In this document: positions 1-64,000 of the stretch, in pieces
How the letters are laid out: each line of letters opens with the position of its first letter
How positions within the stretch are numbered: the first letter of the stretch is position 1
From: Escherichia virus TH57
Reading direction: 5' to 3' (one strand)
Sequence record: MT446422.1
Length of the DNA stretch: 64,000 bases
Notes under the pieces: model-generated
The model's input: the letters and a program-made list of their open reading frames with translations, nothing else
The model's database searches: none
What the model was told of the DNA's origin: nothing
Position numbers and translations under genes: made by a program

Positions 1-227
1 TTATTGGTCTGGATATTCTCGATAATCTGATTACTCTTATCCTCAATAGTTTCCGACACAAGTTCGGTGGCTGCTTGTGTATTTGTAAGAGTTGTATTCA
101 GATTAGATAATTCATCATTCTGTTCAGCAGAGAGGGCTTCCGCCCTCCTTTGTGGTGCTAATTCTTCGATAAGCTTTTTATTCGGTCCACCGCGTCTGAA
201 GCTCGTTTGTTCGGAGTTCTTATTCAT
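1..227 (-). CDS. 29: baseplate hub subunit / tail length determinator gp29, N-terminal part only (gene continues past window start)
   Basis: ATG at 227..225 directly after gp28 stop; in-frame translation [18 protein letters not shown]... runs off the window edge; position downstream of 51-27-28 as in T4. Confidence 0.55.
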   Translation of the reverse strand, partial: MNKNSEQTSFRRGGPNKKLIEELAPQRRAEALSAEQNDELSNLNTTLTNTQAATELVSETIEDKSNQIIENIQTN

Positions 228-780
228 TTAGGAGTTCCATTATTTTCAGTAACCCCTTAACAGGACCATTCGGACCCGGGATTGCTAATGTGCTTGTGAT
301 ATCGTCTGCCCACTTAGCAACAAAAGCAGGCATATCCAGAAAGTCTGGAACGTCGTCCCCGAGATAAAGAGTCTCCAGAAGATTGTCAACTGGTCCAAAT
401 TCTTCATACGGTTTATTAGAGCGGAATTTAAATGTCTTTCCTTGATAAGAGAATTCAAGGCGCTGGCAGATATAAACATCATCCAGCTTATATGTAAACC
501 CATTAATCTCGCGTTTGTCTTTTAGCTTACCATTAAATTCCAGGAGGTGTAAAGATACAAAGTCGGATTCAGCTGCTGTAAGATTAGGGAATATCGATTG
601 CATAATCTTTCTTAATGCAGCGTAAGGGTTAGGCTCGTTTTTAATCAGATTGTGATGCTTAAGCCCAAGCTTAGGAACGTGAATCTCTTTATCACCCAGC
701 TGTATTTTCTTCGTCGGCAGAATTAGTTTTAAGTTCATTTTTAACCTTCGGTGGTTCTTCAACTTCGATAGGCTTACCAT
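220..780 (-). CDS. 28: baseplate hub distal subunit gp28
   Basis: 186 aa ORF directly downstream of gp27 in T4 order 51-27-28-29; start may be the internal Met ([11 protein letters not shown]), which would reduce the overlap with gp27. Confidence 0.65.
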
Positions 781-1861
781 TGGTAAACATATAGAGGTTT
801 GTAATTGATGTATTGTTACTCACTTCATGAATAACTTCGTCTACGTAAAAATCATATTTGAATTGGTTTTTTGGGTCATAAAAATTTATCTTATCGCCCG
901 GAGTTAATTCAAAGTTCCCGTATGTTTTGCAATGTGCGTAACCATCATATTGAGACATGGTTATCAATCGCTGTGCTTCCTCGAAACCATTTCGATATGT
1001 ATAATCCGAATAGCCGCCTGAACGAGATACCAGAATGCTGTTTTGTCCTTCACCAAAAGTTATTCTGGTTGCATTCTTGTCAAGGAACGAGTGCGCATAA
1101 ACGGTCGCGTTTTCATATGGTTTTCTCGTGTGCTGGTTCGCCTTTGTTAACCATTCAAAATCGAAGGCCAACGGGGTCTCGAGGTTTTGTACAAACTGCC
1201 CAACCAATCGAGGTTCACCTACCACGAAATTAATCGGCTCTTGTGTAGTTAACCATTCATAATCCTGGATACTTATGCCGTCAATATCTTGCCATACAAA
1301 TACAAATTTATCAGATTCAACAGCAAGCCCAACTTCCCTGATGAATTCCATATACTGGCTCATCGAATCGCACCATGGAACATTAGGAGCATAAACGTTT
1401 ATACCGTTTATCGGAGGGGCAAGCAAAGGTCTGTCCTGATAAATTACCCCGGTCATTTCGACTAATGTTTCTTGTACACTCGGATAAAACATGCGGCTGA
1501 ATTTCAGGTCTTCGATTTCATGAATCGGTGCCAGCTGAATTGTAATTATGTTATCACCCTTTGAATCCACGGAAACAGCAAAGTGTTTACTCCCGTATAT
1601 TCTGGATTGGGTTCGGTCTGAGTTGGCATTCTTAACGGAGACCTGTATAATTTGCTCGCCGTTCATTTTTGTATGTAAGTTCTTTGTGTCGTAGAATTGC
1701 AACAGACCTTCGTTTCTTCCGTAAAGGGAATCGCGCATAGTCATTGTTGTAAATGTTGCAGCTAGTTCTACAAAACGGTGTTCGAGCCAGGCATCATAAT
1801 CTTCGTAAAGGCGTATGCTGATATTAGGAAAGCCTTCACGCTGCATAGATTTAGCTGTCAT
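692..1861 (-). CDS. 27: baseplate hub subunit gp27
   Basis: 389 aa; sequence closely follows remembered T4 gp27 ([16 protein letters not shown]..., [34 protein letters not shown]). Confidence 0.9.
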
Positions 1862-2610
1862 TTTTTCAAGTCCTTCTCAACTAACGATAAAGCAATACCT
1901 CGTTCGATAGGAATCATATGCATGATGCTATCCAGCGAATATTGATTCTTTACCAGCAAGTGGTTAATTTGGTAAAATACAAAGACTTCATCCGGGTTAA
2001 GGATAAGCTTAAAGACGTCAAGCAGGTCGGTGTATTCGGTTTTGTGTTTTTCGCAGCAACCATATGTAAATGGAATATAAACTGAATGCATTTTCTTAAG
2101 GAGCTCTTCGAGACTCTCTATATCAATTGCGTCAATAACCTGCATCTTCGTTTCTTCAGGAAGGTCTTCCCAATTGTATTTTTGTTCTGAGTCTTCGACA
2201 GTCTGGATGGTGTTTAGAACAAGCTCCGACTTATCTTTATATTCCACTTCGGGGAACTTAAATTGTATTTTTATCCCCGCGGTTTCCATTGTTGGATTTG
2301 TCAATGGGCCTTGGCTCATATTAAACAAAGTCTGCTTTGTCTTTTTACATTTTTGACATTCGAACGCTACCGGGACTTTTGTCTTACCGATAGAGGAAGT
2401 GAATACCTTCAAGAATATGTATGGCCTCCATGCTTTCGGATACTCTCCAAAATAATCTTCCAACAGTTCGTCTAATAATTGTTTTTGTTCTTCGACGGGT
2501 TTGTTGTTCATGTCGTTTCGCACAAGCAGTAAATCACGGTAATCAGCGACTGTAAACGGTTTGAAACGATGAACTCCGTCTGGCATTTCGCATCTTACGA
2601 TATTGGCCAT
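1858..2610 (-). CDS. 51: baseplate hub assembly catalyst gp51
   Basis: 250 aa ORF immediately upstream of gp27, same size and position as T4 gp51. Confidence 0.7.
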
Positions 2611-2663
2611 AGAATCCCCTTTTATCTTTATTGATATTTATAAATACAGTAAAGGAGCAAATT

Positions 2664-3287
2664 ATGACTTATGAATTTATTGTCCAAATTAAAAATAAAA
2701 CTATAAATTGTAGGGCTTTTACCTTGCGCGAATACAAAGATTTGCTTCAGGCAAAATTAGAAAAGCGTATGGAACCTGCAATAATTGAACTGCTTAATAA
2801 ATGCACTGATGCTAAAGGGTTAAACAAACAGGAAGCCGAGCTGCTTCTTATTAATCTCTGGGCAAATAGCCTCGGAGCTGTTAACGTCGAGCATACATGG
2901 GTATGTGAGTGCGGAAAGGAACAAGATATTCCTGTGACTATAAGTCGTGCAAGCATCGTGGATGAGTCTGAAGTTATTCGTGATTTCGGGGCATTTAAAA
3001 TTAAATTTCGTTATCCTGGACTGTTTGAAGACGGTGATAAAGGAAAAATGATTGCTTGTTGTATTGAATATATTATCACGGAAGGCGGTGAGCGCATCGT
3101 TGTTGATGACTTAAATGAAGCCGAAATCGAGGACCTGTACAATGCAATTACCCTCGATGATATAAATGCACTAACGGAAGAACTTCTCAAGCCACAGGTC
3201 CAAATGGCTATTCCTATCTCTTGCGAGTGTGGAGCGCATTCTGTCCATGTAATTAAGGGGCTTAAAGAATTCTTTAAGTTTATGTAA
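2664..3287 (+). CDS. 26: baseplate hub subunit gp26
   Basis: ATG at 2664 preceded by AAGGAG; about 207 aa; position between 51 and 25 as in T4. Confidence 0.7.
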   Translation: MTYEFIVQIKNKTINCRAFTLREYKDLLQAKLEKRMEPAIIELLNKCTDAKGLNKQEAELLLINLWANSLGAVNVEHTWVCECGKEQDIPVTISRASIVDESEVIRDFGAFKIKFRYPGLFEDGDKGKMIACCIEYIITEGGERIVVDDLNEAEIEDLYNAITLDDINALTEELLKPQVQMAIPISCECGAHSVHVIKGLKEFFKFM

Positions 3288-3677
3288 ATGAATATAAACA
3301 AAATGTATAGCGATGTGTCTCCTGACTTGTCAATGAGTTGGGATAAAGACGTTGCTAAAGTAACCGGTGCAAGGTCTGTTAAGAACAGTCTTCTGGGTAT
3401 AATCACCACAAGAAAAGGGTCAAGGCCTTTTATGCCTGAATTTGGATGTGATATAAGTAATCAGCTTTTTGAGAATATCACACCATTAATCACAGATACC
3501 ATTAAACGCAACATCGTCTCCGCGGTGCGGAACTTCGAACCAAGGATAAGCAATTTACAGGTTGCAGTTGTCCCTATGTATGATGATAACTCCATTATCG
3601 TAACGGTTCAGTTTAGCATTGTTGATGACCCTGACACCCTCGAACAAATCAGGATTCAGTTAAGTCAAAACGGTTAA
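3288..3677 (+). CDS. 25: baseplate wedge subunit gp25 (gpW/lysozyme-like fold)
   Basis: 129 aa; MNINKMYSDVSPD...SLLGIITTRKGSRPF.PEFGCD matches remembered T4 gp25. Confidence 0.9.
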   Translation: MNINKMYSDVSPDLSMSWDKDVAKVTGARSVKNSLLGIITTRKGSRPFMPEFGCDISNQLFENITPLITDTIKRNIVSAVRNFEPRISNLQVAVVPMYDDNSIIVTVQFSIVDDPDTLEQIRIQLSQNG

Positions 3678-3730
3678 TGCTTTAATTTTATGGCTGTATA
3701 ATGGTTCTAGACCCTTACATTGGATACATT

Positions 3731-4165
3731 ATGAAAACAGAGATTGAATATAAGTTAGAAGTCTTTCAGGATGAGTTAGATGCAGATTTAAAAATTGATG
3801 GTACTCAACTTCAATATGAAACACAAAACAACGTTTTGTTGCATAGCAAATGGTTGAGATTGTATACCAACTGCAAGAAAGAAATAATGCGTCTTGAGAT
3901 TCAGAAGAAAACTGCACTGAAAAAACGGCTAGACCATTATACAGGAAGGGGTGACCCAGGGGAAGAAGTATGCATGGATGTATACGAGAAGTCAGAATTG
4001 AAAACAGTCATGGCCGCAGATTCAAACATACTGAAGATTGATACTTCAATTCAGTATTGGGCACTACTCCAGGACTTCTGTAGCGCTGCATTAGATGGTG
4101 TTAAGTCACGAAGTTTCGCACTTAAACATATGTTAGAAATAAGACAATTCGAGGCAGGCAAGTAA
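3731..4165 (+). CDS. uvsY: recombination mediator UvsY
   Basis: KIDGTQLQYETQNNVLLHSKWL...IQYWALLQDFCSAALDGVKSRSFALKHM matches remembered T4 UvsY; start taken at internal Met MKTEIEYK; MotA-box middle promoter upstream. Confidence 0.9.
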   Translation: MKTEIEYKLEVFQDELDADLKIDGTQLQYETQNNVLLHSKWLRLYTNCKKEIMRLEIQKKTALKKRLDHYTGRGDPGEEVCMDVYEKSELKTVMAADSNILKIDTSIQYWALLQDFCSAALDGVKSRSFALKHMLEIRQFEAGK

Positions 4166-4398
4166 TGCGATATTCTATCGACGATGCGTTTAACCAAGAC
4201 GAAGAGTTCGAAGAAGAAATTAAGTATATGATGAAGGAATGGAAATTGAATCGCGCAGATATTCGTATCTGCGCTGACCACCCTTGTGGTGAAGATGTTA
4301 TCTATGTTAAAGGTAAATTTGCAGGATACATCGATGATGCGTTCTATTCTCACAATATGGGGATAGATACCGGTATGAGATACTTTAAGGAAAATTAA
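4165..4398 (+). CDS. hypothetical protein (position of T4 uvsY.-2)
   Basis: 77 aa ORF overlapping uvsY stop (ATGA junction). Confidence 0.5.
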   Translation: MRYSIDDAFNQDEEFEEEIKYMMKEWKLNRADIRICADHPCGEDVIYVKGKFAGYIDDAFYSHNMGIDTGMRYFKEN

Positions 4399-4509
4399 AT
4401 GAAAAATATTAGTAAGATTCTCGACGAGATGGTTATCTCTGCAAACCGAATAACTGAAATTGTTAATGAGATGAAAGCTCGTGCTGCTATTATGAAGAGC
4501 ACTAAATAG
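4399..4509 (+). CDS. hypothetical small protein (36 aa)
   Basis: ATG immediately after preceding stop; MKNISKILDEMVISANRITEIVNEMKARAAIMKSTK; below ORF-track size cutoff. Confidence 0.3.
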   Translation: MKNISKILDEMVISANRITEIVNEMKARAAIMKSTK

Positions 4510-4537
4510 ATATGTAAGTTTAACTGAGGAGACAATC

Positions 4538-4705
4538 ATGTCAGATAAGATTTGTGTTGTCTGTAAAACTCCAATCGATTCTGCATTGGTTGTGGATACA
4601 GACCAAGGTCCGGTGCATCCGGGCGCCTGTTATAATTATGTTCAGAGTTTGCCAGTTACGGAAAATACAGAAGAGCAACTGAACGAGACCCAACTTTTAA
4701 TTTAG
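4538..4705 (+). CDS. hypothetical small Cys-containing protein (55 aa)
   Basis: GAGGAG 7 nt upstream of ATG; MSDKICVVCKTPIDS...; followed by hairpin terminator. Confidence 0.4.
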   Translation: MSDKICVVCKTPIDSALVVDTDQGPVHPGACYNYVQSLPVTENTEEQLNETQLLI

Positions 4706-4730
4706 CTAGTGTTGTTAACCATTTTTGGTT

Positions 4731-4762
4731 TTGCCCCTTCCTTTTGGTTGGGGCCTTTTTAT
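4731..4762 (+). terminator. rho-independent terminator (GCCCC..GGGGC hairpin + T-run)
   Basis: gccccttccttttggttggggcc followed by tttttattt, at the convergence of the plus uvsY cluster and minus uvsW.1. Confidence 0.55.
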
Positions 4763-4990
4763 TTAGAAATCTTCGTCTTCGTCGTCGTCCATATCCTCAA
4801 GCTCGGCGCGTTTACCGGCAAGAGCATCACGAACACTGATATCATCGGAATCTTTTAGTTCAGCTTCTTTGCTGCGTTTTTTATAATAGCCTTCCAACTC
4901 CTTCAGACCGTCCATGGTCTGACAGGAACCAATCTTAGCCATAAAGCCTTCAATTGATGCTTCGTACATAATTTCTTCAAAGGATTTCAT
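4763..4990 (-). CDS. uvsW.1: UvsW.1 small acidic protein
   Basis: 75 aa ORF immediately downstream of uvsW, acidic C-terminus, same arrangement as T4. Confidence 0.7.
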   Translation of the reverse strand: MKSFEEIMYEASIEGFMAKIGSCQTMDGLKELEGYYKKRSKEAELKDSDDISVRDALAGKRAELEDMDDDEDEDF

Positions 4991-6489
4991 TATATTTCCA
5001 CCTGTTTAATTACATAATTGAATTGTTCGTCTGCATATCGTTGTATGCGTTCAAGACCATGCTTTAGAGCAAAGTTCAAATGAACATATTTCTTTTTAGC
5101 ATTTGCTGATTTAGGTTTAACACCCATATCATCAACGATATCAAAAACGTTTGCGGTCGATTTAGATTCATGTTTTCGAAGCACACGGCCAATTGTCTGG
5201 AGTACAATTACCTTTGATTTGACCGGGTGAGCGAAAATAATATGATGAAGGTTTTTAACGGAAATCCCCGTCGAGAATACACCATATGAAGCTACAACAA
5301 TAATTCCCTTTCCATTCTCTGCCATGACCTTCAGAGCATTACGGGTTTCGGTATCAACTTCCCCGGAAACATAATACACTTTCTCATGACCAGCTTCCTT
5401 AAGCATTTCAAACATCGATTTGCCATGCTCGATATTCTTAAACATCAAAAAGACGTTTTCATCTTTTTTAGCAAGCTTGAGAGCAAGATTTGTTACCCAT
5501 TTATTTCGGCGTGTAGCTTTTGTAATTACCTTAATTTCATCCTGATAAGTTTTACCTTTCATTTTAACGGTAAATTCATCAGGATAACGAAGGAAAATAC
5601 TATTTATTTTAAGGTCAGTAACCTGACCGTCTTCCATCAATTTAGATGTTGATACTGGTTTAAAGATATCACCAAACAGACCCATATATTGCATAAGGTT
5701 GGCTTTGCCGTCACGGAGTGAGCCTGACAGACCAAATTTAAACATACAATTCGTAAGGCCTTCGATAACCGTCGAAATTGATTTACCTGTAGCCATGTGA
5801 CATTCGTCATTCATAAACTGGCCGAACTGTTCAAACCATTCTTTAGGTTGTTTTACAGCCGTCTGATAAGTCGATACATAAATCATCGCATCAGAATCGC
5901 GTTTAGTCCCGGAACGAATACCCAGACAAGCTTCACGAGGGAAAAGCCGATAATCAACAAAGTCATTAATCATCTGGTCAACAAGCGCGGTTGTAGGAAC
6001 AAGGATAAGCACCTTGCCTTCATAGTTCTCGAGATAATATCGCGCCAGAAGCGCCTGGATGAGGCTTTTACCCGCAGACGTAGGTAAGTTCAGAATCTTT
6101 CTTCTGTTGACCAGACCATCATATACGGCGTCAGATTGATACCAATGGGGCGTTATCTTAGTATTGCCTGAATAGATTTCTTTTGACTCGACCCATTTGT
6201 CGAATTCTTCGCGAGAGATTTCTTCTTTCTCGGTGATTTGTGGGTCAATCCAGAATGAATAGCCAAACTGGTCAGCGAACTTTTTAATTTGATTAACCAA
6301 ACCGTATGGTAATTTACGATTGTAATCCAGGAGGCGGATTCGTCCGTCCCAAACTCCCTGCTTGAATTTTGGATTGAAGCGATAGTTTTCAGCTTCGAAG
6401 CTGAAGTAATCACGGAGTTCGTAGAAGATTCCATCTTCACATTCAACATGCACGTGACTAAAATTTAGAAAGTTGATTTTAATATCCAT
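4990..6489 (-). CDS. uvsW: UvsW RNA-DNA / DNA-DNA helicase
   Basis: SF2 helicase motifs (PTSAGKS Walker A, DECH box); about 499 aa from ATG at 6489; ORF-track start at 6528 is non-ATG and was not used. Confidence 0.9.
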   Translation of the reverse strand: MDIKINFLNFSHVHVECEDGIFYELRDYFSFEAENYRFNPKFKQGVWDGRIRLLDYNRKLPYGLVNQIKKFADQFGYSFWIDPQITEKEEISREEFDKWVESKEIYSGNTKITPHWYQSDAVYDGLVNRRKILNLPTSAGKSLIQALLARYYLENYEGKVLILVPTTALVDQMINDFVDYRLFPREACLGIRSGTKRDSDAMIYVSTYQTAVKQPKEWFEQFGQFMNDECHMATGKSISTVIEGLTNCMFKFGLSGSLRDGKANLMQYMGLFGDIFKPVSTSKLMEDGQVTDLKINSIFLRYPDEFTVKMKGKTYQDEIKVITKATRRNKWVTNLALKLAKKDENVFLMFKNIEHGKSMFEMLKEAGHEKVYYVSGEVDTETRNALKVMAENGKGIIVVASYGVFSTGISVKNLHHIIFAHPVKSKVIVLQTIGRVLRKHESKSTANVFDIVDDMGVKPKSANAKKKYVHLNFALKHGLERIQRYADEQFNYVIKQVEI

Positions 6490-6517
6490 GATGATTCCAA
6501 GGTAATAAATATATCTA

Positions 6518-6525
6518 TATTTATA
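6518..6525 (-). promoter_or_regulatory. T4-type late promoter box TATAAATA
   Basis: exact TATAAATA on minus strand about 30 nt upstream of uvsW start. Confidence 0.6.
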
Positions 6526-6543
6526 CACTAACCGAGGTTCATC

Positions 6544-7212
6544 ATGATTGACAAGAACTACATTGAGGAAATTCGTGTCCTCGAGAAAAAAGAAGCCAAA
6601 GAAAAATTAGCCGAATACGCAGCATCACTTGGCGTTGATGTTAAGAAAACAAAAACCTTTGATAATATGTTGGCTGACCTGGAAGCAGGACTTAAAGCAT
6701 TTGCTGACATGCCTATGCCTGATGATAATGAAGGCCTGAGCATCACTGACCTTATCGATGCCGACGATGAATTATCTGGTGCTAAATTCGAAGGGGATGA
6801 GTCCGCTAAAGAAGAAGCCAAACTATTATTTGATGCTCCAACCGAAGTAAAGGTTGAAGTTGTAGAAATCGAAAAACCTGCAACAGTTTTGGTTGAAGAA
6901 GATGTTCCCTTTGTCGAAGAGAAATTCAAAGAGGCTGTAGCCAAGGTTATCGAATCTGAAAAACCTGTATTTGCTCTGCCAAAAAACTTTAGTCCAAATC
7001 TTATGCTTATTGGCAAGAACCCTGGATTCTGTACTGTCCCATGGTGGATTTATCAGTGGATTGCCGAGACTCCAGATTGGAAAGAACGTCCAACTGCTTT
7101 CCCACATCCCACCGCACACCAAACTCTATTCAGTTTGATTTATTACATCAATCGTAATGGGTCTGTTCTAGTAAGAGAAACTCGTAACTCATCTTTTGTC
7201 ACTTTAAAATAA
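6544..7212 (+). CDS. inh: hypothetical protein in the position of T4 inh (prohead protease inhibitor)
   Basis: 222 aa ORF with GAGG RBS, between uvsW and hoc as in T4; assignment is positional only; C-terminal 60 aa look atypical. Confidence 0.4.
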   Translation: MIDKNYIEEIRVLEKKEAKEKLAEYAASLGVDVKKTKTFDNMLADLEAGLKAFADMPMPDDNEGLSITDLIDADDELSGAKFEGDESAKEEAKLLFDAPTEVKVEVVEIEKPATVLVEEDVPFVEEKFKEAVAKVIESEKPVFALPKNFSPNLMLIGKNPGFCTVPWWIYQWIAETPDWKERPTAFPHPTAHQTLFSLIYYINRNGSVLVRETRNSSFVTLK

Positions 7213-7221
7213 GGGTTTATT

Positions 7222-8355
7222 ATGGCTTATACCGTAGATATTGCTCCTTTGGCGGCCACAGCCGTTATTGGAGCAACAACCAATTTCACTGCGACCGGTT
7301 CCGGTGCTGCAGCTGAAGGTACCGAATCATTTGTTTGGACCGTTGATGGCGTTCCTCAATCTTCTGTGACTGCTGCAATGGATTATGTTGCTGTTGGTCC
7401 AGCAGGCAGTAAGACTATTAAAGTTGTTGCAACTACCACTCCGGCAGACGGCGAACCAGAAACTGCTGAGGCTGAGACAACTTTAACTATCCAGAATAAA
7501 ACAATGCCGGCAATCACGCTGACTTTAGACCCAGCCTCTGTTACTAAAGAAATAGGACAATCTCAAGTTGTTACAGCTAATATTAGCGGGCAACCAGATG
7601 GAGCGTCCGCTTCTTATGTATGGAAACGAAATGCTGACGTAATCCCAGGGCAAACTGGTAAAACAATCACCATCACCGAATCGGCTGAAGCAAATTATAC
7701 ATTGAACTGTGAAGTTACTGTTTCAGCAACAGATTATGATAATGGCACCGCAACTAAAAGCGCAGTAGTTACCTTTGTTAAGAAAACTATGTCAGGTGTT
7801 TCTGTTACATTAACCCCAGAATCAATTAATGTTCCGGAAGGTACCCCGGCTTCTTTTAAAGCGGATGTAGTCGGCGCACCTAGTGGAGCTACTTTTGCCT
7901 ATTCTTGGAAGAAAGATGGTTCTCCTGTAGTTGGCACCACGGATACTCTAGCAATCGACACAAGCACCGAAGGTTCCCAGGTTATTGAAGTTTCTGTTGT
8001 GGTTTCGGCGACTGATTATGACCCGGCGACTGTCACAAAAACCGGTAATGTAACAGTCACGGCTAAAGTCGCACCAGTTCCAGATGGCGAATTACCTTAT
8101 GTTCATCCATTGCCGGTACGTAATTCAGCTTATATCTGGTGTGGTTGGTGGGTTATGGATGAAATTCAGAAAATGGCTCTTGCCGGGCAAGACTGGAAAA
8201 CCGATGCCCCAGATAGCCCATATTATTTGCACCGATACACACTTCAAAAAATGATTACCGACTATCCAGAGGTTGATGTACAAGAATCTCGTAATGGTCG
8301 AATTATTCATCGCACCGCTTTAGAAGCTGGTATTATATACGATTACGTTTATTAA
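7222..8355 (+). CDS. hoc: head outer capsid protein Hoc (Ig-like domain repeats)
   Basis: 377 aa; repeated Thr/Val-rich Ig-like segments; size and position match T4 Hoc. Confidence 0.8.
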   Translation: MAYTVDIAPLAATAVIGATTNFTATGSGAAAEGTESFVWTVDGVPQSSVTAAMDYVAVGPAGSKTIKVVATTTPADGEPETAEAETTLTIQNKTMPAITLTLDPASVTKEIGQSQVVTANISGQPDGASASYVWKRNADVIPGQTGKTITITESAEANYTLNCEVTVSATDYDNGTATKSAVVTFVKKTMSGVSVTLTPESINVPEGTPASFKADVVGAPSGATFAYSWKKDGSPVVGTTDTLAIDTSTEGSQVIEVSVVVSATDYDPATVTKTGNVTVTAKVAPVPDGELPYVHPLPVRNSAYIWCGWWVMDEIQKMALAGQDWKTDAPDSPYYLHRYTLQKMITDYPEVDVQESRNGRIIHRTALEAGIIYDYVY

Positions 8356-8361
8356 TTAAAA

Positions 8362-8388
8362 AGGGACCTTCGGGTCCCTTTATTTTTA
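8362..8388 (+). terminator. rho-independent terminator
   Basis: gggaccttcgggtccc hairpin followed by tttattttt directly after hoc. Confidence 0.75.
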
Positions 8389-8471
8389 TGGTACTGAGCA
8401 AACGTTGCCTGGGCCCCTTTCTCCGGTAAGTCCTTGTGGCCACCATAACAATTGTTCATCTGGCATAAAAA

Positions 8472-8506
8472 CATGTTTACAAGTTAAAAATTCCATGTTA
8501 AGATAG
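8472..8506 (+). promoter_or_regulatory. sigma70-type early promoter candidate
   Basis: GTTTAC, 18-nt spacer, TAAGAT, upstream of ORF at 8522. Confidence 0.4.
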
Positions 8507-8521
8507 CTTCACCAACTCAAC

Positions 8522-8725
8522 ATGAGAATCATTATGGATAAGGTTAAAGTACATTTTCTGCATGAATCTGGTATGACATTTATTGAAATCGCCAAGGTAT
8601 TAGGCGGGACTGCTAAAGAGATGGCAAAAGCCTGGGTTGATGTAGAACAAGCCAAAGCTAAATTTAAAGCGAAAGAAAAGATTGTTTATCGTAAACGTTT
8701 GAATAACAAAAAGGTGAAGAAATGA
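8522..8725 (+). CDS. hypothetical small basic protein (position of T4 24.3)
   Basis: 67 aa ORF, Lys-rich C-terminus. Confidence 0.45.
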   Translation: MRIIMDKVKVHFLHESGMTFIEIAKVLGGTAKEMAKAWVDVEQAKAKFKAKEKIVYRKRLNNKKVKK

Positions 8726-8985
8726 CATTTGCAGAAGAACTACGCCAAATAGCCAAAGAGTCACAAGATAAAGTTGCAAATGACTTTATTGCTATATTTC
8801 GCAAAGTGGCTATTGCCGCTGCCGAGAATGGCAAAGATGCTGTTAATATGGCAGTTTCTGAAAAAGAGTATGAAGAAGGAAACCGCGCAAAGATATCTGA
8901 ATTTCTGCGGGCAGAAAAATTTACATCATTTACCTGGAATTATGACTGGCAAGAAGCCAAGCCAATGCTGTATGTAAAATTCTGA
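8722..8985 (+). CDS. hypothetical protein (position of T4 24.2)
   Basis: 87 aa ORF overlapping previous stop. Confidence 0.5.
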   Translation: MTFAEELRQIAKESQDKVANDFIAIFRKVAIAAAENGKDAVNMAVSEKEYEEGNRAKISEFLRAEKFTSFTWNYDWQEAKPMLYVKF

Positions 8986-8990
8986 CCCTT

Positions 8991-9030
8991 TTTGCTTCAA
9001 ATAAAAATGCGGTATAATGGTTCTAGACCC
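8991..9030 (+). promoter_or_regulatory. MotA-dependent middle promoter candidate with conserved downstream palindrome
   Basis: MotA box TGCTTCA (8993..8999), 13-nt spacer, TATAAT (9013..9018), then GGTTCTAGACCC. Confidence 0.55.
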
Positions 9031-9114
9031 TTTGTGACTATTAATTCCTTTCAGAGAAAGAAAGTATAGTGGGTCTAATTTATAATGATATTTATAACAT
9101 CAAAGTGAGAGATT

Positions 9115-10122
9115 ATGTTTAAAAAATACAACAGCCTTGAAAATCACTATAACAACAAGTTCATTGAAAAGATTCGTCTACAAGGCTTCACCAGCGGTGA
9201 ATGGGTAGCTCGTGAAAAGATTCATGGTACCAACTTTTCACTAATCATTGAACAAGACAATGTGACATGTGCGAAACGCACTGGACCTATCCTGCCTGCA
9301 GAAGATTTCTATGGATATGAAATTGTATTAAAGAACTATGCAGATTCTATTAAATCTGTACAGAAACTTTTGCAGGATATTAATTACCAGTCATATCAGA
9401 TTTATGGCGAGTTTGCTGGTACAGGTATTCAGAAGAATGTTGATTACGGTGATAAAGATTTTTATGTATTTGATATCCGCGTTACTAAGGAAGATGGCTC
9501 TGAATCCGTCCTGACTGACACACTTATGGAAGCCTTCTGCATTATTCATAAGTTTAAAGTTGCTCCGCGCCTGGCTACCGGAAGCTTTGAAGACCTTATT
9601 AAGCTCCCTAATGACCTGGATTCTGTGGTCCCTGATTACAATTTTACAGTGGATAACGCAGGATTGACTACAGCAAATACCACTGATTTTGATGCAAAGG
9701 TGGAAGGTAAAGTATTCACTGCTGAAGGATTTGTATTAAAACCTGATGTCCCTGCCTGGTTACCTAACGGCGAGCGTGTAGCGATTAAATGTAAGAACTC
9801 TAAATTCAGTGAAAAGAAAAAGTCTGATAAGCCTATTAAGGCTGCTGTTGTGTTGTCCCAGGAAGACCTGGATATTTTATGGAAGTTCACTGATTATGTG
9901 ACTGTTAACCGCATCAATAATGTTATCAGTAAGATTGGGGAAGTATCGCCGAAGGATTTTGGGAAGGTAATGGGTTTGACTGTCCAGGATATCCTGGAAG
10001 AAGCGGGTCGTGAAGGCCTTGAATTAACCCAGACGGAAAATCCTGTTGAAGTTAAAAAGCAACTTATCGCAAATGTAAGAGAAACATTAAGACATGTTTG
10101 GATTGCATTAATTAGTGAATAA
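9115..10122 (+). CDS. rnlB: RNA ligase 2 (Rnl2)
   Basis: 335 aa; near-identical stretches to remembered T4 Rnl2 ([64 protein letters not shown]). Confidence 0.95.
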
Positions 10123-10125
10123 AAA

Positions 10126-10150
10126 GGGCCGCAAGGCCCTTATTCTTTTT
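10126..10150. terminator. bidirectional hairpin terminator
   Basis: gggccgcaaggccc flanked by A-run and T-run, between convergent rnlB and gene 24 paralog. Confidence 0.7.
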
Positions 10151-11423
10151 CCAGTGGTGGAAGTTTAACACCAAGATAAGAACTCAATTGGCTTTGGTTG
10201 GCCATCTTATCCATATCAGCTCCATCAATAATGCGAGCTTCTTTATCATCTTTAGCAACCGTGTAAGGGTTCGCTGTCAATGCATAACGAGCTAACAGTG
10301 CAACCGTAGGCTGTAAGCTTTCAGGGTCAACAATAACCTTGAATTCCCCAACCGAGGTATCACCCTCATCATCAACTTCGCTAAGCCCTTCCGTATAAGG
10401 CGCATAATACAAAGATGCGACCGTCTGACCCTCGCCCATATCCGCATTTACACCAACAATAACATAATCGCATGGACTATTCATATCTGCATAAAGAGGC
10501 AAACCGTTCTTCAGAACACCATAGGCCAATTCATCCTGGTCTTCCTTTTTCTCAACCCAACCAGAAGCGGCTAAAATAGCTGCACAACGGGAAGAAGCAA
10601 CCGCATATGTACCAGCAAACGAAGTCTGACGTTGAACTGCAGAATTCATTTCACACATATAATAATACAGGGTTCGTGCGCGGTCCTGTGCGTTATCATA
10701 TTTCGGGTCAGTGAGATTCAACACACCTTTTTCAGAAACACCTTGGACCTTGAAGCGGGAACTAACAGTAATAAGGGATTGCAATACATCCTTATTAATT
10801 TCCTCTGCCATTTGAATGCCGAGAATATTATCGATGAAGTCTGTTGCATCGAAACCGTTTGCTTCCAGGTCCTGGGCAAGCTCGACAGTTAAAGAAGTTT
10901 TCAACTTTCTGGATTTAACTTCAGTCTGCCATTTATCGATACGGAAACCAGCTTCAGCAATTTCAGGATGCCCCTTTTCAAATTTATCAGTGAAAGCAGC
11001 ATCTGACATCATTCTTATATGTCCAGCAGCAATGGCTTCAGAAATAACTTCACCTAAATCAGTTTCGAGTGTCCCGGCAAAGGGAGAAGCTTCCAGAACT
11101 TTGAATACAACGCTTTCAAACTGAAACATATCGCCGACTGCATAAGCTTCGTCTTTGTTCGTAAATTCTGGGATATTCTTACGCTCGAACATACCAATCT
11201 GGCCCGCGAATGTTGCTCCACCGAGATAAGTCATTTTATCATCTGGGTTCAGAACACGAACACCATACAGCGCTGCAACAGGCTGGGTAGTTTTCTGTTC
11301 GGCCACGAGTGCTTTAAAAATTCGTTTATTCGTAGCCTGGGTATAAGAAAGCAAATTAGGACGGGCGACCTGGTTGGCCGCCGTTAATGTTGATTCATGA
11401 ATTAGTGCATTAATCTTTTGCAT
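10140..11423 (-). CDS. 24: capsid vertex protein gp24 paralog (second copy)
   Basis: 427 aa; clear similarity to the adjacent gp24 copy and to gp23 fold (C-terminal FKVIVDPESLQP...ANPYTVAKDDKEARIID). Confidence 0.85.
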   Translation of the reverse strand: MQKINALIHESTLTAANQVARPNLLSYTQATNKRIFKALVAEQKTTQPVAALYGVRVLNPDDKMTYLGGATFAGQIGMFERKNIPEFTNKDEAYAVGDMFQFESVVFKVLEASPFAGTLETDLGEVISEAIAAGHIRMMSDAAFTDKFEKGHPEIAEAGFRIDKWQTEVKSRKLKTSLTVELAQDLEANGFDATDFIDNILGIQMAEEINKDVLQSLITVSSRFKVQGVSEKGVLNLTDPKYDNAQDRARTLYYYMCEMNSAVQRQTSFAGTYAVASSRCAAILAASGWVEKKEDQDELAYGVLKNGLPLYADMNSPCDYVIVGVNADMGEGQTVASLYYAPYTEGLSEVDDEGDTSVGEFKVIVDPESLQPTVALLARYALTANPYTVAKDDKEARIIDGADMDKMANQSQLSSYLGVKLPPLEKE

Positions 11424-12704
11424 TTACGCCTCATAAATGATTGGCGGAAGTTTAACACCGAGCAGATAAGACATGTTGCTCTGACCGGCCATTAAATCCA
11501 TATTGGTTGCATCGATAATACGAGCTTCTTTATCGTCTTTAGCAACGGTGTAAGGGTTGGCTGAAAGTGCATATCGAACCATCAAGGAGATAGATGGCTG
11601 CAAGCTGTCTGGGTCCACAATGACCTTAAACGCACCTACGTGTTCTTCATCATCTAAGTCCAGGCCTTCGGTATAAGGAGCATAGAAGATTGAGCCTACG
11701 ACTTCGTTTCCGCCGTAATTTTCTTTAACGCCAACGGTTACATAATCCAATGGACTGTTAACATCACAGAATACAGGGAGGCCATTAATCAAATAACCGT
11801 ACGCTGTTTCAGGAAGCCATTGTTCATCTTCTGGTTTATGTTTCAGCCACCCAGAACCGGCCAGCATAGCAGCAACACGGCTAGAGGCAACAACAAAGGT
11901 ACCGGAATAAGATGTAGTTTTCTGAATTTCGGAGTTCATTTCGCAAACCAGTTCATACAGTTTACGTGCGCCTTCTGGAGCTGCATCATATGTTAAATCG
12001 ATGGTGCCATTGTCAGAAACGCCAGTTACTTTATAACGCTTGGAAACGGTAATAAGAGACTGAAGAACATCTTTGTTAATTTCATCTGCCATAATAGTAG
12101 CAAGCAGGTCTTCCAGGAAAGCAGGAGCATTAAAGCCATTTGCTTCCATATCCTGAGCAAGTTCAACAGTTAATGCAGTTTTCAATTTACGGGATTTAAC
12201 AGGAGCATTCCATTTATTAACCTGGAATACAGCATTGCTAATTTCAACATCACCGGCTTCGAATTTTTCGGTGTGTGCAGCATCAGGAACTAAACGAATA
12301 GTCGATGCAATAAGACCTTCTTGCAGAACATCAGATAACACTGTTTCTGTGGTCGATGCAAATGGATTATCAACCAGAGCTTTATAAACGATATTCTGGA
12401 ATTTAATGTATCCGCCTTTAGCTACGGCCTGAGTTGGGGTTGTAAATTCCGGAATAGTTGTACGGTCTTTTGAACCAACTTCACCACCATAAGTAGCACC
12501 AGTCTGGAAACTGAATTCATTATCAGGAGTAAGATATTTAACACCGTACAGAGCCGCAACTGGCTGGTTAGTACGTTGTTCAGCGATAATATCGCGGTAA
12601 ATCAATTTGGTTGTAGCACGGGTCAAAGCAACAAGATTCGGGCGGCCCAAGGAGTTGCTGGTAGTAATAGTTGACTCGCGCAGTAATTTGTTAATCTTTG
12701 CCAT
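11424..12704 (-). CDS. 24: capsid vertex protein gp24
   Basis: start at MAKINKLLREST matching remembered T4 gp24 N-terminus; about 426 aa. Confidence 0.9.
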   Translation of the reverse strand: MAKINKLLRESTITTSNSLGRPNLVALTRATTKLIYRDIIAEQRTNQPVAALYGVKYLTPDNEFSFQTGATYGGEVGSKDRTTIPEFTTPTQAVAKGGYIKFQNIVYKALVDNPFASTTETVLSDVLQEGLIASTIRLVPDAAHTEKFEAGDVEISNAVFQVNKWNAPVKSRKLKTALTVELAQDMEANGFNAPAFLEDLLATIMADEINKDVLQSLITVSKRYKVTGVSDNGTIDLTYDAAPEGARKLYELVCEMNSEIQKTTSYSGTFVVASSRVAAMLAGSGWLKHKPEDEQWLPETAYGYLINGLPVFCDVNSPLDYVTVGVKENYGGNEVVGSIFYAPYTEGLDLDDEEHVGAFKVIVDPDSLQPSISLMVRYALSANPYTVAKDDKEARIIDATNMDLMAGQSNMSYLLGVKLPPIIYEA

Positions 12705-12743
12705 TTGCGCTTTCCTTTTGTGATATACTTTATTTATTCCCAA

Positions 12744-12768
12744 TAAAAAAGGGACTCCGAAGAGTCCC
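12744..12768 (-). terminator. rho-independent terminator between genes 23 and 24
   Basis: gggactcttcggagtccc hairpin followed by ttttttatt on minus strand. Confidence 0.7.
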
Positions 12769-12784
12769 TGAAATTTATTAAGGA

Positions 12785-14344
12785 TTAAATTCCCTTAACA
12801 TATACACGTCTAAAGTAACCGTTCAAGCCGAGGCTGTTAACGATGTCCGGCATGCCGTTCTGAATGCGCTTGGTCGGAGCCTGAGCAGCAGGGTCAGCAA
12901 ACGGGTTGATACCGATACCGTAACGGGTTTTGAAGCCCATAACCGGCTGGAAGTTTTTCGGGTCAGAGCCACGCAGCGGGGTCAGTGCAACATATGGTGC
13001 GTAGTAGATACCAGCATCCATTTCGTTAGCGCCTTTGTAACCGATGGTGAAATAGTCTGCACGAGCATACTGGTCGATATAGACACGGTATTTGCCACCC
13101 AGAACACCGGCGAACACAGCTTTAGTGGTATCAACGTTGAAACCTTTACCCAGACCCTGAGCAGCATAACTAACAGAAGTATCAACAGCAGCCAGTACGT
13201 TAACTACGTTACGGGAAGCGATGATGAAGTTACCTGCACCACGACCGGTCTGACGAGCGATTTCAGCGGCTTCTTTATCAATCTGGAACAGTAAAGCTTT
13301 GAAGCTTTCACCAGCCCAACGAGCACCACGGATATCAATCGGGTCCTGGAAGTCAAACACACCAGCTTTAGCGCCAACGGTGTTGGTCATACCAGATTTA
13401 CCAACCTGTGCGGAGTAGTTAATCCAATCGATAACTTCACGGTTGATTTCCAACATAATTTCGGTAGCCAGAATACCACTCAATTCGGCATCAGCATCCA
13501 TACCGTGAACAGCACGCAGGTCCTGTGCCAATTCGATAGAGTAGCTTGCTTTCAGCTGGCGAGATTTAGCTTCGATAACTTGTTTATCGATACGGAAGCC
13601 CATTTCGTTCCACGGGTTATCAGAGGAACCGTTAAAACCTTCTTGAAGTTCGGCGATAGAGGTAGCCATACCTTCAGCCAGTTCAGCCAGTTTGCCAGCT
13701 TCGAGCAGTTTGGTAACTTCAGCATCCAGTTTAGCAGCGTCAGTAGCGCCAGCATCAACGGTTACAGCTTCAACAGCCTGGAAGTGCGCGGAACCGGTTG
13801 CTTCGAAGAAGTGAGAATAAATTTTACCAACTTCCAGAACTTTGCTTGCAGCCAGAGCTTCAAAAGTCTGAGCAGCGCCCTGACCAGAGAACATAGCGTT
13901 CGGAGCATACATCGGGTGGAAAGCTTCTTTAGCACCGGCAGCTACAGGGTCTTTACCGTAAACTGCGCGCAGGGCAAATACCTGGCCAGTCGGGTTGTTC
14001 AGAGGCTGTACGCCACAAATATCAAACGCAATCAGATGCGGGATAGCACGACGAACCATGCCCATAACTGCCGGCCCAATCTGAGTTACTGCACCAGAGG
14101 TCTGGCCAGCAGCGATATTGGTAGCATCATAACCATGGTCACCACCGATTTCAGCTTCGGTCAAGAAAGAACCAAATGCTTCGGAGATTTTTTCGTCACG
14201 ATATTCAGGAGCGGTTAGAATATCTTGTTCCTGGTTTTCAAAGATTTTAGCGATGATAGCTTGTTTGGAAGCACCAACGATTTCCGGAAGAGCTTCGTTT
14301 TCCAACAGAGCGGACCATTTTTGAACTAATGCATTCTTTTTCAT
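12785..14344 (-). CDS. 23: major capsid protein gp23
   Basis: 519 aa; strongly matches remembered T4 gp23 (MGMVRRAIP.LIAFDICGVQP, AELQEGFNGSSDNPWNEMGFRIDKQVIEAKSRQLKA). Confidence 0.95.
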   Translation of the reverse strand: MKKNALVQKWSALLENEALPEIVGASKQAIIAKIFENQEQDILTAPEYRDEKISEAFGSFLTEAEIGGDHGYDATNIAAGQTSGAVTQIGPAVMGMVRRAIPHLIAFDICGVQPLNNPTGQVFALRAVYGKDPVAAGAKEAFHPMYAPNAMFSGQGAAQTFEALAASKVLEVGKIYSHFFEATGSAHFQAVEAVTVDAGATDAAKLDAEVTKLLEAGKLAELAEGMATSIAELQEGFNGSSDNPWNEMGFRIDKQVIEAKSRQLKASYSIELAQDLRAVHGMDADAELSGILATEIMLEINREVIDWINYSAQVGKSGMTNTVGAKAGVFDFQDPIDIRGARWAGESFKALLFQIDKEAAEIARQTGRGAGNFIIASRNVVNVLAAVDTSVSYAAQGLGKGFNVDTTKAVFAGVLGGKYRVYIDQYARADYFTIGYKGANEMDAGIYYAPYVALTPLRGSDPKNFQPVMGFKTRYGIGINPFADPAAQAPTKRIQNGMPDIVNSLGLNGYFRRVYVKGI

Positions 14345-14365
14345 GTGTTGTATAACCTTATTAAA

Positions 14366-15184
14366 TTAAGAAATTCGTGATGCTGCGAGAGCAGACAAGT
14401 CCGCAAAGGACAGGGTAGGCTTGGTGCCTTTTTCTTCAACTGCTTCTGAAATGTAATTCAGTGCCGCAGCATCGTCTACATTTTTATTTATAGCGGCTTC
14501 GGTGATTGGTTTGTCGGTGGCTTCTACCTGACCTTTAACCATTTCAACGATAGCGCCAATTTTGGTACCGAATGCATCAGAGTATTCCATGCCTTCTACC
14601 AGAGAACCAACTTTTTCTTTTTGAGATTCAGTCAGGTCTTTAGTCGCTTCAGTCAACGCAACTTCACGTTGGACATAATTGATATAAGCATCACGCTTAG
14701 CAACTTCTTCGAACAGATTAGCGGTTTCTTCTTTCTGTTCAGCCAGTTCTTCCTGCATTTCTGCAACAACATCAACAGATTCTTCTGGAACAACAACGTT
14801 GTGCTCAACGAACAGTTCTTTCATGCCGGTGAACATGGATTCGAACAGGTCGGCTTTAATGCCACGGTCGACAGCCAGTTTATTTTCAGCGAGCCATTCT
14901 TTAGCAACGTGGTCCAGGAATTTAGCTGCAGATTCTTTCAGTTTTTTCTCTGCTTTTTCGTCGGCTTCTTCTTTATTCTTTTCGACTTCTTCTTCAGCTT
15001 TTTCAGCGATGGCGTGAATGTGAGATTCTGCCAGTTTGATGGCGTGTTGCTTGACGGTAGCTTCGAATACAGTGCCGAAGGTAGCTTTCGCTTCCGGGGA
15101 CAAATTAACTGATTCGAAAATACTATCAAGAGCAACGGAAGCATCGATATTCTGAGCTTCAGAAATGAGTTGTTCTTTAAGCAT
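14366..15184 (-). CDS. 22: prohead core scaffold protein gp22
   Basis: 272 aa, acidic coiled-coil-rich, position between 21 and 23. Confidence 0.85.
   Translation of the reverse strand: MLKEQLISEAQNIDASVALDSIFESVNLSPEAKATFGTVFEATVKQHAIKLAESHIHAIAEKAEEEVEKNKEEADEKAEKKLKESAAKFLDHVAKEWLAENKLAVDRGIKADLFESMFTGMKELFVEHNVVVPEESVDVVAEMQEELAEQKEETANLFEEVAKRDAYINYVQREVALTEATKDLTESQKEKVGSLVEGMEYSDAFGTKIGAIVEMVKGQVEATDKPITEAAINKNVDDAAALNYISEAVEEKGTKPTLSFADLSALAASRIS
14485..14492 (-). promoter_or_regulatory. late promoter box TATAAATA (gene 23)
   Basis: exact TATAAATA on minus strand within the 3' end of gene 22, as for T4 P23. Confidence 0.55.
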
Positions 15185-15213
15185 TTTGTAGTCCTGTTGT
15201 TAAGATATACATT

Positions 15214-15221
15214 TATTTATA
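15214..15221 (-). promoter_or_regulatory. late promoter box TATAAATA (gene 22)
   Basis: exact TATAAATA about 30 nt upstream of gene 22 start. Confidence 0.6.
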
Positions 15222-15855
15222 ACGTCTTTAAAGCCTCTGCGAGAGCCATAAAGGCGTCATCGGCACTGGTATCGGCAACTGCCGTTTGTGATTCTGTAAT
15301 CTGCTTTGGTTTGACCCAAGCGTCCGGAGCACTTGGCCCCCATACTGCATCTACTCCAACCGTCAATTTAAAACCTTCATTAACGATGCTATAACCTTTT
15401 GCTGATTTAGTCAGGGAACCAAGTCCACGACTAGATACACCAGGAATCCAACCTGCTCTTATATTCGCAGCAAGTTTATCACCTGGGCCATGGTCGCCTT
15501 CGATAATACGCGCGCGGCCATATACATCATTACCTTTCCACCACATGTCCTCGATAATAATTGCCGCCTGCATAGGGTCAACGTTTGCACGAGGTGGATG
15601 GTTTAATTCTCCAAGAGACTGTTTGGTTTCAACCTGTTCGGCGATATAGTCCGCAACGGCTTTTTCCAAAATATGTTTAGGATAAAGTCGTTTATTACGG
15701 TTAACAACTTCAGCTTGTAGGAAAATACCTTCAATATAAAGTCCTGGCTTTAAACCGCTGCTGGAACCATCATGAGATTCCAACATCGGTACACCATCTT
15801 TAATTTCGCCCGGTTGACCCCAGTGTTCAATTAGTAACTCTGGTTTCTGTTCCAT
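15217..15855 (-). CDS. 21: prohead core protein and protease gp21
   Basis: 212 aa, same length as T4 gp21; position 68-21-22. Confidence 0.85.
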   Translation of the reverse strand: MEQKPELLIEHWGQPGEIKDGVPMLESHDGSSSGLKPGLYIEGIFLQAEVVNRNKRLYPKHILEKAVADYIAEQVETKQSLGELNHPPRANVDPMQAAIIIEDMWWKGNDVYGRARIIEGDHGPGDKLAANIRAGWIPGVSSRGLGSLTKSAKGYSIVNEGFKLTVGVDAVWGPSAPDAWVKPKQITESQTAVADTSADDAFMALAEALKTL

Positions 15856-16283
15856 TAATCAAGTCCGAATGCTTTACGCTTAGCTCGAGCTTTTTTGCGC
15901 TTGCGCTCTGCTCTGATTTGCGTAGATGGGTTTGCTCTTTTCGTTTTAGTAGCCAGACGGGCAATTTGACGACGTTTAGCTTTAGAAAGACCAGTTGTTT
16001 GGAAAGCATTACGCTTACGAGTAGCTAGGTCTTTTGTGCGGGTTAGCTCACCGCGAGACGATACATGTTTAACGATAAATTCGTTAAGCTGAACACCTTC
16101 ATTCAGTGCACCGATAACCGTTGCTTTTTCGTATTCACCGGCTGCAAACATGTTTTCTACAATAATATTTATATCGTCTTTTTCTAAGGCTTCAGATAAT
16201 GAATCAAATTGTCCCTGAGCTTCTTCGGAAACACTTTCGATGTTTTCAAGAGTTAATTCGTAATCATCAGGGATAATAAACAT
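15855..16283 (-). CDS. 68: prohead core protein gp68
   Basis: 142 aa, basic C-terminus; position as in T4. Confidence 0.7.
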
Positions 16284-16543
16284 TATTCATCGTCCTCATC
16301 TTCATCTTCATCATCGTCGCCTTCGTCAGCGTCATCAGATTCTTTTTTGTCTTTCTTTTCTTCTTTGCCTTCGTCCTTGTTTTCATCTTCTTTAGGCTCT
16401 TCACCTTCAATCATGATGGAACGTGCAATTTCAATCTTACGTTCTTCAATCAAACTACCGCATACTGGGCCAATGTTTTCAGCAAAATATTTGCGAACGG
16501 CTACGAGGTCGTTTGATTTAATGGCTTCAAATAAATCATCCAT
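16283..16543 (-). CDS. 67: prohead core protein gp67
   Basis: 86 aa with poly-acidic tail ([11 protein letters not shown]); position as in T4. Confidence 0.7.
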
Positions 16544-18117
16544 TAGAAATCCTCTTCTTCTTCTTCAGGGTTTTGGAAACGAGCCTCTTTGGACTCCAAT
16601 TCAATTTGCTTAGCTTCTTGATTAATTTCTTCATCAGACATCTGGAGGAAATCCTTCATAGCCGTTTGATGCGAAATATATTTACCGATAAACGGTTCAG
16701 CCATCGTTAGCATATTGATTCTGCGTTCCATGATTTCTGCGTCTTTCATTTCGGTGAAATAGCTATCACGGTTGAACGTAACTTTAATATTATTTAGTTC
16801 CTTTTCCCATTCCTCTTCTGAAATAATTTTTTTCAGGATAAGGTTGGTTTTAAGTGGGTCGAGGAAAACTTCTTCAAATTTATTCTGTAGCTGCCTAATC
16901 CATTTAGAGAAATTCAATTCATCGCGAGTAATTGTCGCGCCCGCATCAAACATAACACCACTGTTTTGGTCATTAGGGATACGAGATAATGGAATTCGGA
17001 GAGCTTGATATAGGTTGTTCTTAAACCAACGAACATCGTCCATATCCGACATGCCTTGTGCACCCGGGAGAGTGTCAACTTCGGTGACAGCTTTACCATC
17101 ACGACGTTGCAACCAATAGTCTTCTGTCATTGACATGTTGTGCTGTTGGTTTTTGATTTTACCCGTGGTTGCATCATATACGACACGGTTTTTCATCGTG
17201 TTCATAATATGTTGCATATGCGCTGCTGCTTTACGAGACGGCATATTCCCAGTATCGATATAAAAGACTCGGCGGTCTGGAGCACGAGTTATACGATAAA
17301 TGACTAAAGCATCTTCTAATAGTTTTAATTGGTTTGCAGGTTTAATTGCTCGTTGTAAGTATCCGATGATATTCTTGCCACAGCAATCAAGTAATCCAGA
17401 ATGCGCATATACAATCGCCGCACGAGGAATTTTTATTTTAGTACCTGCTTCATATATACGACCATCGGCACAATAACTTTCATGGCCAGTATCGTATACA
17501 AAATATTCTCTGTAACCGTCGACAATTTTTGTACCATTTTCCATGCGTGTAACGATTTCACGGATGAACTGGATTTGTCTTGGGTCGAGGCGACGAAGTT
17601 CTTGAACTCCATCTTTAAGTTTTGCTGGGTTGATAATTTTGTGGAAGAAAATTCGAGAATCCACATACCAACGTTTAAAGTGGTCAGAACCTTTACGCTC
17701 GAAATTAAGAAGGTTATTAACTTCCGCGAATTCTTCAAGGATTCGGTCTTTAATTTTCTGACTAAATTCGGTAGCATCAAGATTAAGAGCTACAACATCT
17801 TTACCGTCTTCAAAAACGATAGCATCAGACACAATTTCTTGCACCGCGTTATCAACTTCATAATTATTTAGTAAGTTGCGGTAGGTGTCAATTAATTCCC
17901 TGGTATTTTTTACTTCAGGTTCATTACTCCCGAACATCTGTTGCATCAATGCATTATACGGGACGTTTTGTTCTTGTGACTCAATTTCGCGAGCCCCATC
18001 GTCAAACTTCGGCCCGGTCATTGACTCTAAATTATTTTTTTCTTGTTGCTTATATTCTTGTTCATCTTCTTTAGCCCAAGGCTTAAGAAAATTTAGTATT
18101 GTGTTAAAACCTGCCAT
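16543..18117 (-). CDS. 20: portal vertex protein gp20
   Basis: 524 aa, same length as T4 gp20; position upstream of 67/68/21. Confidence 0.9.
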
Positions 18118-18165
18118 TAGAGTCTCCGAAGTTTGGGAAATGAGGCCGAAGCCTCATAATAACTT

Positions 18166-18173
18166 TATTTATA
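18166..18173 (-). promoter_or_regulatory. late promoter box TATAAATA (gene 20)
   Basis: exact TATAAATA about 50 nt upstream of gene 20 start, next to a GAGGC..GCCTC hairpin. Confidence 0.55.
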
Positions 18174-18174
18174 C

Positions 18175-18666
18175 TTATTCCCACCAGTCAATTGCGAACG
18201 TAGTTTCGAATGTCTCAATCTCATTATTCGAATCCCAATCCATCTGGACTTCACCAACGTTAGTTGGCCACATGCCGGTGATAACAACTTCTTTCGTAAC
18301 GGTCTTGCCATCACGATGGAACTGGCGAACAGTAGCGGTTTTCTTATAATCAGCAGGAGCTGCACCGGTAATTTCGTTGGTCATACCGTGACACATATTT
18401 TGCCAATCAACAATTGCTTGACGAACTTTATGGGCATCGTCGTTATAAATCGTAATAGTCCAGTCATCAAATGTACGGTCTCCCGCAACGTTGATTTTAC
18501 GGTTCATGTAACCAACTGGTACTTTTTCTACAATGCCTGCTGGCATCGGTGCAGCTTTGCAATGGAAAGCAAAGTTTTTACCCAGGAATGGGATTTCGAC
18601 TTCGAACAGGTTAGGGCGAGCAAAGTCACCGGATTCGAAAGCGCGTGTGATATCGGTCAACTCCAT
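18175..18666 (-). CDS. 19: tail tube protein gp19
   Basis: start at internal Met MELTDITRAF; 163 aa, same length as T4 gp19. Confidence 0.9.
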   Translation of the reverse strand: MELTDITRAFESGDFARPNLFEVEIPFLGKNFAFHCKAAPMPAGIVEKVPVGYMNRKINVAGDRTFDDWTITIYNDDAHKVRQAIVDWQNMCHGMTNEITGAAPADYKKTATVRQFHRDGKTVTKEVVITGMWPTNVGEVQMDWDSNNEIETFETTFAIDWWE

Positions 18667-18800
18667 TAAGGAATCCTCTTTATAGACACAGGTCGCACGT
18701 ACGCGTCCCTGGTGCATGTATTTATACTAGGTAATATGATTCATCAATAAATGTATTTAGGTCGCTGGGGGAGCTCTGAGGAGTCCGTAGAACCGATGAT

Positions 18801-18845
18801 ATGCTTTTATTTATAGCATTGTATAATGGTTCTACGGTTTACTGC
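18801..18845 (+). promoter_or_regulatory. MotA-box middle promoter-like cassette flanked by 10-bp inverted repeat; antisense to neighbouring genes
   Basis: TGCTTTT, 12-nt spacer, TATAAT (18822..18827), then GGTTCTACGG; CCGTAGAACC at 18786..18795 is its inverted partner; minus-strand TATAAATA at 18808..18815 overlaps. Confidence 0.4.
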
Positions 18846-18861
18846 TTAATTACATTTACTG

Positions 18862-19467
18862 TCAGGATAATATATCCCATAAGTCAATACTATTTGATTT
18901 TCCTTTGGACCTATTAGATTCCCAAGTGACTATTTCTAAATTGTTGAGCGAAGCGATAACAGTCTCTGGTATATGATTATAAAATCCATACGCAATAGAA
19001 ACTTTATGGTCAAGTTGGTATGCACCTTCTTCCCCACATTTTCCTATCTTATCTGCATTTTCCCATGTTGACCAAATATTCTTTAGATGTTTTGCTCTTG
19101 TCAATGCATGAACACGTTGAGCGTACAAATAGAATTCACGCTTATTGCCTTTCCAGCTATGATGTTTTTCACCACGTTGCCATGGTCTTGGCACACCGCC
19201 TTGTGCAATAACATTCTTTTGTCCAATATCTTTTCTTGAACACGCCTTACATAAATGTTTATCAACGCGACGAAGCAACTGAATCCCTCGCTCAAAATGT
19301 ATCCCACATTCATCACAGGAACACTCAATCTTTTTATTACTATTATCTGGCATTTGTTCAACTGGAACAGAAATCACATCATGGTATGTTAGAGGTTTAC
19401 CTAAGTATTCGCTCCACCACTTTGCATGATTTCGTATTTGAACTTCAACAAATTTAGAAATAATCAC
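18862..19467 (-). CDS. free-standing HNH homing endonuclease
   Basis: 201 aa; CxxC...CxxC zinc finger plus HNH core (QLDHKVSIAYGF ... NNLEIVTWESNRSKG); inserted between genes 18 and 19 where T4 has no gene. Confidence 0.75.
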   Translation of the reverse strand: MIISKFVEVQIRNHAKWWSEYLGKPLTYHDVISVPVEQMPDNSNKKIECSCDECGIHFERGIQLLRRVDKHLCKACSRKDIGQKNVIAQGGVPRPWQRGEKHHSWKGNKREFYLYAQRVHALTRAKHLKNIWSTWENADKIGKCGEEGAYQLDHKVSIAYGFYNHIPETVIASLNNLEIVTWESNRSKGKSNSIDLWDILS

Positions 19468-19484
19468 TTGTAAATCCTTGCGCG

Positions 19485-19492
19485 TATTTATA
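19485..19492 (-). promoter_or_regulatory. late promoter box TATAAATA embedded in an 8-bp-stem hairpin (HNH gene)
   Basis: GCGCGTAT-ttatatc-ATACGCGC palindrome 19480..19502 contains TATAAATA on minus strand about 20 nt upstream of HNH start. Confidence 0.5.
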
Positions 19493-19534
19493 TCATACGC
19501 GCATTATAACCCAAGTTAAATCAGAAGTAAAGTC

Positions 19535-21514
19535 TTATTGCACCCCAATCAGCTCATCAAAATCTGCACCAGTGCTAGTGGCTACGAAATTAAGCTGTAT
19601 ATAGTTAATACTGCGAGCGGGTTTATAATAAATGCTAGCAACAAACTCATTTCGGTCAATAACCGATGGGGTGTTGTTAGTAGTATCACAAACCACACGA
19701 CCTTCATAAATGCCACCGAGTGCACGAATACCATCCAAGTATTGAGAAGTTTCCATACGGAATGATGCACGAGTGAAGTTATCGTTAAGCTCAAACAGTT
19801 TATATTTGGATGCGTCACCGATATTTTTCTTCAGCATATTCGTAAGACGACGAACGTTAATATGGTCCATCGGAGATGGAACTTTAGTTGCAGTCTTATC
19901 ACCGTACAGAACAAAACCATCGCCACCTGCGAAACCAACAACCGGGTTGATAGCTTCCTGATACATACGGTCACGTTGGGTCTGACGTGGTTCGATTGCC
20001 AATTTCAGAACGTTCAGAATCTGACCACGGTTATAACCGGCTGGAGACATCCAAGGCTGAGAAATATCATCAGTACGAGCACACAGACCAGCCATATCAG
20101 CTGCCAGAGGAACCCAACGGTTCACGTCGTTATATTTATCATACTGATATTTATAGTTGCCATCAATGGCAGCATAAGTCGTGCTGATATTCATGTTATC
20201 AGTATCGAATGCACCGCTACCTGTACGCCAATCAATCAGGTTATCCACTGCACGGGTCAGAGGAACATTAACCAACAGGCCTTTCGGCGGGGAGATAAAT
20301 GCCAGGCAATCCTGACGTTCGTCAGCGATAGAAACTACGTGCTTCTGAACAGTGGAAGCAGTCGCATCACCTTCACCAGCTACTGCGCCAGCGATAAGCA
20401 GGTTAATATGCAGTGCTTCACGGTCAGCAAACAGGTCCCAACCTTGCATCAAATCACCAGCAGTAACCTGGTCGTTTGCAGAAATACCGCCCATCAGATT
20501 GATGATGCCTGCAAAGCCTTTTGGCCAGTTCAGAGAAGTCGCATAGATGTAATTGGAAGTACCTTTTGCAAAGTAGTCGTCCAGATAAATGTTGTTGCCG
20601 TAAACGTCTTTATCGCCTTCTTTAGTTGACAGAACAACGTTTTCAACGATAGCACCATCACGACGAACGATGATTGCATACTGGTCGTCAGACTGTGGTC
20701 CGTAGTTAAACACCGCACGAGCTACAGAAGCACGGGAACCGCCGCCTGGATAAATATCCAGCATCTTCGAAGCGCCAGCATCATAAGCAGCTTTGGAAAC
20801 GATTTCAACTTCGAGAGTCGAGCCGATTTCACCAGGATAAAGAGCAACAACACCTGGCATTGCATATTTCTGTAGGGAAGCCTGGAATTCCAGAGAGGTA
20901 ATAGCTTCTTCACTATTTTCCGCTTCGGTCAACAGGATACCAGAATCGGTAACAATTTTCCCGAGGGTAATCGTACCAGACACACCTGAAGAAGTGGTTA
21001 GGATTTCAGCAGTCCAAGCCGGGCCTAAAGCAGGATACTGGTTTACAGATTTTGCAAAGGCAATAATTTTGTCAGACGGAATGAAGACCGCAAGGATTTT
21101 CCCGTCAACGTCAACCTTGGTGATACGGCCAGCAGTTTCAACAACAGTCTGGTTGTGTTTAACCTGGATAACGTCACCGACTGCATAGTTAGAACCTGCA
21201 GTAGCGATTGTACTTTCGATGTTCCCTGCTACCGGGGATGCGTTTTTAGCAAATTCACGGTTAACAACACGAACGGTGCGCAGGTCATTACCATATTGAA
21301 GGAAATTCATTCCACTCATAAAGTAGTCAGCCGTAATATTGTTCGGGCCACCAAACAAATCGACAAGTTCCACTTCGTTTGTAATTTGAGTTACCTGGAA
21401 AGCTGGGCCCCACTGGAATTTACCAACCAGCGCCGCACGACCCGTCGCGTTACGAACAACAGTGCTTTGGACCGTTGTTTCTTTGAGCTCAATGCCCGGG
21501 GATAATAAAGCCAT
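19535..21514 (-). CDS. 18: tail sheath protein gp18
   Basis: 659 aa, identical length to T4 gp18; N-terminus MALLSPGIELKETTVQS. Confidence 0.95.
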   Translation of the reverse strand: MALLSPGIELKETTVQSTVVRNATGRAALVGKFQWGPAFQVTQITNEVELVDLFGGPNNITADYFMSGMNFLQYGNDLRTVRVVNREFAKNASPVAGNIESTIATAGSNYAVGDVIQVKHNQTVVETAGRITKVDVDGKILAVFIPSDKIIAFAKSVNQYPALGPAWTAEILTTSSGVSGTITLGKIVTDSGILLTEAENSEEAITSLEFQASLQKYAMPGVVALYPGEIGSTLEVEIVSKAAYDAGASKMLDIYPGGGSRASVARAVFNYGPQSDDQYAIIVRRDGAIVENVVLSTKEGDKDVYGNNIYLDDYFAKGTSNYIYATSLNWPKGFAGIINLMGGISANDQVTAGDLMQGWDLFADREALHINLLIAGAVAGEGDATASTVQKHVVSIADERQDCLAFISPPKGLLVNVPLTRAVDNLIDWRTGSGAFDTDNMNISTTYAAIDGNYKYQYDKYNDVNRWVPLAADMAGLCARTDDISQPWMSPAGYNRGQILNVLKLAIEPRQTQRDRMYQEAINPVVGFAGGDGFVLYGDKTATKVPSPMDHINVRRLTNMLKKNIGDASKYKLFELNDNFTRASFRMETSQYLDGIRALGGIYEGRVVCDTTNNTPSVIDRNEFVASIYYKPARSINYIQLNFVATSTGADFDELIGVQ

Positions 21515-21543
21515 TTTGAGTCCTCTAATAGTTTGCTTTACTT

Positions 21544-23850
<2,307 letters not shown>

Positions 23851-23854
<4 letters not shown>

Positions 23855-24726
23855 AATGATACCCTATTTTTTCTTGGAGCTGGAGGTGCTGGGTCAACCG
23901 GTACAGGAATATCCTGCGAATAGGTTTGAACAGATTCGCCTTGCCAGTCTTCTTGGTCGACGTCTCGTGGAACGGCTTCCGAGTCAACAGATTCGAAATT
24001 ACCTTCCGGTGCAAGCTCTCTGGAATTTGCAAAGAAGTCAAGATAGATAGTACGGATTTCCCCGGCTACTTCCTTGACCGGTGGATATAACCAACCGTTA
24101 ACTTCGAACATAATGGACCATTCGAGTCTACGACGAGTCATTGCATCACCTTCAATTTGCTCATCCATTGCTATGGACTGCAATACAATTCTTATATCAC
24201 GTTCGAACGTAATTTCATTCGTATAAAGTTCTGTGATAGTTGTATTAAAATGTGGCTGGAAGTAAGGCATGATTTGTTCAATAATCTGGAACATATCATC
24301 TTGATGCCTTGTATATATTCCAAGCTCGAAAATCATTTTGACCGGTACAGGAGAATATTGAGATATCTGCTTGCGAGGGTCGTTATTAGCAAATCGCGCC
24401 TGTGTGTGATTCTGGAGAGCCGTTTTATATTGCCCGTTATACATCAAGTCAACCATATGCAGGTTCATACGGGGCAATACGGTCTCGATTTTAGCCTTCT
24501 GAGCAGCACGTTCTTGTGGTGACATGTCAGGAGTCGGTGTATTCTGAATAGCGGTCCATTTTCCAAGCTGCATCATGAATTTTTCTTTTGAAGCATAAGA
24601 AATAGGGACCTTAATATATTTAAGTCCAGTGTCTTCTCTGGTTCTGGCCACTTGTACATGGGAAAATAAATCGCCCATTAAAACGATATAGCGACGCAGA
24701 GACGAATTATAAAAATGCCCAAACAA
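23851..24726 (-). CDS. 15: tail sheath stabilizer / completion protein gp15
   Basis: [13 protein letters not shown]...LMGDLFS matches remembered T4 gp15 N-terminus. Confidence 0.9.
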
Positions 24727-24769
24727 AGTAACCTCCAGACGCCCAGTTCGGGCGCATTAATAAATGTAT

Positions 24770-25555
24770 TTATTCATCAAAGAAACTATCGTCAAAGCTG
24801 TCCTGTTTTGCTTTAGGTGGAGCCTCAAGACCACGACCATTCTGCACAAAATACGGTTTAACATATTCAGCTGCTTCTGCGTTAATCTCATTGGATTCAG
24901 CATAAGGGATATCGCTGATATCTGTAAGACCATCGATATTGTGGATTGGTTGCAAATCGAGCTCACTGAATTCTGGAATATTAATACCTTCATTTCGTTG
25001 CAATTCAGGTTTAAGCTCTTCCCCGGAGTAAATGTATTTGCTCGCAGTGATTTTACGAATGGCGTTTTGGCCTACCTGATAGAATGGGTCATAAGGTTGC
25101 ACCCATGTTATTTCAAACAGGCTGTTATCGAGAGGGAAATAAATCAAATCCCCGGCAATAGGTTCAGTTCCGTTGCATTGATGTTTAAACAGGTTAGGGT
25201 TAATCGATATTGTAATTTCATCGTTCACAGTCATACCGAATTTACTAAAGATAGAACCATCACCCTGATATGCATCAAACGTATCCAGATATCCAGCAAA
25301 TTTCCATGCTTTATCAAATTTACTCTGGAGGTCTTCACCGAATAACAAATCAGGTTTAACGAATTGTCTTGGGATATAATAGAGAGACATCCCACGCATC
25401 TGAATACTTTCAGCAACGATAGCATCAGCTAAAGTCTGGGTATTTTCATGATGCATAAAGTTTACATAAGGGTTCAATATCTCTGTAGCATTAGTATTGT
25501 CATACCCGGTCCCGTCTTCGAGCCGGGCGAATAATCTTGAGTCATAAGTAGCCAT
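24770..25555 (-). CDS. 14: neck protein gp14
   Basis: 261 aa; position 13-14-15. Confidence 0.85.
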
Positions 25556-26493
25556 TAGCCCACCAATATAGGAGTCGGTGCATCCAGCAGGTCAAGTTCT
25601 TCGCGGAGACGTTCTTTTTCCATGCGAGCTTCTTCGATTAAACGGACACCATCAACCGTGGTACCACCTGGCATCATCATCCCTTGGTGTTTAGCCAATA
25701 CGTTGCCGTTAACTTCCTTAACGAGCGCCGTGGCATAGTCTTTCACCCAACGGTTATTGTATGCACCATCTTGAAGACCAAGGTCCTCACCGGCTCTCAT
25801 ACCGCTTATTCTGCGCGCAGGGTTATCCCACTGCGCACCAGCATTCCATGGATTTGAACAATCACCGGAAGCATAGCCGTAACCTGCAGTATTGCTGGCC
25901 ATTGCATCAACACCATTAAAGGATTTGGTGTAAACTTCAATTACAATCACATCTCCCTGACGGAAGTTGCCCATAATTTTAAGTTGTTCAGTATCGTCGT
26001 TATACCAGTAATCGGGAAGCGGAACCATCAAGTCTTGCATCATTGAACGATATTGCATAAGCTGTGTAAAATAACCAAGGTCTGCCCCAAAAGCATTTGG
26101 GCCAAAGCTATTACATGAACTTCCCATCCCACCATTAATTCCGGCGAGTCCCAGAACAAAATCCGTAAACCATGGATATGTTGCTTGACCGTCCATCGAA
26201 GTTAATGAACCGACGTTAGTACGAATAATCTGTGTTACTGCAAAAATATTACGTCCTTTTAAATCGAAAACACCATCACGGAATTTCTGTTGTGAAACTT
26301 CATCATGACCGATATAAAAAGCCTGATATCCTTTGTTATAACCATTATAATGATATTCGCCATATAATTCTAATGCACGCTGGATGCAATCATAAACCTG
26401 TTCGGTCGTGACTTCGATATTCGTGATTGGAGCACCAAGACGACGAAGGATTGCATCTTTTAATTGTTTTGGGTTGTATGATTCAGTTGCCAT
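25555..26493 (-). CDS. 13: neck protein gp13
   Basis: 312 aa; position after fibritin. Confidence 0.85.
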
Positions 26494-26511
26494 ATGTTTT
26501 CCTCTTTACTG

Positions 26512-26519
26512 TATTTATA
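26512..26519 (-). promoter_or_regulatory. late promoter box TATAAATA (gene 13)
   Basis: exact TATAAATA about 20 nt upstream of gene 13 start, directly downstream of the fibritin terminator hairpin. Confidence 0.6.
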
Positions 26520-26522
26520 CGA

Positions 26523-26545
26523 AAAAAGGGCCGAAGCCCTTTTGT
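26523..26545 (-). terminator. rho-independent terminator after fibritin
   Basis: gggcttcggccc hairpin + ttttttc on minus strand. Confidence 0.65.
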
Positions 26546-28122
26546 TATGGTCCAACAGTCACGAATGTCGACAAAAGAACCCATGCATTATCAACGAGCA
26601 CATAAGGGAGTCCGTCAGCCGTAGGAGCAACAGGAGGCCTTTTGGCGAGTTCTGTTTCTAAGGCTAATACTTTACCTTCAAGTTCAGTTATCTTCGTCTC
26701 GGCTTCATCGGTGCGCGTTTCGATACCATCCACACGCAATGTCAGAGCAGATACATCACCACCTACGATTTCGGCCCAAGCACCGTCACGGCGACCATAT
26801 ATCTTCGTATCAGATGGAGCGTCACTAAGCTTAGTCGGCATTTCATTGGCCAGACCTTCGACAGTCGGGAGAATACCTTTTTCAGCAACAGTCGAACCGT
26901 TTGGGTTAGTTCCGTCGATTTGTGATTTAATCGTTAGGATAGAACCTTTGATACCTGACTGATTGTTACCGATTTCAGCCTGAATATCCTGAATGGCCGC
27001 GGCATTTGCGCGACTAGAAGTTTCGACTTCACGCATACGCGGAATCAAGGAAGTTGGTGCAGGGCTATCGCTAATACCTACTGCAACGTTAAGGGCAACA
27101 ACTTGTCCCTGCAAACCGCTGCTTGTATTTTCCCCGATAACAACACGAACACCTGTCATATCGTCGCGCAACGTTTTTAGACGTCCATTAATTGAAGTAG
27201 GTTCGGCATCGGTACCAATATCAGTTTCAACCTTTGACAATCTTGTATTCATACCAGATGTGGTATTTTCTAAATTTGTTGCCTTGGTTTCCAGAGTCCC
27301 GACACGGTTTGCGATACTTTGACCTTGACCAAAACCAATTGCAGTTTTGATATTCCCTATGTCAGTTTCATTGGTTCCGGCTTTAGCTTCAACCGCAGTT
27401 AAACGAGTATAAACAGGAGATTTACCAATACCTTCTGTACGCGGACCTAATTCTTCGCGTATCTCATTTAATTTAATCGTGAGACCACCCACATCAGAAT
27501 CATTGTAATTTTCCTCGAGAATAGTAAGACGACGTTGCGTGGTTGCAATTGCTGTACTGTTATCGATGATAATACGTTTCATCCCGGTGGCATCATTGGT
27601 TTCGCCTTCAGGCAACGGGTCGCCATTGATATCTTGGTTTGCATAATGACCCATTTCACGCTTAATACGGTTAATATTGGCACGAACGGTCAAATATGGT
27701 CCATCTTCCAGCGGGTTATAATAACCAACATCTTCCTGTAATTCACCGAGATTTGTGCCGGTATCAAGTAAAGCAATATCAGTTTCGGCTAAACCAGTTT
27801 GGAGGTCAACAATATTTTTACGGTTGGTTTCAATCTGTTGAATAACGCTTGCATCAGTGGAAATCTCCAGAGCTTCTTTAATCTGGTTAACACTATCGAC
27901 TATTTCGTTTACTTTGTCCTTAGTGGTCGTGTCATTCTTTTCCAGAGTTTCAACGTTGGTCTGTACGCCCAAAGCGGCGGCATTAAGGGCACCATCGTGC
28001 CCGTATTTGGTAGTGGCTGCAGTTAAGCAATCACCGTTGCGAATCCATTCAATTCGTTTCTGGTCAGCTTCTGGTACACCATCGACAAACGGAAGATTTG
28101 CTAATTCTAATTTGTTAATCAT
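26545..28122 (-). CDS. wac: fibritin (whisker antigen control protein) with C-terminal foldon
   Basis: 525 aa, heptad-rich coiled coil; C-terminus DGLPYVLVDNAWVLLSTFV resembles the T4 foldon. Confidence 0.85.
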   Translation of the reverse strand: MINKLELANLPFVDGVPEADQKRIEWIRNGDCLTAATTKYGHDGALNAAALGVQTNVETLEKNDTTTKDKVNEIVDSVNQIKEALEISTDASVIQQIETNRKNIVDLQTGLAETDIALLDTGTNLGELQEDVGYYNPLEDGPYLTVRANINRIKREMGHYANQDINGDPLPEGETNDATGMKRIIIDNSTAIATTQRRLTILEENYNDSDVGGLTIKLNEIREELGPRTEGIGKSPVYTRLTAVEAKAGTNETDIGNIKTAIGFGQGQSIANRVGTLETKATNLENTTSGMNTRLSKVETDIGTDAEPTSINGRLKTLRDDMTGVRVVIGENTSSGLQGQVVALNVAVGISDSPAPTSLIPRMREVETSSRANAAAIQDIQAEIGNNQSGIKGSILTIKSQIDGTNPNGSTVAEKGILPTVEGLANEMPTKLSDAPSDTKIYGRRDGAWAEIVGGDVSALTLRVDGIETRTDEAETKITELEGKVLALETELAKRPPVAPTADGLPYVLVDNAWVLLSTFVTVGP

Positions 28123-28131
28123 TTTTATTCC

Positions 28132-29667
28132 TTATCTGACCTTAATAATAAAAAGAATGGACATGGACCATGGGCGGCTTTCATTACCTATCAGACCTTC
28201 GCTGTTTAATGTAGTTCGAGAATCACGGCTACCAGCGCTATCGATTTCATAACCTTCGTTCGTAAAATAAGAACGGTTATCCCAGTCCAAACCTTTACGA
28301 GTGCCTGCATAGTTTGAACGAACTGTGTTACCAAATGCACCAGCATTATCATGTTCACCAAAACCACCGGCGTGCTTGTGGAAACGGAGTTGTTGCGCCT
28401 GTACTGTACCGTGACCATATGAACCAACACCTTGACCCAATTTAGGTTTTTGTTTGGAATCATTTCCCTTGGCGTTTCTTATATTAATGTTTGTTTCCCA
28501 TTCCTTCATAGCCCCATCGTTAGAACTGTTGGAACCACGAGGAAACAATCCACGAAAATCTGGCTTATTGCCAGTTGCGCCCCATTTACTACCAACGACA
28601 TTTCGGAAACCAGCATCACCGACATTACCACCGTCACAAATTTCCCAACCAGAAGGAATATTACCAGTTTGGCCACCCCACATAATAATAGTTCCGATTG
28701 GCACACTATCTTTTAGTTCGTTACGGGTTACAACATCCTGACCATTTCTGCGTAAAGTTCCATTAACGTTAAGAGTTCCATTAATTGTACCGCCACCAGT
28801 CGAAATGACGTTTGCATTATATGCAAGAGCTGTATTGCCATCACCTGAGCCAACAGTAGTGGTCAGTTTGACAATGCCAAGTCGTCCGGTATTACCAGTT
28901 TTTGCCTGAAGAGCTTGTGGAGTAATTGCTTTTGTTGCATCCGTACCTGTAATTGCTTCAGCACTGGAAGCCAATTGGACCAACCCTCGGCGGGAGGCAT
29001 TTGCAGTCAATGAAATAAGTCCAAGTGGAGAAACTGCCACACCGTTATTCATTGCACCAGCTTGAACCTCGGCCGGGGTTGCAATTTTAACAATCCCCTG
29101 TACAGTGGTTGTTGCTGCGCTATAAGTTGGAAGAGCTGCAGTTGCTGCACCGATGGCCAATGAAACCTTCAAAGGAGTCATGGCCGTTGTATCATCTGTT
29201 CCTGCTAGAGCTGCGGCTTGAGTCGAAATCTTAATTACACCATTACGGTCTTCTGTAGAAGTGCGGGTATTAAATGTATTATCAATAGAAGCTTTAAGAC
29301 TTGATGGAACAATAGCTGCATCGGTTACTGTACCATCAATAGCTTCTGCATCGGTTGCGTAACGGGTAATTCCGACAACAGTCTCTGTGGCCTGGGTTGG
29401 AATACTCAAACGAGCTTTAAGAGTTTCGGGGGTTACCGCAGTGTTATTGCCTATGCCATCAATAACTTCTTGTTCGGTCGCCAGGCGAATAATACCTGGT
29501 ACTGCAACCGTAGATTCTGGGATAAATCCATCAATAGCAATAGGAGCCAAAGCTCCCAATGCTTCCTGAACATTTGTTACTGACGGAGGAAATGAAGTTC
29601 CCGTTGGGTCAAATGTTTTATATTCGGATTTATCGCTAATATGTTTTAGCGTGTTAGTCGTTGTCAT
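28132..29667 (-). CDS. 12: short tail fibre protein gp12
   Basis: 511 aa; N-terminus ...YKTFDPTGTSFPPSVTNVQEALGALAP resembles remembered T4 gp12. Confidence 0.9.
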   Translation of the reverse strand: MTTTNTLKHISDKSEYKTFDPTGTSFPPSVTNVQEALGALAPIAIDGFIPESTVAVPGIIRLATEQEVIDGIGNNTAVTPETLKARLSIPTQATETVVGITRYATDAEAIDGTVTDAAIVPSSLKASIDNTFNTRTSTEDRNGVIKISTQAAALAGTDDTTAMTPLKVSLAIGAATAALPTYSAATTTVQGIVKIATPAEVQAGAMNNGVAVSPLGLISLTANASRRGLVQLASSAEAITGTDATKAITPQALQAKTGNTGRLGIVKLTTTVGSGDGNTALAYNANVISTGGGTINGTLNVNGTLRRNGQDVVTRNELKDSVPIGTIIMWGGQTGNIPSGWEICDGGNVGDAGFRNVVGSKWGATGNKPDFRGLFPRGSNSSNDGAMKEWETNINIRNAKGNDSKQKPKLGQGVGSYGHGTVQAQQLRFHKHAGGFGEHDNAGAFGNTVRSNYAGTRKGLDWDNRSYFTNEGYEIDSAGSRDSRTTLNSEGLIGNESRPWSMSILFIIKVR

Positions 29668-30332
29668 TAGTAGACTCGCTTATAGTAGTAAAGAGATGTT
29701 GGACCATTAACCGAACCACCTTGCAAGGTTACATCTTGTGCGCCAAGATATTCCCATTGTCCATACCCGGCACGTGGTTGTTGAACAATAGTTTGTTCCA
29801 TAACGCAACCATATTGGGATTTGGTTTCAAATATATGATTCTGATAGTCGTTATATGTAATATTTAATATAGACTGGTCCAGTGCATCAATTGATGTTTC
29901 CGCAAGAATAAGACCTTGTGAAATCGCAGTCAAAAGAACATCATTGACCTTCGATGCAACCAGCACGCTTGAGTCACCAACAATAACTTCTACCGGGAAA
30001 CCGAATACTTTAATAAGCACGGTTGCGCCAAGAGTTTCACCAGAAATAGACCCAGTGAACTTAATTTTATCAGACTGACTAATAAATCCAGGGGCGGTAT
30101 TCTCATGACGAGTAATTATCGAACCAACAGGAAGTTCAGCACGAAATGCAATATCATCAATTGCACTTTGGACTGTTGGATAGAATACACCATCATTTGT
30201 CTGGTTAGCAGACGGACCACCGATATAGCGGTTACCCGCTACAGCAGTGGAATCAGTAGTTGTATAATCAAACTGGAGGTAACCAGCATGGCGAGATATT
30301 ACACTCGCCTTTTTATTTGTCAACGTAGTCAT
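29667..30332 (-). CDS. 11: baseplate wedge subunit and tail pin gp11
   Basis: start at internal Met MTTLTNKKASVISR; about 221 aa; resembles T4 gp11. Confidence 0.85.
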   Translation of the reverse strand: MTTLTNKKASVISRHAGYLQFDYTTTDSTAVAGNRYIGGPSANQTNDGVFYPTVQSAIDDIAFRAELPVGSIITRHENTAPGFISQSDKIKFTGSISGETLGATVLIKVFGFPVEVIVGDSSVLVASKVNDVLLTAISQGLILAETSIDALDQSILNITYNDYQNHIFETKSQYGCVMEQTIVQQPRAGYGQWEYLGAQDVTLQGGSVNGPTSLYYYKRVY

Positions 30333-32143
30333 TATGCAATCCTTACCCAACGGTAAACAATCAAATATGGAGGAAGTATATCTATTGGCTGTGCCAGTGG
30401 GTCAAGAGCTTCATTAATAGTCGCATAATCTTCGCGATAGTTCGTATAAGCCGGACCTTGTGCATCTGGGTCAATCTGACAACCACCAACAATAATTGGG
30501 CCAGTTGCATCAGCTACTAATACTTTTTCATCGGTCTGAATTTTAGGAATATTGGTTGGTTTAATGTGAATTTGTACATTACCCCCAGTACCCCCTGCAG
30601 TTGCCTGTGGAACACCAGAAGAATCCAGGTCGTTATTGTTCGTATGGAAGTTCGAGGCTGGGTCAGCAGACCAACCAATCAAAACACGCTCTTCAAGGCG
30701 CTTCCATGTTCCCATACCCATATATGTTGCAGGGTTATTTGGGTTGGTCGTGTTCTCGTAAATTGTGCCAATTGGATGGAACATATTAAAGAGAATCGAA
30801 ACAGCAGATGGTTTAATTTCGCTTGGGTCAACCGGTTCCAGGTTAGGAGCAAATGGATTATCATAATCCGTAATTCTTATATCGCCGGTGATTGAAACTT
30901 CTGGACCTTGAGAAACATAAATGTTATTTGTTTCATCTGTAATTTCGTCAAGAGTCATTGTGGTACCGATATCGTTATTGTACCAAACTATGGACAGAAT
31001 ATCACCATCTTCAAATGTACGAGCAAACTCAAAAGATTCGATGCGGTTATTTTCATCAAAGGTTGTTATATAATCTTCTTTCGATTTGGCCCATTGGCCA
31101 CCATTATCTGTACACTCTTCTGCAGTTTCACCATTAGCACCTTCGCAGGTATAAGCTGGATAGTTTGCAGTTCCTGCTTCGTGTTGTAATATGCTGTTGA
31201 TATAAACTTCACATGCGTTCGGGTTAATCGGACTGCTCGGAGATACCGCCAGTTCAGTAACCATAAATGTGTGCTTAGTAGACAAATCAGCTACAATCAA
31301 AGAACCTTCAACCGGGGTTTCAAGAGTAAATTTCGAATCACGAATTTGAACATCTCGACGGTTATAAGAACTACGATACTGAGCAATACCATCGTTGAAT
31401 GTTCTGACAATGACTGTATCACCAGCAGCACAAGGCATACGTAAACGAATATTGCGACCGTCAAGGGATACAATTTCACCAGCTGCTGCACCAGGCGAAC
31501 CAAATTCAGCATTATCAGGGTCAAAAATATCATCTTTACCATAAAACAGGTCGTTACCACGGTGTTTAACTTCGAGGCTAGCAATGTTATAAGGACGACC
31601 ATTAAACACGTCCAGGAAGTCCGTTTGGCCTTCTGTTGCAATGAATTGCTGAGTCTCAACGGTTGCTACATCGTTATTTGAAATCTTGTCAATCTGTTTG
31701 TTGTCAATATATTCCCAACGACCAGGAGAACAATAAACCAGTTCGATATCCGCTAGGTTACGACGAATAACAACAGGGTCAGGAGAACCTTTCATTGTGT
31801 CACCGACAGCCGGAACAATCGTCACCGGGGAGACTTGCCATGTTGCAAATACATCACGCAAACGAATAACGTAATTATATTCGGCTGGTGTTCCTTTAGG
31901 GAGTTTAACAGTAATCATACCATTTGAGGTATTCACTGCATAGCTACGACCCATAACAGCTTCCAGGGTTGTGCCGTCGGCTACTGACCATGTTTTCCAT
32001 GCACCAGCAGCATGAGGATTTTCCCCATCACCGAGCTGGTAGTAAAGGTCATCAAAGTTATTATTAATTTTTTGACCGCCGAGACGAAGATAATCGCCGG
32101 TGCCATCATCGACCATCACGCCTATTTTTAAATTTTGTTTCAT
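30332..32143 (-). CDS. 10: baseplate wedge subunit and tail pin gp10
   Basis: 603 aa vs T4 gp10 602 aa. Confidence 0.9.
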   Translation of the reverse strand: MKQNLKIGVMVDDGTGDYLRLGGQKINNNFDDLYYQLGDGENPHAAGAWKTWSVADGTTLEAVMGRSYAVNTSNGMITVKLPKGTPAEYNYVIRLRDVFATWQVSPVTIVPAVGDTMKGSPDPVVIRRNLADIELVYCSPGRWEYIDNKQIDKISNNDVATVETQQFIATEGQTDFLDVFNGRPYNIASLEVKHRGNDLFYGKDDIFDPDNAEFGSPGAAAGEIVSLDGRNIRLRMPCAAGDTVIVRTFNDGIAQYRSSYNRRDVQIRDSKFTLETPVEGSLIVADLSTKHTFMVTELAVSPSSPINPNACEVYINSILQHEAGTANYPAYTCEGANGETAEECTDNGGQWAKSKEDYITTFDENNRIESFEFARTFEDGDILSIVWYNNDIGTTMTLDEITDETNNIYVSQGPEVSITGDIRITDYDNPFAPNLEPVDPSEIKPSAVSILFNMFHPIGTIYENTTNPNNPATYMGMGTWKRLEERVLIGWSADPASNFHTNNNDLDSSGVPQATAGGTGGNVQIHIKPTNIPKIQTDEKVLVADATGPIIVGGCQIDPDAQGPAYTNYREDYATINEALDPLAQPIDILPPYLIVYRWVRIA

Positions 32144-33012
32144 TAGATTGCTACCCCAATGGTTTGTGTCTCGGCTACCTTAATGGCGAGCTTCATGGAG
32201 ACTGGTGCGCTTACGGTCGCCGTAACGAAGTTGTCAGCGCCTATTTTAAAGTTAATGGTATATAACTCGTCATCGTCATCCACGTGACCACGACGCAATA
32301 CACCGTATTCTGTGCTATACACTTGGTTAGTCTGAGTGTCTACAAAGAGCATGACCTCTGATGCTTTGTATTTAGTTTCATCGGTAGATATAGCGGTTAA
32401 CAAAAGTTTCATTGTTTTGAAATCACCGCGCAATGCAATGGGAATATCTCTTGCGTTCAGGCCAATATTATAAGTTCGGTCCAAAGGAATGTGTTTTACA
32501 CCAAACATATTTTCGATTGAATAATCCCAGGTACCGACACCGTTTGCATCATCAATACACCAAAGAGTAATCTTTGTATAAGGGCTGGTGAAGCGAATTT
32601 TGTTGGTCGGAGCCGAAACGAAAGTATCTGTGCCTTGTAGTTCGATTTCTAAAGATTGAGTTGGCGATAAAGTCCCATTAGAGTTAATGAAGATAATACC
32701 TTCACCCATTTTACCGCGGGCAATCCTGGCAGTAACAACACCCTTGGAGGTATCAACATCACGGAGAGAACCAAGCGCAACAGGAGTGTTCCATTCGATT
32801 ATGTTTGTTGCTTTTTGATAATAACCAGTAGCATGCAAGACTTGGGAGTTCTGACCATTATCGATTGCATAAAGACGTTGGTCACCGAAGGTATTATAGA
32901 CGTTATTAAAATCTTCGTTAATTTTACGACCACCATCATATAAGATATCGCCGGTGCTGGCGTTACCAATTTCGCCGACATCTATTAAAAGTTTTGGAGT
33001 TTGATTAATCAT
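32143..33012 (-). CDS. 9: baseplate wedge tail fibre connector gp9
   Basis: 289 aa; N-terminus KLLIDVGEIGNASTGDILYDGGRKIN resembles T4 gp9. Confidence 0.9.
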   Translation of the reverse strand: MINQTPKLLIDVGEIGNASTGDILYDGGRKINEDFNNVYNTFGDQRLYAIDNGQNSQVLHATGYYQKATNIIEWNTPVALGSLRDVDTSKGVVTARIARGKMGEGIIFINSNGTLSPTQSLEIELQGTDTFVSAPTNKIRFTSPYTKITLWCIDDANGVGTWDYSIENMFGVKHIPLDRTYNIGLNARDIPIALRGDFKTMKLLLTAISTDETKYKASEVMLFVDTQTNQVYSTEYGVLRRGHVDDDDELYTINFKIGADNFVTATVSAPVSMKLAIKVAETQTIGVAI

Positions 33013-33039
33013 AGGTAAGCCTCATTATTGATATAGTTA

Positions 33040-33047
33040 TATTTATA
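33040..33047 (-). promoter_or_regulatory. late promoter box TATAAATA (gene 9)
   Basis: exact TATAAATA about 28 nt upstream of gene 9 start. Confidence 0.6.
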
Positions 33048-33051
33048 AAAT

Positions 33052-33073
33052 AAAAAAGGGACCCGAAGGTCCC
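33052..33073 (-). terminator. rho-independent terminator after gene 8
   Basis: gggaccttcgggtccc + ttttttatttt on minus strand. Confidence 0.7.
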
Positions 33074-33076
33074 TAG

Positions 33077-34081
33077 TTAGAATTCAAAAATAATATTTAC
33101 TTCTTCAGTTTGGTCCATTGCACGATAAACAGGTGGCCTGTTTTCCATGTAAATCATTTCACCAGAATGACGACTCAAATCAATAGCATCGTAATATTCT
33201 TTTGTTGCTTTGATGTTCGGGTCATTAGGTGCAGCTTTGATTTCCAGAGGGTTGGCGACAATTGAAATCTGTCGAAAACCTTTGTTACCTGGAAGGCTGA
33301 ATTGAGGGAAATAAATCGAATCCATGAAAGCCTTGAAACGAATTGTATTGCCCTTGATACGATAGATTAAACCATAATCATTTTGCTGCCATGTCAGGTT
33401 ATCTTTGTATCCCCAACGTTCCGGGTCTTCTGCAATTTCTTCTGGCCATGGAACAACGATATATTCGTTTGTACAACGGTTAATGGATACATCAGGCGGA
33501 ATCTCATAGAGATATTCCCAGAGATAACCATCACCCATATCAACACGACCTTCGGTGTCACCAGTCCCAGATGGAGCACGACTGGAAGCATAGTCTGACG
33601 TCCATTTGCCGCCAAGCTTAAGACATTCTTGCTTATTGGTGATGGAATAAATCGAACATGTACCAGATTCAGGAATATCCACGCAACGATAAACCATCCA
33701 ACCTTTACCAACATCAGTTCGGTTATATGGAGCTGTATTACTTACGACAATTTCACCAATCTGAAAGTTCAGCGGGTTAGGATAACGAACATCACCCCAA
33801 TCTTTACGAGGAACCACGCAGTCAAGCATGGATTTATAAACCTTGACTGCGCCCATCATATTGGACCAAACATCTTCAACACCTTGAGCATCATCAACCG
33901 GATAAGGTGGAGCAAAGCCCGGGTCGTTTTCGTTTGCGGCCCATGGTTCTGCACGGCCAAACGTGACATACATTGTATTTTCAGTTGCGCCATCTCCGAT
34001 AGCGCTGTAGAAGTTATACATTTTTTCCGTTCTGAATTTTGATGTAACAATTGAACGGTAAACTACGGTAGAGTTATTCAT
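33077..34081 (-). CDS. 8: baseplate wedge subunit gp8
   Basis: 334 aa, same length as T4 gp8. Confidence 0.9.
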   Translation of the reverse strand: MNNSTVVYRSIVTSKFRTEKMYNFYSAIGDGATENTMYVTFGRAEPWAANENDPGFAPPYPVDDAQGVEDVWSNMMGAVKVYKSMLDCVVPRKDWGDVRYPNPLNFQIGEIVVSNTAPYNRTDVGKGWMVYRCVDIPESGTCSIYSITNKQECLKLGGKWTSDYASSRAPSGTGDTEGRVDMGDGYLWEYLYEIPPDVSINRCTNEYIVVPWPEEIAEDPERWGYKDNLTWQQNDYGLIYRIKGNTIRFKAFMDSIYFPQFSLPGNKGFRQISIVANPLEIKAAPNDPNIKATKEYYDAIDLSRHSGEMIYMENRPPVYRAMDQTEEVNIIFEF

Positions 34082-37000
34082 TTACATTTACCTGTGTAGG
34101 ATTAACCGGGTCTCTTGGATTACCAATATCATCTTTAAGACGTTGGTCAACTAATGCTCTCCAATTTGAGAATGTAACAGCCGACTGGTCAAACAGTGGA
34201 CTATATTTTCCACGACGTTGTGACGGTAACAACCCATAGAACATGGAGAAATCATTCTCGGCATCATAATCGGCTGGTAATGGGAATGGTTGACCAGCAT
34301 TAGGAGCGATGTTATATATTGCTTCACCTGTGATAGGGTTTTTCTCAATAGTACCATCAACACCAATCACTGCAACTCGGTCATTCCATTCTGACGGAAT
34401 ACCAGAAGACCATCTATAGTTACTTAATTTATTAATGATTGTCTCGGTGTGTTTAAGAGTCAAACCAACGTTAACAAACATTGTCAGCAACGTAATACCG
34501 ATGAATCCAAATCCAACCGGGTGAACGAATCGCAAAACATCATTACGATAACGAGAGGTTGGAAGGTTTGACTTAATTGTCATTACGTAATAAGAGCGGT
34601 TACGATTAATATAATCGATGTTGTTGCTCAACAACTCTTTACCACGAACACCTTGCACAATCATCCCCTTGAATGAGGTTCTTTCTGATTTAATTTCTTG
34701 CCCAACAATAAAACGTCCCAGGAGGTTATGAATAGTAATACGCCATCTTAATTTACCGTCTTTATAATCGCGCTCCATATAAGTCACATTACTGCGACCA
34801 GTTGCAGTATAAATGGTTTGGCCTACAATGTCTTCACTGATATTATCAGATTCAACTACGATATCATACTCGGTTCCGTTCTTGGATTCGATGTCAATTT
34901 CAACATCTTCATTATACAGCAATTTGAACAGGAATTTATAAGACGCTTCTGTGCCTTTTGTTGCCCAAAAATCAGACTGTCGGGCCTGGAAGAATCGAAC
35001 AGCTTCGTCACGTTTTTCCTTGGAGAGGTAAATGTTGCGTTTGTACATTTCACTCCAGAGGTATTCCCATGCATCTTCCTCGCGTGGATATTGGTTACGA
35101 ATAAGATTCAACAGGTTGTTATAGTATGTACCAGAACCATCACTGATGAACTGCAAATAATATTCACAGAATTTTTCAAATTTACTATCCTGCAAAAGAT
35201 AGCTATCCGGAACCATCTTCGTTAATAATGGCTGCAGGTCAGGGTCTTTTTCCTTATTCTCATTTTCTGGAGTCCATGGAATATCATGTTCCTGGTTTTG
35301 CAGTTCGGCCATAAGCATAATTTCTTTTGGCTTCCAGATGATACGCACTTCATCGCGCACGCGATAGTCAAACTCAAAATAGCCAATTAATTCCCCAGTA
35401 TTTTTATGAAGCATAATCCCGGAGGCATATTTTTTAAAGCCATTGAATTCGATGTTAGGTGCAGTAATCGTTACTTGACCTTTGTTCCAATATTCATGCA
35501 CGATACGTTCCGGGGAAGTTCCACTAAATGTATCGATGATATACTGGTAAAGAACATCGTTATAGACGACCATTGCTCGGTCTGAAGTCGTAATCCAGCA
35601 ACGAGTATCGTCACGTCTTGACCAGTTAAAGAACGGCTCTGCATAGTAAGTCATACGCCCAGGTTTGAACTCTTCAAAGCCAGAATCTTCGCCAGCTCTG
35701 AAACTCATCATCAGGTAATGCTTATCATGTATCCATTGTTCATCGTAAACGTATTTGACTGCTTCGTTAACTTCATCAGGATATTTAAGAGGAAGTTCAG
35801 TATCAGGCTCAACCGAATATTTGAAGTTGCTGGAGCTAAAGAATACTTCGATGCCATCAGTTGACATGCTTGCATAACCATGTTCGATTCGGCGGCGTTC
35901 TTCTTCTGTATTACCAAAAACTCTCGTCCATGTATCAGTAACAGGGTCTAATTTATAAACACCTTTATCCAGAGAGTCAACAACGTTTTCAGGTTTAGTT
36001 GGGTCTTGTCTTTCTTCTTTAACTTCACCTGTAATTAATGCAAACGTATGGCCTTGAACTGAATCCATTTTATAGCAAACTGCTTTAGGGTTCGCCGTAA
36101 TTGTACTGTAACCAGTTTCAAATAGTTTTTCACCAAAAGTCGGAGACCCTGGGGTTGTATCAATCGGCGCATCAGAGGTTTTTGCTTTATATACACGACC
36201 ACGAGCCGCAACATAAATGAACTCATCCGAAACCGTAATAGCTTCTGCTATTTGCGAAATATATGCCGGAAGTCTTGCATAGTTACCGAAGATTTCAATA
36301 TCAAATCCAAGGTTAATATCCGAACCGACTTTAGCAAATGTAATATCTTCAGAACTGAATCGAACATCATCTGCAGACCATCTTATATCGCTTGATTGGC
36401 GACCATAGAATATACGGTCATACCCCAAAACGTAAGTTGTGGTATCAGTCTGGTAATATACAGTTCTTGATACAGGGTTACCGACCCGCTCGTTAAAGAG
36501 TCTTATGTAATACCAGTTCTGGCCTTTGTCATTGGAGACTTTAACCATCGGCTGGAATCGTTCGAACAAATAAAGAACTCCACCGAGTTCAGCAAGCATC
36601 GTGCGGTTTTGGTCAACACAAACTGCTTGAATCGGTCCCTGGATTTCGTGATATTGGTCTTCTTGTAAAACATAGTTCGAGATTGAAGACAAATGAGAAT
36701 ATGCAGAGGTCCATGTAAAGTCTTCGGTCATCAATGAGGCCATAATAGCATCATTGTTAAAGTTGATATATCTCTGATTGTTATTGGTGAATTTTTCTTC
36801 AATGAATTTATTAGCCAAACTAAATTCGCGCATATGTTCAAAAGTATACGCGTTTGTTGCAAAGGTTTCAAATTCTTCGGTGTATTCCCAATCAGACCGT
36901 TCGAAGCCCATTGCCGCAACAGACACGCGCATCTGATAACTTGTTAACGGACGAATATATTCCTGCTCGAACCATTCATTGTCTGCGGTATAACCAAGGT

Positions 37001-37169
37001 CACGCCAAATTAAATCTCTAGTTGGGATGTGTACTCCATTTTCTGTGATTTGCGCAATCTCCACAAAATAGTAAAAGTTGGAGCCTACATCATCCCATTT
37101 AATACTAACTTGGTTGGCAGATAGTTTATCAATCCGCAAGCTAGTAACAGAAGGGGCTTTAACGGTCAT
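34074..37169 (-). CDS. 7: baseplate wedge initiator gp7
   Basis: 1031 aa vs T4 gp7 1032 aa. Confidence 0.9.
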   Translation of the reverse strand: MTVKAPSVTSLRIDKLSANQVSIKWDDVGSNFYYFVEIAQITENGVHIPTRDLIWRDLGYTADNEWFEQEYIRPLTSYQMRVSVAAMGFERSDWEYTEEFETFATNAYTFEHMREFSLANKFIEEKFTNNNQRYINFNNDAIMASLMTEDFTWTSAYSHLSSISNYVLQEDQYHEIQGPIQAVCVDQNRTMLAELGGVLYLFERFQPMVKVSNDKGQNWYYIRLFNERVGNPVSRTVYYQTDTTTYVLGYDRIFYGRQSSDIRWSADDVRFSSEDITFAKVGSDINLGFDIEIFGNYARLPAYISQIAEAITVSDEFIYVAARGRVYKAKTSDAPIDTTPGSPTFGEKLFETGYSTITANPKAVCYKMDSVQGHTFALITGEVKEERQDPTKPENVVDSLDKGVYKLDPVTDTWTRVFGNTEEERRRIEHGYASMSTDGIEVFFSSSNFKYSVEPDTELPLKYPDEVNEAVKYVYDEQWIHDKHYLMMSFRAGEDSGFEEFKPGRMTYYAEPFFNWSRRDDTRCWITTSDRAMVVYNDVLYQYIIDTFSGTSPERIVHEYWNKGQVTITAPNIEFNGFKKYASGIMLHKNTGELIGYFEFDYRVRDEVRIIWKPKEIMLMAELQNQEHDIPWTPENENKEKDPDLQPLLTKMVPDSYLLQDSKFEKFCEYYLQFISDGSGTYYNNLLNLIRNQYPREEDAWEYLWSEMYKRNIYLSKEKRDEAVRFFQARQSDFWATKGTEASYKFLFKLLYNEDVEIDIESKNGTEYDIVVESDNISEDIVGQTIYTATGRSNVTYMERDYKDGKLRWRITIHNLLGRFIVGQEIKSERTSFKGMIVQGVRGKELLSNNIDYINRNRSYYVMTIKSNLPTSRYRNDVLRFVHPVGFGFIGITLLTMFVNVGLTLKHTETIINKLSNYRWSSGIPSEWNDRVAVIGVDGTIEKNPITGEAIYNIAPNAGQPFPLPADYDAENDFSMFYGLLPSQRRGKYSPLFDQSAVTFSNWRALVDQRLKDDIGNPRDPVNPTQVNVNE

Positions 37170-37197
37170 TAAGATTCCTTAAAGCCTCCGAAGAGGC

Positions 37198-39156
37198 TTA
37201 TAATGTAATTGGTTCTAAATTAATAGTCGTATACTGTGGACGAAGGTCATTTTCGAATACGATAAGCGAACCGTCTTTTGTATAGATATTGTCCTGGACT
37301 GGACCTGCATACAATTCGATTGATTGCACTTCAAAACGTTCAGAAGATAAACCAATTGCAGCGATGTCCCAGAAAATATAATCAGACCAATAATCGATTT
37401 CGCCGATTACAAAGTATTGAGTCTGGTCAGCTGGTGCAGCCATCTTATTAAAGTCAGTACCTGTATAAGGTTGAATATTTGTATTAAGCTGAACATCACC
37501 TGGACGGAACGGACCAATGACCATTTTACCATCACCAGATGAGTTGCGGTCAGTCGCTACAATACGGACGTTATATGAGGTAACAGTATCACTTTGGTTA
37601 GTTGGAACAAATTCGAATTCGCTTGATTCCACAGACCTATTAGTATATTGATTATAATATTTAATGCCTGATTCTGGAGTCTTAAAGAAGTTCAAGACTT
37701 CACGAACCATTGTCACCGTTGCAGACGAACCCAAAATACTATGGTCAGTATTATCCACATAAGTGAGCATTTTCGATTTAGCAAAACTGTGGTTAAACAA
37801 TTCAACTTCATCGATATAATAGCGGTCAATCTGGTTAATGATTTGTGCTTGCAACCACTGTTCAGATTCCTGTAATTTATTCAGCGCATAAGACACTTTG
37901 ATATTGTGTTTAAGGAACAAATAATCAGGAGAAATAACTGATGGTGTAATTGTTGATACGTTGAACTCACTAAGGTAGTTTTTGATGTCCTCACGCTGCA
38001 CTGCGGTGAGATACAAGCCCGATTTAGGCTTAACTGATATAAACGCATACCCAGGTTTATTTGCGTCCGTAAACGTCTGTACGGCTTGTACGATTGAGCC
38101 AAATCTTTCTGATACGAAGGTATCATAATCAGTCCCGGTGACAGCACGCATCTGCGCTTCACGTTTAACTACAGCCAGTTCGCGGATTCGTTCAATATCT
38201 TCCGGGTCACCGCCACCATCAGCTCCAACGTAATCTTTATCGTTATTATAGTTTTCGGTAATCTTGTCAACAGTGATATAAGACAAGGAGTCAGCATAGC
38301 TGAAGTCAACTGCACCATTTGCATCAGCCCCTGATGTGCGAAGATATTCGATAACAATTGTTGAATCCTGTACGGGTTTCAGTCCACCAATATAGTTTGC
38401 TTCCAATACGCCACCGGCAACAGATTTGGTCGATTCACCTTCACCGAAGAAGAATTCGGTATTACCATCAACAGTTTCACGCATATAGAAAATAGTGGAC
38501 GTTGAACCAGCATGAACCATTGATTTGTTTGTCCAGTCAGTCCACTCGATGCCGTTCACAAAAAGCTTAACTTCTTTTCGGTCAATATCCGGGTCACGAA
38601 TAAGAATAGGCTGTTTCGGGTCATACAAAAGTTCGGTACGAATAATGCGGCCTTGTGCAAGGGATACAATCGGCAGATATTGGTTATTAATGTCTTTTAC
38701 CGCGATTACATTATCCGTTGTGACAAACATATAAGGGTCAGCTGATGTATCACGAGCATAAGCCAGGAACTTGGTCCCGCGTGGAATTTCAATATTCGAT
38801 GGTTGGAGAGCATGAGAACATGTTAGCATAACCGAAGTCTTTGCGGCCGAACGTGAAGATGGGAGATAACCATTATCCTGTGCAGCCTGAACAACCGAAG
38901 ACCTTAGGTTTGCAGTTCCGATAAATGATTCATAAACTGCTGTATTAGCAAACTGCTGCATATACAATGTATTATATGCAAGCATATCAATCAGGATATT
39001 CATTCGCGAACCTACGAAATCATAATCCTTAAATTCGTCCTGGCTTGATAGCCAGTCTATAATATTCTTTTTAATTTCTTCAAACGTAGCTCCCACAAAT
39101 ACTTTTGGGATAGCGTTAACGGTTCTTGTTAATTGGTAATTCGTAGGAGTAGCCAT
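37198..39156 (-). CDS. 6: baseplate wedge subunit gp6
   Basis: 652 aa vs T4 gp6 660 aa. Confidence 0.9.
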   Translation of the reverse strand: MATPTNYQLTRTVNAIPKVFVGATFEEIKKNIIDWLSSQDEFKDYDFVGSRMNILIDMLAYNTLYMQQFANTAVYESFIGTANLRSSVVQAAQDNGYLPSSRSAAKTSVMLTCSHALQPSNIEIPRGTKFLAYARDTSADPYMFVTTDNVIAVKDINNQYLPIVSLAQGRIIRTELLYDPKQPILIRDPDIDRKEVKLFVNGIEWTDWTNKSMVHAGSTSTIFYMRETVDGNTEFFFGEGESTKSVAGGVLEANYIGGLKPVQDSTIVIEYLRTSGADANGAVDFSYADSLSYITVDKITENYNNDKDYVGADGGGDPEDIERIRELAVVKREAQMRAVTGTDYDTFVSERFGSIVQAVQTFTDANKPGYAFISVKPKSGLYLTAVQREDIKNYLSEFNVSTITPSVISPDYLFLKHNIKVSYALNKLQESEQWLQAQIINQIDRYYIDEVELFNHSFAKSKMLTYVDNTDHSILGSSATVTMVREVLNFFKTPESGIKYYNQYTNRSVESSEFEFVPTNQSDTVTSYNVRIVATDRNSSGDGKMVIGPFRPGDVQLNTNIQPYTGTDFNKMAAPADQTQYFVIGEIDYWSDYIFWDIAAIGLSSERFEVQSIELYAGPVQDNIYTKDGSLIVFENDLRPQYTTINLEPITL

Positions 39157-39164
39157 TTTATTTC

Positions 39165-39458
39165 CTATTTTATAAAGACTTTTGATGAGGCTTGAGCCAC
39201 AGTATCACCACATGAAATCGGGTCTGCCATTTGAACAGCTTTCTTGCCGGTAACGAATACCTTCGGAGTTCTTGGTTGTGTTACTCCGCCGTGGGTTTCA
39301 TATGGTTTTTTAATTTCGGTATGCTCGGTAATAGGGTCTCCGGCAACTAATACCGGAATTCCCCCGGTGAATACTTTACCTTGAGTTGCATTGATTACAG
39401 TCGGTGGCCAGGCTTCGTGACCTGCTGTAACACATTGATTGAAACTTAATCCAGCCAT
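39165..39458 (-). CDS. 5.4: PAAR-repeat baseplate spike tip protein gp5.4
   Basis: 97 aa, Gly/Pro/His-rich PAAR-like sequence, same length as T4 gp5.4. Confidence 0.8.
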
Positions 39459-39979
39459 TAATCCCTCGCGTATACGTATGAACGCAATTTATCTGCCCAT
39501 CTTGACCAGTTACCGACGATAGTTTTTGTGTAAACTTTTGTCATTGTCTTTCTTACTGGAGCAGGAGGTGGGTCGGTCTCATTACCTGTACGGCTATTAC
39601 TGCCACCAGAGTTCCCTGTGTCTCCACCAGAGCTCTCTTCTTGAAAGTCATAGGTTAGGGTTACCGTGTATGAAAAGACCTTCTGGAGGCTCGCTGGGGC
39701 CCTCCAGAGATACAATTGAGTACTCTTATCTGTAGGAAGGTCTTCCCATGAACCGGCAGTTTTGAATTCATCATTAAGCCGATATTTAAGCGCATCATCT
39801 GCAAATCCGAACACGGATTCATAAACACCGTAAAGATGATTACCCTCAACATTAACGCCAGGGGTGGCCTCATATTCAGTTATATTTATTTCGACTAATG
39901 TTTCGTTTGTTTCTAATTGAGCCGTAAACGTAACATCGATTGAGGCTCCTTCCATGGAGTCTCCTAGGTCAGTGCTCAT
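39458..39979 (-). CDS. hypothetical protein (position of T4 5.1)
   Basis: ORF between gp5 and gp5.4; start uncertain (ORF-track start 40039 overlaps gp5 3' end). Confidence 0.45.
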
Positions 39980-39989
39980 TGGAAGTATA

Positions 39990-41732
39990 TTAGCCAATGT
40001 CAATCCTCGAACCATCAATAGTATATTGACCAGATGCAATTGAACTCATTGTTGACATTGTTTCGGACCAATTGCCAGCCACGGTCATATCAACGTTTCC
40101 ATTAACAGACCATTTGACATTACCATTTACCGTATAATCATGGTTACCTTCGACAAGAGTTTTTGCATCACCTTTAACAGTTATTTCAGCATTACCTTCG
40201 ACAAGAATACTTACATTACCTTTGACGATAATTGTACCATCACCTTCGATAGTTTTGGTTTCATTCCCTCTGATATGAATACTTTCGTTTCCATCGGTCT
40301 GGCGACGAACGTTAGCCATATTGTAATAGGTTTCATCACCGCCAACGTTGACTTTATTATTACCACCAACATAAGTACTCGAATCGCCCTGGGTCATATA
40401 ATAACCATCAGCCACAGTCTTCGAAGTTTTACGGCCATCTGGTGCAACTTCCTCATAGGACCCGGTTGGGTGAATCAGTCGATAACGTTCTTGCCCGGGT
40501 GTATTATCGAATTCCTGAATATGACCGCCTTCAGTTTGCATTGTCTGCACGTAAGGATATTCACCCTTGTAACTTGATTCTGGTTCTTTAAATAGAATCC
40601 TCGTATCTTCTGGAGTCCACGGGTCGGCCGGGTCAGAATTTGTAGGGGCTGCAAAGGTTTGAATCATCCTATAAGAACGGCCATTAAATTCTCTTTCTTT
40701 AGGGGCCATAATACCATATGATTCCATATTACCGGTAAGGATAATCATTGATACCCTTGATGCACGCCCTTTAGTTTGGTTAAACCATACTGAATTGCGA
40801 GCTTCCTCAAATGCCTTCTTATAATCGCCTATTAACATTGCACTAAGCATTCCACGGAATTTAGCCAATCCACCTAATCCCATTTGGAAAGCCATGTTTT
40901 CAAGAGCCATTTGTCTCGAACGGTTTTCTTTATTGTAAACCGGACCTACAACACTATGCTTGCCTATATCGTTTTGGACTTTTTTAAGGTCTTCCTGGAA
41001 TAACTTAGAAGCCTCGTCCATTGATATTGCACCAGGGTTACCTTTAACTTCACGGCCTATTTGATTAGATAATATTTTGTTTATCTGATTCATATCTCTA
41101 ATAGGTTGTGGTGCAATTAAGTGCCCTATACCTATAGTAGGATAACCCTCGGTGTCCCAATATACTTTCAAACGAAGACCTTCATCACGGTGAAGCATAT
41201 TTTCAATTGTGAAATTAGGGTTATCATCTGGTTTAACCTGACTCAAATCAAGACCATCCGGGTTAATACCCAAATCAAGGTTTGCATCTTGTATTACGTT
41301 CGAAGTGGCACCATAACCGACTTCGCCTCCACGGTTAAGCGCAGCAGCATCATTACCTACATAAAGCGGATATTGCCCGGTGGGGTCAGAGAAACCTTCG
41401 TTAGGATTTGCTTTTTGTCTTGAGGCTGAACCATATGTGCCAATGACAAGACCGTTGAGCTTCCACTTGTCTAAAAAGTGACCATACACTTGGGTTCCCG
41501 GGACCATACCAGTCATGGCAGTTTGAATTCCAGAAACCGATGCAGATGATGTTGGCATCAATACTGACATCCAAGGAAGGTCTTCAGTTCTGATACCTTT
41601 TACTGGCCCTTGTGCTTTCTCATATGGATGCATACCCCATACGCGAACACGTACACGACCTTGTTGAAGTGGGTCCATTCGGTCTTCAACAACCCCGACG
41701 AACCAACTTACATTATCTGACATATTAATCAT
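39990..41732 (-). CDS. 5: baseplate hub subunit and tail lysozyme gp5
   Basis: 580 aa; OB-fold N-terminus, T4-lysozyme-like domain (YWDTEGYPTIGIGHLI), C-terminal beta-helix VxGxxxxx repeats. Confidence 0.95.
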   Translation of the reverse strand: MINMSDNVSWFVGVVEDRMDPLQQGRVRVRVWGMHPYEKAQGPVKGIRTEDLPWMSVLMPTSSASVSGIQTAMTGMVPGTQVYGHFLDKWKLNGLVIGTYGSASRQKANPNEGFSDPTGQYPLYVGNDAAALNRGGEVGYGATSNVIQDANLDLGINPDGLDLSQVKPDDNPNFTIENMLHRDEGLRLKVYWDTEGYPTIGIGHLIAPQPIRDMNQINKILSNQIGREVKGNPGAISMDEASKLFQEDLKKVQNDIGKHSVVGPVYNKENRSRQMALENMAFQMGLGGLAKFRGMLSAMLIGDYKKAFEEARNSVWFNQTKGRASRVSMIILTGNMESYGIMAPKEREFNGRSYRMIQTFAAPTNSDPADPWTPEDTRILFKEPESSYKGEYPYVQTMQTEGGHIQEFDNTPGQERYRLIHPTGSYEEVAPDGRKTSKTVADGYYMTQGDSSTYVGGNNKVNVGGDETYYNMANVRRQTDGNESIHIRGNETKTIEGDGTIIVKGNVSILVEGNAEITVKGDAKTLVEGNHDYTVNGNVKWSVNGNVDMTVAGNWSETMSTMSSIASGQYTIDGSRIDIG

Positions 41733-42331
41733 AATGCCTTCTCCATTTCACGGATAAGCGCGGAAATAAATGACTCAATGTCTTCCGGGTCAATTATTTT
41801 TATTTCGCGTTTGTATTCATTTTTACGGATAGCATCTTCATAGATATCCACTGCAGCTAATGGACCTTCATACTGCGGGTATAATTTGTTCTTGTCACCT
41901 TTATCGTACCAAGTGTATGGATTATCAGGATAAGAAACAAGGTTCCAGAACTTCTCGCCGTTTTCATTCACATGATAAAGGACCTGGTTACCACCAACAT
42001 TCGAATATTTCTGAATAGATGCCTGGTAAGATGATTCCTGAGAGCCGAGCCAACCATAATAAGGGTCATAGATATCATTGAGCATAAGGAGAACCCAATA
42101 TAGCTGCGTGTTCCCATAGAGCTGATATGCTAATTCTTCAGGTCTCGGAGCTCCTGCGATGTAATAGGTTTTTGGCGTATAATTAGCAGCGACCTTATCG
42201 AAATAAGCACGGTAGTTTCTGAAGATATCAGTCATTGGAATGCTTAAGACGTCTTCTTTCGTCAATGATGCTGAATTTTTTCTGATTGTTTTTGCATCAT
42301 AATCAATTGGGTTAAAAAATGAAAAAAGCAT
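41729..42331 (-). CDS. 53: baseplate wedge subunit gp53
   Basis: about 200 aa from ATG at 42331 preceded by GGAGG; divergent from gene 4 as in T4. Confidence 0.75.
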   Translation of the reverse strand: MLFSFFNPIDYDAKTIRKNSASLTKEDVLSIPMTDIFRNYRAYFDKVAANYTPKTYYIAGAPRPEELAYQLYGNTQLYWVLLMLNDIYDPYYGWLGSQESSYQASIQKYSNVGGNQVLYHVNENGEKFWNLVSYPDNPYTWYDKGDKNKLYPQYEGPLAAVDIYEDAIRKNEYKREIKIIDPEDIESFISALIREMEKAL

Positions 42332-42340
42332 AAAGCCTCC

Positions 42341-42351
42341 ATTTATAAATA
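42341..42351. promoter_or_regulatory. palindromic late promoter region shared by divergent genes 53 and 4
   Basis: ATTTATAAAT palindrome gives TATAAATA on plus strand (42344..42351) and TATAAAT on minus. Confidence 0.5.
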
Positions 42352-42379
42352 AGTATATCAATATTTATTAGGAGGCTAT

Positions 42380-42829
42380 ATGGCATACTCCGGGAAATTT
42401 AAGCCCACTAATATAGAAAAATATAAGGGCGACTGGAAGAAAATACAATACCGGTCAAGCTGGGAGGCTTGGTTGATGAGATGGCTCGACAACCATCCGA
42501 ACGTTGTTCAATGGGGCTCTGAGACTGTGATTATTCCATACTTCTGCAATGCTGAAGGTAAAAAGCGCAGATATTATATGGATTTCTGGGTTAAGTTTGA
42601 TACAGGGCAACAGTTCTTTTTTGAAGTTAAGCCATTAAAAGAAACAAGACCTCCAACCAAACCGGTTAATAATACCGCCGCGAGTAAAAAGAGATTTATT
42701 AACGAGATGTACACTTGGAGCGTTAACTCTGACAAATGGAAAGCTGCACAAGCTACCGCAGATAAAATGGGTATAACGTTCAGGATAATCACTGAAAACT
42801 CACTGAAAAAATTAGGATGGAAAGGATGA
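42380..42829 (+). CDS. 4: head completion protein gp4
   Basis: 149 aa vs T4 gp4 150 aa; RBS AGGAGG. Confidence 0.9.
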
Positions 42830-43650
42830 GTATTTTTACATTTATCAATGAATCTGTAGATAAACCAGGGCCAAAACCCAGTAAATCCGAACAACAATGG
42901 GTTGAGATAGGGGTTGAATTTTATACAGCAAAAGAAAAAGGAATGACCTCGAAGAAGTTTGCTGAAGAGAAAGGAATCAACTATTCGACCTTTACCAAAA
43001 GCATGTCAAGATACAATTCGAGAATTCAGACTGCTTATAAAGTATCCAAACTCAAAAAGAAACCTGCTGGTAAACTTACGAAGGCAGAACGCCAGCTGAT
43101 AATGGTGAATAGTTTTAGGAAGAGCATAAGAGATAAGATTGCCAACGAAGGCGCTGCAAGCAACACCAAATCTGCCAGATGGTTCGCAGAGACAATTAAG
43201 AAATCAGTTCGCGGACACGTAACGGCTAAACCTCAACCAGGTAAACTTTATGCTTATATCTATGATGCAAAGCATAAGGATACTCTTCCATACTGGGACA
43301 AATATCCGTTAATTATTTATCTTGGTCTAGGTAAGCATAATTTGATGTACGGTTTGAACTTGCACTATATTCCACCGAAGGCACGTCAAGAGTTCCTTGA
43401 GGAACTTCTTAAGCAATATGCTAATACTCCTACGATTACAAACAAGACTCATCTGAAGATTGATTGGTCAAAGGTGAAGGGATTTAAAGGGGCTGACCAG
43501 ATGATTAAAGCATATATACCTGGCAATATAAAAGGTACTATCACTGAAATCAAGCCCAGCGACTGGGCAAACGTTGTTATGCTTCCGTTGCAACAATTTA
43601 TGTCGAAAGGCAAAAGATTCTCTTCCCAGAAAGTATGGAGAAATTCATAA
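42826..43650 (+). CDS. 2: DNA end protector protein gp2
   Basis: start at [10 protein letters not shown] gives 274 aa, same as T4 gp2. Confidence 0.85.
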
Positions 43651-43685
43651 TCTATTATCGGTCAGTGTTATTGGTAAGGACAAAA

Positions 43686-43725
43686 GGTCTAGAACCATTA
43701 TAACACTGATTGTTTTAAAGCAAAC
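43686..43725 (-). promoter_or_regulatory. MotA-box middle promoter-like cassette in antisense orientation to gene 2
   Basis: minus strand reads TGCTTTA, 13-nt spacer, TATAAT, GGTTCTAGACC; same cassette as upstream of uvsY and rnlB. Confidence 0.4.
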
Positions 43726-43735
43726 AAGGTGCACT

Positions 43736-44335
43736 ATGTCAGGTTTATATAATCAAACTAACACGACTAACTTTATATTAGAGGTAAGCGATTCAAACCT
43801 CACACAGACCTTTAAACTCAACGTTCAAGACGTTACCCTCCCTGGAGTTCACATCCCTGTGACAGATGTCCCTGGGGGAACACAAGGTATAAATCGCTCC
43901 AGTCTTCCTGGTAGTACAATAGAATTCGACCCACTGATTGTCAACTTTCTGTGTGACAAAGACCTAAGAGCGTGGCTTGACATCTATAAATGGATGCTCT
44001 CGCTCAACAACTACATCACACACGAATCAAAAGCATGGCATCCGAAGGGTCGTCCCGAAGCGGTCACGCTTCATATCTTAGATAACAACAAGGACAAAAT
44101 TGTCATGTCAATCCATTACTATGGAGCATGGCCGTCCGACCTGTCAGAGATTCAGTATTCATATAAAGAAGATTCTGACCCTGCCATCAACGCAACAGCA
44201 ACTTTCAACTTCAAGTCTTTTGCTGTAGAAATTGATGGTATAATAATAGAAGGTAGACCACAGATTGATAGCAATGCAGCAATGCAACAGGAAATCAGGT
44301 CTAAGTCAATGCATCCATCTATGAGAAACATATGA
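43736..44335 (+). CDS. 3: tail completion and sheath stabilizer protein gp3
   Basis: position between 2 and 1 as in T4; about 199 aa from first ATG, start uncertain. Confidence 0.7.
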   Translation: MSGLYNQTNTTNFILEVSDSNLTQTFKLNVQDVTLPGVHIPVTDVPGGTQGINRSSLPGSTIEFDPLIVNFLCDKDLRAWLDIYKWMLSLNNYITHESKAWHPKGRPEAVTLHILDNNKDKIVMSIHYYGAWPSDLSEIQYSYKEDSDPAINATATFNFKSFAVEIDGIIIEGRPQIDSNAAMQQEIRSKSMHPSMRNI

Positions 44336-45008
44336 AATTAATTGCGATTGTGGGTAAAAAACGCAGTGGTAAAGATACGACTGCTGATTATGTTATTAGT
44401 CAAAACGGAACAAAGTGGCAGCTTGCGGGTCCGATTAAAGAAGCGCTTTATAAAGCGTGGATTCGTCAAGACCTACCACACAATTTGACCCTGGAAAATT
44501 TTGATGGACAAGGTTATGACCGTGAAAAAACCTTAATAATGAACAACACCGAAGCTTATATTCTTCTGGTTGATGCTCTTGAATGGTTGAAACAACAATA
44601 CAATCTTGACCTTCCGAATCCAGATATGGTTCGTAAAATCATTGAATTTCACACACTAAATAATGTTGAGCCCTGGACAGTTAGACGTTTCATGCAGACC
44701 CTTGGAACTGACATTGTTTGTACAGAGTTCGACAGCATGTTTTGGATTAAAACTTTTGCATGCGACTATCTTGACAACCTCTATTCTGGATATAAATATT
44801 ACGTTGTCCCAGATGTTCGCCAAAAGAACGAACTTGATTCGCTTCGGGCGATGGGTGCTACAATAATTTTTGTAGAACGCGATGAAGCAAATCATTCTAC
44901 TGATACACACATTACGGAAGCTGGACTTCCACCACTAGCTAGTGACATTGTTATTAAAAACAATGGCACACTCGAAGAACTTTTTGATAAAATTAATAAG
45001 GTAATATA

Positions 45009-45009
<1 letters not shown>
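44332..45009 (+). CDS. 1: deoxynucleoside monophosphate kinase gp1
   Basis: 225 aa; P-loop GKKRSGKDT; position as in T4. Confidence 0.9.
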
Positions 45010-45693
<684 letters not shown>

Positions 45694-45694
<1 letters not shown>

Positions 45695-45723
45695 TGTACA
45701 AATGAGTGTAGGTGCAGTAATAT
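45694..45723 (+). promoter_or_regulatory. early promoter cassette (GTGTAC -35-like, TAATAT -10 inside inverted repeat)
   Basis: gtgtac, 18-nt spacer, taatat; -10 sits in the loop of AGTGTAGG/CCTACACT. Confidence 0.5.
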
Positions 45724-45758
45724 GTTCCTACACTAACGAATGAACAAACGGAGTTAAA

Positions 45759-46091
45759 ATGAACATCAAGACTTACAACGAGTTTTTAGCCGAATCCGCC
45801 ATCAATGAGACCAAATCAATTGATGATAGTGAAGGCTCTCTGAAATTTGGTTTAACCAAAAATGCAGATGGTGTTTTCTTTCAGATTGGTAATGAACGTT
45901 TTCAAACGTCCAAATATTCCAAAGCTGCAGTTGAAGCTGTCCTGAAATCTGGTGGCAAGTGGAAAGGCAAAGAAGGTACTAAAGAAATTGGTATCGCTGT
46001 TGACGGCGGTATGGCTTATTTTAAAATTGGCGATGAACAATTTATTATGTCTGCTCGCGGACGTAAAGAACTGGCAAAACTTTATAAATAA
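45759..46091 (+). CDS. internal head protein-like protein with capsid targeting sequence
   Basis: N-terminus MNIKTYNEFLAE resembles the T4 IP capsid targeting sequence MKTYQEFIAE with (L/I)xE gp21 cleavage motif. Confidence 0.65.
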   Translation: MNIKTYNEFLAESAINETKSIDDSEGSLKFGLTKNADGVFFQIGNERFQTSKYSKAAVEAVLKSGGKWKGKEGTKEIGIAVDGGMAYFKIGDEQFIMSARGRKELAKLYK

Positions 46092-46099
46092 GGTTTCTT

Positions 46100-46372
46100 A
46101 TGAAAACTTTCAATGAATTTTTCAACGAGTCCCAACTGAATGAAGAAGTAAAAATTAGTAAAGCAGTCAAAGCTATGATTGACAATATCAATCACCTGTA
46201 TAGCATTGACTTGACTGACCATATAACAATTGGTAACAAACGCAACTTTTTCGCGTTTGACATTTCAGAACTTGACCAGAACCAAATTAATAACATTGAG
46301 CGTTTTGCCAATGACAAGGGTCTCCGCCATGAGACAGCTGGTTATAAAAAATATGCAATTTATCTAAAATAG
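46100..46372 (+). CDS. internal head protein-like protein (CTS-bearing)
   Basis: N-terminus MKTFNEFFNE. Confidence 0.65.
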   Translation: MKTFNEFFNESQLNEEVKISKAVKAMIDNINHLYSIDLTDHITIGNKRNFFAFDISELDQNQINNIERFANDKGLRHETAGYKKYAIYLK

Positions 46373-46380
46373 GATTTCAA

Positions 46381-46680
46381 ATGCAAACTTTTCATGAATT
46401 TTTGGTAGAAAATAATTACCTGGCAGAAGCAAAAACCTGGCCTCTGGGCCTTCAGAAGAAAAACACCTACAAATGGGTTGACTTCAAAGACAAAGGCGAC
46501 GCTGAAGACTTTGACCAGCTGCGTAAAAATGGTTATACTTTCCTTGACTCAAACTATAACAAAATTACCTCATTTAGTCAGAAATCCAGCATCGCATATA
46601 TTGAAACTGGTAAAAACACCCCTAAGAACATCACTGACGACTTCGCAGCTTATGGCGTGATTCGCGGTTCAAAAATGTAA
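46381..46680 (+). CDS. internal head protein-like protein (CTS-bearing)
   Basis: N-terminus MQTFHEFLVE; paralogous to 59410..59673 (DAEDF...KNGY.F motif). Confidence 0.65.
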   Translation: MQTFHEFLVENNYLAEAKTWPLGLQKKNTYKWVDFKDKGDAEDFDQLRKNGYTFLDSNYNKITSFSQKSSIAYIETGKNTPKNITDDFAAYGVIRGSKM

Positions 46681-46709
46681 TGTACATGATGGGATAGTTG
46701 CAGTATAAT
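46680..46709 (+). promoter_or_regulatory. early promoter cassette
   Basis: tgtaca, 17-nt spacer, tataat flanked by gggatag/atctca imperfect inverted repeat, then conserved catcaactactggag leader. Confidence 0.5.
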
Positions 46710-46735
46710 TATCTCATCAACTACTGGAGCTACTA

Positions 46736-47014
46736 ATGAAAACTTATCAAGAATTTATTAACGAATCAATTAGTCACCCGGATATGCTGGAAGACCTGAA
46801 AGGACATCTGATGGTTAAGGCCAAACCGGTTGATGGTGGCGCATTTGAGTTGTTTCTTGTTAAAGGCGAAAACGGTCCTGATAACAAGAAAGTTTCAGCA
46901 ATGATGTTGACTAAAGGTTACAAAGTCAGTTCTTCCTGGAATGCTCCATTCACTTACGCGGTAAGCCCTCGTGAACTGAAAAAAGTTAAAGCTGGACAAT
47001 ATACAAAAATTTAG
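46736..47014 (+). CDS. internal head protein-like protein (CTS-bearing)
   Basis: N-terminus MKTYQEFINE. Confidence 0.7.
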   Translation: MKTYQEFINESISHPDMLEDLKGHLMVKAKPVDGGAFELFLVKGENGPDNKKVSAMMLTKGYKVSSSWNAPFTYAVSPRELKKVKAGQYTKI

Positions 47015-47043
47015 TGTACGTGATGAGATAGTTGTAGTATAAT
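47014..47043 (+). promoter_or_regulatory. early promoter cassette
   Basis: gtgtac, 18-nt spacer, tataat, conserved leader tatcccatcaactactggag. Confidence 0.5.
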
Positions 47044-47068
47044 TATCCCATCAACTACTGGAGACAAC

Positions 47069-47302
47069 ATGAAAACTTATCAAGAATTTATTAATGAAAC
47101 TGCTGATGTTAAAGTGCAATTCATTTACACCGGCAAGAAAGATAAAATGGGCGAAATGCCTTATGGAACTCTCCGCGACGCCTTAGATAATTACGGTCAG
47201 CTCGGCGGTGAAGAGTTTGGGGACTATTTTGTTATCCAGGGTCCAGCAGAAGTTATCGAGAAATGGGCTAAACAGTATAAATCAATTTTCCGTAAAAAAT
47301 AA
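47069..47302 (+). CDS. internal head protein-like protein (CTS-bearing)
   Basis: N-terminus MKTYQEFINE. Confidence 0.7.
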   Translation: MKTYQEFINETADVKVQFIYTGKKDKMGEMPYGTLRDALDNYGQLGGEEFGDYFVIQGPAEVIEKWAKQYKSIFRKK

Positions 47303-47333
47303 GTGTACTTTTAGATATGGGATAGTGTATAAT
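47303..47333 (+). promoter_or_regulatory. early promoter cassette
   Basis: gtgtac ... GGGATAgtgTATAATtATCCC (inverted repeat enclosing -10), conserved leader. Confidence 0.5.
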
Positions 47334-47361
47334 TATCCCATCAACTACTGAGGAGAATAAA

Positions 47362-47547
47362 ATGAAACGTTGCGAATTAATTAGAAATGTTACTGCCCTT
47401 GTTGCTGTTTCCGCTTTCGGTTTTAGCATGTTTGCTGGCTTTATGTTGAATATGCTTTCAACTTCTGAGAATACAATCTCTTTAGTAGTTGCATTTTTAA
47501 TTGGTTCAATCTCTTTCGTTATGGATAAAATCTCCAAAGGTGAGTAA
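47362..47547 (+). CDS. hypothetical small membrane protein
   Basis: 61 aa, two hydrophobic segments; RBS GAGGAG. Confidence 0.45.
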   Translation: MKRCELIRNVTALVAVSAFGFSMFAGFMLNMLSTSENTISLVVAFLIGSISFVMDKISKGE

Positions 47548-47548
47548 A

Positions 47549-47938
47549 ATGTATAAAGTGTATGCGGATTATCAGGCAAATCCATCTGAAAAACCAGAAT
47601 GTCAAATTGGGTGGGCACATGACACCCTGCTTGAAGCGGTAGATAATGCCCAGAAATTAGGATATAGTTACGTAGATATTGTTCAACCATCTGGAACAGT
47701 TATTACTCTTGAAGAATTCAAGAATATCAAAACAAACTTTTTGCTCTTTGCTGGTGATAGCTATTATCCTCGCGGCGGTTATGCTGACTTAATTGCAAAA
47801 GCTGCGACTGAAGATGAACTGCGTGATATCATTAAAGAAAACGAGAAGAAGCCTTGTTATGGTTCCAACCGTTTTGACTGGTGGCAGATTGTTAATGCCA
47901 ATACGCATACTATTGTTGATGAAGGAACATGCGAATGA
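47549..47938 (+). CDS. hypothetical protein
   Basis: 129 aa from ATG at 47549; stop overlaps next start (ATGA). Confidence 0.5.
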   Translation: MYKVYADYQANPSEKPECQIGWAHDTLLEAVDNAQKLGYSYVDIVQPSGTVITLEEFKNIKTNFLLFAGDSYYPRGGYADLIAKAATEDELRDIIKENEKKPCYGSNRFDWWQIVNANTHTIVDEGTCE

Positions 47939-48408
47939 ATATCAAATTTGGTCAGACCATCCCTAAAGGTTATGTGATTGAAATTGAAACCTGGGAAAAT
48001 GATGGTGACAACTATAAAACCCAGACTGTATTTGGTGTAGAAGAACAAGAAATTCAACAGTACAAATATATCCTGGAACTTTTCCATGGTTCGCATTGCA
48101 ACAACCGCAATAAATGTGGTAATTCAGAATGGGATGTGGTTAAACACTTGGTTATCGCCCACATTGAATCTGGTGTAAAATCTGGTCAGTTAACCCATGA
48201 ATTTTTAAGTAAGGTTCTGGGTGTAGAAGATTTAGATGCATTGCTAAATGGCGATGAAGAATACTACCTGAATGAAGCCCTGACCGAACTTTTAGGTATG
48301 GCTTGTGAATATGATGGTGATTTCATGCGTGTAATTTCTTATGTTAAGCTATATATAATCGAAGAAGAAATCCAAATCCCATCTGTTAAAGCGCTTGATA
48401 TGCTTTAA
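47935..48408 (+). CDS. hypothetical protein
   Basis: 157 aa, start chosen at ATGA overlap with upstream stop. Confidence 0.5.
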   Translation: MNIKFGQTIPKGYVIEIETWENDGDNYKTQTVFGVEEQEIQQYKYILELFHGSHCNNRNKCGNSEWDVVKHLVIAHIESGVKSGQLTHEFLSKVLGVEDLDALLNGDEEYYLNEALTELLGMACEYDGDFMRVISYVKLYIIEEEIQIPSVKALDML

Positions 48409-48485
48409 TAAAAACGCGTTATTATTAATAAGTACCCTCTATTACCAAAGGTTCTTCCCTCAAAGAGCCTTTCATAATAGAATTA

Positions 48486-48560
48486 GGCCCTTTAGCTCAA
48501 TGGGAGAGCTGTCAGCTCATAACTGATAGGTAGCTGGATCGAAACCAGCAAGGGCCACCA
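48486..48560 (+). tRNA. tRNA with anticodon CAT (Met, or Ile if lysidine-modified)
   Basis: hand-folded cloverleaf: acceptor GGCCCTT/AAGGGCC, D stem GCTC/GAGC, anticodon stem GTCAG/CTGAT with loop CTCATAA, T stem GCTGG/CCAGC, encoded CCA. Confidence 0.8.
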
Positions 48561-48564
48561 AACG

Positions 48565-48641
48565 CGGGGTGTAGCTCAATTGTATAGAGCAACGGTCTTC
48601 TAAACCGTAGGTTGTGGGTTAGAATCCCACCACCCCGACCA
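48565..48641 (+). tRNA. tRNA-Arg (anticodon TCT)
   Basis: hand-folded cloverleaf: acceptor CGGGGTG/CACCCCG, anticodon stem ACGGT/ACCGT with loop CTTCTAA, T arm GTGGG-TTAGAAT-CCCAC, encoded CCA; T4 also carries tRNA-Arg(UCU) here. Confidence 0.8.
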
Positions 48642-48656
48642 ATTACCGAGGATATT

Positions 48657-48896
48657 ATGGTTATTAGTGAATCATATGCAGTTATGGATATAACCAACAA
48701 CGAGCTGGTTTATAGCTTTGATGAGTTTGATGAAAATGATAAACAAGTCCCATGGTTTGCATTAACTGCTCCACCTGAGCATAATAAATATCTAAGTTTC
48801 CCGACTCGCAGATTAGCAACAAATTTTATGGAATTCAATGACCTTGATTCCAATTATAAGGTTGTTAAAGTCAAATTAGCTATTACAATTGAATGA
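48657..48896 (+). CDS. hypothetical protein
   Basis: 79 aa from ATG at 48657 with GAGGA RBS immediately after tRNA-Arg. Confidence 0.45.
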   Translation: MVISESYAVMDITNNELVYSFDEFDENDKQVPWFALTAPPEHNKYLSFPTRRLATNFMEFNDLDSNYKVVKVKLAITIE

Positions 48897-49083
48897 GAAA
48901 CCGGGTCGCTACCGGTAAGTCGTCGGACTGATGTTCCCTGTTTAAGGACTGACATTAATAAATCTTTACGATTTGTTGATGTCCCCTTATATCACAGCTG
49001 AAACGGCGCACCGAATTATCGATTCGAGGAAATATCTTTGCCGTAAGCCGAGTAGCGTTTTTGACGGAACGTTCGGATATGGT

Positions 49084-49227
49084 CGAGATATGGCCTTTTA
49101 AAAATATTGAGTAGCGTCAACTGCTTAATAACCGGGTTCGAATCCCGGCGTTTCGTACAAACACTTGCCTTGCAGGTGGAACCCCGACAAGGTATAGCCC
49201 CTCCCGAAAGGTTGGGGCTTTTTTATA
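49084..49227 (+). ncRNA. candidate small stable RNA with tRNA-like T-arm and 3' terminator
   Basis: CCGGG-TTCGAAT-CCCGG T-arm-like element (49132..49148) that does not complete a cloverleaf, then GC hairpin + TTTTTTAT (49197..49227); T4 has species 1 and 2 stable RNAs in its tRNA region. Confidence 0.25.
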
Positions 49228-49262
49228 CCCCGAATAAATTTGAAATTTTCTTCAAAAAGTAG

Positions 49263-49291
49263 TGTACATCCGAATTGACCGGGTGCATAAT
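49263..49291 (+). promoter_or_regulatory. early promoter cassette
   Basis: gtgtac, 17-nt spacer, cataat, conserved leader gattccatactgagttac. Confidence 0.45.
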
Positions 49292-49342
49292 GATTCCATA
49301 CTGAGTTACACACTGAATCAAACAAAACTTTGGAGAAATAAA

Positions 49343-49768
49343 ATGAACTTTCTGACCCTGACCTCTGCATTCTCTGTTACCCGCATCACTAACAAAATGG
49401 TTGCTGACGAAGTATGTGAAATCTGCATTCGTGAAGATGCACTTATCCATCTGACTTCAACCCAGATTGTTGCCATCGCCAAGTCCCTTAATTCTGAACT
49501 GAAGGTAAACACCAAACAGTCAAAAGAGTCCATCATTGAATTAATCCAAGCTGAAATGATTGAATTCCCAATTGAAGAAGTTAAAGAAGAAAAAATCCAG
49601 TCCAAATCTGGTAATGCTCGTGACATTTGCTTCCAGGCATTTGCAGAAATTGATATGGCAGATGGTGCAGCTCGTCGCGCTCTGATTGATGTTCTGGTTA
49701 ACACCCATGATATCAAAAAGACTGTTGTTCAGTCCTATGCTTCTAACTTCCGCAAAGCTCAAAAATAA
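49343..49768 (+). CDS. hypothetical protein with conserved C-terminal domain (GAARRA.ID...SVQSYASNFRK)
   Basis: 141 aa from ATG at 49343 (RBS GGAGA); C-terminal 45 aa paralogous to 50222..50665. Confidence 0.55.
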   Translation: MNFLTLTSAFSVTRITNKMVADEVCEICIREDALIHLTSTQIVAIAKSLNSELKVNTKQSKESIIELIQAEMIEFPIEEVKEEKIQSKSGNARDICFQAFAEIDMADGAARRALIDVLVNTHDIKKTVVQSYASNFRKAQK

Positions 49769-49780
49769 TTGAGAAAAGTG

Positions 49781-49809
49781 TTTTACTTCCAGGTGGGATA
49801 GTGTATAAT
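49781..49809 (+). promoter_or_regulatory. early promoter cassette
   Basis: ttttac, 17-nt spacer, tataat inside GGGATA/TATCCC inverted repeat. Confidence 0.5.
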
Positions 49810-49851
49810 TATCCCATACTGAGTTAACAAATAAAACACTGGAGAATAAAA

Positions 49852-50148
49852 ATGTTTAACGCACCTGCATGGCACGCTACCCAAGCTCAAGAAGAAAACA
49901 AAGCAATCATTTCTGCTAAAATTGAAGCTCAACTGAATGAATTGTGCGAAACTGCTTCTGAAGAAGTTGTTGCAATCATCAAACAGTATCCTGCATCCAA
50001 CTATTCCCTGGCATGCATCAAAACAGAAATGGTTAACTTGTGGCGCAAGAATAAGAAAACTTTCTTAGGTATGCAGTACCAGGCAATCGCGTCTGCGGTA
50101 GTAAACATGTATGACTTTGAAGTTTATTTCCCAACTTCTGAAAATTAA
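49852..50148 (+). CDS. hypothetical protein
   Basis: 98 aa, RBS GGAGA. Confidence 0.5.
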   Translation: MFNAPAWHATQAQEENKAIISAKIEAQLNELCETASEEVVAIIKQYPASNYSLACIKTEMVNLWRKNKKTFLGMQYQAIASAVVNMYDFEVYFPTSEN

Positions 50149-50149
50149 T

Positions 50150-50179
50150 GTGTACTTTGGAATTTAACTAAGACATAAT
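50150..50179 (+). promoter_or_regulatory. early promoter cassette
   Basis: gtgtac, 18-nt spacer, cataat, conserved leader gattccatactgagttacc. Confidence 0.45.
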
Positions 50180-50221
50180 GATTCCATACTGAGTTACCAA
50201 ATAAACAAACGGGATAATAAA

Positions 50222-50665
50222 ATGAAAACTTCAAAACTGGTTAAGTACATTAAACTGGCATTAAACAACTCTTCTGAAGCTGAAGCACAATCCGCAGCAC
50301 GTATGTTCTTCAAACGTCTGACAGCTGAAGGTATTTCATTTAACCCGGCAGTATTTGGTATCACTCGTGGCGAAGCTGCTAAACTGGCAACGCTGGCAGG
50401 TAAAATTTTTAAAGGTCTGAATGATGGACAGGTTAAACCAGAAGTTAAACCTACTCCTAAAGCTGAACCAAAAGCTGAACGTAAGGCACCTAAACGCTCC
50501 GGCATGAGCAACAAAGATTTATGCTATGATATGTTCAAAACTGTTAATATGTCTAATGGTGCTGCCCGTAGAGCTGTTATTGATATGATTGTGCGTGAGT
50601 TTGGATTCAACAAAGCATCAGTTCAGTCTTATGCTTCCAACTTCCGCAAAGAATTTGAAATTTAA
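50222..50665 (+). CDS. hypothetical protein with conserved C-terminal domain (GAARRA.ID...SVQSYASNFRK)
   Basis: 147 aa; Lys/Pro-rich linker; C-terminal domain paralogous to 49343..49768. Confidence 0.55.
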   Translation: MKTSKLVKYIKLALNNSSEAEAQSAARMFFKRLTAEGISFNPAVFGITRGEAAKLATLAGKIFKGLNDGQVKPEVKPTPKAEPKAERKAPKRSGMSNKDLCYDMFKTVNMSNGAARRAVIDMIVREFGFNKASVQSYASNFRKEFEI

Positions 50666-50747
50666 TTAAAAAGGGGGTATACAAGCCCCCTGCTTTAAGG
50701 CATAATGATTCCATACTGAGTTACCAAATAAAACACTGGAGAATAAA

Positions 50748-51053
50748 ATGAAATTCATCATCAACCTGGCACTTGTTGACTTTGATAAAACTGGTAATTT
50801 CGCATCTGCTGAAAATATGATTCGTAACACCAAGTTCAAAGTGCAAGTCCAACAGGCGGTAGCAAAAGAGTTCTTTACTGATAAATTAACTAACATTGTT
50901 AATCACCTGAATGTACAAGTTAAATTCACTCGTGAAGCGGAAACTACTGTTGCATTTGATTTTGACTGCCAATACCATGATGAATATGTTCGCCGCATCC
51001 TGGATATTGTGTCTGATGAACTTTACTATGGTGTGCAGGAAAACAAAATCTAA
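50748..51053 (+). CDS. hypothetical protein
   Basis: 101 aa, RBS GGAGA. Confidence 0.5.
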   Translation: MKFIINLALVDFDKTGNFASAENMIRNTKFKVQVQQAVAKEFFTDKLTNIVNHLNVQVKFTREAETTVAFDFDCQYHDEYVRRILDIVSDELYYGVQENKI

Positions 51054-51057
51054 ATTA

Positions 51058-51083
51058 GTGCTTTAATGGGAACATGATAGTAT
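51058..51083 (+). promoter_or_regulatory. MotA-box middle promoter candidate
   Basis: TGCTTTA, 12-nt spacer, TAGTAT; -10 lies inside GGGAACAT/ATGTTCCC inverted repeat. Confidence 0.45.
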
Positions 51084-51125
51084 GTTCCCTGGATAATAAA
51101 ACATTAACCAACTGAAGGAAATACC

Positions 51126-51719
51126 ATGAATACTTTAAAGAAACTTGTTGAATTCATCCGCTCCAAACTGGGTACTGCAATGGCAAAAAACCTGTCTATT
51201 GAAGACCAATATACTCAAGCGGCGTCTACCCTAATTGACAAGATTACTGAGCTCCAGACTGCCCACGTTAAGTCTGTTAATGAAGAAAAACGCATCCGCG
51301 AGTTAGCGAATGAAAAAGACCAACTCGCCGCTTCAAAAGAGCGTGAAATCCGCAAACTGATTGCTGATGGTGCAGATGTCCAGGTCCATGCTAAACTGGG
51401 TCTCCTGTATCGCCGCACTGCTAAACAACTTCGTAAGAAGGCAGATGATTATGTTGAAATGCGTAATGAAATTAAATTGAAAGTTAAAGAGCTAGATGAC
51501 TCTCGTCAGGAACTAGCTGTTAAACTGGAATACATCCGCGAAACCCGTAAAGTATCTGCCCTAGGTATTGCGACTGCAGATGATGTTGTTGAAATTGCTG
51601 CATTGACTAAGATTGATATTGAAGACACTCTGATGCGTGTTGAAACCTTCAAAGGCCCACAGGTTGGTGTGGATACCACGTCCGCTGACATTGAAGAATA
51701 CATCAATTCACTTAAGTAA
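51126..51719 (+). CDS. hypothetical coiled-coil protein
   Basis: 197 aa, long charged heptad-like helices. Confidence 0.5.
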
Positions 51720-51762
51720 GATAAAAGGGGGCTTTGCCCCCTAATTGGGAGAGGAGAAAATT

Positions 51763-52317
51763 ATGAGCTTATATACTGACCTTATATCAAATGTAGACTG
51801 GTTTGGCGGTAGTGGCCTTGCTACCGAAACTAATACAGTTCTTTATAGAATCCGTGGCGACTTGGGTTATTCCAATGATTTCTTAAGAAGAACAACAAGT
51901 CGCGGTGATACTACAAAATTGCCTTTTATTTTTGCTTTAGCTGAAGACCTTTCTTTCGCAGATGCCTTGGAAATTATTGATGTAAATCTGGGTATTCAAC
52001 GAGTGGAATTCGCTGGACTACGTTATTCAGTATATGCTTTAAACGAGAGCGATGATTGTATACTTCTTAATATGGCAGATGATGATTACCATTTAGTATG
52101 TTATGTGGCGCTAGAAAATGGTGATGTATTTGGAATGGTTGACCGTCGGCCAGCTTATACTGATATTAAAAATTATGATAAAGCTGAGCTTCTTGATTTG
52201 ACGGCTGAGTACACATTAGAAAGTCATAAACAAAAACGAAAGCTTAATCGTTTTATTGCTGAATGTCGTGAATATGCTAAGGGGGTTCAAAATGCGAACG
52301 TTATATCTGCCAAGTAA
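51763..52317 (+). CDS. hypothetical protein
   Basis: 184 aa from ATG at 51763 (RBS GGAGAGGAG). Confidence 0.5.
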   Translation: MSLYTDLISNVDWFGGSGLATETNTVLYRIRGDLGYSNDFLRRTTSRGDTTKLPFIFALAEDLSFADALEIIDVNLGIQRVEFAGLRYSVYALNESDDCILLNMADDDYHLVCYVALENGDVFGMVDRRPAYTDIKNYDKAELLDLTAEYTLESHKQKRKLNRFIAECREYAKGVQNANVISAK

Positions 52318-52651
52318 ACCAGAAAAATTTGTATACGCAGACAAGATTGATAAAGACCTTATGCCTCCATTTGGAGCTTTGTCCATGTGCATCGTTGGGG
52401 TTATAATGATGGTGCTTTGTGGGGATATGGATATCATTAGTGTCGGAGTCGCCTGGGCACTAATAATCGCAGCTCCTTTTATTACCGTCCTGAGCATGAT
52501 ATTGATAAATGTGTGGCATCAAAATCATATGAATAAAGGATATCGTGGTCGAGTTAAAGAGTGGGAACAAAAATGTGTTTCCCTACAAGAAGAGCACAAA
52601 ATTAAATGTGCCGAAGAATTTATTAAGGAGGTTCGTAATGGAACGGCCTAG
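52292..52651 (+). CDS. hypothetical membrane protein
   Basis: 119 aa from ATG at 52292; two predicted TM helices; C-terminus ...EEFIKEVRNG. Confidence 0.5.
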   Translation: MRTLYLPSKPEKFVYADKIDKDLMPPFGALSMCIVGVIMMVLCGDMDIISVGVAWALIIAAPFITVLSMILINVWHQNHMNKGYRGRVKEWEQKCVSLQEEHKIKCAEEFIKEVRNGTA

Positions 52652-52991
52652 TCTTGCCTCACATGTTTATCAATTGGCTGAATATGATATTGGTGGCAAT
52701 TTATTATTAGGGATTGTCACCGCCATGCTTGGTGGTTTGGTTGGTCTGGTAATGACCACGGTTATGGCTGCAATCGAGGGAGTCATGCCTATTGAGATGG
52801 GGTTCTTTATGATAATCGCTCCGGCTGTTGTGGCTTATTTTATCCCTGTTGTGTATGATATCTGTCACACAAACGCCGTGAATGCTCCTAGTCGGAAGAG
52901 ATATGCTTCAGCAATGGCTGAGTATAATAAGTTCCTAGACAAAACAAAACGTAATGACCTTGAAACCTTTATTAAGGAATGTAAATCATGA
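52638..52991 (+). CDS. hypothetical membrane protein (paralog of preceding gene)
   Basis: 117 aa from ATG at 52638 (RBS AAGGAGG); TM helices; C-terminus ...ETFIKECKS. Confidence 0.5.
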   Translation: MERPSLASHVYQLAEYDIGGNLLLGIVTAMLGGLVGLVMTTVMAAIEGVMPIEMGFFMIIAPAVVAYFIPVVYDICHTNAVNAPSRKRYASAMAEYNKFLDKTKRNDLETFIKECKS

Positions 52992-53278
52992 ATAAAATTG
53001 AAATTGCTATCCCCAAGTATTATGATGAGAAATCTGCAGAAAAAGCTATCTATTCTCTTCTAAATAAGACCTCTGAAATTGAAAAACACTGTGAAGAAAT
53101 CGCAGATGAATATGGCATCGAATTCAGCACTGGCGATTACGGCACCGGCCGTACATATCACCCAGTCGGTTATGAATGTTCCGAATGGTTCGCTCACCAT
53201 ATTGAAAACAACGGCGGACAAGTTGAAAACGGCATTGTTACTGTTGGTGCCTGGGTTTCCTCTTCTGAGGTGTGCTAA
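52988..53278 (+). CDS. small protein, member 1 of tandem W-x-S-S-x-x-C tail family
   Basis: 96 aa ending GAWVSSSEVC; internal EEIADEYG motif. Confidence 0.6.
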   Translation: MNKIEIAIPKYYDEKSAEKAIYSLLNKTSEIEKHCEEIADEYGIEFSTGDYGTGRTYHPVGYECSEWFAHHIENNGGQVENGIVTVGAWVSSSEVC

Positions 53279-53279
53279 T

Positions 53280-53561
53280 ATGATGAATGATTACCGTAAA
53301 AATAAAGAACTGGCTAACGCAGTAAATGATATCCATAAAGCTATTCGTCGTGCCGAGGAAATTGCAGACAAATATGAGACTCATTTTAATATATACCCTG
53401 CTCGCGGTATGGGCGGTGACTATTATTCTCCTGGCGCCTTGAAAGCCGACCTTGCTCATTGGGAAGAACATGGTCATCCTGAATGGGCTATTGTTAATAC
53501 TCATGACTATACAACTGACCTGGAAAATGGTGGTTGGGTGTCCTCTTCTGTTGAATGTTAA
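53280..53561 (+). CDS. small protein, member 2 of tandem W-x-S-S-x-x-C tail family
   Basis: 93 aa ending GGWVSSSVEC; EEIADKYE motif. Confidence 0.6.
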   Translation: MMNDYRKNKELANAVNDIHKAIRRAEEIADKYETHFNIYPARGMGGDYYSPGALKADLAHWEEHGHPEWAIVNTHDYTTDLENGGWVSSSVEC

Positions 53562-53570
53562 GGAATTATT

Positions 53571-53768
53571 ATGTCTCGTGAATTAGATTGTGCAATCCGT
53601 ACTGCCGCGGCAGCTATTGAAAACGTTATCCAGATTTGTAAAGAAGAACGTGAAGAAGCCGACATCTATATCGAAGGTGAAAACCATCTGGACCGTCATA
53701 TCACGATTTACAATGGCTGTATTACAATTACGGGTGGCTCCTGGGTGTCCTCCTCTTACGAATGCTAA
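53571..53768 (+). CDS. small protein, member 3 of tandem W-x-S-S-x-x-C tail family
   Basis: 65 aa ending GSWVSSSYEC. Confidence 0.6.
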   Translation: MSRELDCAIRTAAAAIENVIQICKEEREEADIYIEGENHLDRHITIYNGCITITGGSWVSSSYEC

Positions 53769-53777
53769 GGAAATAAA

Positions 53778-54005
53778 ATGACTGCTAAAACTGTTAAAGA
53801 AATTGAAGACCAAATCCGTGCACTAATCTGTGAAGGTGAACAACTGGCCGATAAAACTGGTGAATACTTTCATGTGTATGCTGACAGTCTTCAACGATAT
53901 ATTCCTGCGGGTTGTCCAGAATACGAAGAGTATGACTGGATTCGCGGTGATTATGGTATCCCAGATGGTAAAGGTTTCTGGTTTAACTCCTCTATGTCTT
54001 GCTAA
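53778..54005 (+). CDS. small protein, member 4 of tandem W-x-S-S-x-x-C tail family
   Basis: 75 aa ending GFWFNSSMSC. Confidence 0.55.
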   Translation: MTAKTVKEIEDQIRALICEGEQLADKTGEYFHVYADSLQRYIPAGCPEYEEYDWIRGDYGIPDGKGFWFNSSMSC

Positions 54006-54014
54006 GGTGATAAA

Positions 54015-54248
54015 ATGACTACTGCTGTTGAATATGCTGAATTAGAAAAAGCTGCCCTTGAATTGGCTGCGCTGTATAAGAAAGTAAAAGATATGGCGTC
54101 TGCTCAAGATTTCGGTGTTGAGCTTGATGATTATGACGGCGAAGTCCGTCTTGAAGACTGGTTGAACAGCTCTTGTTATGGTGAAGAAGCGGGCCGTACC
54201 TTCGTTGCTCGTGCCGATGGTAAAATCTGGTACCCGAGCAGCTGCTAA
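54015..54248 (+). CDS. small protein, member 5 (divergent) of tandem W-x-S-S-x-x-C tail family
   Basis: 77 aa ending KIWYPSSC, with an internal WLNSSCYGEE. Confidence 0.5.
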   Translation: MTTAVEYAELEKAALELAALYKKVKDMASAQDFGVELDDYDGEVRLEDWLNSSCYGEEAGRTFVARADGKIWYPSSC

Positions 54249-54278
54249 AATTATCACAAGGATGTGATAGGAGGACTT

Positions 54279-54608
54279 ATGCACAGAGATTCAGTATTTA
54301 AATATCTTTTAAAAACAGATAAAGAATTTTATATGGATGGACAAGCATTCTTGTTCGTTCGCGGTAAGCGTGAAATGTTTTATAAATGCGACCTCTCCAT
54401 GCATCATCACATGTACCATACCCATGGCGAGTCCATACTAGGGTTCTCTGGTGATGAGACTAAACATATAGCTATGTATTATGACCATTTCAAGCTCAAT
54501 GATTGTGGTGATAATGCTTTGGTCTGGAATCCATCTTGGTGCCGGTGGGATACAATAGACAACAATAAATTATTTTTAGAATATTGCAGAAGTAGTATAC
54601 AACTCTAG
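54279..54608 (+). CDS. hypothetical His/Cys-rich protein
   Basis: 109 aa from ATG at 54279 (RBS AGGAGG); HHHMYHTHGE motif suggests metal binding. Confidence 0.5.
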   Translation: MHRDSVFKYLLKTDKEFYMDGQAFLFVRGKREMFYKCDLSMHHHMYHTHGESILGFSGDETKHIAMYYDHFKLNDCGDNALVWNPSWCRWDTIDNNKLFLEYCRSSIQL

Positions 54609-54672
54609 AAAATCGTGTTACTATTCTCTTATCAACTGATGACAATCACGTTATCAGAACAGGAGAATAAAA

Positions 54673-54873
54673 ATGTCTATCGCAAACGAATTAATCAAAG
54701 TTCTGAACGAAGCCAAAGCCAACCAACTGGAGGTTAATCTCCAGGAAGTTTCAGATGGCATTAAAGTAACCATCAGCGGCGATGGCGTTCCAGGCACTAC
54801 AGAGGTTTACGATTCTTTGGAAGAAGTGGTTTCTTGCATTAAAAGAGCCGTTTACTTATATGGTATAATTTGA
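54673..54873 (+). CDS. hypothetical small protein
   Basis: 66 aa, RBS AGGAGA. Confidence 0.5.
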   Translation: MSIANELIKVLNEAKANQLEVNLQEVSDGIKVTISGDGVPGTTEVYDSLEEVVSCIKRAVYLYGII

Positions 54874-54883
54874 GGAAAATATT

Positions 54884-55051
54884 ATGTATAATGTTCTTAT
54901 TGTTTTTGTCACTCACCCGCAAGGTGGAGTAAGACAGAATACTTCTCAAGTGGTTCAATTTTCTTCACTAGAGGCCGCCAATCTTGCTGCCTCACGAATT
55001 GAAGCGAAAAAATCGGCACTTGGAAAATATGAAGTAACTCGTCTTTACTAA
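54884..55051 (+). CDS. hypothetical small protein (55 aa)
   Basis: ATG preceded by conserved TGAGGAAAATATT initiation region; below ORF-track cutoff. Confidence 0.4.
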   Translation: MYNVLIVFVTHPQGGVRQNTSQVVQFSSLEAANLAASRIEAKKSALGKYEVTRLY

Positions 55052-55064
55052 TGAGGAAAATATT

Positions 55065-56024
55065 ATGATGTTAGTTATTGGCTCTCGCGCATTGCATAAC
55101 GCCGGTCTGATTGAAAGTAAGAAAATTGAAAACTCTGATTGGGACTTTATAGCAGACCAAGGTTCCTGGAACAACTTTAAAACCCAGATGATGGGGCAGC
55201 ACGTGCATGTGGATAACCCAGATGTTCAAGCTTTTAAATGTATGCACAATGGCAAAGAAACCTATTTTGAAGCATACATCGTCCGGGCACTGACAAGTGT
55301 TCGTGAACTGACTGATGAGTTACAAGAGGAAGATTTTACCTCTAGTTATCGTCTGCTCAAATATGCGAAGGCGAATATTCAGAAAGACCGTCTATCTGGT
55401 TTTTACTGGGCGACTCCTGATATTTGTCTGGCAATTAAACTGTCTCATCGTTACCTGAAGAACAATCCATTCTTCCTGAAGACCATGAGTCATATTAATT
55501 ACCTTCGCAATAAGGGTGTTGTTCTTAATGATGAACTGCAGAAAATTATGCAACAACGCCAGGCAGAAACACTGTCATATAGTCACCCTAAACTAGATGT
55601 GGGCAAGAAAACTTTCTTTAATGATACAATCTATACCCTTGACCATGACTCCATCCACGAGGCTGTGGCGCTTGCTGATAAGCCTGCATATAAGTTCTAT
55701 ATGAAGGATGATTCAGAAGTCATGACCTCGCGTGAAAAATTTGAAGCACTCCCTGAGATTATTAAACTGGCTGGGGTTTATGAAGAAGCATGTGTACTTG
55801 CTCTGGAGCGTTCGCAGGTTCCCAATGAGTTCAATATCTCTCCATCCGTGAGCTTCCATATTGCTCTGGAAAAAGTCTGCACCTCCATTACTTCTGGATG
55901 GTTCCGCGAGTATGCCTGGGAACATTACCAGGAAGTGGTTAATATGTACAACACCCTGGGTCACGAAGACTATGTTAAACGTTTCAAAGCTAACCAGCAT
56001 TTAATTCGCCCTTTCGAAAAATAA
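55065..56024 (+). CDS. putative nucleotidyltransferase-fold protein
   Basis: 319 aa; N-terminal IGSRALHNAGLIESKKIENSDWDF fits the Pol-beta-type NTase signature G[GS]x(9-15)DxD; remainder unassigned. Confidence 0.45.
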   Translation: MMLVIGSRALHNAGLIESKKIENSDWDFIADQGSWNNFKTQMMGQHVHVDNPDVQAFKCMHNGKETYFEAYIVRALTSVRELTDELQEEDFTSSYRLLKYAKANIQKDRLSGFYWATPDICLAIKLSHRYLKNNPFFLKTMSHINYLRNKGVVLNDELQKIMQQRQAETLSYSHPKLDVGKKTFFNDTIYTLDHDSIHEAVALADKPAYKFYMKDDSEVMTSREKFEALPEIIKLAGVYEEACVLALERSQVPNEFNISPSVSFHIALEKVCTSITSGWFREYAWEHYQEVVNMYNTLGHEDYVKRFKANQHLIRPFEK

Positions 56025-56026
56025 TT

Positions 56027-56060
56027 GTGTACATCCAAGTGGGACTATGACACAATAGTC
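56027..56060 (+). promoter_or_regulatory. early promoter-like cassette with 10-bp inverted repeat
   Basis: gtgtac followed by GTGGGACTAT-gacaca-ATAGTCCCAC; -10 assignment uncertain. Confidence 0.35.
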
Positions 56061-56083
56061 CCACAATCAATGAGGAAAATATT

Positions 56084-56770
56084 ATGAACGGTCCAAAAAC
56101 TTTTAATTCTCAAGCTCATGCAGTAGGCAGTTTCGCTGGTAAAATTTCTAATGATAAAATCAAAAACGAAACTATGTTCTTCAACAGCTCATTGGCTTTC
56201 GCTTTTGACAATGGCGGTCCTATTACTCGTAGCTTTATCATGAGTCTGCCGGATGATTGGAACACTGACCAGGTTGTATTTGATTCTCGGGTTCATATGC
56301 TGATGCCTGGTTGGTATCCCGCTATCCCAGGTTATCACCATGATGATGTACCACGCCCGGATATTCCGGTTGGTCAACACTTTATTACTGCAGGGCAACC
56401 TGATTATGATAATCCTCGTTACCATTCTGAACATATTCTTGGTCTTGTTAACGCTGATGTGTGTCCTACTTATTTTGCAACCGGAACTGCAGAATTCAGT
56501 CAGATTCCTGAAGGCGAACTTATCTATCGCCAGTGGCATAAAGAAGTTCTGGAAAAAATTGAGTCCAATGAATTAACCAAGTGGGATGCTCCTGACCGCA
56601 CGTTGCTCCAGTTTGATTGGCAGACATGGCATACAGGTTCTCGTGCAGTAAGTAACGGTTGGCGCTGGTTTGGTCGTGTGTCTCGTAATACCGACCGTGT
56701 TAAAAAGATTACAAATGAAATCCGCGTTAATGCTCAAGTATATCTGGAATTCCCTATGGAGGGCTGGTAA
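56084..56770 (+). CDS. hypothetical protein, His-rich (possible metal-dependent enzyme)
   Basis: 228 aa; YHHDD and RYHSEH motifs; no confident family assignment. Confidence 0.5.
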   Translation: MNGPKTFNSQAHAVGSFAGKISNDKIKNETMFFNSSLAFAFDNGGPITRSFIMSLPDDWNTDQVVFDSRVHMLMPGWYPAIPGYHHDDVPRPDIPVGQHFITAGQPDYDNPRYHSEHILGLVNADVCPTYFATGTAEFSQIPEGELIYRQWHKEVLEKIESNELTKWDAPDRTLLQFDWQTWHTGSRAVSNGWRWFGRVSRNTDRVKKITNEIRVNAQVYLEFPMEGW

Positions 56771-57357
56771 TGGCCCTTTATGAACCTGGCTGTATGGGTG
56801 TTGATGTAAACTTCATCCGACGGGCAGAAAATGCAGGTATAATTGTATCAAGAGACGAATTTATGATTACCAAAAAATATTGGGCAAACCTTGATGATGG
56901 TGATGAAGGAATCAAGGTTGAAAACGTTGATTGGTCGCGATGCAATCGTCATGTGAAAGAGCTTTTAATTAAGGAATATAAAATGGGATATATTGTTAAT
57001 GGGTATCAACCGGAACCACTCAAAGAACAGACACCCGACCCATTAATTTCTTATAGCAAGAAATATGGATTTCGTACCTGGAAAGATGAATTTGATAAGT
57101 TAATTTGTTCCAGGTTTTATGTGTGGGCTGGAATCTTATTTTTACCAATCCTGTTGTTTTTCTTGACAGGTAAAAATGAAGCGCCTGTGGCTGTAATGGG
57201 CGCGTGCATTTCTTCTGCTGCTGTTGGACTTATTGCATCATTTTTATGGACTATGGTTATTGAAGTACCTTTTCGTATTTCTAAAGTTAAAAAGGTATAT
57301 GACGATATCACTAAGAAAAATACATTGAACTCTTTTATTGAGGAATGCCGTAAATGA
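56770..57357 (+). CDS. hypothetical membrane protein
   Basis: 195 aa; two TM helices in C-terminal half; C-terminus ...NSFIEECRK resembles 52292..52991 paralogs. Confidence 0.5.
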   Translation: MALYEPGCMGVDVNFIRRAENAGIIVSRDEFMITKKYWANLDDGDEGIKVENVDWSRCNRHVKELLIKEYKMGYIVNGYQPEPLKEQTPDPLISYSKKYGFRTWKDEFDKLICSRFYVWAGILFLPILLFFLTGKNEAPVAVMGACISSAAVGLIASFLWTMVIEVPFRISKVKKVYDDITKKNTLNSFIEECRK

Positions 57358-57590
57358 GTATTGCAATTTATATTAAATCAGAGTCGTGTGATTCTTATCT
57401 GTATTCCTATGACACTGGAACATCAGAAGAGAAAATCAAAGATGATTTAGAAACCGACTTGGATATGTTCCGACCTATTTCTGAATACAGAATTCAAATT
57501 TCTGATAGTGAATCCCCTTCATTGGAAAATAGACTTGAATTTTTAATGAGTGATATTTTTAACCAATCCTGGGAACGTGACGATGAGTAA
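57354..57590 (+). CDS. hypothetical small acidic protein
   Basis: 78 aa. Confidence 0.45.
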   Translation: MSIAIYIKSESCDSYLYSYDTGTSEEKIKDDLETDLDMFRPISEYRIQISDSESPSLENRLEFLMSDIFNQSWERDDE

Positions 57591-58041
57591 GAAAAACAAG
57601 GTGAAAGAATTATCTGCTGGCATTATTTTCATGACTGAAGATAAAGAGTTATTCATGGGTCGTGTGACCGGTTCTCGTAAACCAGGTATGCCTGCACACA
57701 AATGGGACATCCCTAAGGGTCATGTTGAAGCTGATGAATCCCCGATTGAAGCTGCTATCCGTGAAACTGAAGAAGAAACTGGGTTTACCCAATATGACCC
57801 AGCATTCTTAAAGGACCTGGGTGAATTTCGTTATTCAGATAATAAAAACCTTCACCTGTTTTTGTACACGGTTCCGGTCGAGCATGAGCAGTTCAGACAT
57901 AGTAAATGCTCTGCCTATCATACCTTCCCGGATGGTAGTTCAGTCCCCGAGTTTGATGCATTTGCTCTGATTAAACCGAGCCAATGGCAATACGTAATGG
58001 GTAAATCGATGTACAAGGTAATGACTCAAATTTTCGGATAA
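57583..58041 (+). CDS. nudE: Nudix hydrolase NudE
   Basis: Nudix box GHVEADESPIEAAIRETEEETGF; about 152 aa; adjacent to lysozyme as T4 e.1. Confidence 0.85.
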   Translation: MSKKNKVKELSAGIIFMTEDKELFMGRVTGSRKPGMPAHKWDIPKGHVEADESPIEAAIRETEEETGFTQYDPAFLKDLGEFRYSDNKNLHLFLYTVPVEHEQFRHSKCSAYHTFPDGSSVPEFDAFALIKPSQWQYVMGKSMYKVMTQIFG

Positions 58042-58068
58042 TAAATACCCCTATATAAGGGGGGTATT

Positions 58069-58560
58069 ATGAATATATTCGAAATGTTACGCATAGATGA
58101 AGGTTGTAAGTTGGATTTGTACCGTGACACCGAAGGCTTTTGGACCATCGGCATCGGTCAATTGATAACTAAGAACCCATCGAAAGACGTTGCTCGCGCT
58201 GAGCTGGACAAATTAATGGGTCGTGTTTGCAACGGTAGGATTACCCAGATTGAAGCTGAAACCTTGTTTAACCGTTCAGTGGAAAAAGCTAAAGCCGGAA
58301 TCTTGAAACATCCTGTCTTAAAACCTGTTTATGATGTACTGGATGAAGTTCGTCGTTGCGCACTCATTAATATGGTATTCCAAATGGGTGTAGCTGGTGT
58401 AGCTGGTTTTCCTAAGGGGCTGCGATTGCTCAAGGCTAAATCATGGGAAGCTGCTGCTAAGGAACTGGCTGACTCAAGATGGTATAAAGTCCAGACTCCG
58501 AACCGGGCCAAACGAGTTATTGAAACTTTCCGTACTGGAACTTTTGACGCATACAAATGA
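58069..58560 (+). CDS. e: endolysin (T4 lysozyme, gene e)
   Basis: 163 aa; [12 protein letters not shown]...DTEG..TIGIG...[13 protein letters not shown]...NRAKRVI.TFRTGT.DAYK matches T4 lysozyme with Glu11, Asp20, Thr26. Confidence 0.95.
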
Positions 58561-58616
58561 GTTTACATCTCCAAATGATAGGGTTATAATGACCCTATCA
58601 ACTACGGAGAACAAAC

Positions 58617-59033
58617 ATGACTCGCATTAATTTAACCCTGGTATCTGAACTCGCTGACCAACATCTTATGGCTGAATATCGTGAACTTCCTCGCGTGTTT
58701 GGTGCTGTTCGTAAGCATGTGCAAAATGGTAAAAAGGTGTCTGACTTTAAAATCCCATCATCTTTTCTTTTAGGGACTGGCCATGTCACCTTCTTTTATG
58801 ATAAGCTTTTGTTCCTTAAAAACAGGCATCAAGAACTTATTGCGGAATGTTTAAAGCGAGGGTTTAACATAAAAGATATTTCTACCCAAGATTTAAATGA
58901 TATTCCTGATGAATGGAAGAATGATTATCAACCATCAATCTGGTCAATTGAAATCAGTCAAGCCAGACTGAATGAGAAAATTTCTCAAAAGCCTACCTGG
59001 TACAAATACTATGGGAAAGCTGTGTACGCTTAA
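58617..59033 (+). CDS. denV: endonuclease V (pyrimidine dimer DNA glycosylase/AP lyase, DenV)
   Basis: 138 aa; [35 protein letters not shown] matches remembered T4 DenV. Confidence 0.95.
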
Positions 59034-59081
59034 CTAAAAAGGTTGTATAATGATTTTATCAACCAAACAATGGAATATAAA

Positions 59082-59396
59082 ATGAAAACTTATCAAGAAT
59101 TTATTACTGAATCTACCCAAAAACGTGTTGAAGGCGGTTATGTCTGGATTGAACAATTAACCCCACCAAGTGAAACGAGCACGGGTTCGTGGAAAATTAC
59201 TGTTGATGGCCCTGGTGGAAAACGTAAGACTATTAAAGAAATTAAAGGCTATTATGATGAAGCCAAATCATGGGCTGGTAGTCATGTAATGCAGATTAAA
59301 ATTGCAAACCCGGATAACGTTCATGCGGCAAAAGCATTCCGTCGCATTGGTAATAAACTTTATGATGCGTTTTTGCGTGATTTCCCTAAAGAGTAA
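59082..59396 (+). CDS. internal head protein-like protein (CTS-bearing)
   Basis: N-terminus MKTYQEFITE from ATG at 59082. Confidence 0.65.
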   Translation: MKTYQEFITESTQKRVEGGYVWIEQLTPPSETSTGSWKITVDGPGGKRKTIKEIKGYYDEAKSWAGSHVMQIKIANPDNVHAAKAFRRIGNKLYDAFLRDFPKE

Positions 59397-59409
59397 TTAA
59401 AGAGACATT

Positions 59410-59673
59410 ATGAAAACTTATCAAGAATTTATTACTGAATCTGCTAAAGCTCCTACCGGTGCTTTTAAAGTCCGCGCCTTCGCTGGTGATGCTGAAGACT
59501 TTGGCACCATGAAGCGCAATGGTTATTCTTTCTTTGGTGGCGATGGTAAAGAAATTGTTACCTATGCAAAACGCCGCGAAATCGCATTCGTGGTTGCTGG
59601 TAAGAAAGTTGATGTTGACGATATTGAATGGGATTTTGATACCTTTGGTATTGTTTCTGGCGGTAAAGCATAA
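59410..59673 (+). CDS. internal head protein-like protein (CTS-bearing)
   Basis: N-terminus MKTYQEFITE; paralog of 46381..46680. Confidence 0.7.
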   Translation: MKTYQEFITESAKAPTGAFKVRAFAGDAEDFGTMKRNGYSFFGGDGKEIVTYAKRREIAFVVAGKKVDVDDIEWDFDTFGIVSGGKA

Positions 59674-59675
59674 CT

Positions 59676-59704
59676 GTTTACTTTATGATGGGATAGTGTA
59701 TAAT
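59676..59704 (+). promoter_or_regulatory. sigma70-type early promoter (best match in window)
   Basis: GTTTAC, 17-nt spacer, TATAAT; -10 inside GGGATA/TATCCC inverted repeat; conserved leader. Confidence 0.65.
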
Positions 59705-59729
59705 TATCCCATCAACTTGGAGCGAATAA

Positions 59730-60029
59730 ATGAAAACTTATCAAGAATTTATTACTGAAGCCAAAGCTCCTAAAGCATTTCAAATTGGGGTTCAGGGTAA
59801 TTTAGACCAACAATACGTTGATGCTATTGTAGCAAGCCTCGGCAAGCAGGGTGTACAAGTGGATTTGGTTGATTTTACTAAAGGTAATACTTTTAATATT
59901 GTCACATCTAAAGGTTCTTTAGCTAAAGTTAAAAAGGCCTTTGGCGTAGCACAAGCATATGAAATCGACCATTCCGAATTGGAAAATAAAGGTCGCCAGA
60001 ACACAATTAAAGGCTCTGGTTCTTTCTAA
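59730..60029 (+). CDS. internal head protein-like protein (CTS-bearing)
   Basis: N-terminus MKTYQEFITE. Confidence 0.7.
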   Translation: MKTYQEFITEAKAPKAFQIGVQGNLDQQYVDAIVASLGKQGVQVDLVDFTKGNTFNIVTSKGSLAKVKKAFGVAQAYEIDHSELENKGRQNTIKGSGSF

Positions 60030-60190
60030 TAAAGGCAAGCCGGCCCTCTCCTCATGAACGTCGCGTCCTCTGAGTGATGGACCTTTCCCTACCTGTAATA
60101 AGGTCGAGCCCGAGTGCGGTAAGGGGTTTACATTCGGATACATGGACGAATTAATGTGCCAAGGAATGGCCCTACAACTAAGAGACAACT

Positions 60191-60718
60191 ATGAAATTTT
60201 TAACTCCAATTTATCTAACCTTAATGCACGCCTTCGCTGAACGCGCCATTGAACGCTTAGATTCAGACCAATACACCTGGTATGAACCCGCTTCAAGAAT
60301 GCAAGAGTTTGGTACTCTTCGACTTGATGGTGGTCGTCAAACAGGTAAAACAAGTGCCCTTGCACAGTTCGCTGCGGATTGGGTTTCCAAGGGTAATGAT
60401 GTGATTGTTATGTCGAGTTCTTCACATCGCTCCCGAGAAATCTGTGATATAATAAAGCGGGTTTCTAAGGCGCAACCACATCTTAATGTTGAGCGACCTG
60501 GTTTTGTTGTATATGATACTGTTCGTTCATTTTTAGACGAAGATAATTTCCATAAGTACCGTGGATTGCGTTTTACGCGTCTTTTAATCATTATTGAAGA
60601 ACCTATTCGCCTCCCTACAATGGATAAGTTCTATGAAGCTTATCAGGTAATGATGAATAAATTTATGTGTCAAGGTGATAAGCCTTTGCCGTTATTCTTT
60701 GTGATAGGAATGCAATAA
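60191..60718 (+). CDS. hypothetical P-loop NTPase-like protein
   Basis: 175 aa; Walker A-like GGRQTGKTS and hydrophobic strand + acidic residues (LLIIIEEP) consistent with Walker B. Confidence 0.5.
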   Translation: MKFLTPIYLTLMHAFAERAIERLDSDQYTWYEPASRMQEFGTLRLDGGRQTGKTSALAQFAADWVSKGNDVIVMSSSSHRSREICDIIKRVSKAQPHLNVERPGFVVYDTVRSFLDEDNFHKYRGLRFTRLLIIIEEPIRLPTMDKFYEAYQVMMNKFMCQGDKPLPLFFVIGMQ

Positions 60719-61014
60719 TGACTCATGAAGAGCTTTTTGACCAAATCTATTTTATTCCAAAGGTTAGGTCTGAAGATTTCGTAAAGAATTTTGAAATCTT
60801 TAATAAAGCAAATTTCTTTGAGTACGTGTTTTTGTCTGGACCTTTTATTGGGTCCAGATTTCGTTGCACTGCTCCGAGTATTCGCTTAATGAAGCTGGTT
60901 CCTTACTTTACTCTGGAATTTATTTCTGGACCATGTAAGGGTATTATAACTCGTAGCCTCCTGACATATGACCAGGATGTGCGATTAATTAGTGACTGGA
61001 AAAAATATGTCTAA
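60718..61014 (+). CDS. hypothetical protein
   Basis: 98 aa, ATGA overlap with upstream gene. Confidence 0.5.
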   Translation: MTHEELFDQIYFIPKVRSEDFVKNFEIFNKANFFEYVFLSGPFIGSRFRCTAPSIRLMKLVPYFTLEFISGPCKGIITRSLLTYDQDVRLISDWKKYV

Positions 61015-61221
61015 ATTGACTATTGAAGGTTCTGAAGAAGCTCTGAAGATGTTTGTTGACTGGTTCCACGGTCAAGGCGAACAGGACTTTATGGAATGTT
61101 GGGACGGTGGCCAATGGAACGGTAAAGAAATTGTTTATCCGAGCACATATATCTCTGTTCGCGGCGGATATGATGGCCTTCGTTTGGTAGAATATGATAT
61201 TGCATCTGATGAGGAAGTGAA

Positions 61222-61225
<4 letters not shown>
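61007..61225 (+). CDS. hypothetical protein
   Basis: 72 aa from ATG at 61007. Confidence 0.45.
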
Positions 61226-61804
<579 letters not shown>

Positions 61805-61805
<1 letters not shown>

Positions 61806-61833
61806 TGTACAAGCAGATTGAAATGAGTTATGA
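61805..61833 (+). promoter_or_regulatory. early promoter cassette
   Basis: gtgtac, 17-nt spacer, ttatga, leader ttatcccatcaa. Confidence 0.4.
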
Positions 61834-61860
61834 TTATCCCATCAAACAAAAGGAGATAAT

Positions 61861-62320
61861 CATGACTACTATCGATTCAAGTGTTTACATTCGCCGCAAT
61901 AAACTTCGTCGCATTTTTGAAACGGAGTTCCTCAAAATTAATAATGCTATCAACAAGGCTTGTAAAGAAGCAGGTCTTGAAGCATTCTTCATTAAGTACA
62001 GTCCGCACCTGTTGGACCGTGCAATCCAACGTGAAATTGACGAACAATATGTTTTTGACTTGTTTGGAAAAATCACACCACATGTAAAAGAAATCGTTGA
62101 ATTCTTGGAGATGAAACCACTCCCGGAAGTTGAAGCACAAATTGACCCGAATGTGAACTACCGTCCACTTCGTCTGGAAATCACAGACAAGAACCTGTGG
62201 TTAGGAATGACAGTTAACCCCGCTATTCCTGGGAAGTCTCCAACCATGTGTTGCCGTATGGCGTTTGTTAACTCTAATCGTCTGGAAGGAAAAATTAGCA
62301 CAAAAGTGATTTATATCTAA
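61861..62320 (+). CDS. regB: RegB site-specific endoribonuclease
   Basis: 153 aa; VYIRRNKLRR.FETEF..INN...KYS.HLLDRAIQREIDE.YVF.LF...RPLRLEITD.NLWLG matches remembered T4 RegB. Confidence 0.9.
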
Positions 62321-62330
62321 TGGGGAATTC

Positions 62331-62873
62331 ATGAAAAAAGTAATCGCCACCTTACTATTGACAGTTAGTATGTCTGCCCATAGCGTAGAGCCTACTTTCA
62401 GTAATGAACAAATGGAGAATCTCCAATATGCTTATGCATTTGGAGAACAGTTCCAGAAAAATGGTAAGTACAAAGAAAATCCGCACCAACATAATGGTTT
62501 GGGATATATCATGGCTGGTTTAACCTGGCAGGAAAGTTCTGCTGGCGTTAATACAGGATTAAATAAAGATAAGCATCATGCATATGGTATATTCCAAAAT
62601 TATCTTCCAACCGTGCGCGAGCGCGTAAAACAGGTTGGGTGGACAATGACAGATAAAGAAATAATCAAGATGATAAGCAAGAGAGAGAACAGTGCACGCT
62701 GGGCTTATATTGAGCTTTCATACTGGTTGAATATTCATAAGGGGGATATAAGAAAAACGCTATCATCATATAACGCAGGGTGGAATGTGAAAGCTGGAAA
62801 TACGTATGCTTCACAGGTTCTAGAAAAAGCTAACTACTTAAAATCACGAGGCCTATTAAAAACGGTGGATTAA
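62331..62873 (+). CDS. secreted protein with N-terminal signal peptide (possible lytic transglycosylase-like)
   Basis: 180 aa; signal peptide MKKVIATLLLTVSMSAHS; enzymatic assignment is speculative. Confidence 0.5.
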   Translation: MKKVIATLLLTVSMSAHSVEPTFSNEQMENLQYAYAFGEQFQKNGKYKENPHQHNGLGYIMAGLTWQESSAGVNTGLNKDKHHAYGIFQNYLPTVRERVKQVGWTMTDKEIIKMISKRENSARWAYIELSYWLNIHKGDIRKTLSSYNAGWNVKAGNTYASQVLEKANYLKSRGLLKTVD

Positions 62874-62875
62874 AA

Positions 62876-63235
62876 ATGGTAAGAGTTATCACTTTAGCCA
62901 TAGGGTTAGTATTCAGCATGGGAGGAATAGCTTCAGTACAGAGCGACGACAACAACAGCATCGTAGAATATGCAACGAGGACGGCTAAAGATTATTGCGC
63001 ATCAAGCAATGTGGATTGTGTAATCCGGTTCAGTGCCAAGCTCACAGCAGCCTATAAAGATGGTCAAAATGATGTTGAACATACGCTTTTGAAAAAGAAT
63101 GTATTATCCAACAAATATGAAAAGAAATTATTTGAAATGGATTGCATTCTATCAAGTGCAAAATATAAAGCGGCCTGCACCAGTATGGTTGACAGGTTAG
63201 TGGATTCATATAATAGAGGATTGAACTCTAAATGA
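62876..63235 (+). CDS. secreted/periplasmic hypothetical protein
   Basis: 119 aa; signal peptide MVRVITLAIGLVFSMGGIASV; four Cys. Confidence 0.5.
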   Translation: MVRVITLAIGLVFSMGGIASVQSDDNNSIVEYATRTAKDYCASSNVDCVIRFSAKLTAAYKDGQNDVEHTLLKKNVLSNKYEKKLFEMDCILSSAKYKAACTSMVDRLVDSYNRGLNSK

Positions 63236-63705
63236 TTACCCAGTATATTAAGGGCGATATCGTCGCCCTCTTTCTTCAAGGCAATATTATTGCGCATGGT
63301 TGCAACTGCTTTCACACAATGGGTTCTGGCGTAGCTGGACAGTTGGCGAAGGCTTATCCAAAAGTTTTAGAAATAGATAAAACCACTACTGAATATGGTT
63401 CTCGTAATAAATTAGGCGATATGTCTATCGTTTTTAAACATAATCCAACTGGATTTGGTATGTGCTATAATTTGTATACGCAATACGAACCAGGCCCTAA
63501 TCTTGATTATGGTGCTTTAGTAAATTGTATGATAGAATTAAATCTACAAGCAGAAACCCTTTTGTTTAAACCTGTAATTTATATTCCTCGTATTGGTTGT
63601 GGTATTGCAGGTGGAGATTGGGAAAAGGTTTCTAAATTAATCGACATGTTTACTCCTGACATTGATTTGATAGTGGTGGATTATGAGCCAAGTCCGAATT
63701 CTTAA
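63232..63705 (+). CDS. macro domain protein (putative ADP-ribose binding / hydrolase)
   Basis: 157 aa; IAHGCNCFHTMGSGVAGQLAKAYP resembles the macro-domain N-terminal signature (h.h.vNc...MGaGiA). Confidence 0.55.
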   Translation: MITQYIKGDIVALFLQGNIIAHGCNCFHTMGSGVAGQLAKAYPKVLEIDKTTTEYGSRNKLGDMSIVFKHNPTGFGMCYNLYTQYEPGPNLDYGALVNCMIELNLQAETLLFKPVIYIPRIGCGIAGGDWEKVSKLIDMFTPDIDLIVVDYEPSPNS

Positions 63706-63889
63706 AACGGCCAAATGTGAAAAATGCGAATGGCCAGTAATCGCAGCTTTATGCAACGATGAAATGAATTGCGAATATGATTACTGGTGGTACTGTTCTA
63801 ATAAAGGATGTTCTAATCATAAGGGTGAAGGTTTTCATTCTGGTTATTGCGAACATCCTAAATTTGTGCGATATGGTGAACCGAAATGA
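63683..63889 (+). CDS. hypothetical Cys-rich zinc-ribbon-like small protein
   Basis: 68 aa with about 10 Cys/His in CxxC-type spacing; start uncertain. Confidence 0.4.
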   Translation: MSQVRILKTAKCEKCEWPVIAALCNDEMNCEYDYWWYCSNKGCSNHKGEGFHSGYCEHPKFVRYGEPK

Positions 63890-64000
63890 GTTTAAGCATT
63901 AGTCAGAAAAGTAGATTATTTGAGCTTATCCATGAGCTTTTGGATGAGCATACGGAAGCAAACGCCTTTTATGATGAATATGGCCCGATAGATGCCGACC
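63887..64000 (+). CDS. hypothetical protein, N-terminal part (runs off window end)
   Basis: ATG at 63887 overlapping upstream stop; MSLSISQKSRLFELIHELLDEHTEANAFYDEYGPIDAD... Confidence 0.4.

Follow-up and report, generated by a model that had tools for sequence, protein, structure and literature searches.

Three consecutive genes downstream of denV in Escherichia virus TH57, here called B1, B2 and B3, are very probably genuine internal head protein (IP) genes of a VR7/CJ20-like Gaprivervirus. Each is an exchangeable cassette of the IP locus at denV, and the content of this locus changes by homologous recombination between repeats in the DNA encoding the targeting sequence (CTS) and ~60-nt promoter/hairpin cassettes. 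The window analyzed is a stretch of 64,000 nucleotides (sequence record MT446422.1), and its features are collected in Table 1. The window belongs to a T4-type phage of the genus Gaprivervirus resembling VR7 and CJ20, and its denV-side region shares 94-98% DNA identity with the Gapriverviruses VR7, SP18, VR20, VR26 and CJ20. In VR7 the gene order is nudE, e, denV, ip10, VR7ORF127c ("similar to RB69 ORF125c"), ip7, vs.8. The ip10, VR7ORF127c and ip7 genes of VR7, SP18, VR20, CJ20 and RB69 (ORF124c/125c) are orthologs of B1, B2 and B3, in the same slot and order and with ~94-98% DNA identity.

Table 1 Positions of the features discussed in the TH57 window.
Feature	Position	Strand	Basis or remark
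Gene 22, scaffolding core protein (T4_CASP)	14366-15184	-	E=4.8e-91; expected CTS docking partner
Gene 21, prohead protease (Peptidase_S77)	15217-15855	-	E=6.6e-102; expected to cut after I-T-E
Cluster A, expanded ipI locus	45759-47302	+	Between 57B and tRNA.4; five CTS ORFs
A1, VR7_gp156-like	45759-46091	+	CTS ORF, cluster A
A2/ip9	46100-46372	+	CTS ORF, cluster A
A3, VR7_gp154-like	46381-46680	+	CTS ORF, cluster A; B2 paralog
Cassette upstream of A4	46678-46736	+	nhmmer and hairpin
A4, VR7_gp153-like	46736-47014	+	CTS ORF, cluster A
Cassette copy	47012-47070	+	nhmmer and hairpin
A5/ip6	47069-47302	+	CTS ORF, cluster A
Cassette copy	47304-47360	+	nhmmer and hairpin
Cassette copy	49781-49836	+	nhmmer and hairpin
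nudE	57550-58041	+	Upstream of e
e	58069-58560	+	Between nudE and denV
Promoter and hairpin cassette upstream of denV	58562-58617	+	nhmmer profile
denV (endonuclease V)	58617-59033	+	Upstream neighbor of B1
B1, ip10-type IP gene	59082-59396	+	ORF and CTS; matches VR7 ip10
CTS-coding 30 nt of B1	59082-59111	+	Identical copies at 59410-59439 and 59730-59759
B2, RB69 ORF125c/VR7ORF127c-type IP gene	59410-59673	+	A3 paralog
Promoter and hairpin cassette upstream of B3	59675-59731	+	nhmmer E=5e-14
B3, ip7-type IP gene	59730-60029	+	Matches VR7 ip7
vs.8	60191-60718	+	Downstream neighbor of B3

Functional genes are expected to be constrained at the protein level. The products of B1 (104 aa), B2 (87 aa) and B3 (99 aa) are identical to their CJ20 counterparts, and dN/dS against relatives (dS 0.15-0.30) is 0.04 for B1 (compared with VR7, VR26 and UPEC01), 0.09-0.10 for B2 and 0-0.07 for B3. 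The three ORFs are thus under strong purifying selection (dN/dS 0-0.10 overall) and are therefore real protein-coding genes. In VR7, VR20 and CJ20 they are annotated as ip10, "internal head protein" and ip7, and the RefSeq name for the B2 ortholog is likewise internal head protein. The B3 family is the most widespread IP family in our survey of IMG/VR loci, with 18 members among 122 CTS ORFs. A Pfam scan of all eight CTS-bearing proteins of the window gave no match above threshold. Some database entries of the ip7 type are irregular. In VR7 (L001, ~4170-4215), the ip7 cassette stops directly behind TATAAT (gggatagtgtataATGttaacttatcaagaa), with loss of the 3' hairpin arm, Shine-Dalgarno sequence and normal ATG, and the annotated start reads MLTYQEF; either this truncated allele is poorly expressed or the truncation is an artifact of sequencing or assembly, and both explanations are tentative. 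Several Ip7 homologs (among P0032, P0037 and P0040-P0042) carry an N-terminal extension, MAPFNLNLTILGYK, ahead of MKTY, which most likely reflects mis-called upstream starts.

Members of the IP class are expected to share an N-terminal CTS. The initial annotation had stated that three ORFs at this position begin with MKTYQEFITE and that the window carries eight CTS-bearing genes, against three in T4 (ipI, ipII and ipIII), and both statements hold. The first 30 nt of B1, B2 and B3 are identical (ATGAAAACTTATCAAGAATTTATTACTGAA) and encode this peptide. A degenerate CTS pattern matches five times in the window (0.00 expected from 100 shuffles), a shorter 21-nt pattern matches eight times (0.14 expected), and a six-frame scan at the protein level returns a total of eight CTS-like ORFs, each on the plus strand, with five at 45759-47302, three at 59082-60029 and none outside these two IP loci. 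Since the pattern counts exceed those of shuffled sequence and the scan yields eight ORFs, the recurrence of the peptide is real and not due to chance. Eight is also the largest IP total in the IMG/VR sample, and VR20 has an equal or nearly equal number. Synonymous-codon differences in CTS DNA are slightly lower within genomes than between them (0.197 versus 0.226; 0/500 permutations), but the effect is small and relatedness confounds it, and no argument here rests on concerted evolution of the CTS copies of a genome.

The CTSs of the first three genes of cluster A are divergent (MNIKTYNEFLAE in A1, MKTFNEFFNE in A2 and MQTFHEFLVE in A3). In each, a second L/I-x-E motif lies ~5-6 residues further along (INE at 15-17 in A1, LNE at 13-15 in A2, LAE at 14-16 in A3), recalling the 19-residue propeptide of T4 IPI, MKTFKEFTSTTTPVSTITE. 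The first site of A2, F-N-E, does not fit L/I-x-E. In B1, residues 51-53 (59232-59240) form an internal I-K-E, where gp21 might cut a second time if the motif is exposed.

Packaging through a CTS is expected to depend on the scaffolding core and the prohead protease. Both gp22 and gp21 are encoded in the window, as are gp23 and gp20. In T4, the first 10 residues of IPIII are enough for packaging, targeting depends on CTS residues 4 and 7 and processing on residues 8 and 10, and gp21 cleaves after L/I-x-E (PMC9026906). All three B proteins have Y4 and F7 at the targeting positions and I8-T9-E10 as a predicted gp21 site, i.e. they retain the reported targeting and processing residues. By analogy with T4, MKTYQEFITE would dock each B protein to the scaffolding core that gp22 forms in the prohead, gp21 would cleave after I-T-E, and the mature proteins of 8-10.6 kDa would remain in the head to be injected with the DNA. 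The computed mature forms are 94 aa, 10.6 kDa and pI 9.6 for B1, 77 aa, 8.3 kDa and pI 6.2 (i.e. not basic) for B2, and 89 aa, 9.5 kDa and pI 9.3 for B3.

Experimental evidence comes from Morganella phage MP1, whose gp136 was identified in purified virions by mass spectrometry (6 peptides, 59% coverage; PMC5384007 Table 1). This protein is a member of the B2/A3 family and its gene adjoins 57B. Among 1.84 billion representatives, the family has 13 matches at E<=0.001, and the credible ones all have a CTS. MP1 gp136 thus lends indirect experimental support to packaging of the B2/A3 family. No comparable virion data were found for the B1 and B3 families, whose members would be packaged by analogy with T4. 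Alternatively, MKTYQEF could be a mere translation-start or leader module of early genes, with the B proteins staying cytoplasmic. The promoters agree with such a role, since early sigma-70-like sequences lie upstream of the genes, the best promoters there being of the early type, and the exact late promoter TATAAATA is absent upstream of B1-B3; in addition, T4 IPIII is functional when expressed in the host without its CTS. However, the peptide keeps exactly the targeting and gp21 cleavage residues, CTS ORFs are confined to the two IP loci, and a B2/A3 family member is physically present in MP1 virions. A leader module is for these reasons a very unlikely explanation, and we retain packaging as the preferred reading. 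Because no exact late promoter lies upstream, late supply of B1-B3 for head assembly is inferred from T4.

If IP genes are duplicated or shuffled between the two loci, as the initial annotation proposed, paralogs are expected to be recognizable outside the CTS. The CTS was removed from all eight products, and the 28 pairs of mature parts were aligned (Smith-Waterman, 2000 shuffles per pair). The B2 product (59410) had been called clearly related to the A3 product (46381), and formal alignment bears this out, with a score of 117 compared with 26.0 +/- 4.8 for shuffled sequences (z=18.9; 0/2000 as good). The other 27 pairs all stay at or below z=3.1, leaving A3 and B2 as the one related pair among the eight. 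They have the motif GDAEDF...NGY.F...IA...G...DF..GV..G.K in common and are 31% identical, and the A3 type carries ~12 extra residues after the CTS, including the second L-x-E site. Two further pairs suggested by PHROG, A1 with B1 (phrog_3966) and B3 with B2/A3 (phrog_2667), show no pairwise similarity without the CTS, and hhalign of 22 family alignments gave a best probability of 12%. Since the mature domains are unrelated once the CTS is removed, the grouping in phrog_3966 and phrog_2667 apparently stems from the CTS, and care is needed in transferring annotation within these two merged groups.

The age of the A3/B2 duplication can be judged from relatives. Salmonella Gelderlandviruses have both types, each in its own locus and 74-80% identical to those of the window: STP4a_129 is of the A3 type (74% identical) and adjoins 57B, and in L013 a B2-type gene (~76-80% identical) lies downstream of denV. 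Mosigviruses such as RB69 have the B2 type only, and the only copy in MP1 shares 34% identity with B2 and 40% with A3. A recent duplication within this genome, from A3 to B2 or the reverse, might be suspected, since the two are clearly homologous and their loci have recombinogenic repeats in common. Yet it is contradicted by the mere 31% identity and the ~12-residue extra segment, by the separate A3 and B2 lineages of the Gelderlandviruses, and by the Mosigviruses with only B2, and we regard it as extremely improbable. The duplication is not recent, because identity is low and the Gelderlandviruses hold each type in its own locus; A3 and B2 are old paralogs, one kept per locus.

In T4, the gene order in the direction of transcription is nudE, e, ipIII, ipII, denV, vs.8, whereas in the window it is nudE, e, denV, B1, B2, B3, vs.8. 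The IP genes of the window therefore lie on the opposite side of denV from those of T4. The ORFs had been placed at the position of T4 ipII/ipIII; this is correct in that they stand beside e and denV, but they occupy the slot between denV and vs.8, not the T4 slot between e and denV. Relatives use both slots. The slot between e and denV is without an IP gene in the window, VR7, UPEC01 and VR26, holds an ipII-type gene in CJ20, P896 and the Dhakavirus IME341, and holds another IP gene in UPEC07. The slot between denV and vs.8 contains B1, B2 and B3 in the window, VR7 and CJ20, B2 and B3 in P896, B3 in UPEC07 and IME341, B1 and B2 in UPEC01, and B1 with a B2/B3 hybrid in VR26. Among IMG/VR loci anchored on denV, 32 have 1-4 CTS ORFs each, distributed over both sides of denV.

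The 160-nt spacer between B3 and vs.8 (60030-60190; 51% G+C) is a remnant of a longer vs.8 of the T4 type, whose 5' part has decayed. Within it, DLSLPVIRSSPSAVRG matches residues 3-18 of T4 Vs.8 in the vs.8 frame, interrupted by stops, and ELMCQGMALQLR matches residues 24-35 in a different frame. As annotated, vs.8 encodes 175 aa (219 aa in T4) and begins past this remnant. A structured RNA was considered for the spacer and rejected, with folding z-scores of -0.3 and +0.3 that are not significant. An Rfam scan of 58000-61000 at E<=1 gave no match.

Variable IP loci are expected to carry PeSL-like elements, i.e. repeats in which an early promoter overlaps an inverted repeat. A generic scan for hairpins around TAnnnT was too noisy, and an nhmmer profile was used instead. 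It found six plus-strand copies of a ~60-nt element with promoters matching at 10-11 of 12 positions. All have a T4-early-type promoter, (G)TTTAC, 16-17 nt and TATAAT, followed by ATCAACT and a Shine-Dalgarno sequence, and all form a stable hairpin (-12 to -19 kcal/mol; z -2.5 to -6) whose loop and 3' arm include the -10 hexamer. No other sequence in the region matches a sigma-70-like promoter as well as the cassettes before denV and B3. The one before B3 reads TTTACT, a 16-nt spacer, TATAAT, then ATCAACT and GGAG (10/12; hairpin -18.7 kcal/mol, z=-6.0); the one before denV (11/12; hairpin -14.5 kcal/mol, z=-5.3) has another stem sequence with the architecture of the remaining copies. A weak remnant precedes B1 (E=0.7), and the profile found no cassette before B2; the denV cassette would also drive B1 and B2. 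In T4, equivalent elements precede denV (homologous), ipII and ipIII. The cassettes are not specific to IP genes, because 47304-47360 precedes tRNA.4 (47362) and 49781-49836 precedes an ORF starting near 49850. The only exact late-promoter motif near either IP locus is at 46083-46090, at the end of A1 and just upstream of A2 (ip9), and the sequence before e, AATAAATA, has one mismatch to it.

The initial annotation had raised the possibility that flanking promoter cassettes share identical sequence. They do: the longest exact strings common to both loci are a 30-mer of the cassette (47317-47346 and 59688) and 25-26 nt of CTS DNA. If such repeats serve in exchange, variant junctions are expected to coincide with them. 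Seven relatives were aligned to the window, and insertions were found in the cassette and most deletion junctions in CTS DNA. The insertions between e and denV in CJ20, UPEC07 and P896 begin at 58555-58606, in the denV cassette. Four of the five deletion junctions between denV and vs.8 lie inside CTS-coding DNA, with 32-48 nt in common: VR26 lacks 320 nt with a 46-nt overlap at the junction, leaving as its ip7 product the B2/B3 hybrid MKTYQEFITESAKVPKAFQIG; UPEC07 lacks the B1 body, B2 and the cassette (32 nt); P896 lacks B1 (39 nt); and IME341 is a deletion variant with 48 nt. The exception is UPEC01, which lacks B3 and whose junction is outside the CTS and cassette repeats. These CTS-junction deletions in close relatives are a clean natural illustration of arsenal reshuffling. 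Exchange also extends to family level, since 6 of the 22 mature-domain families among the 122 CTS ORFs (IMG/VR loci anchored on denV or 57B) occur in both loci. The earlier claim of duplication or shuffling between the loci thus stands as regards shared families, but the A3/B2 pair, at 31% identity, is not a recent instance.

A bolder reading, which we consider doubtful, is that the CTS 30-mer and the promoter/hairpin cassette form a dedicated, integron-like capture-and-exchange system. If so, an ORF recombined behind the CTS and cassette would gain expression, packaging and injection at once; B2 and A3 would be two inhibitors tuned to variants of one defense enzyme, with a precedent in IPI and IpII for two-subunit and fused GmrSD; and the arsenal of eight IPs would explain an unusually broad host range.

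Following injection, the B proteins would most likely block first-line host defenses, for example modification-dependent restriction enzymes, by analogy with the IPs whose role has been assigned. All four of these counter host defenses: IPI* inhibits GmrS/GmrD, IpII inhibits fused GmrSD, IPIII is needed on ECOR17 against a system of that host, and Bas37_0260 inhibits McrBC. For B1-B3 themselves, no Pfam family, PDB sequence or informative fold linked to anti-defense activity was found. A PDB sequence profile search returned no match. AF2 models of B2 (pLDDT 72.8) and B3 (pLDDT 74.7) are moderately confident small alpha/beta folds. The B2 model has no match in the PDB (best E=0.68) and matches only family members in BFVD, and the B3 model has generic ferredoxin-like/ACT/HMA-type matches that are uninformative (TM 0.45-0.54).

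These searches point to no defense target, which would also agree with packaged proteins that are mainly structural or DNA-associated, acting in charge neutralization or head morphogenesis and not as inhibitors. Mature B1 and B3 are indeed basic (pI 9.3-9.6), as are T4 IPII and IPIII, and head assembly is aberrant in IPIII mutants and in triple-IP mutants of T4 (PMC9026906). B2, in contrast, is near neutral, and every IP with an assigned function counters host defenses. Moreover, IP genes come and go among phages whose flanks are ~95% identical, which fits accessory arms-race genes and not structural necessity. A mainly structural role seems improbable to us, and B1-B3 are likely packaged, injected anti-defense proteins, as the T4 precedents suggest. 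Because only four IPs have an assigned counter-defense role, the eight IPs of the window, including B2/A3, lend themselves readily to screening against type IV restriction and other defenses, although the practical value is modest.

Among known systems, the B proteins resemble the T4 IPs. Their CTS differs from that of IPII and IPIII solely at position 9 (T for A), and they likewise are small, have an I-x-E site, are encoded with gp21 and gp22, and are basic in two cases of three, the exception being B2, unlike the classical T4 IPs. The B genes also stand beside e and denV, with a second cluster at the ipI locus. T4 has two ip genes between e and denV and one at ipI, whereas the window has three between denV and vs.8 and five at the ipI locus; unlike CJ20 and P896, it has no ipII-type gene in the slot between e and denV. 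No mature-domain homology to T4 IPI, IPII or IPIII was found, the likeness being confined to the CTS, and hhalign between IP families gives probabilities of at most 12%. IPs are, however, defined by the CTS and have diverse mature domains, and mature homology is not a requirement for membership. Bas37_0260, from the ipI locus of a T4 relative, similarly combines a CTS with an unrelated mature domain and has a proven anti-restriction role.

The locus architecture has close precedents too. The work of Repoila et al. from 1994 reportedly described a conserved 11-residue leader, flanking DNA of ~70 bp in which an inverted repeat overlaps a T4 early promoter, and recombinational shuffling between these flanking elements. 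As with those elements and with PeSLs (Arbiol et al. 2010; Comeau et al. 2014), variable small ORFs of the window are bordered by ~60-nt repeats that combine an early promoter with a stem-loop, and variants have junctions at these repeats. According to PMC2839356, Repoila et al. (1994) observed PeSL-like sequences at both of the hypervariable IP loci in T-even phages, the number of known IP variants exceeds 30, and the elements, which are analogs and not homologs of RB49/phi1 PeSLs, may promote the shuffling of IPs and restrict it to these two loci. In the window, the hairpin overlaps the -10 hexamer instead of lying beside the promoter and has no U-tract, and most junctions are in CTS-coding DNA, not in the cassette. 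Because the B genes are annotated in VR7, VR20 and CJ20 and variable IP loci are in the literature, the genes, their names, the polymorphic loci and the promoter/inverted-repeat elements are already known, the loci and elements since 1994. The leader, flanking elements and shuffling seen in the TH57 window are exactly those that Repoila et al. reportedly described.

What the first reader, a model, noticed from the sequence alone, without database searches (positions are those of the whole stretch)
60030..60190. GC-rich noncoding island between the IP-like cluster and a P-loop protein gene
This about 160-nt intergenic segment is conspicuously GC-rich compared with the AT-rich genome (runs such as gccggccctctcctc, cgagcccgagtgcggtaagggg). 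It has no ORF and is not one of the recurring promoter cassettes. The compositional anomaly suggests a structured RNA, a protein-binding site or a horizontally acquired remnant.
Basis: seen in the sequence. Interest (0 to 1): 0.4.

Follow-up and report, generated by a model that had tools for sequence, protein, structure and literature searches.

The report
Unannotated conserved structured phage RNA
The GC-rich gap between an internal-head-protein gene and the vs.8 gene of this T4-like phage is a strongly conserved folded RNA that over a thousand phage genomes from several unrelated families carry, usually next to their tRNA genes, and that matches no RNA family I could search.

Summary
Window 60030-60190 is intergenic: the ip7-like gene stops at 60027-29 and vs.8 starts at 60191. 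It is GC-enriched, 50.9% against 40.8% overall, and 57% in its first 100 nt. It occurs once in the window.

It is not a remnant. BLAST finds it in about 1,000 phage records. These include T-even relatives (T4 and T2 among them), rV5-like, phAPEC8-like and Pylas-like phages, plus uncultured contigs including a 360-kb one. No match turned up in bacterial genomes.

A roughly 100-nt module (60029-60129) folds into helices P1, P2 and P3 that covary heavily. They enclose a nearly invariant core, ACCUGUAAWAAGGUCRAGC-loop-GCGGUAA. G·U pairs assign it to the + strand.

Outside T-evens it lies on the tRNA strand, inside or beside tRNA arrays. It is often at the tip of long processing-type stems and followed by a fresh promoter.

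The 3' third (60130-60172) is a T-even-specific vs.8 leader.

No Rfam, tRNA, rnaC, put or rRNA similarity was found. T4 annotates the element as the first ~40 codons of vs.8, which is an artefact.

I read it as a discrete, processed non-coding RNA that binds a conserved host component. Its function is unknown.

The parts
60029..60129 (+). Core ncRNA module (helices P1-P4), the part shared with all other phage families
   Evidence: Covariance model R2 gives a full-length hit at 115 bits. Model R1 hits 60084-60132 at 68 bits. BLAST finds homologues in about 1,000 phage records.
60031..60035 (+). P1 5' strand (AAAGG), pairing with 60082-60086 (CCUUU)
   Evidence: About 20 different complementary helix sequences occur across homologues, e.g. 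AAAGCUA/UAGCUUU, AAAGA/UCUUU, GGGAA/UUCCC, GGGAG/CUCCC, GGAAC/GUUCC, GAAUGU/ACAUUC, UGAGUG/CACUCA, AAACAC/GUGUUU. In alignment A3 the four inner pairs mix AU, GC, UA and CG, with 0-1 unpaired among 50 sequences.
60082..60086 (+). P1 3' strand (CCUUU)
60051..60074 (+). P2 hairpin inside P1: CUCA 60051-54 / UGAG 60071-74, with an inner hairpin 60056-59 / 60065-68
   Evidence: The helix sequence is replaced between clades: CCUCA/UGAGG (T4), CCUUA/UAAGG (L061), CACAU/AUGUG and CUACG/CGUAG (rV5-like), CCAACAA/UUGUUGG (L042). L013 shows a co-deletion, CUA/UAG. The Psg-like clade lacks P2, and P1 is a simple hairpin there.
60087..60090 (+). P3 5' strand (CCCU), pairing with 60123-60126 (GGGG)
   Evidence: Pair counts in A1: 7-40 is AU 25 / UA 6 / UG 6 / CG 3 with none unpaired; 6-42 is CG 28 / UA 6 / GC 5 / AU 1 with none unpaired; 5-43 is CG 29 / GC 10. 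CC31 has CUGG/CCAG in place of CCC/GGG.
60091..60104 (+). Near-invariant ACCUGUAAUAAGGU, probably hairpin P3a (ACCU/AGGU with hexaloop GUAAUA at 60095-60100). Alternatively ACC pairs with GGU at 60118-60120.
   Evidence: 22 of 49 core columns are invariant in 40 sequences. Pair A-U changes to G-C in 3 of 50 sequences, from two independent lineages: Melville type and the second copy in L043. The rest is too invariant to choose between the two models.
60108..60117 (+). P4 mini-hairpin: GC 60108-09 / GC 60116-17 with variable loop 60110-15. It is flanked by the invariant CGA (60105-07) and GGUAA (60118-22).
   Evidence: 23 unique sequence types have GC/GC and 6 have GU/AC, which is compensatory. 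The third pair varies (G·U, A-U, G-C, C-G, U·G), as do loop sequence and length.
60130..60172 (+). T-even-specific 3' domain, the vs.8 leader. Hairpin ACAUUCG / CGAAUUAAUGU presents AUGGAC (60142-47); hairpin GCCA-AGGAA-UGGC spans 60158-70; CC follows.
   Evidence: An nhmmer profile hits only T-even loci. In Klebsiella phage L003 its 3' half is duplicated (2017-2051) directly upstream of vs.8, after an inserted IP-like gene. X20 replaces the last stem by CAGCA/UGCUG.
60191..60718 (+). vs.8-like P-loop (terminase-ATPase-like) gene, downstream neighbour. It is not part of the RNA.
   Evidence: vs.8 is described as an ATPase-like protein in bioRxiv 10.64898/2026.04.30.721860.
59677..59704 (+). 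Nearest upstream sigma70-like promoter match (TTTACT-16-TATAAT), ahead of the ip7-like gene. It is the likely source of the transcript that carries the element.
   Evidence: This is a consensus match only; the number of matches in the region equals the shuffle expectation.

Best explanation
The island is two things joined end to end.

(1) 60029-60129 is a member of a widespread, unannotated family of phage non-coding RNAs. It is read from the + strand as part of the ip7-to-vs.8 transcript. It folds into a long-range helix P1 that encloses a variable hairpin P2. P1 is followed directly by helix P3, which closes a nearly invariant junction of about 33 nt. That junction contains the hairpin ACCU-GUAAUA-AGGU, the linker CGA, a 2-3 bp hairpin with a free loop, and the linker GGUAA.

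(2) 60130-60172 is a T-even-specific leader of vs.8.

Shown: the conservation, the helices and the strand. Also shown: outside T-evens the module sits on the tRNA strand, inside or next to tRNA arrays; it is often at the tip of long conserved stems or directly between tRNAs; and it is repeatedly followed by a new promoter.

Inferred: the module is released or persists as a discrete stable RNA of about 100 nt, cut out by the host RNases that mature tRNA transcripts (RNase P, Z, E, III). It then acts in trans, and its invariant junction is the docking surface for a highly conserved host macromolecule. Given the company it keeps, that target is most plausibly a component of the tRNA or translation apparatus, or an RNA-targeting host factor for which it is a decoy.

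My sub-probabilities: functional structured RNA on the + strand, about 0.9. Discrete trans-acting product rather than a cis regulator, about 0.5. No specific target can be named.
For: Breadth: 1,026-1,103 phage records match. These include T4, T2 and RB10 (Tequatrovirus); VR7, JS10 and SP18; Klebsiella Jiaodavirus; CC31; Serratia X20; Salmonella Melville; rV5-like Murica and V18; phAPEC8-like DE16 and phiWec188; and 70-kb Pylas and KpCHEMY26. There are further viral and metagenome contigs. There were no hits in 185,579 bacterial and archaeal genomes or in 5,426 E. coli genomes.

Structure: in A3, 88.6% of cells are paired against 75.7 +/- 0.6 in shuffles. There are 152 double-change cells against 51.5 +/- 5.5, and 5-53 in the slid controls. 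The core alone gives the same picture. P4 shows compensation.

Strand: the G·U pairs would be A·C on the other strand (GU 33 / GC 15 at one pair; UG 7 at another).

tRNA linkage, always on the same strand: in L033 between tRNA-Thr and tRNA-Gly; in L073 and L076 within 20-45 nt of a tRNA; in L094 and L090 between tRNAs; in L039, L044, L045, L047 and L063 150-350 nt upstream of tRNA genes; in rV5-like phages about 550 nt upstream of tRNA-Arg/Tyr.

Processing-type context: stem GUUGUGA(C)/(G)UCACAAC encloses the element. It alternates with covarying 10-13 bp stems that enclose other cargo.

A near-consensus promoter follows the element in three lineages: L026 8633-61, L002 2617-45, L033 1826-55. 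In rV5-like phages a strong promoter also precedes it (L026 8428-56, 11 of 12 with TG).

In 47-kb siphophage contigs the element plus tRNAs form a reverse-oriented insert between head and tail genes.
Against: There is no expression or processing data. I found no paper reporting an RNA species from this T4 interval.

In T-evens, including this window, the element is not near tRNAs (they are at 48486-48641, 11.5 kb away). It has no closing stem, no own promoter and no terminator. It sits immediately upstream of a gene, which fits a cis role equally well.

Single-sequence folding energy is not better than shuffles (z = -0.91). RNAalifold does not recover P1 unaided.

Alignment A3 was fitted to the model, so its pair counts lean towards the structure. 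The independent evidence is the model-free P1 search and the gapless alignment A1.

The inner core is too invariant to decide between two pairing schemes.

The target is entirely unidentified.
Confidence: 0.5

Rival explanations
1. It is a cis-acting leader of the downstream gene, either a riboswitch-type aptamer or a translational operator. The invariant junction would bind a ligand or protein and control vs.8 (or whichever gene follows) through the 3' hairpins.
For: An invariant pocket enclosed by covarying helices is the classic aptamer signature. In T-evens the element always lies directly upstream of a gene. It is fused to a conserved hairpin leader ending about 20 nt before the vs.8 start. 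Two mutually exclusive pairings exist for ACC.
Against: The downstream partner is not constant. It is vs.8 here, an IP-like gene in Klebsiella phages, a promoter plus a small basic protein in rV5-like phages, and tRNAs or other RNA cassettes elsewhere. No conserved terminator or anti-Shine-Dalgarno platform accompanies the core. The 3' leader travels with vs.8, not with the core.
Confidence: 0.15
2. It is an RNA decoy against a host RNA-targeting or RNA-sensing defence. This is a special case of the trans-acting model: an accessory anti-defence RNA that travels horizontally with phage tRNA islands.
For: The distribution is patchy across unrelated virulent phages, and it lies in accessory regions. 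Phage tRNA arrays are known counter-defence loci (PMC13096335 and bioRxiv 10.1101/2023.03.15.532788). From my own knowledge, the T-even ip/vs region holds anti-defence genes. Tandem duplication occurs in L043 and L088. The string CUGUAAA/U equals the tRNA-Tyr anticodon loop sequence, by my own knowledge of E. coli tRNA-Tyr.
Against: Near-identity of the core across phages as different as T4, rV5, 47-70 kb siphophages and a 360-kb contig points to a universally conserved target rather than a sporadic defence system. The flanking stem does not give a 7-nt anticodon-type loop. There is no tRNA-model or ToxI-type hit.
Confidence: 0.15
3. It is a cis-acting processive antiterminator, analogous to HK022 put. 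It would bind host RNA polymerase and carry it through untranslated, structured tRNA arrays or early operons.
For: All carrier phages use host RNA polymerase, which would explain an invariant core. In rV5-like phages the element sits right after a strong promoter. put is likewise a protein-independent, folded phage RNA of about 70 nt (PMC9378689). How T4 delayed-early transcription escapes Rho is unresolved, by my own knowledge.
Against: In three lineages the element is followed within 300 nt by a new near-consensus promoter. In L033 it lies after six tRNAs, at the end of a unit. It is enclosed in processing-type stems. It has no similarity to the HK022 genome region holding put.
Confidence: 0.08
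4. It is a new self-cleaving or otherwise catalytic RNA that processes polycistronic and tRNA transcripts.
For: The conserved core is small, with variable peripheral helices. It sits between tRNAs and other RNA cargo. By my own knowledge, other phage ribozymes are tRNA-associated.
Against: No hit to any ribozyme family in Rfam 15 even at E <= 5-10. About 30 invariant positions, including the stems, is more than typical small ribozymes show. Host RNases already process tRNAs.
Confidence: 0.07
5. It is not an RNA element at all. It would be either coding sequence (the N-terminus of Vs.8 as annotated in T4, or the antisense 89-aa ORF) or a DNA-level site, such as a recombination or protein-binding site or a compositional remnant.
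For: T4 and CC31 annotate it inside vs.8. The antisense frame is open in the window. The conserved block lies at a boundary where upstream genes are swapped: ip7, denV, ipIV.
Against: Vs.8 homology starts at T4 residue 44. In-frame stops occur in T2 and in the window. Indels of 1-2 nt separate close relatives, and no common open frame exists. Compensatory changes with G·U asymmetry require a single-stranded + strand molecule.
Confidence: 0.04

Closest known systems
T4 rnaC and rnaD (species 1 and 2 stable RNAs of the T4 tRNA cluster)
   Same: They are phage-encoded, small, structured and co-located with tRNA genes on the same strand. They are matured by host tRNA-processing enzymes. Their function is still unknown (PMC3014915 and PMC9697503). 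The relatives of this element occupy the same kind of position.
   Different: There is no sequence or structure similarity. Neither the core model nor the 3'-domain profile hits T4 rnaC/rnaD. The element has no tRNA-like T-arm or acceptor end. In T4 itself it lies about 6 kb away, between denV and vs.8. It is far more widely distributed.
HK022 putL/putR antiterminator RNAs
   Same: They are protein-independent, folded phage RNAs made of adjacent stem-loops whose sequence is constrained by a host machine (PMC9378689).
   Different: No similarity was found. put sits at the head of operons and acts on downstream terminators. This element is often followed by a fresh promoter or embedded in tRNA arrays.
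Riboswitch aptamers and orphan structured-RNA motifs of Rfam
   Same: The architecture is covarying helices around an invariant junction. Discovery rests only on comparative signal.
   Different: No Rfam 15 family matches. There is no constant downstream gene or expression platform.
GUAAUA hexaloop hairpin of 23S rRNA helix 44 (GTPase-associated centre)
   Same: The hexaloop sequence GUAAUA is identical, closed by a Watson-Crick pair. This rests on my own knowledge of E. coli 23S rRNA positions 1093-1098, not on a tool result.
   Different: The rest does not resemble rRNA. The core model scores at most 6 bits anywhere in the E. coli rrnB operon. Some clades have GUAAAA or GCAAAA instead.

Membership tests
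tRNA / tRNA-like | Cloverleaf detectable by ARAGORN or the Rfam tRNA model | tested here: not met
   ARAGORN finds only tRNA-Met and tRNA-Arg at 48486-48641. No tRNA-model hit on the island or on homologues at E <= 5-10.
Any Rfam 15 family (riboswitches, ribozymes, ToxI, 6S, SRP, RNase P, YrlA, leaders) | Covariance-model score at gathering threshold, or at least a suggestive E-value | tested here: not met
   Whole window at gathering threshold: only two tRNAs. Island at E <= 10: two chance-level hits at E about 3. Eight homologous loci at E <= 5: nothing on the element.
T4 rnaC/rnaD-type stable RNAs | Sequence or structure homology to rnaC or rnaD | tested here: not met
   R1 finds only the denV-vs.8 copy in the T4 locus. 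The nhmmer profile of the 3' domain does not hit rnaC at E <= 10.
T4 rnaC/rnaD-type stable RNAs | Location within a phage tRNA gene cluster, same strand | tested here: inconclusive
   Met in the phAPEC8-like, Pylas-like, jumbo and other contigs, and approximately in rV5-like phages. Not met in this window or in other T-evens.
T4 rnaC/rnaD-type stable RNAs | Accumulates as a discrete stable RNA | not testable with these tools
   No expression data are available. The papers searched do not mention this interval.
HK022 put-type antiterminator | Similarity to put; position just downstream of an operon promoter with terminators downstream | tested here: not met
   No model hit in HK022 22-37 kb. 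The element is followed by new promoters.
HK022 put-type antiterminator | Binds the RNA polymerase beta-prime zinc-binding domain and suppresses termination | not testable with these tools
   This requires biochemistry.
Riboswitch | Conserved aptamer with covarying helices | tested here: met
Riboswitch | Consistent downstream gene class and an expression platform | tested here: not met
   Downstream features differ between clades. There is no terminator in the window.
CsrB/RsmZ-type CsrA sponge | Many GGA motifs presented in hairpin loops, conserved across members | tested here: not met
   Only the T-even 3' domain shows AUGGAC and AAGGAA in loops. The invariant core has no GGA, and several clades lack such loops.
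Protein-coding (N-terminus of Vs.8 as annotated in T4) | Conserved open frame continuous with vs.8 and homologous residues | tested here: not met

The most novel reading that the evidence does not exclude
This would be a new class of horizontally mobile, RNA-only host-takeover factor. It would be a roughly 100-nt three-way-junction RNA carried in tRNA islands by at least five unrelated phage lineages (T-even, rV5-like, phAPEC8-like, Pylas-like siphophages, a 360-kb jumbo contig, and marine-type contigs). It would dock onto a core host machine, such as the ribosome, a tRNA-maturation or modification enzyme, or RNA polymerase, or it would have catalytic activity of its own. It would also be the first such non-tRNA RNA with a function in phage T4.
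Probability: 0.3. Interest if true: 0.85.

Novelty: new member of a known kind. Interest (0 to 1): 0.65.

Why it matters
T4 is among the most studied genomes. A 2010 review states that no riboswitch or trans-acting RNA has been functionally characterised from T4, and that the roles of rnaC and rnaD are unknown (PMC3014915).

Here a far more conserved RNA lies hidden in T4 under a mis-called start of vs.8. It is shared almost base for base with phages that otherwise have nothing in common with T4. That degree of invariance normally marks contact with a core cellular machine.

The family gives a concrete handle for experiment: defined helices for disrupt-and-restore mutagenesis, natural minimal versions of about 100 nt flanked by tRNAs, and natural duplications. 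This bears on the question of what non-tRNA RNAs in phage tRNA islands do.

It also corrects gene models, namely the vs.8 starts in T4 and CC31. And it suggests that phage tRNA loci contain further unannotated RNA cassettes.

Tried and rejected
- **Single-sequence folding:** not distinguishable from shuffles on either strand (z = -0.91 and +0.26). Uninformative.
- **RNAalifold on MAFFT alignments:** recovered P2, P3 and P4 but not the AU-rich P1. I relied instead on explicit pair counts.
- **Homology to T4 rnaC:** suggested by the shared strings CCGAGU, UUCGGAUA and AUGGCC. Rejected.
- **Mimicry of the 16S rRNA 3' end (GUAACAAGGU plus h45) or of the 23S GTPase centre:** rejected at model level.
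- **SRP Alu UGUNR motif, tRNA-Tyr anticodon arm, type II tRNA D-arm:** these are only short string resemblances with no model support.
- **boxA-like UGCUCUUA in the phAPEC8-like group:** it is one strand of a covarying long helix, not a conserved boxA.
- **HK022 put similarity:** none.
- **P4 in its first register (CGAGC/GYGCG):** replaced by the 2-3 bp register after divergent homologues appeared.
- **Pairing between the 5' junction CCUCUCC and the 3' GGAAUGG, or between the 5' end and the terminal GGCCC:** both partners are invariant, so this is untestable.
- **Host range beyond Enterobacterales:** contigs L099 and L088 neighbour genes like those of Pseudoalteromonas phages. But the two isolates checked (H40/1, PHS21) lack the element, so this stays unproven.
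- **L076, L094 and L090:** could not be assigned to known phages.
- **Literature searches** for a T4 RNA at denV-vs.8, or for a described phage motif of this kind, found nothing. Absence from the held library does not prove it is undescribed.

Full report
**What is there.** The window is a T4-like phage of the VR7/JS98/SP18 group; 4 kb around the site is 91-95% identical to those genomes. The local gene order on the + strand is:
- e lysozyme (58069-58560)
- denV (58617-59033)
- three internal-protein-like ORFs that share the N-terminus MKTYQEFITE (59043-59396, 59410-59673, 59730-60029)
- a 161-nt gap
- the vs.8-like P-loop gene (60191-60718)

The gap is 50.9% GC against 40.8% for the window, placing it in the top 1.5% of 161-nt windows. 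Its first 100 nt are 57% GC, in the top 0.1%. The gap contains no tRNA and no Rfam 15 family, even at E <= 10. It occurs once in the window.

**Conservation.** blastn of the 171 nt alone finds 1,026 phage records.
- Near full-length matches occur in the VR7/JS10/SP18 group, Klebsiella Jiaodavirus, Citrobacter Moon and Merlin, and Kosakonia 305.
- The central and 3' parts match T2, RB10, AR1 and other Tequatrovirus at about 82%.
- The 5' and central parts match CC31, Serratia X20 and Salmonella Melville.
- A 35-40 nt core matches at about 90% in rV5-like Vequintavirinae (Murica, V18, nomo).

Queries from other clades add phAPEC8-like 150-kb phages (DE16, phiWec188/190, and the record called Pseudomonas phage PsgM04F). 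They also add 70-kb siphophages Pylas and KpCHEMY26 and smaller Klebsiella phages. Pattern scans add viral and metagenome contigs. These were confirmed with a covariance model of the core and include a 360-kb contig and several unassigned clades. The pattern is absent from 185,579 bacterial and archaeal species genomes. BLAST finds nothing in 5,426 complete E. coli genomes. On this evidence it is an element of virulent phages.

**Structure.** Single-sequence folding is uninformative, so the case rests on comparison.

*P1.* A model-free search for a helix whose 3' strand abuts the core finds one in nearly every homologue, with about 20 different sequences.

*P2.* This hairpin lies inside P1. 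Its sequence is replaced wholesale between clades, and in one clade it is missing.

*P3.* This helix directly follows P1 and closes the core. In a gapless 49-column alignment of 40 distinct sequences, its three best pairs show four, four and two Watson-Crick or wobble types, with 0-1 unpaired cells.

*Wider alignment.* A 101-position model built from T-even sequences recovers all clades. On that alignment:
- 88.6% of cells pair, against 75.7 +/- 0.6 in shuffles.
- 152 cells carry double changes, against 51.5 +/- 5.5 in shuffles and 5-53 when partners are slid.

That alignment is fitted to the model, so the independent matter.

*The core.* P3 encloses about 33 nt, ACCUGUAAWAAGGUCRAGC-loop-GCGGUAA, of which 22 of 49 columns are invariant. 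Two schemes remain possible for its 5' half. One is a hairpin ACCU-GUAAUA-AGGU. It is favoured by A-U changing to G-C in two independent lineages. The other pairs ACC with the downstream GGU.

*P4.* Its 3' half contains a 2-3 bp hairpin. Its closing pairs switch from GC/GC to GU/AC in six sequence types, and its loop is free to vary.

*Strand.* Frequent G·U pairs would be A·C on the other strand. They assign the functional molecule to the + strand, the sense of the flanking genes.

*Coding.* No reading frame is conserved.

**Two modules.** The 3' third of the island (60130-60172) consists of a hairpin presenting AUGGAC and a hairpin GCCA-AGGAA-UGGC. It is found only in T-evens. In Klebsiella phages an IP-like gene has been inserted between the core and vs.8. 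There, the 3' half of this segment is duplicated directly in front of vs.8. It therefore belongs to vs.8 as a leader. The core (60029-60129) is the mobile, widely shared unit.

**Context elsewhere.** Outside T-evens the element is tied to tRNA genes on the same strand:
- between tRNA-Thr and tRNA-Gly in the phAPEC8-like genome
- 20-45 nt from a tRNA in L073 and L076
- between tRNAs in L094 and L090
- 150-350 nt upstream of tRNA-Arg, Met and Ser in 47-kb siphophage contigs
- about 550 nt upstream of tRNA-Arg/Tyr in rV5-like phages

In the 47-kb contigs the element plus tRNAs form a reverse-oriented insert between head and tail genes.

In the phAPEC8/Pylas group the element sits at the tip of the conserved stem GUUGUGA(C)/(G)UCACAAC. 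That stem alternates with 10-13 bp covarying stems that hold other conserved RNA cargo. This arrangement is typical of RNAs excised from a precursor.

In rV5-like phages an 11/12 sigma70 promoter precedes it. In three lineages a near-consensus promoter follows it within 300 nt. In L073 the whole unit between two tRNA-like genes is only about 110 nt.

In this window and other T-evens the element has no such frame. It lies in a polycistronic early-type transcript 11.5 kb from the two tRNA genes, with no promoter or terminator of its own.

**Mechanism.** Shown: a folded + strand RNA under strong selection, horizontally shared, and tRNA-associated. Inferred: it is released or persists as a discrete RNA and acts in trans through its invariant junction on a conserved host component. 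The arguments are as follows.
- Its downstream partner is not constant, which argues against a gene-specific cis regulator.
- It is repeatedly followed by a new promoter or lies at the end of a tRNA unit, which argues against a put-like antiterminator.
- It sits in processing-type stems or between tRNAs, as stable RNAs do.
- Its invariance across phages with no other similarity points to a universally conserved target.

I put about 0.9 on 'functional structured RNA' and about 0.5 on 'discrete trans-acting RNA'. The cis-leader, decoy, antiterminator and ribozyme readings remain open. I cannot name the target.

**Comparison with known systems.** The nearest kind is the pair of T4 stable RNAs rnaC and rnaD, which are also of unknown function. 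There is no homology to them. There is also no similarity to HK022 put, to the E. coli rRNA operon, or to any Rfam family in nine loci searched. I found no paper describing it. That is not proof that it is undescribed. I file it as a new family within a known kind, phage-encoded structured small RNAs.

**Annotation consequence.** In T4 (NC_000866) vs.8 is annotated as 219 aa starting 26 nt after denV, so the element is read as its first ~40 codons.
- Homology with the 175-aa protein of this window begins at T4 residue 44.
- T2 and this window have in-frame stops.
- T4's frame is open only because of a private 10-nt duplication.
- CC31's annotated start also lies inside the element.

**Verdict.** Its function is open, and the experiments that would decide are straightforward.

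Noticed in passing
L037 (T4 NC_000866) 2768-2966 minus strand; L035 (CC31) 1332: The annotated starts of vs.8 in T4 (219 aa) and CC31 (199 aa) lie inside the RNA element. Homology to other Vs.8 proteins starts at T4 residue 44 (MRTFLTG...).
   Followed up: yes
L043 5091-5250 (minus strand), a 177-kb T-even contig: Two tandem copies of the core lie between denV and vs.8. The first is CC31-like. The second is shortened, with GCCU/AGGC and a GUC/GAC P4. L088 also has two tandem copies (830-878, 916-963), one with GCAAAA in place of GUAAAA.
   Followed up: partly
L003 2017-2051 (Klebsiella phage JIPh_Kp122): The 3' half of the vs.8 leader (ACACGGAC...GCCAAGGAAUGGCCCC) is duplicated on both sides of an inserted IP-like gene. 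This suggests the insertion arose by recombination within this leader.
   Followed up: partly
L033, L039, L044, L045, L047, L053, L057, L063, L070, L082 (about 130 nt upstream to 190 nt downstream of the element): phAPEC8-like and Pylas-like phages carry arrays of RNA cassettes. Covarying 10-13 bp stems (GGUAAGAGCAYUG...CAGUGCUCUUAUC, or GGAAAUGGCG...CGCCAUUUCC) enclose a second conserved module (GGUUUACAUAGUGGACAUGAUUGCCAC...). That module faintly resembles the start of the T-even 3' domain (GGUUUACAU...). These look like further unannotated small RNAs.
   Followed up: partly
L026 8465-8500 and 8590-8625; L002 2420-2460: rV5-like versions carry a repeated motif on both sides of the core: a hairpin CCC-N-UAGA-GGG followed by CUUGAWAGUGC. 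Several of their hairpins have GACG-type loops.
   Followed up: no
L026 8691-9036; L002 2674-3012: The gene after the element in rV5-like phages encodes a small protein with a very basic N-terminus (KKEKTKKRRRRGRPLKEE; RGRP resembles an AT-hook core). It has its own strong promoter and lies just upstream of the tRNA genes.
   Followed up: no
window 60191-60718: vs.8 is a terminase-ATPase-like P-loop protein. A 2026 preprint reports that T4 vs.8 is toxic when co-expressed with the defence sensor EcAvs2 (bioRxiv 10.64898/2026.04.30.721860).
   Followed up: partly
window 48486-48641: The window has only two tRNA genes, tRNA-Met(CAU) and tRNA-Arg(UCU). The same pair lies next to the element in several siphophage contigs (L039, L044, L045, L047).
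   Followed up: no
L033 (OR584014.1, 'Pseudomonas phage PsgM04F'): This record, labelled as a Pseudomonas phage, shares the element region at the same level (about 83% to the L039 query) as Escherichia phAPEC8-like phages DE16 and phiWec188/190. Separately, 9-18 records labelled 'Campylobacter' appear among the BLAST hits and were not inspected. Host labels of some carriers may be unreliable.
   Followed up: no
window 59043-60029: Three consecutive small ORFs share the N-terminal MKTYQEFITE. By my own knowledge of T4 this is the capsid-targeting sequence of internal proteins. The genes upstream of the element differ between relatives (ip7, denV, ipIV), so the element marks a boundary of gene shuffling.
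   Followed up: partly

Follow-up and report, generated by a model that had tools for sequence, protein, structure and literature searches.

A putative ADP-ribose-removing macrodomain protein encoded at the tk.4 locus of Escherichia virus TH57

The tk.4 locus

The DNA analyzed here, referred to as the window, is a 64,000-nt stretch of Escherichia virus TH57 (record MT446422.1) and comes from a Gaprivervirus-like T-even phage. By size and order, the first open reading frames (ORFs) of the window look like a late baseplate and head region. The original prediction had singled out a macro-domain gene at 63232..63705, and an ATG-to-stop ORF encoding 157 amino acids was found on the positive strand at exactly these positions. 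The features of the locus are as follows.

62331..62873: vs.1 homologue, an upstream ORF with a hydrophobic N-terminus
62876..63235, + strand: vs (valyl-tRNA synthetase modifier), directly upstream, with a hydrophobic N-terminus; PHROG 1256, E = 2e-32; the synteny anchor
63232-63235, + strand: ATGA, overlap of the tk.4 start with the vs stop, read directly from the sequence
63232..63705, + strand: tk.4/adfM orthologue, a predicted stand-alone 157-aa macrodomain of the ALC1/TARG1-like class (from the ORF, Pfam, identity, AlphaFold2, and Foldseek)
63681..63686, + strand: tk.3 deletion junction, lying in a TTATGA that tk.3 and the following gene both have at the start codon
63683..63889, + strand: Phage_zn_bind protein, directly downstream, Cys-rich, 68 aa; Pfam PF23895, E = 5e-29

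The gene order regB, vs.1, vs, tk.4 is the same as in T4, and the succession of vs and tk.4 is common to the annotations of T4, RB3, and SP18. The 157-aa product is 96% identical to SP18 Tk.4 and 92% identical to RB3 Tk.4, and its alignment with T4 Tk.4 displays 57% identity, 75% positives, and 0 gaps over 153 aa (E = 1e-69). Judged from gene position and these alignments, 63232..63705 is the orthologue of T4 tk.4 (adfM). The gene context was derived from PHROGs. PP693301, the closest record, was set aside for this purpose: its product names are clearly scrambled, with long runs of "thioredoxin" and with vs.7 called "DNA ligase." The neighborhood was as the original prediction had described it, with two signal-peptide proteins upstream and a zinc-ribbon-like ORF downstream; vs.1 and vs have hydrophobic N-termini, and the downstream ORF is Cys-rich. 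The product of the latter is 99% identical to SP18 gp111, and we take this ORF, as matched, to be genomic context for the macrodomain gene.

The start of tk.4 overlaps the end of vs, and the downstream 68-aa ORF overlaps the 3' end of tk.4 by 23 nt. Therefore, tk.4 lies within a tightly packed operon on the positive strand, in which the ATGA overlap suggests that vs and tk.4 may be translationally coupled. Between positions 59000 and 64000, 15 promoter-like sites were found versus 14.7 expected, and 5 terminator-like sites versus 3.7 expected. Because these counts are near chance expectation, no promoter was assigned. The early region also contains, 5 kb upstream, a gene for a Nudix hydrolase homologous to NudE. 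No darT gene was found beside tk.4, where the flanking genes are vs and the Phage_zn_bind ORF, and no alt or mod gene was found within the 64,000-nt window.

The window lacks tk.3, a gene that T4, RB3, and SP18 all have. In blastn comparisons, positions 61800-63686 of the window correspond to positions 2501-4387 of the SP18 locus, and positions 63681-63998 to positions 4591-4908. Protein alignment likewise identified the ORF downstream of tk.4 as the orthologue of SP18 gp111 and RB3_114, not as Tk.3. According to DNA alignment of the junctions, the deletion rewrites the last 5 to 8 codons of tk.4, and it is because of this deletion that the C-terminal tail is unlike that of T4 Tk.4. A frameshift or a sequencing error, considered as the source of the C-terminus EPSPNS (versus ESTLPTSV), was ruled out by the clean deletion of tk.3. 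Yersinia phage vB_YenM_P8 has the same deletion and could be aligned at 97.1% without gaps.

Macrodomain fold and active-site residues

The tk.4 product includes IAHGCNCFHTMGSGVAGQLAKAYP. The Pfam Macro profile PF01661 matched residues 22-136 of the product over profile positions 2-117/118 (E = 1.4e-8), and the score of 35.1 bits exceeded the gathering score of 22 bits, in agreement with the macro domain originally predicted from the signature. The product also matched PHROG 335 (E = 6e-71), and tblastn found homologues in 2,756 of 50,697 phage records. Given the Pfam, PHROG, and tblastn matches, tk.4 is not a chance ORF. In near-identical phage records, the gene is already labeled "macro domain protein" or "phosphatase."

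The AlphaFold2 model of the 157-aa product was confident (pLDDT, 94.9; pTM, 0.90), and the predicted structure shows the three-layer alpha/beta fold of macro domains, its ADP-ribose cleft bordered by two Gly-rich loops. When the model was compared with the PDB using Foldseek, the best matches were TARG1, BT1257, Poa1p, and DarG, with a probability of 1.00 and TM scores of 0.69 to 0.78; ADP-ribose-bound structures of TARG1, Poa1p, and DarG were among these top matches. In total, 174 PDB matches were found at E ≤ 1e-3, and the best 50 of the 174 were macrodomains or designed hydrolases on a macro scaffold. From its sequence and its model, the product is a macrodomain, and both checks named in the original prediction, the profile search and the predicted fold, spoke for it. 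The family profile matched stand-alone members of the ALC1-like class with E values of 1e-18 to 1.9e-10, the full-length Thermosipho DarTG chain with 3.7e-7, and nsP3/Mac1 with 3e-3 or weaker. The Foldseek ranking was in line with the profile ranking, with ALC1/TARG1-like structures placed over the viral Mac1 type. Profile and model thus assign the product to the ALC1/TARG1-like class (TARG1, DarG, SCO6735/BT1257, Poa1p, and ALC1), not to the MacroD/YmdB or viral Mac1 type.

The putative active site comprises the following elements, whose conservation was counted over 65 family members, down to 39% identity.

63295..63336, + strand: first substrate-binding loop, H22-G-C-N25 ... M30-G-S-G-V-A35, which holds the signature noticed in the original prediction
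63481..63483, + strand: Gln84 codon CAA, where TARG1 (K84) and DarG (K80) have their catalytic Lys
63586..63615, + strand: phosphate-binding loop, P119-R-I-G-C-G-I-A-G-G128, aligned to the loops of SCO6735, BT1257, and TARG1

Residues H22, G23, N25, C26, G33, and A35 are invariant in the 65 members, and both G31-S-G-V-A35 and G122-C-G-I-A-G-G128 are conserved in the family. Alignment via BT1257 equates H22 with His24 and N25 with Asn27 of SCO6735; N25 also aligns with N23 of PhiKZ AdfM. Within the phosphate loop, P119, G122, and G124 are invariant, and I121, I125, A126, G127, and G128 are nearly so. This loop aligns to PRIGCGLAGG in SCO6735 (G126, G128) and in BT1257. The corresponding TARG1 loop is PRIGCGLDRL, and the catalytic D125 of TARG1 matches A126 of the window protein.

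Gln84 was found in 65 of 65 sequences. The family profile pairs it with the first K of TARG1 ITKK (native K84) and with the Gln of BT1257 MIGQHG. Its equivalence to Gln85 of SCO6735 was established transitively, via the TARG1 and BT1257 alignments and a statement in the SCO6735 paper and not by direct superposition, because HMMER, when residues 71-157 only were used to query the PDB, aligned the phosphate loop alone (113-138) with SCO6735 (5E3B). Thus, by alignment and not by superposition, H22, N25, Q84, G122, and G124 map to His24, Asn27, Gln85, Gly126, and Gly128 of SCO6735. Mutation of His24, Asn27, Gln85, or Gly128 in SCO6735 leads in each case to loss of ADPr-thymidine hydrolysis, and Gly126 is described as a diphosphate contact in simulations only. 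Gln85 is the stated structural equivalent of the catalytic lysines of TARG1 and DarG and is essential for activity. These residue equivalences of the window protein are established at the level of sequence alignment. The small addition of the present analysis is the conservation in the T-even family, as aligned, of a Gln at the catalytic-Lys position together with the SCO6735-type His, Asn, and Gly, combined with the absence of both the long mobile loop of SCO6735 and the DarT-binding domain of DarG.

Probable protection from DarTG2 and alternative functions

T4 Tk.4 was given the name AdfM, for anti-DarT factor Macrodomain, in a 2025 preprint (bioRxiv 10.1101/2025.11.20.689424). There, tk.4/adfM was the sole significant hit when a T4 transposon library was grown on a DarTG2 host, a clean tk.4 knockout rendered T4 sensitive to DarTG2, and hydrolase activity of T4 Tk.4 was inferred. 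Thymidine-ADP-ribose hydrolysis has been shown for SCO6735, DarG, TARG1, and PhiKZ gp104. From sequence, model, and analogy, we estimate a probability of roughly two in three that this counterpart of T4 tk.4 (adfM) encodes a small ADP-ribose-removing enzyme, an ADP-ribosylglycohydrolase of the "orphan antitoxin-like" kind, by which the phage is shielded from host DarTG2.

During infection, the host toxin DarT2 would put ADP-ribose on thymidine in single-stranded DNA, blocking phage replication. The phage macrodomain would bind this ADP-ribose in the cleft between the H22-N25/G31-A35 loop and the P119-G128 loop and would hydrolyze the ribose-thymine bond, giving back replicable DNA. Because Gln84 replaces the Lys of DarG and TARG1 and Ala126 replaces Asp125 of TARG1, the chemistry would most likely be Lys-independent, that is, water and substrate assisted as proposed for SCO6735, and not the lysine mechanism of DarG and TARG1. 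Since the protein has no DarT-binding domain, it should act by erasure of the mark only and not by sequestration of the toxin. By analogy, the T-even family likely removes ADP-ribose from thymidine in phage single-stranded DNA, and the 57%-identical TH57 allele would display the same anti-DarTG2 phenotype as that of T4. We infer in the same way that the family is catalytically active on ADP-ribosyl-DNA and by which mechanism it acts.

Several observations count against an anti-DarTG2 hydrolase. Neither the catalytic Lys of DarG and TARG1 nor the long, Lys-bearing mobile loop of SCO6735, which has been linked to efficient DNA binding, occurs in the family. Its close solved relatives include Poa1p, a phosphatase of the small molecule ADP-ribose-1''-phosphate. 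In addition, 43% of positions differ from the tested T4 protein, whose phenotype is described in a preprint.

The relationship to Poa1p suggests that the protein could instead be an Appr-1''-p (ADP-ribose-1''-phosphate) phosphatase like the yeast enzyme, clearing the by-product of an RNA 2'-phosphotransferase (KptA/Tpt1-type), in keeping with the historical "A1pp phosphatase" annotation. We find this improbable. The T4 record is indeed marked "contains A1pp phosphatase motif," the name given to PHROG 335 is "phosphatase," and Poa1p was among the best matches (phmmer, 7.7e-10; profile, 4.4e-15; Foldseek TM, 0.78). In the phmmer alignment, if the 6lfu chain is taken to begin with a 3-residue tag, His23 and Ser30 of Poa1p, which are mutated in PDB entries 6LFS and 6LFT, align with invariant H22 and with T29, respectively. 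However, the pairwise match lies mainly over residues 4-78, and the His does not discriminate, as it occurs class-wide in ALC1-like proteins, including TARG1, BT1257, and SCO6735. The "phosphatase" label is a carry-over of the domain name and does not come from an assay, and the sole reported genetic phenotype of an orthologue is DarTG2 sensitivity.

Hypothetically, the protein could also degrade or sequester soluble ADP-ribose-derived immune signals or toxins (cyclic ADPR variants of the TIR/Thoeris type, O-acetyl-ADP-ribose, or the ADPr-1''-P of RES toxins) and not act on macromolecules. Such a role would fit a comparative-genomics survey in which Macro domains were found in 41% of myoviruses, and it would fit the upstream Nudix gene. 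We nevertheless assign it a low probability: it is a hypothesis, the T4 screen ties tk.4 specifically to the DNA-modifying DarTG2, and the nearest characterized relatives (SCO6735, TARG1, and DarG) act on macromolecular ADP-ribose. A soluble-signal role would be compatible with an anti-DarTG2 role.

T-even phages encode three ADP-ribosyltransferases, and TARG1 and SCO6735 de-modify proteins too. The gene product could accordingly erase or tune the phage's own Alt/ModA/ModB ADP-ribosylation (or ModB-type RNAylation) on host proteins, or else reverse RNA ADP-ribosylation by host defenses of the CmdTAC type. This is very improbable. Alt and Mod enzymes modify arginine, and arginine-linked ADP-ribose is cleaved by ARH/DraG-type hydrolases and is not known to be cleaved by macrodomains; moreover, the alt and mod genes are absent from the window. 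CmdTAC still defends strongly against wild-type T4, a carrier of tk.4, and therefore Tk.4 does not neutralize mRNA ADP-ribosylation by CmdT. Least probable is a non-catalytic ADP-ribose reader, which the replacement of the TARG1 catalytic Lys by Q84 and of Asp125 by A126 would permit, but SCO6735 with the same Gln and Ala substitutions was the fastest of three enzymes tested on ADPr-DNA, and that H22, N25, and Q84 never vary within the family is in keeping with an enzyme.

Removal of DarT2 marks thus remains the preferred reading. The original prediction had proposed that a phage macro domain could reverse or read ADP-ribose marks; for marks of the DarTG type, reversal is what the transposon screen and the clean knockout report for the T4 orthologue, whereas erasure or reading of the phage's own Alt/ModA/ModB marks found no support. 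It had also presented the gene as an open lead. In fact, tk.4/adfM is a known anti-DarTG2 macrodomain gene that has both an annotation and a published functional assignment, and the present analysis adds little to these. Its main value lies in correct annotation, as an adfM/tk.4 anti-DarTG2 macrodomain and not as a "phosphatase" or "hypothetical protein." DarTG is a widespread antiphage defense, and the erasers that phages encode determine host range, a point of relevance to phage therapy against E. coli, Shigella, and Yersinia. The Gln-type active site suggests, in addition, that the T-even family would use the less understood, Lys-independent mechanism.

Comparison with other macrodomains and anti-DarT factors

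T4 Tk.4/AdfM resembles the window protein in its position after vs, its length, and its single-domain architecture, and all family-invariant residues, including H22, N25, Q84, G122, and G124, are common to the two. They differ in 43% of residues, so that the specificity of the TH57 allele could differ, and in the C-terminal tail; the DarTG2 phenotype was established with the T4 allele only. T4 encodes two other anti-DarT factors, AdfN (30.3, NADAR) and AdfA (61.2), with folds unrelated to the macrodomain, and neither gene lies within the window. AdfN is an orphan antitoxin-like eraser too, but it acts on guanine-ADPr made by DarT1 and gives no protection against DarTG2 (bioRxiv 10.1101/2025.11.20.689424).

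PhiKZ gp104, also named "AdfM," is a stand-alone phage macrodomain that counters DarTG2 (Cell Rep 2026, PMC13309987). It removes DarT2-made ADP-ribose from DNA in vitro, its activity is reduced by mutation of N23, and it is imported into the phage nucleus and described as DarG2-like (PMC13309987). The key Asn is conserved (N23 in gp104, N25 in the window protein), but gp104 has, close to the catalytic position, the Lys of FPTKDNW. BLASTP aligned the two proteins over two short stretches only (E of about 1e-3). The family profile scored gp104 at 33 bits with an uncertain register near the catalytic strand, where Q84 falls opposite an Asn and the Lys is two residues off. Because the register is unreliable there, residue equivalence was limited to N25/N23. 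As far as sequence indicates, gp104 belongs to a separate family, and its having the AdfM name too is a coincidence.

DarG of DarTG2 (PDB 5M31, 5M3E, and 5M3I) has a homologous macrodomain (profile E, 7.6e-12 and 1.9e-10; Foldseek TM of about 0.75) and a presumed common substrate, ADPr-thymidine on single-stranded DNA. Unlike DarG, the window protein is half as long, has no C-terminal DarT-binding domain, carries Gln84 in place of the catalytic Lys80 (K80 of Taq DarG), and is not encoded beside darT. It scored 31.7 bits against the NCBIfam DarG equivalog NF048014, below the cutoff of 250, and 32.4 bits against the PADLOC DarG model; both models recognized the macro half only (positions 3-149 of a 338-position model). 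By profile score, DarG is the most distant from the phage family among solved ALC1-like proteins. A decayed or truncated DarG was ruled out, as the whole family is about 150 to 160 aa long, with a complete macro fold and invariant residues of its own.

SCO6735 and BT1257 (PDB 5E3B and 2FG1) are ALC1-like and, as in the window protein, have Gln replacing the catalytic Lys, with the phosphate loop PRIGCG(L/I)AGG and the His and Asn conserved. Of the PDB sequences, Bacteroides BT1257 matched best (phmmer, 5e-11; profile, 1e-18). SCO6735 of Streptomyces coelicolor, a Lys-independent thymidine-ADP-ribose hydrolase, hydrolyzes ADPr-thymidine made by DarT and rescues cells from DarT. These proteins are, however, cellular and not viral, and their identity to the window protein is about 28%. 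Their extended "mobile loop" (Lys89, Lys93), about 5 residues longer than in TARG1 and DarG, is absent from the phage family, where this loop is shorter by roughly 5 to 6 residues; relative to the family profile, BT1257 has a 6-residue insertion directly after the Gln. In the SCO6735 paper, the mobile loop defines a subclass, and its authors link the Lys-bearing loop to efficient DNA binding.

Human TARG1/OARD1 (PDB 4J5R and 4J5S), the best Foldseek match (E = 4.7e-10; TM, 0.73/0.81; profile E, 2e-17), shares the short third loop with the window protein but has a Lys84/Asp125 dyad where the latter has Gln84 and Ala126. We entertain one tentative and rather unlikely possibility, that T-even Tk.4 represents a third type of ALC1-like ADP-ribosylglycohydrolase with a mechanism of its own, in which a Lys-independent site with Gln, as in SCO6735, would be joined to a loop as short as that of TARG1 and DarG. 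The family would then derive from orphan cellular macrodomains, not from DarG. Its two alleles, about 57% identical, would recombine between T-even genera and differ in specificity, either for DarT2 variants or for other nucleic-acid or protein ADPr linkages. If true, the tk.4 locus would be a diversifying anti-defense cassette.

The macrodomain gene and its neighborhood

The window contains an ATG-started ORF of 157 aa at 63232..63705 (+) that carries IAHGCNCFHTMGSGVAGQLAKAYP, in agreement with the original prediction of a macro-domain signature. Its start codon overlaps the stop of the preceding ORF (ATGA, 63232-63235), and its 3' end overlaps the downstream ORF by 23 nt. The Pfam Macro profile (PF01661) matched residues 22-136 at profile positions 2-117 of 118 (E 1.4e-8, 35.1 bits, gathering threshold 22), PHROG 335 matched at 6e-71, and tblastn found relatives of the protein in 2756 of 50,697 phage records. 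By these matches, the ORF is a genuine gene and not a chance reading frame. Two signal-peptide-like proteins precede it and a Cys-rich ORF follows, as was originally described.

Features in the vicinity of the macrodomain ORF, with the supporting matches
57550..58041, +, NudE-like Nudix hydrolase (PHROG 1185, E 2.8e-75)
58069..58560, lysozyme (PHROG/Pfam)
after the lysozyme, internal head protein (PHROG/Pfam)
between the internal head protein and RegB, homologues of vs.8, vs.7, vs.4 and vs.3 (PHROG/Pfam)
61805..62320, +, RegB (PHROG/Pfam)
62331..62873, +, vs.1 homologue (PHROG/Pfam)
62876..63235, +, Vs (PHROG/Pfam)
63232..63705, +, macrodomain ORF, tk.4 (Pfam Macro, PHROG 335)
63683..63889, Cys-rich Phage_zn_bind protein (Pfam)

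The Nudix hydrolase lies about 5 kb upstream of tk.4 in the same early plus-strand block. Nudix enzymes of the NudE-like type can cleave ADP-ribose, and we speculate that this one could dispose of the macrodomain's product. The listed 171-aa RegB ORF starts with GTG, its Pfam REGB_T4 match begins only at residue 23, and the SP18 annotation is shorter; the true start is therefore probably an internal ATG near 61862. A GC-rich hairpin of 8 bp with a T-rich tract behind it (63251..63269, +) falls within tk.4 codons 7-13 (motif KGDIVAL). Since terminator-like sites in the region were no more frequent than in shuffled sequences (5 versus 3.7 +/- 2.2), this hairpin is probably due to chance. The vs.1 homologue and Vs have signal-peptide-like hydrophobic N-termini (MKKVIATLLLTVSMSAHS... 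and MVRVITLAIGLVFSMGGIASV...), and the former gave a subthreshold match to the Pfam SLT transglycosylase profile (E 0.024, 14.7 bits versus 21.3). In minimal medium, vs was the most strongly depleted T4 gene (HIDEN-SEQ preprint, 10.1101/2025.11.20.689424).

Orthology to tk.4 and allele exchange

Over the 2.2 kb that surround the gene, the DNA is 97% identical to that of T-even phages of Escherichia, Shigella and Yersinia, such as Shigella phage SP18 (Gaprivervirus), and the gene order is that annotated in T4, RB3 and SP18, where tk.4 directly follows vs. The protein is 96% identical to Tk.4 of SP18, 92% to that of RB3 and 56-57% to that of T4 (87/153 identities, no gaps, E 1e-69), and on these identities the product of 63232..63705 is the tk.4 orthologue. 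The feature is already known and annotated. Near-identical records label it "phosphatase," "macro domain-containing protein" or Tk.4, and the T4 RefSeq note on tk.4 reads "contains A1pp phosphatase motif." The closest relative, Yersinia phage vB_YenM_P8 (PP693301.1), was deposited with scrambled product names: many consecutive genes are called 'thioredoxin', the vs.7 homologue 'DNA ligase' and the vs.4 homologue 'RegB-like RNA endonuclease'. This record is unsuitable for annotation transfer.

The tk.3 gene, present in SP18, RB3 and T4, is missing from the window, where the blastn alignment split at 63681-63686 (window 63681-63889 compared with SP18 4384-4799). It is cleanly deleted in vB_YenM_P8 as well. 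The junction falls in a TTATGA that tk.3 and the gene after it both have around their start. As tk.4 and its downstream neighbor overlap, the deletion rewrote the last few Tk.4 residues (…DYEPSPNS in the window versus …DYESTLPTSV), a tail that AlphaFold2 modeled with low confidence outside the fold. The Cys-rich ORF now next to tk.4 is orthologous to SP18 gp111 and RB3_114 and not to Tk.3.

RB3, a Tequatrovirus like T4, carries a window-type tk.4 allele (85.6% DNA identity), whereas the T4 allele is only 57% identical to that of the window (window 63161-63686 compared with RB3 2930-3455 and T4 4423-4890). In the neighboring vs.1 region, RB3 and the window share only 67.6% identity. A window-type allele beside a divergent vs.1 suggests that tk.4 moves between T-even genera by recombination. 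The gene looks like a recombining anti-defense cassette with two main allele types; about 299 phage records lie at 90-95% identity.

Macrodomain class and active site

At E<=1e-5, 754 homologues were collected, and 65 spanning 39-92% identity were aligned. From this alignment AlphaFold2 predicted the anticipated macro fold, with alternating beta and alpha elements (mean pLDDT 94.9, pTM 0.90). Foldseek against the PDB ranked TARG1 (4J5R) first, then BT1257 (2FG1), Poa1p (6LFR) and DarG of T. aquaticus and M. tuberculosis (5M31, 5M3I), with ALC1 later; all had probability 1.00 and TM scores of 0.69-0.78. The sequence searches agreed: phmmer found BT1257 (5e-11), Poa1p (8e-10), SCO6735 (3.5e-7), M. 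tuberculosis DarG (1.8e-5) and TARG1 (2e-3), and the family profile found BT1257 (1e-18), TARG1 (2e-17), SCO6735 and Poa1p (4e-15 each) and DarG (8e-12 and 2e-10), with coronavirus and alphavirus macrodomains at about 3e-3 at best. By fold and sequence, the protein is a member of the ALC1/TARG1-like class.

While tk.4 itself was known, the active-site analysis is the new part of the present work. Positions G8, H22, G23, N25, C26, G33, A35, D49, N80, Y82, Q84, G88, P119, G122, G124 and W130 were invariant across the 65 sequences. The profile segment '...lNlYtQ...' aligned to '...ANMIGQ...' of BT1257 and to '...YLITKK...' of TARG1, with Q84 on the first lysine; counted from the printed alignment, this is chain residue 78, the native catalytic K84. 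According to the SCO6735 paper, Gln85 structurally corresponds to TARG1 Lys84 and DarG Lys80, and Q85A and Q85E abolish activity. H22 and N25 aligned to SCO6735 His24 and Asn27, whose H24Y and N27S variants are inactive; N25 also aligned to N23 of PhiKZ gp104. The phosphate loop PRIGCGIAGG(D)W aligned to PRIGCGLAGGTW of SCO6735 and PRIGCGLAGGKW of BT1257. TARG1 reads PRIGCGLDRLQW there, and its Asp125 therefore corresponds to Ala126 of the window protein. With a 20-residue tag offset, SCO6735 Gly126 and Gly128 land on the loop's two glycines; the numbering is thereby confirmed, and their counterparts in the window protein are G122 and G124.

Function and relation to known macrodomains

When a T4 transposon library was propagated on a host expressing DarTG2, the HIDEN-SEQ preprint (10.1101/2025.11.20.689424) obtained "a single significant hit, tk.4," and a clean knockout made T4 DarTG2-sensitive. 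Its authors called the gene adfM (anti-DarT factor Macrodomain) and considered removal of ADP-ribose from DNA "likely," as their own inference. The NADAR protein AdfN (T4 30.3) counters DarTG1 and not DarTG2. [quoted passage not shown] The best-supported reading is that the window macrodomain would remove the ADP-ribose that DarT2 places on thymidine in the single-stranded DNA of the phage, by Lys-independent, SCO6735-like hydrolysis. It would act purely as an eraser, since the protein has nothing to bind the toxin. Our confidence is about 0.68, limited by the 43% divergence from the tested T4 allele and by a phenotype that comes from a preprint.

The historical label, a Poa1p-like Appr-1''-p phosphatase, agrees with the fold and sequence matches to Poa1p, but the shared histidine is class-wide and no phenotype supports this activity, which we consider improbable. 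A role in degrading soluble signals or toxins derived from ADPr, already proposed for phage Macro domains generally, has a similarly small chance of being the main function and may coexist with it. The original prediction of mark reversal fits the DarTG2 sensitivity of the T4 knockout; its other part, that the protein undoes Alt/Mod marks made by the phage itself, is unlikely. These enzymes modify arginine, and arginine-ADPr is not known to be a macrodomain substrate. RNA marks are an equally unlikely target, as CmdTAC, an mRNA ADP-ribosyltransferase defense, still blocks wild-type T4, a tk.4 carrier. A noncatalytic ADP-ribose reader is highly implausible, since SCO6735 sets a precedent for activity and the H/N/Q triad is invariant.

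Remaining interest attaches to how a Gln-type, short-loop macrodomain may work biochemically and to possible specificity differences between alleles. Relative to the phage profile, BT1257, to which the ALC1-like SCO6735 of Streptomyces is 54% identical, has a 6-residue insertion straight after the glutamine. It is the "mobile loop," described in the SCO6735 paper as characteristic of the SCO6735 subclass and regarded there as a DNA clamp; the T-even Tk.4 family is without this insertion. Of the DarG models of PADLOC and NCBIfam, only the macro half was matched (positions 3-149 of 338; 32 bits versus an equivalog cutoff of 250), and the window protein has no DarT-binding domain. Judged by both absences, the family is neither DarG nor a full member of the SCO6735 subclass and is best described as a short-loop, Gln-type ALC1-like macrodomain. 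PhiKZ gp104, independently named "AdfM" (Cell Reports 2026, PMC13309987), removes DarT2-made ADP-ribose from a TNTC oligonucleotide in vitro, and N23A reduces this activity. Its likeness to the window protein is marginal (two short BLASTP stretches, E about 1e-3; 33 bits against the family profile). Since Tk.4 and gp104 are barely alignable, the name AdfM, as given by two groups, covers two distinct macrodomain families.
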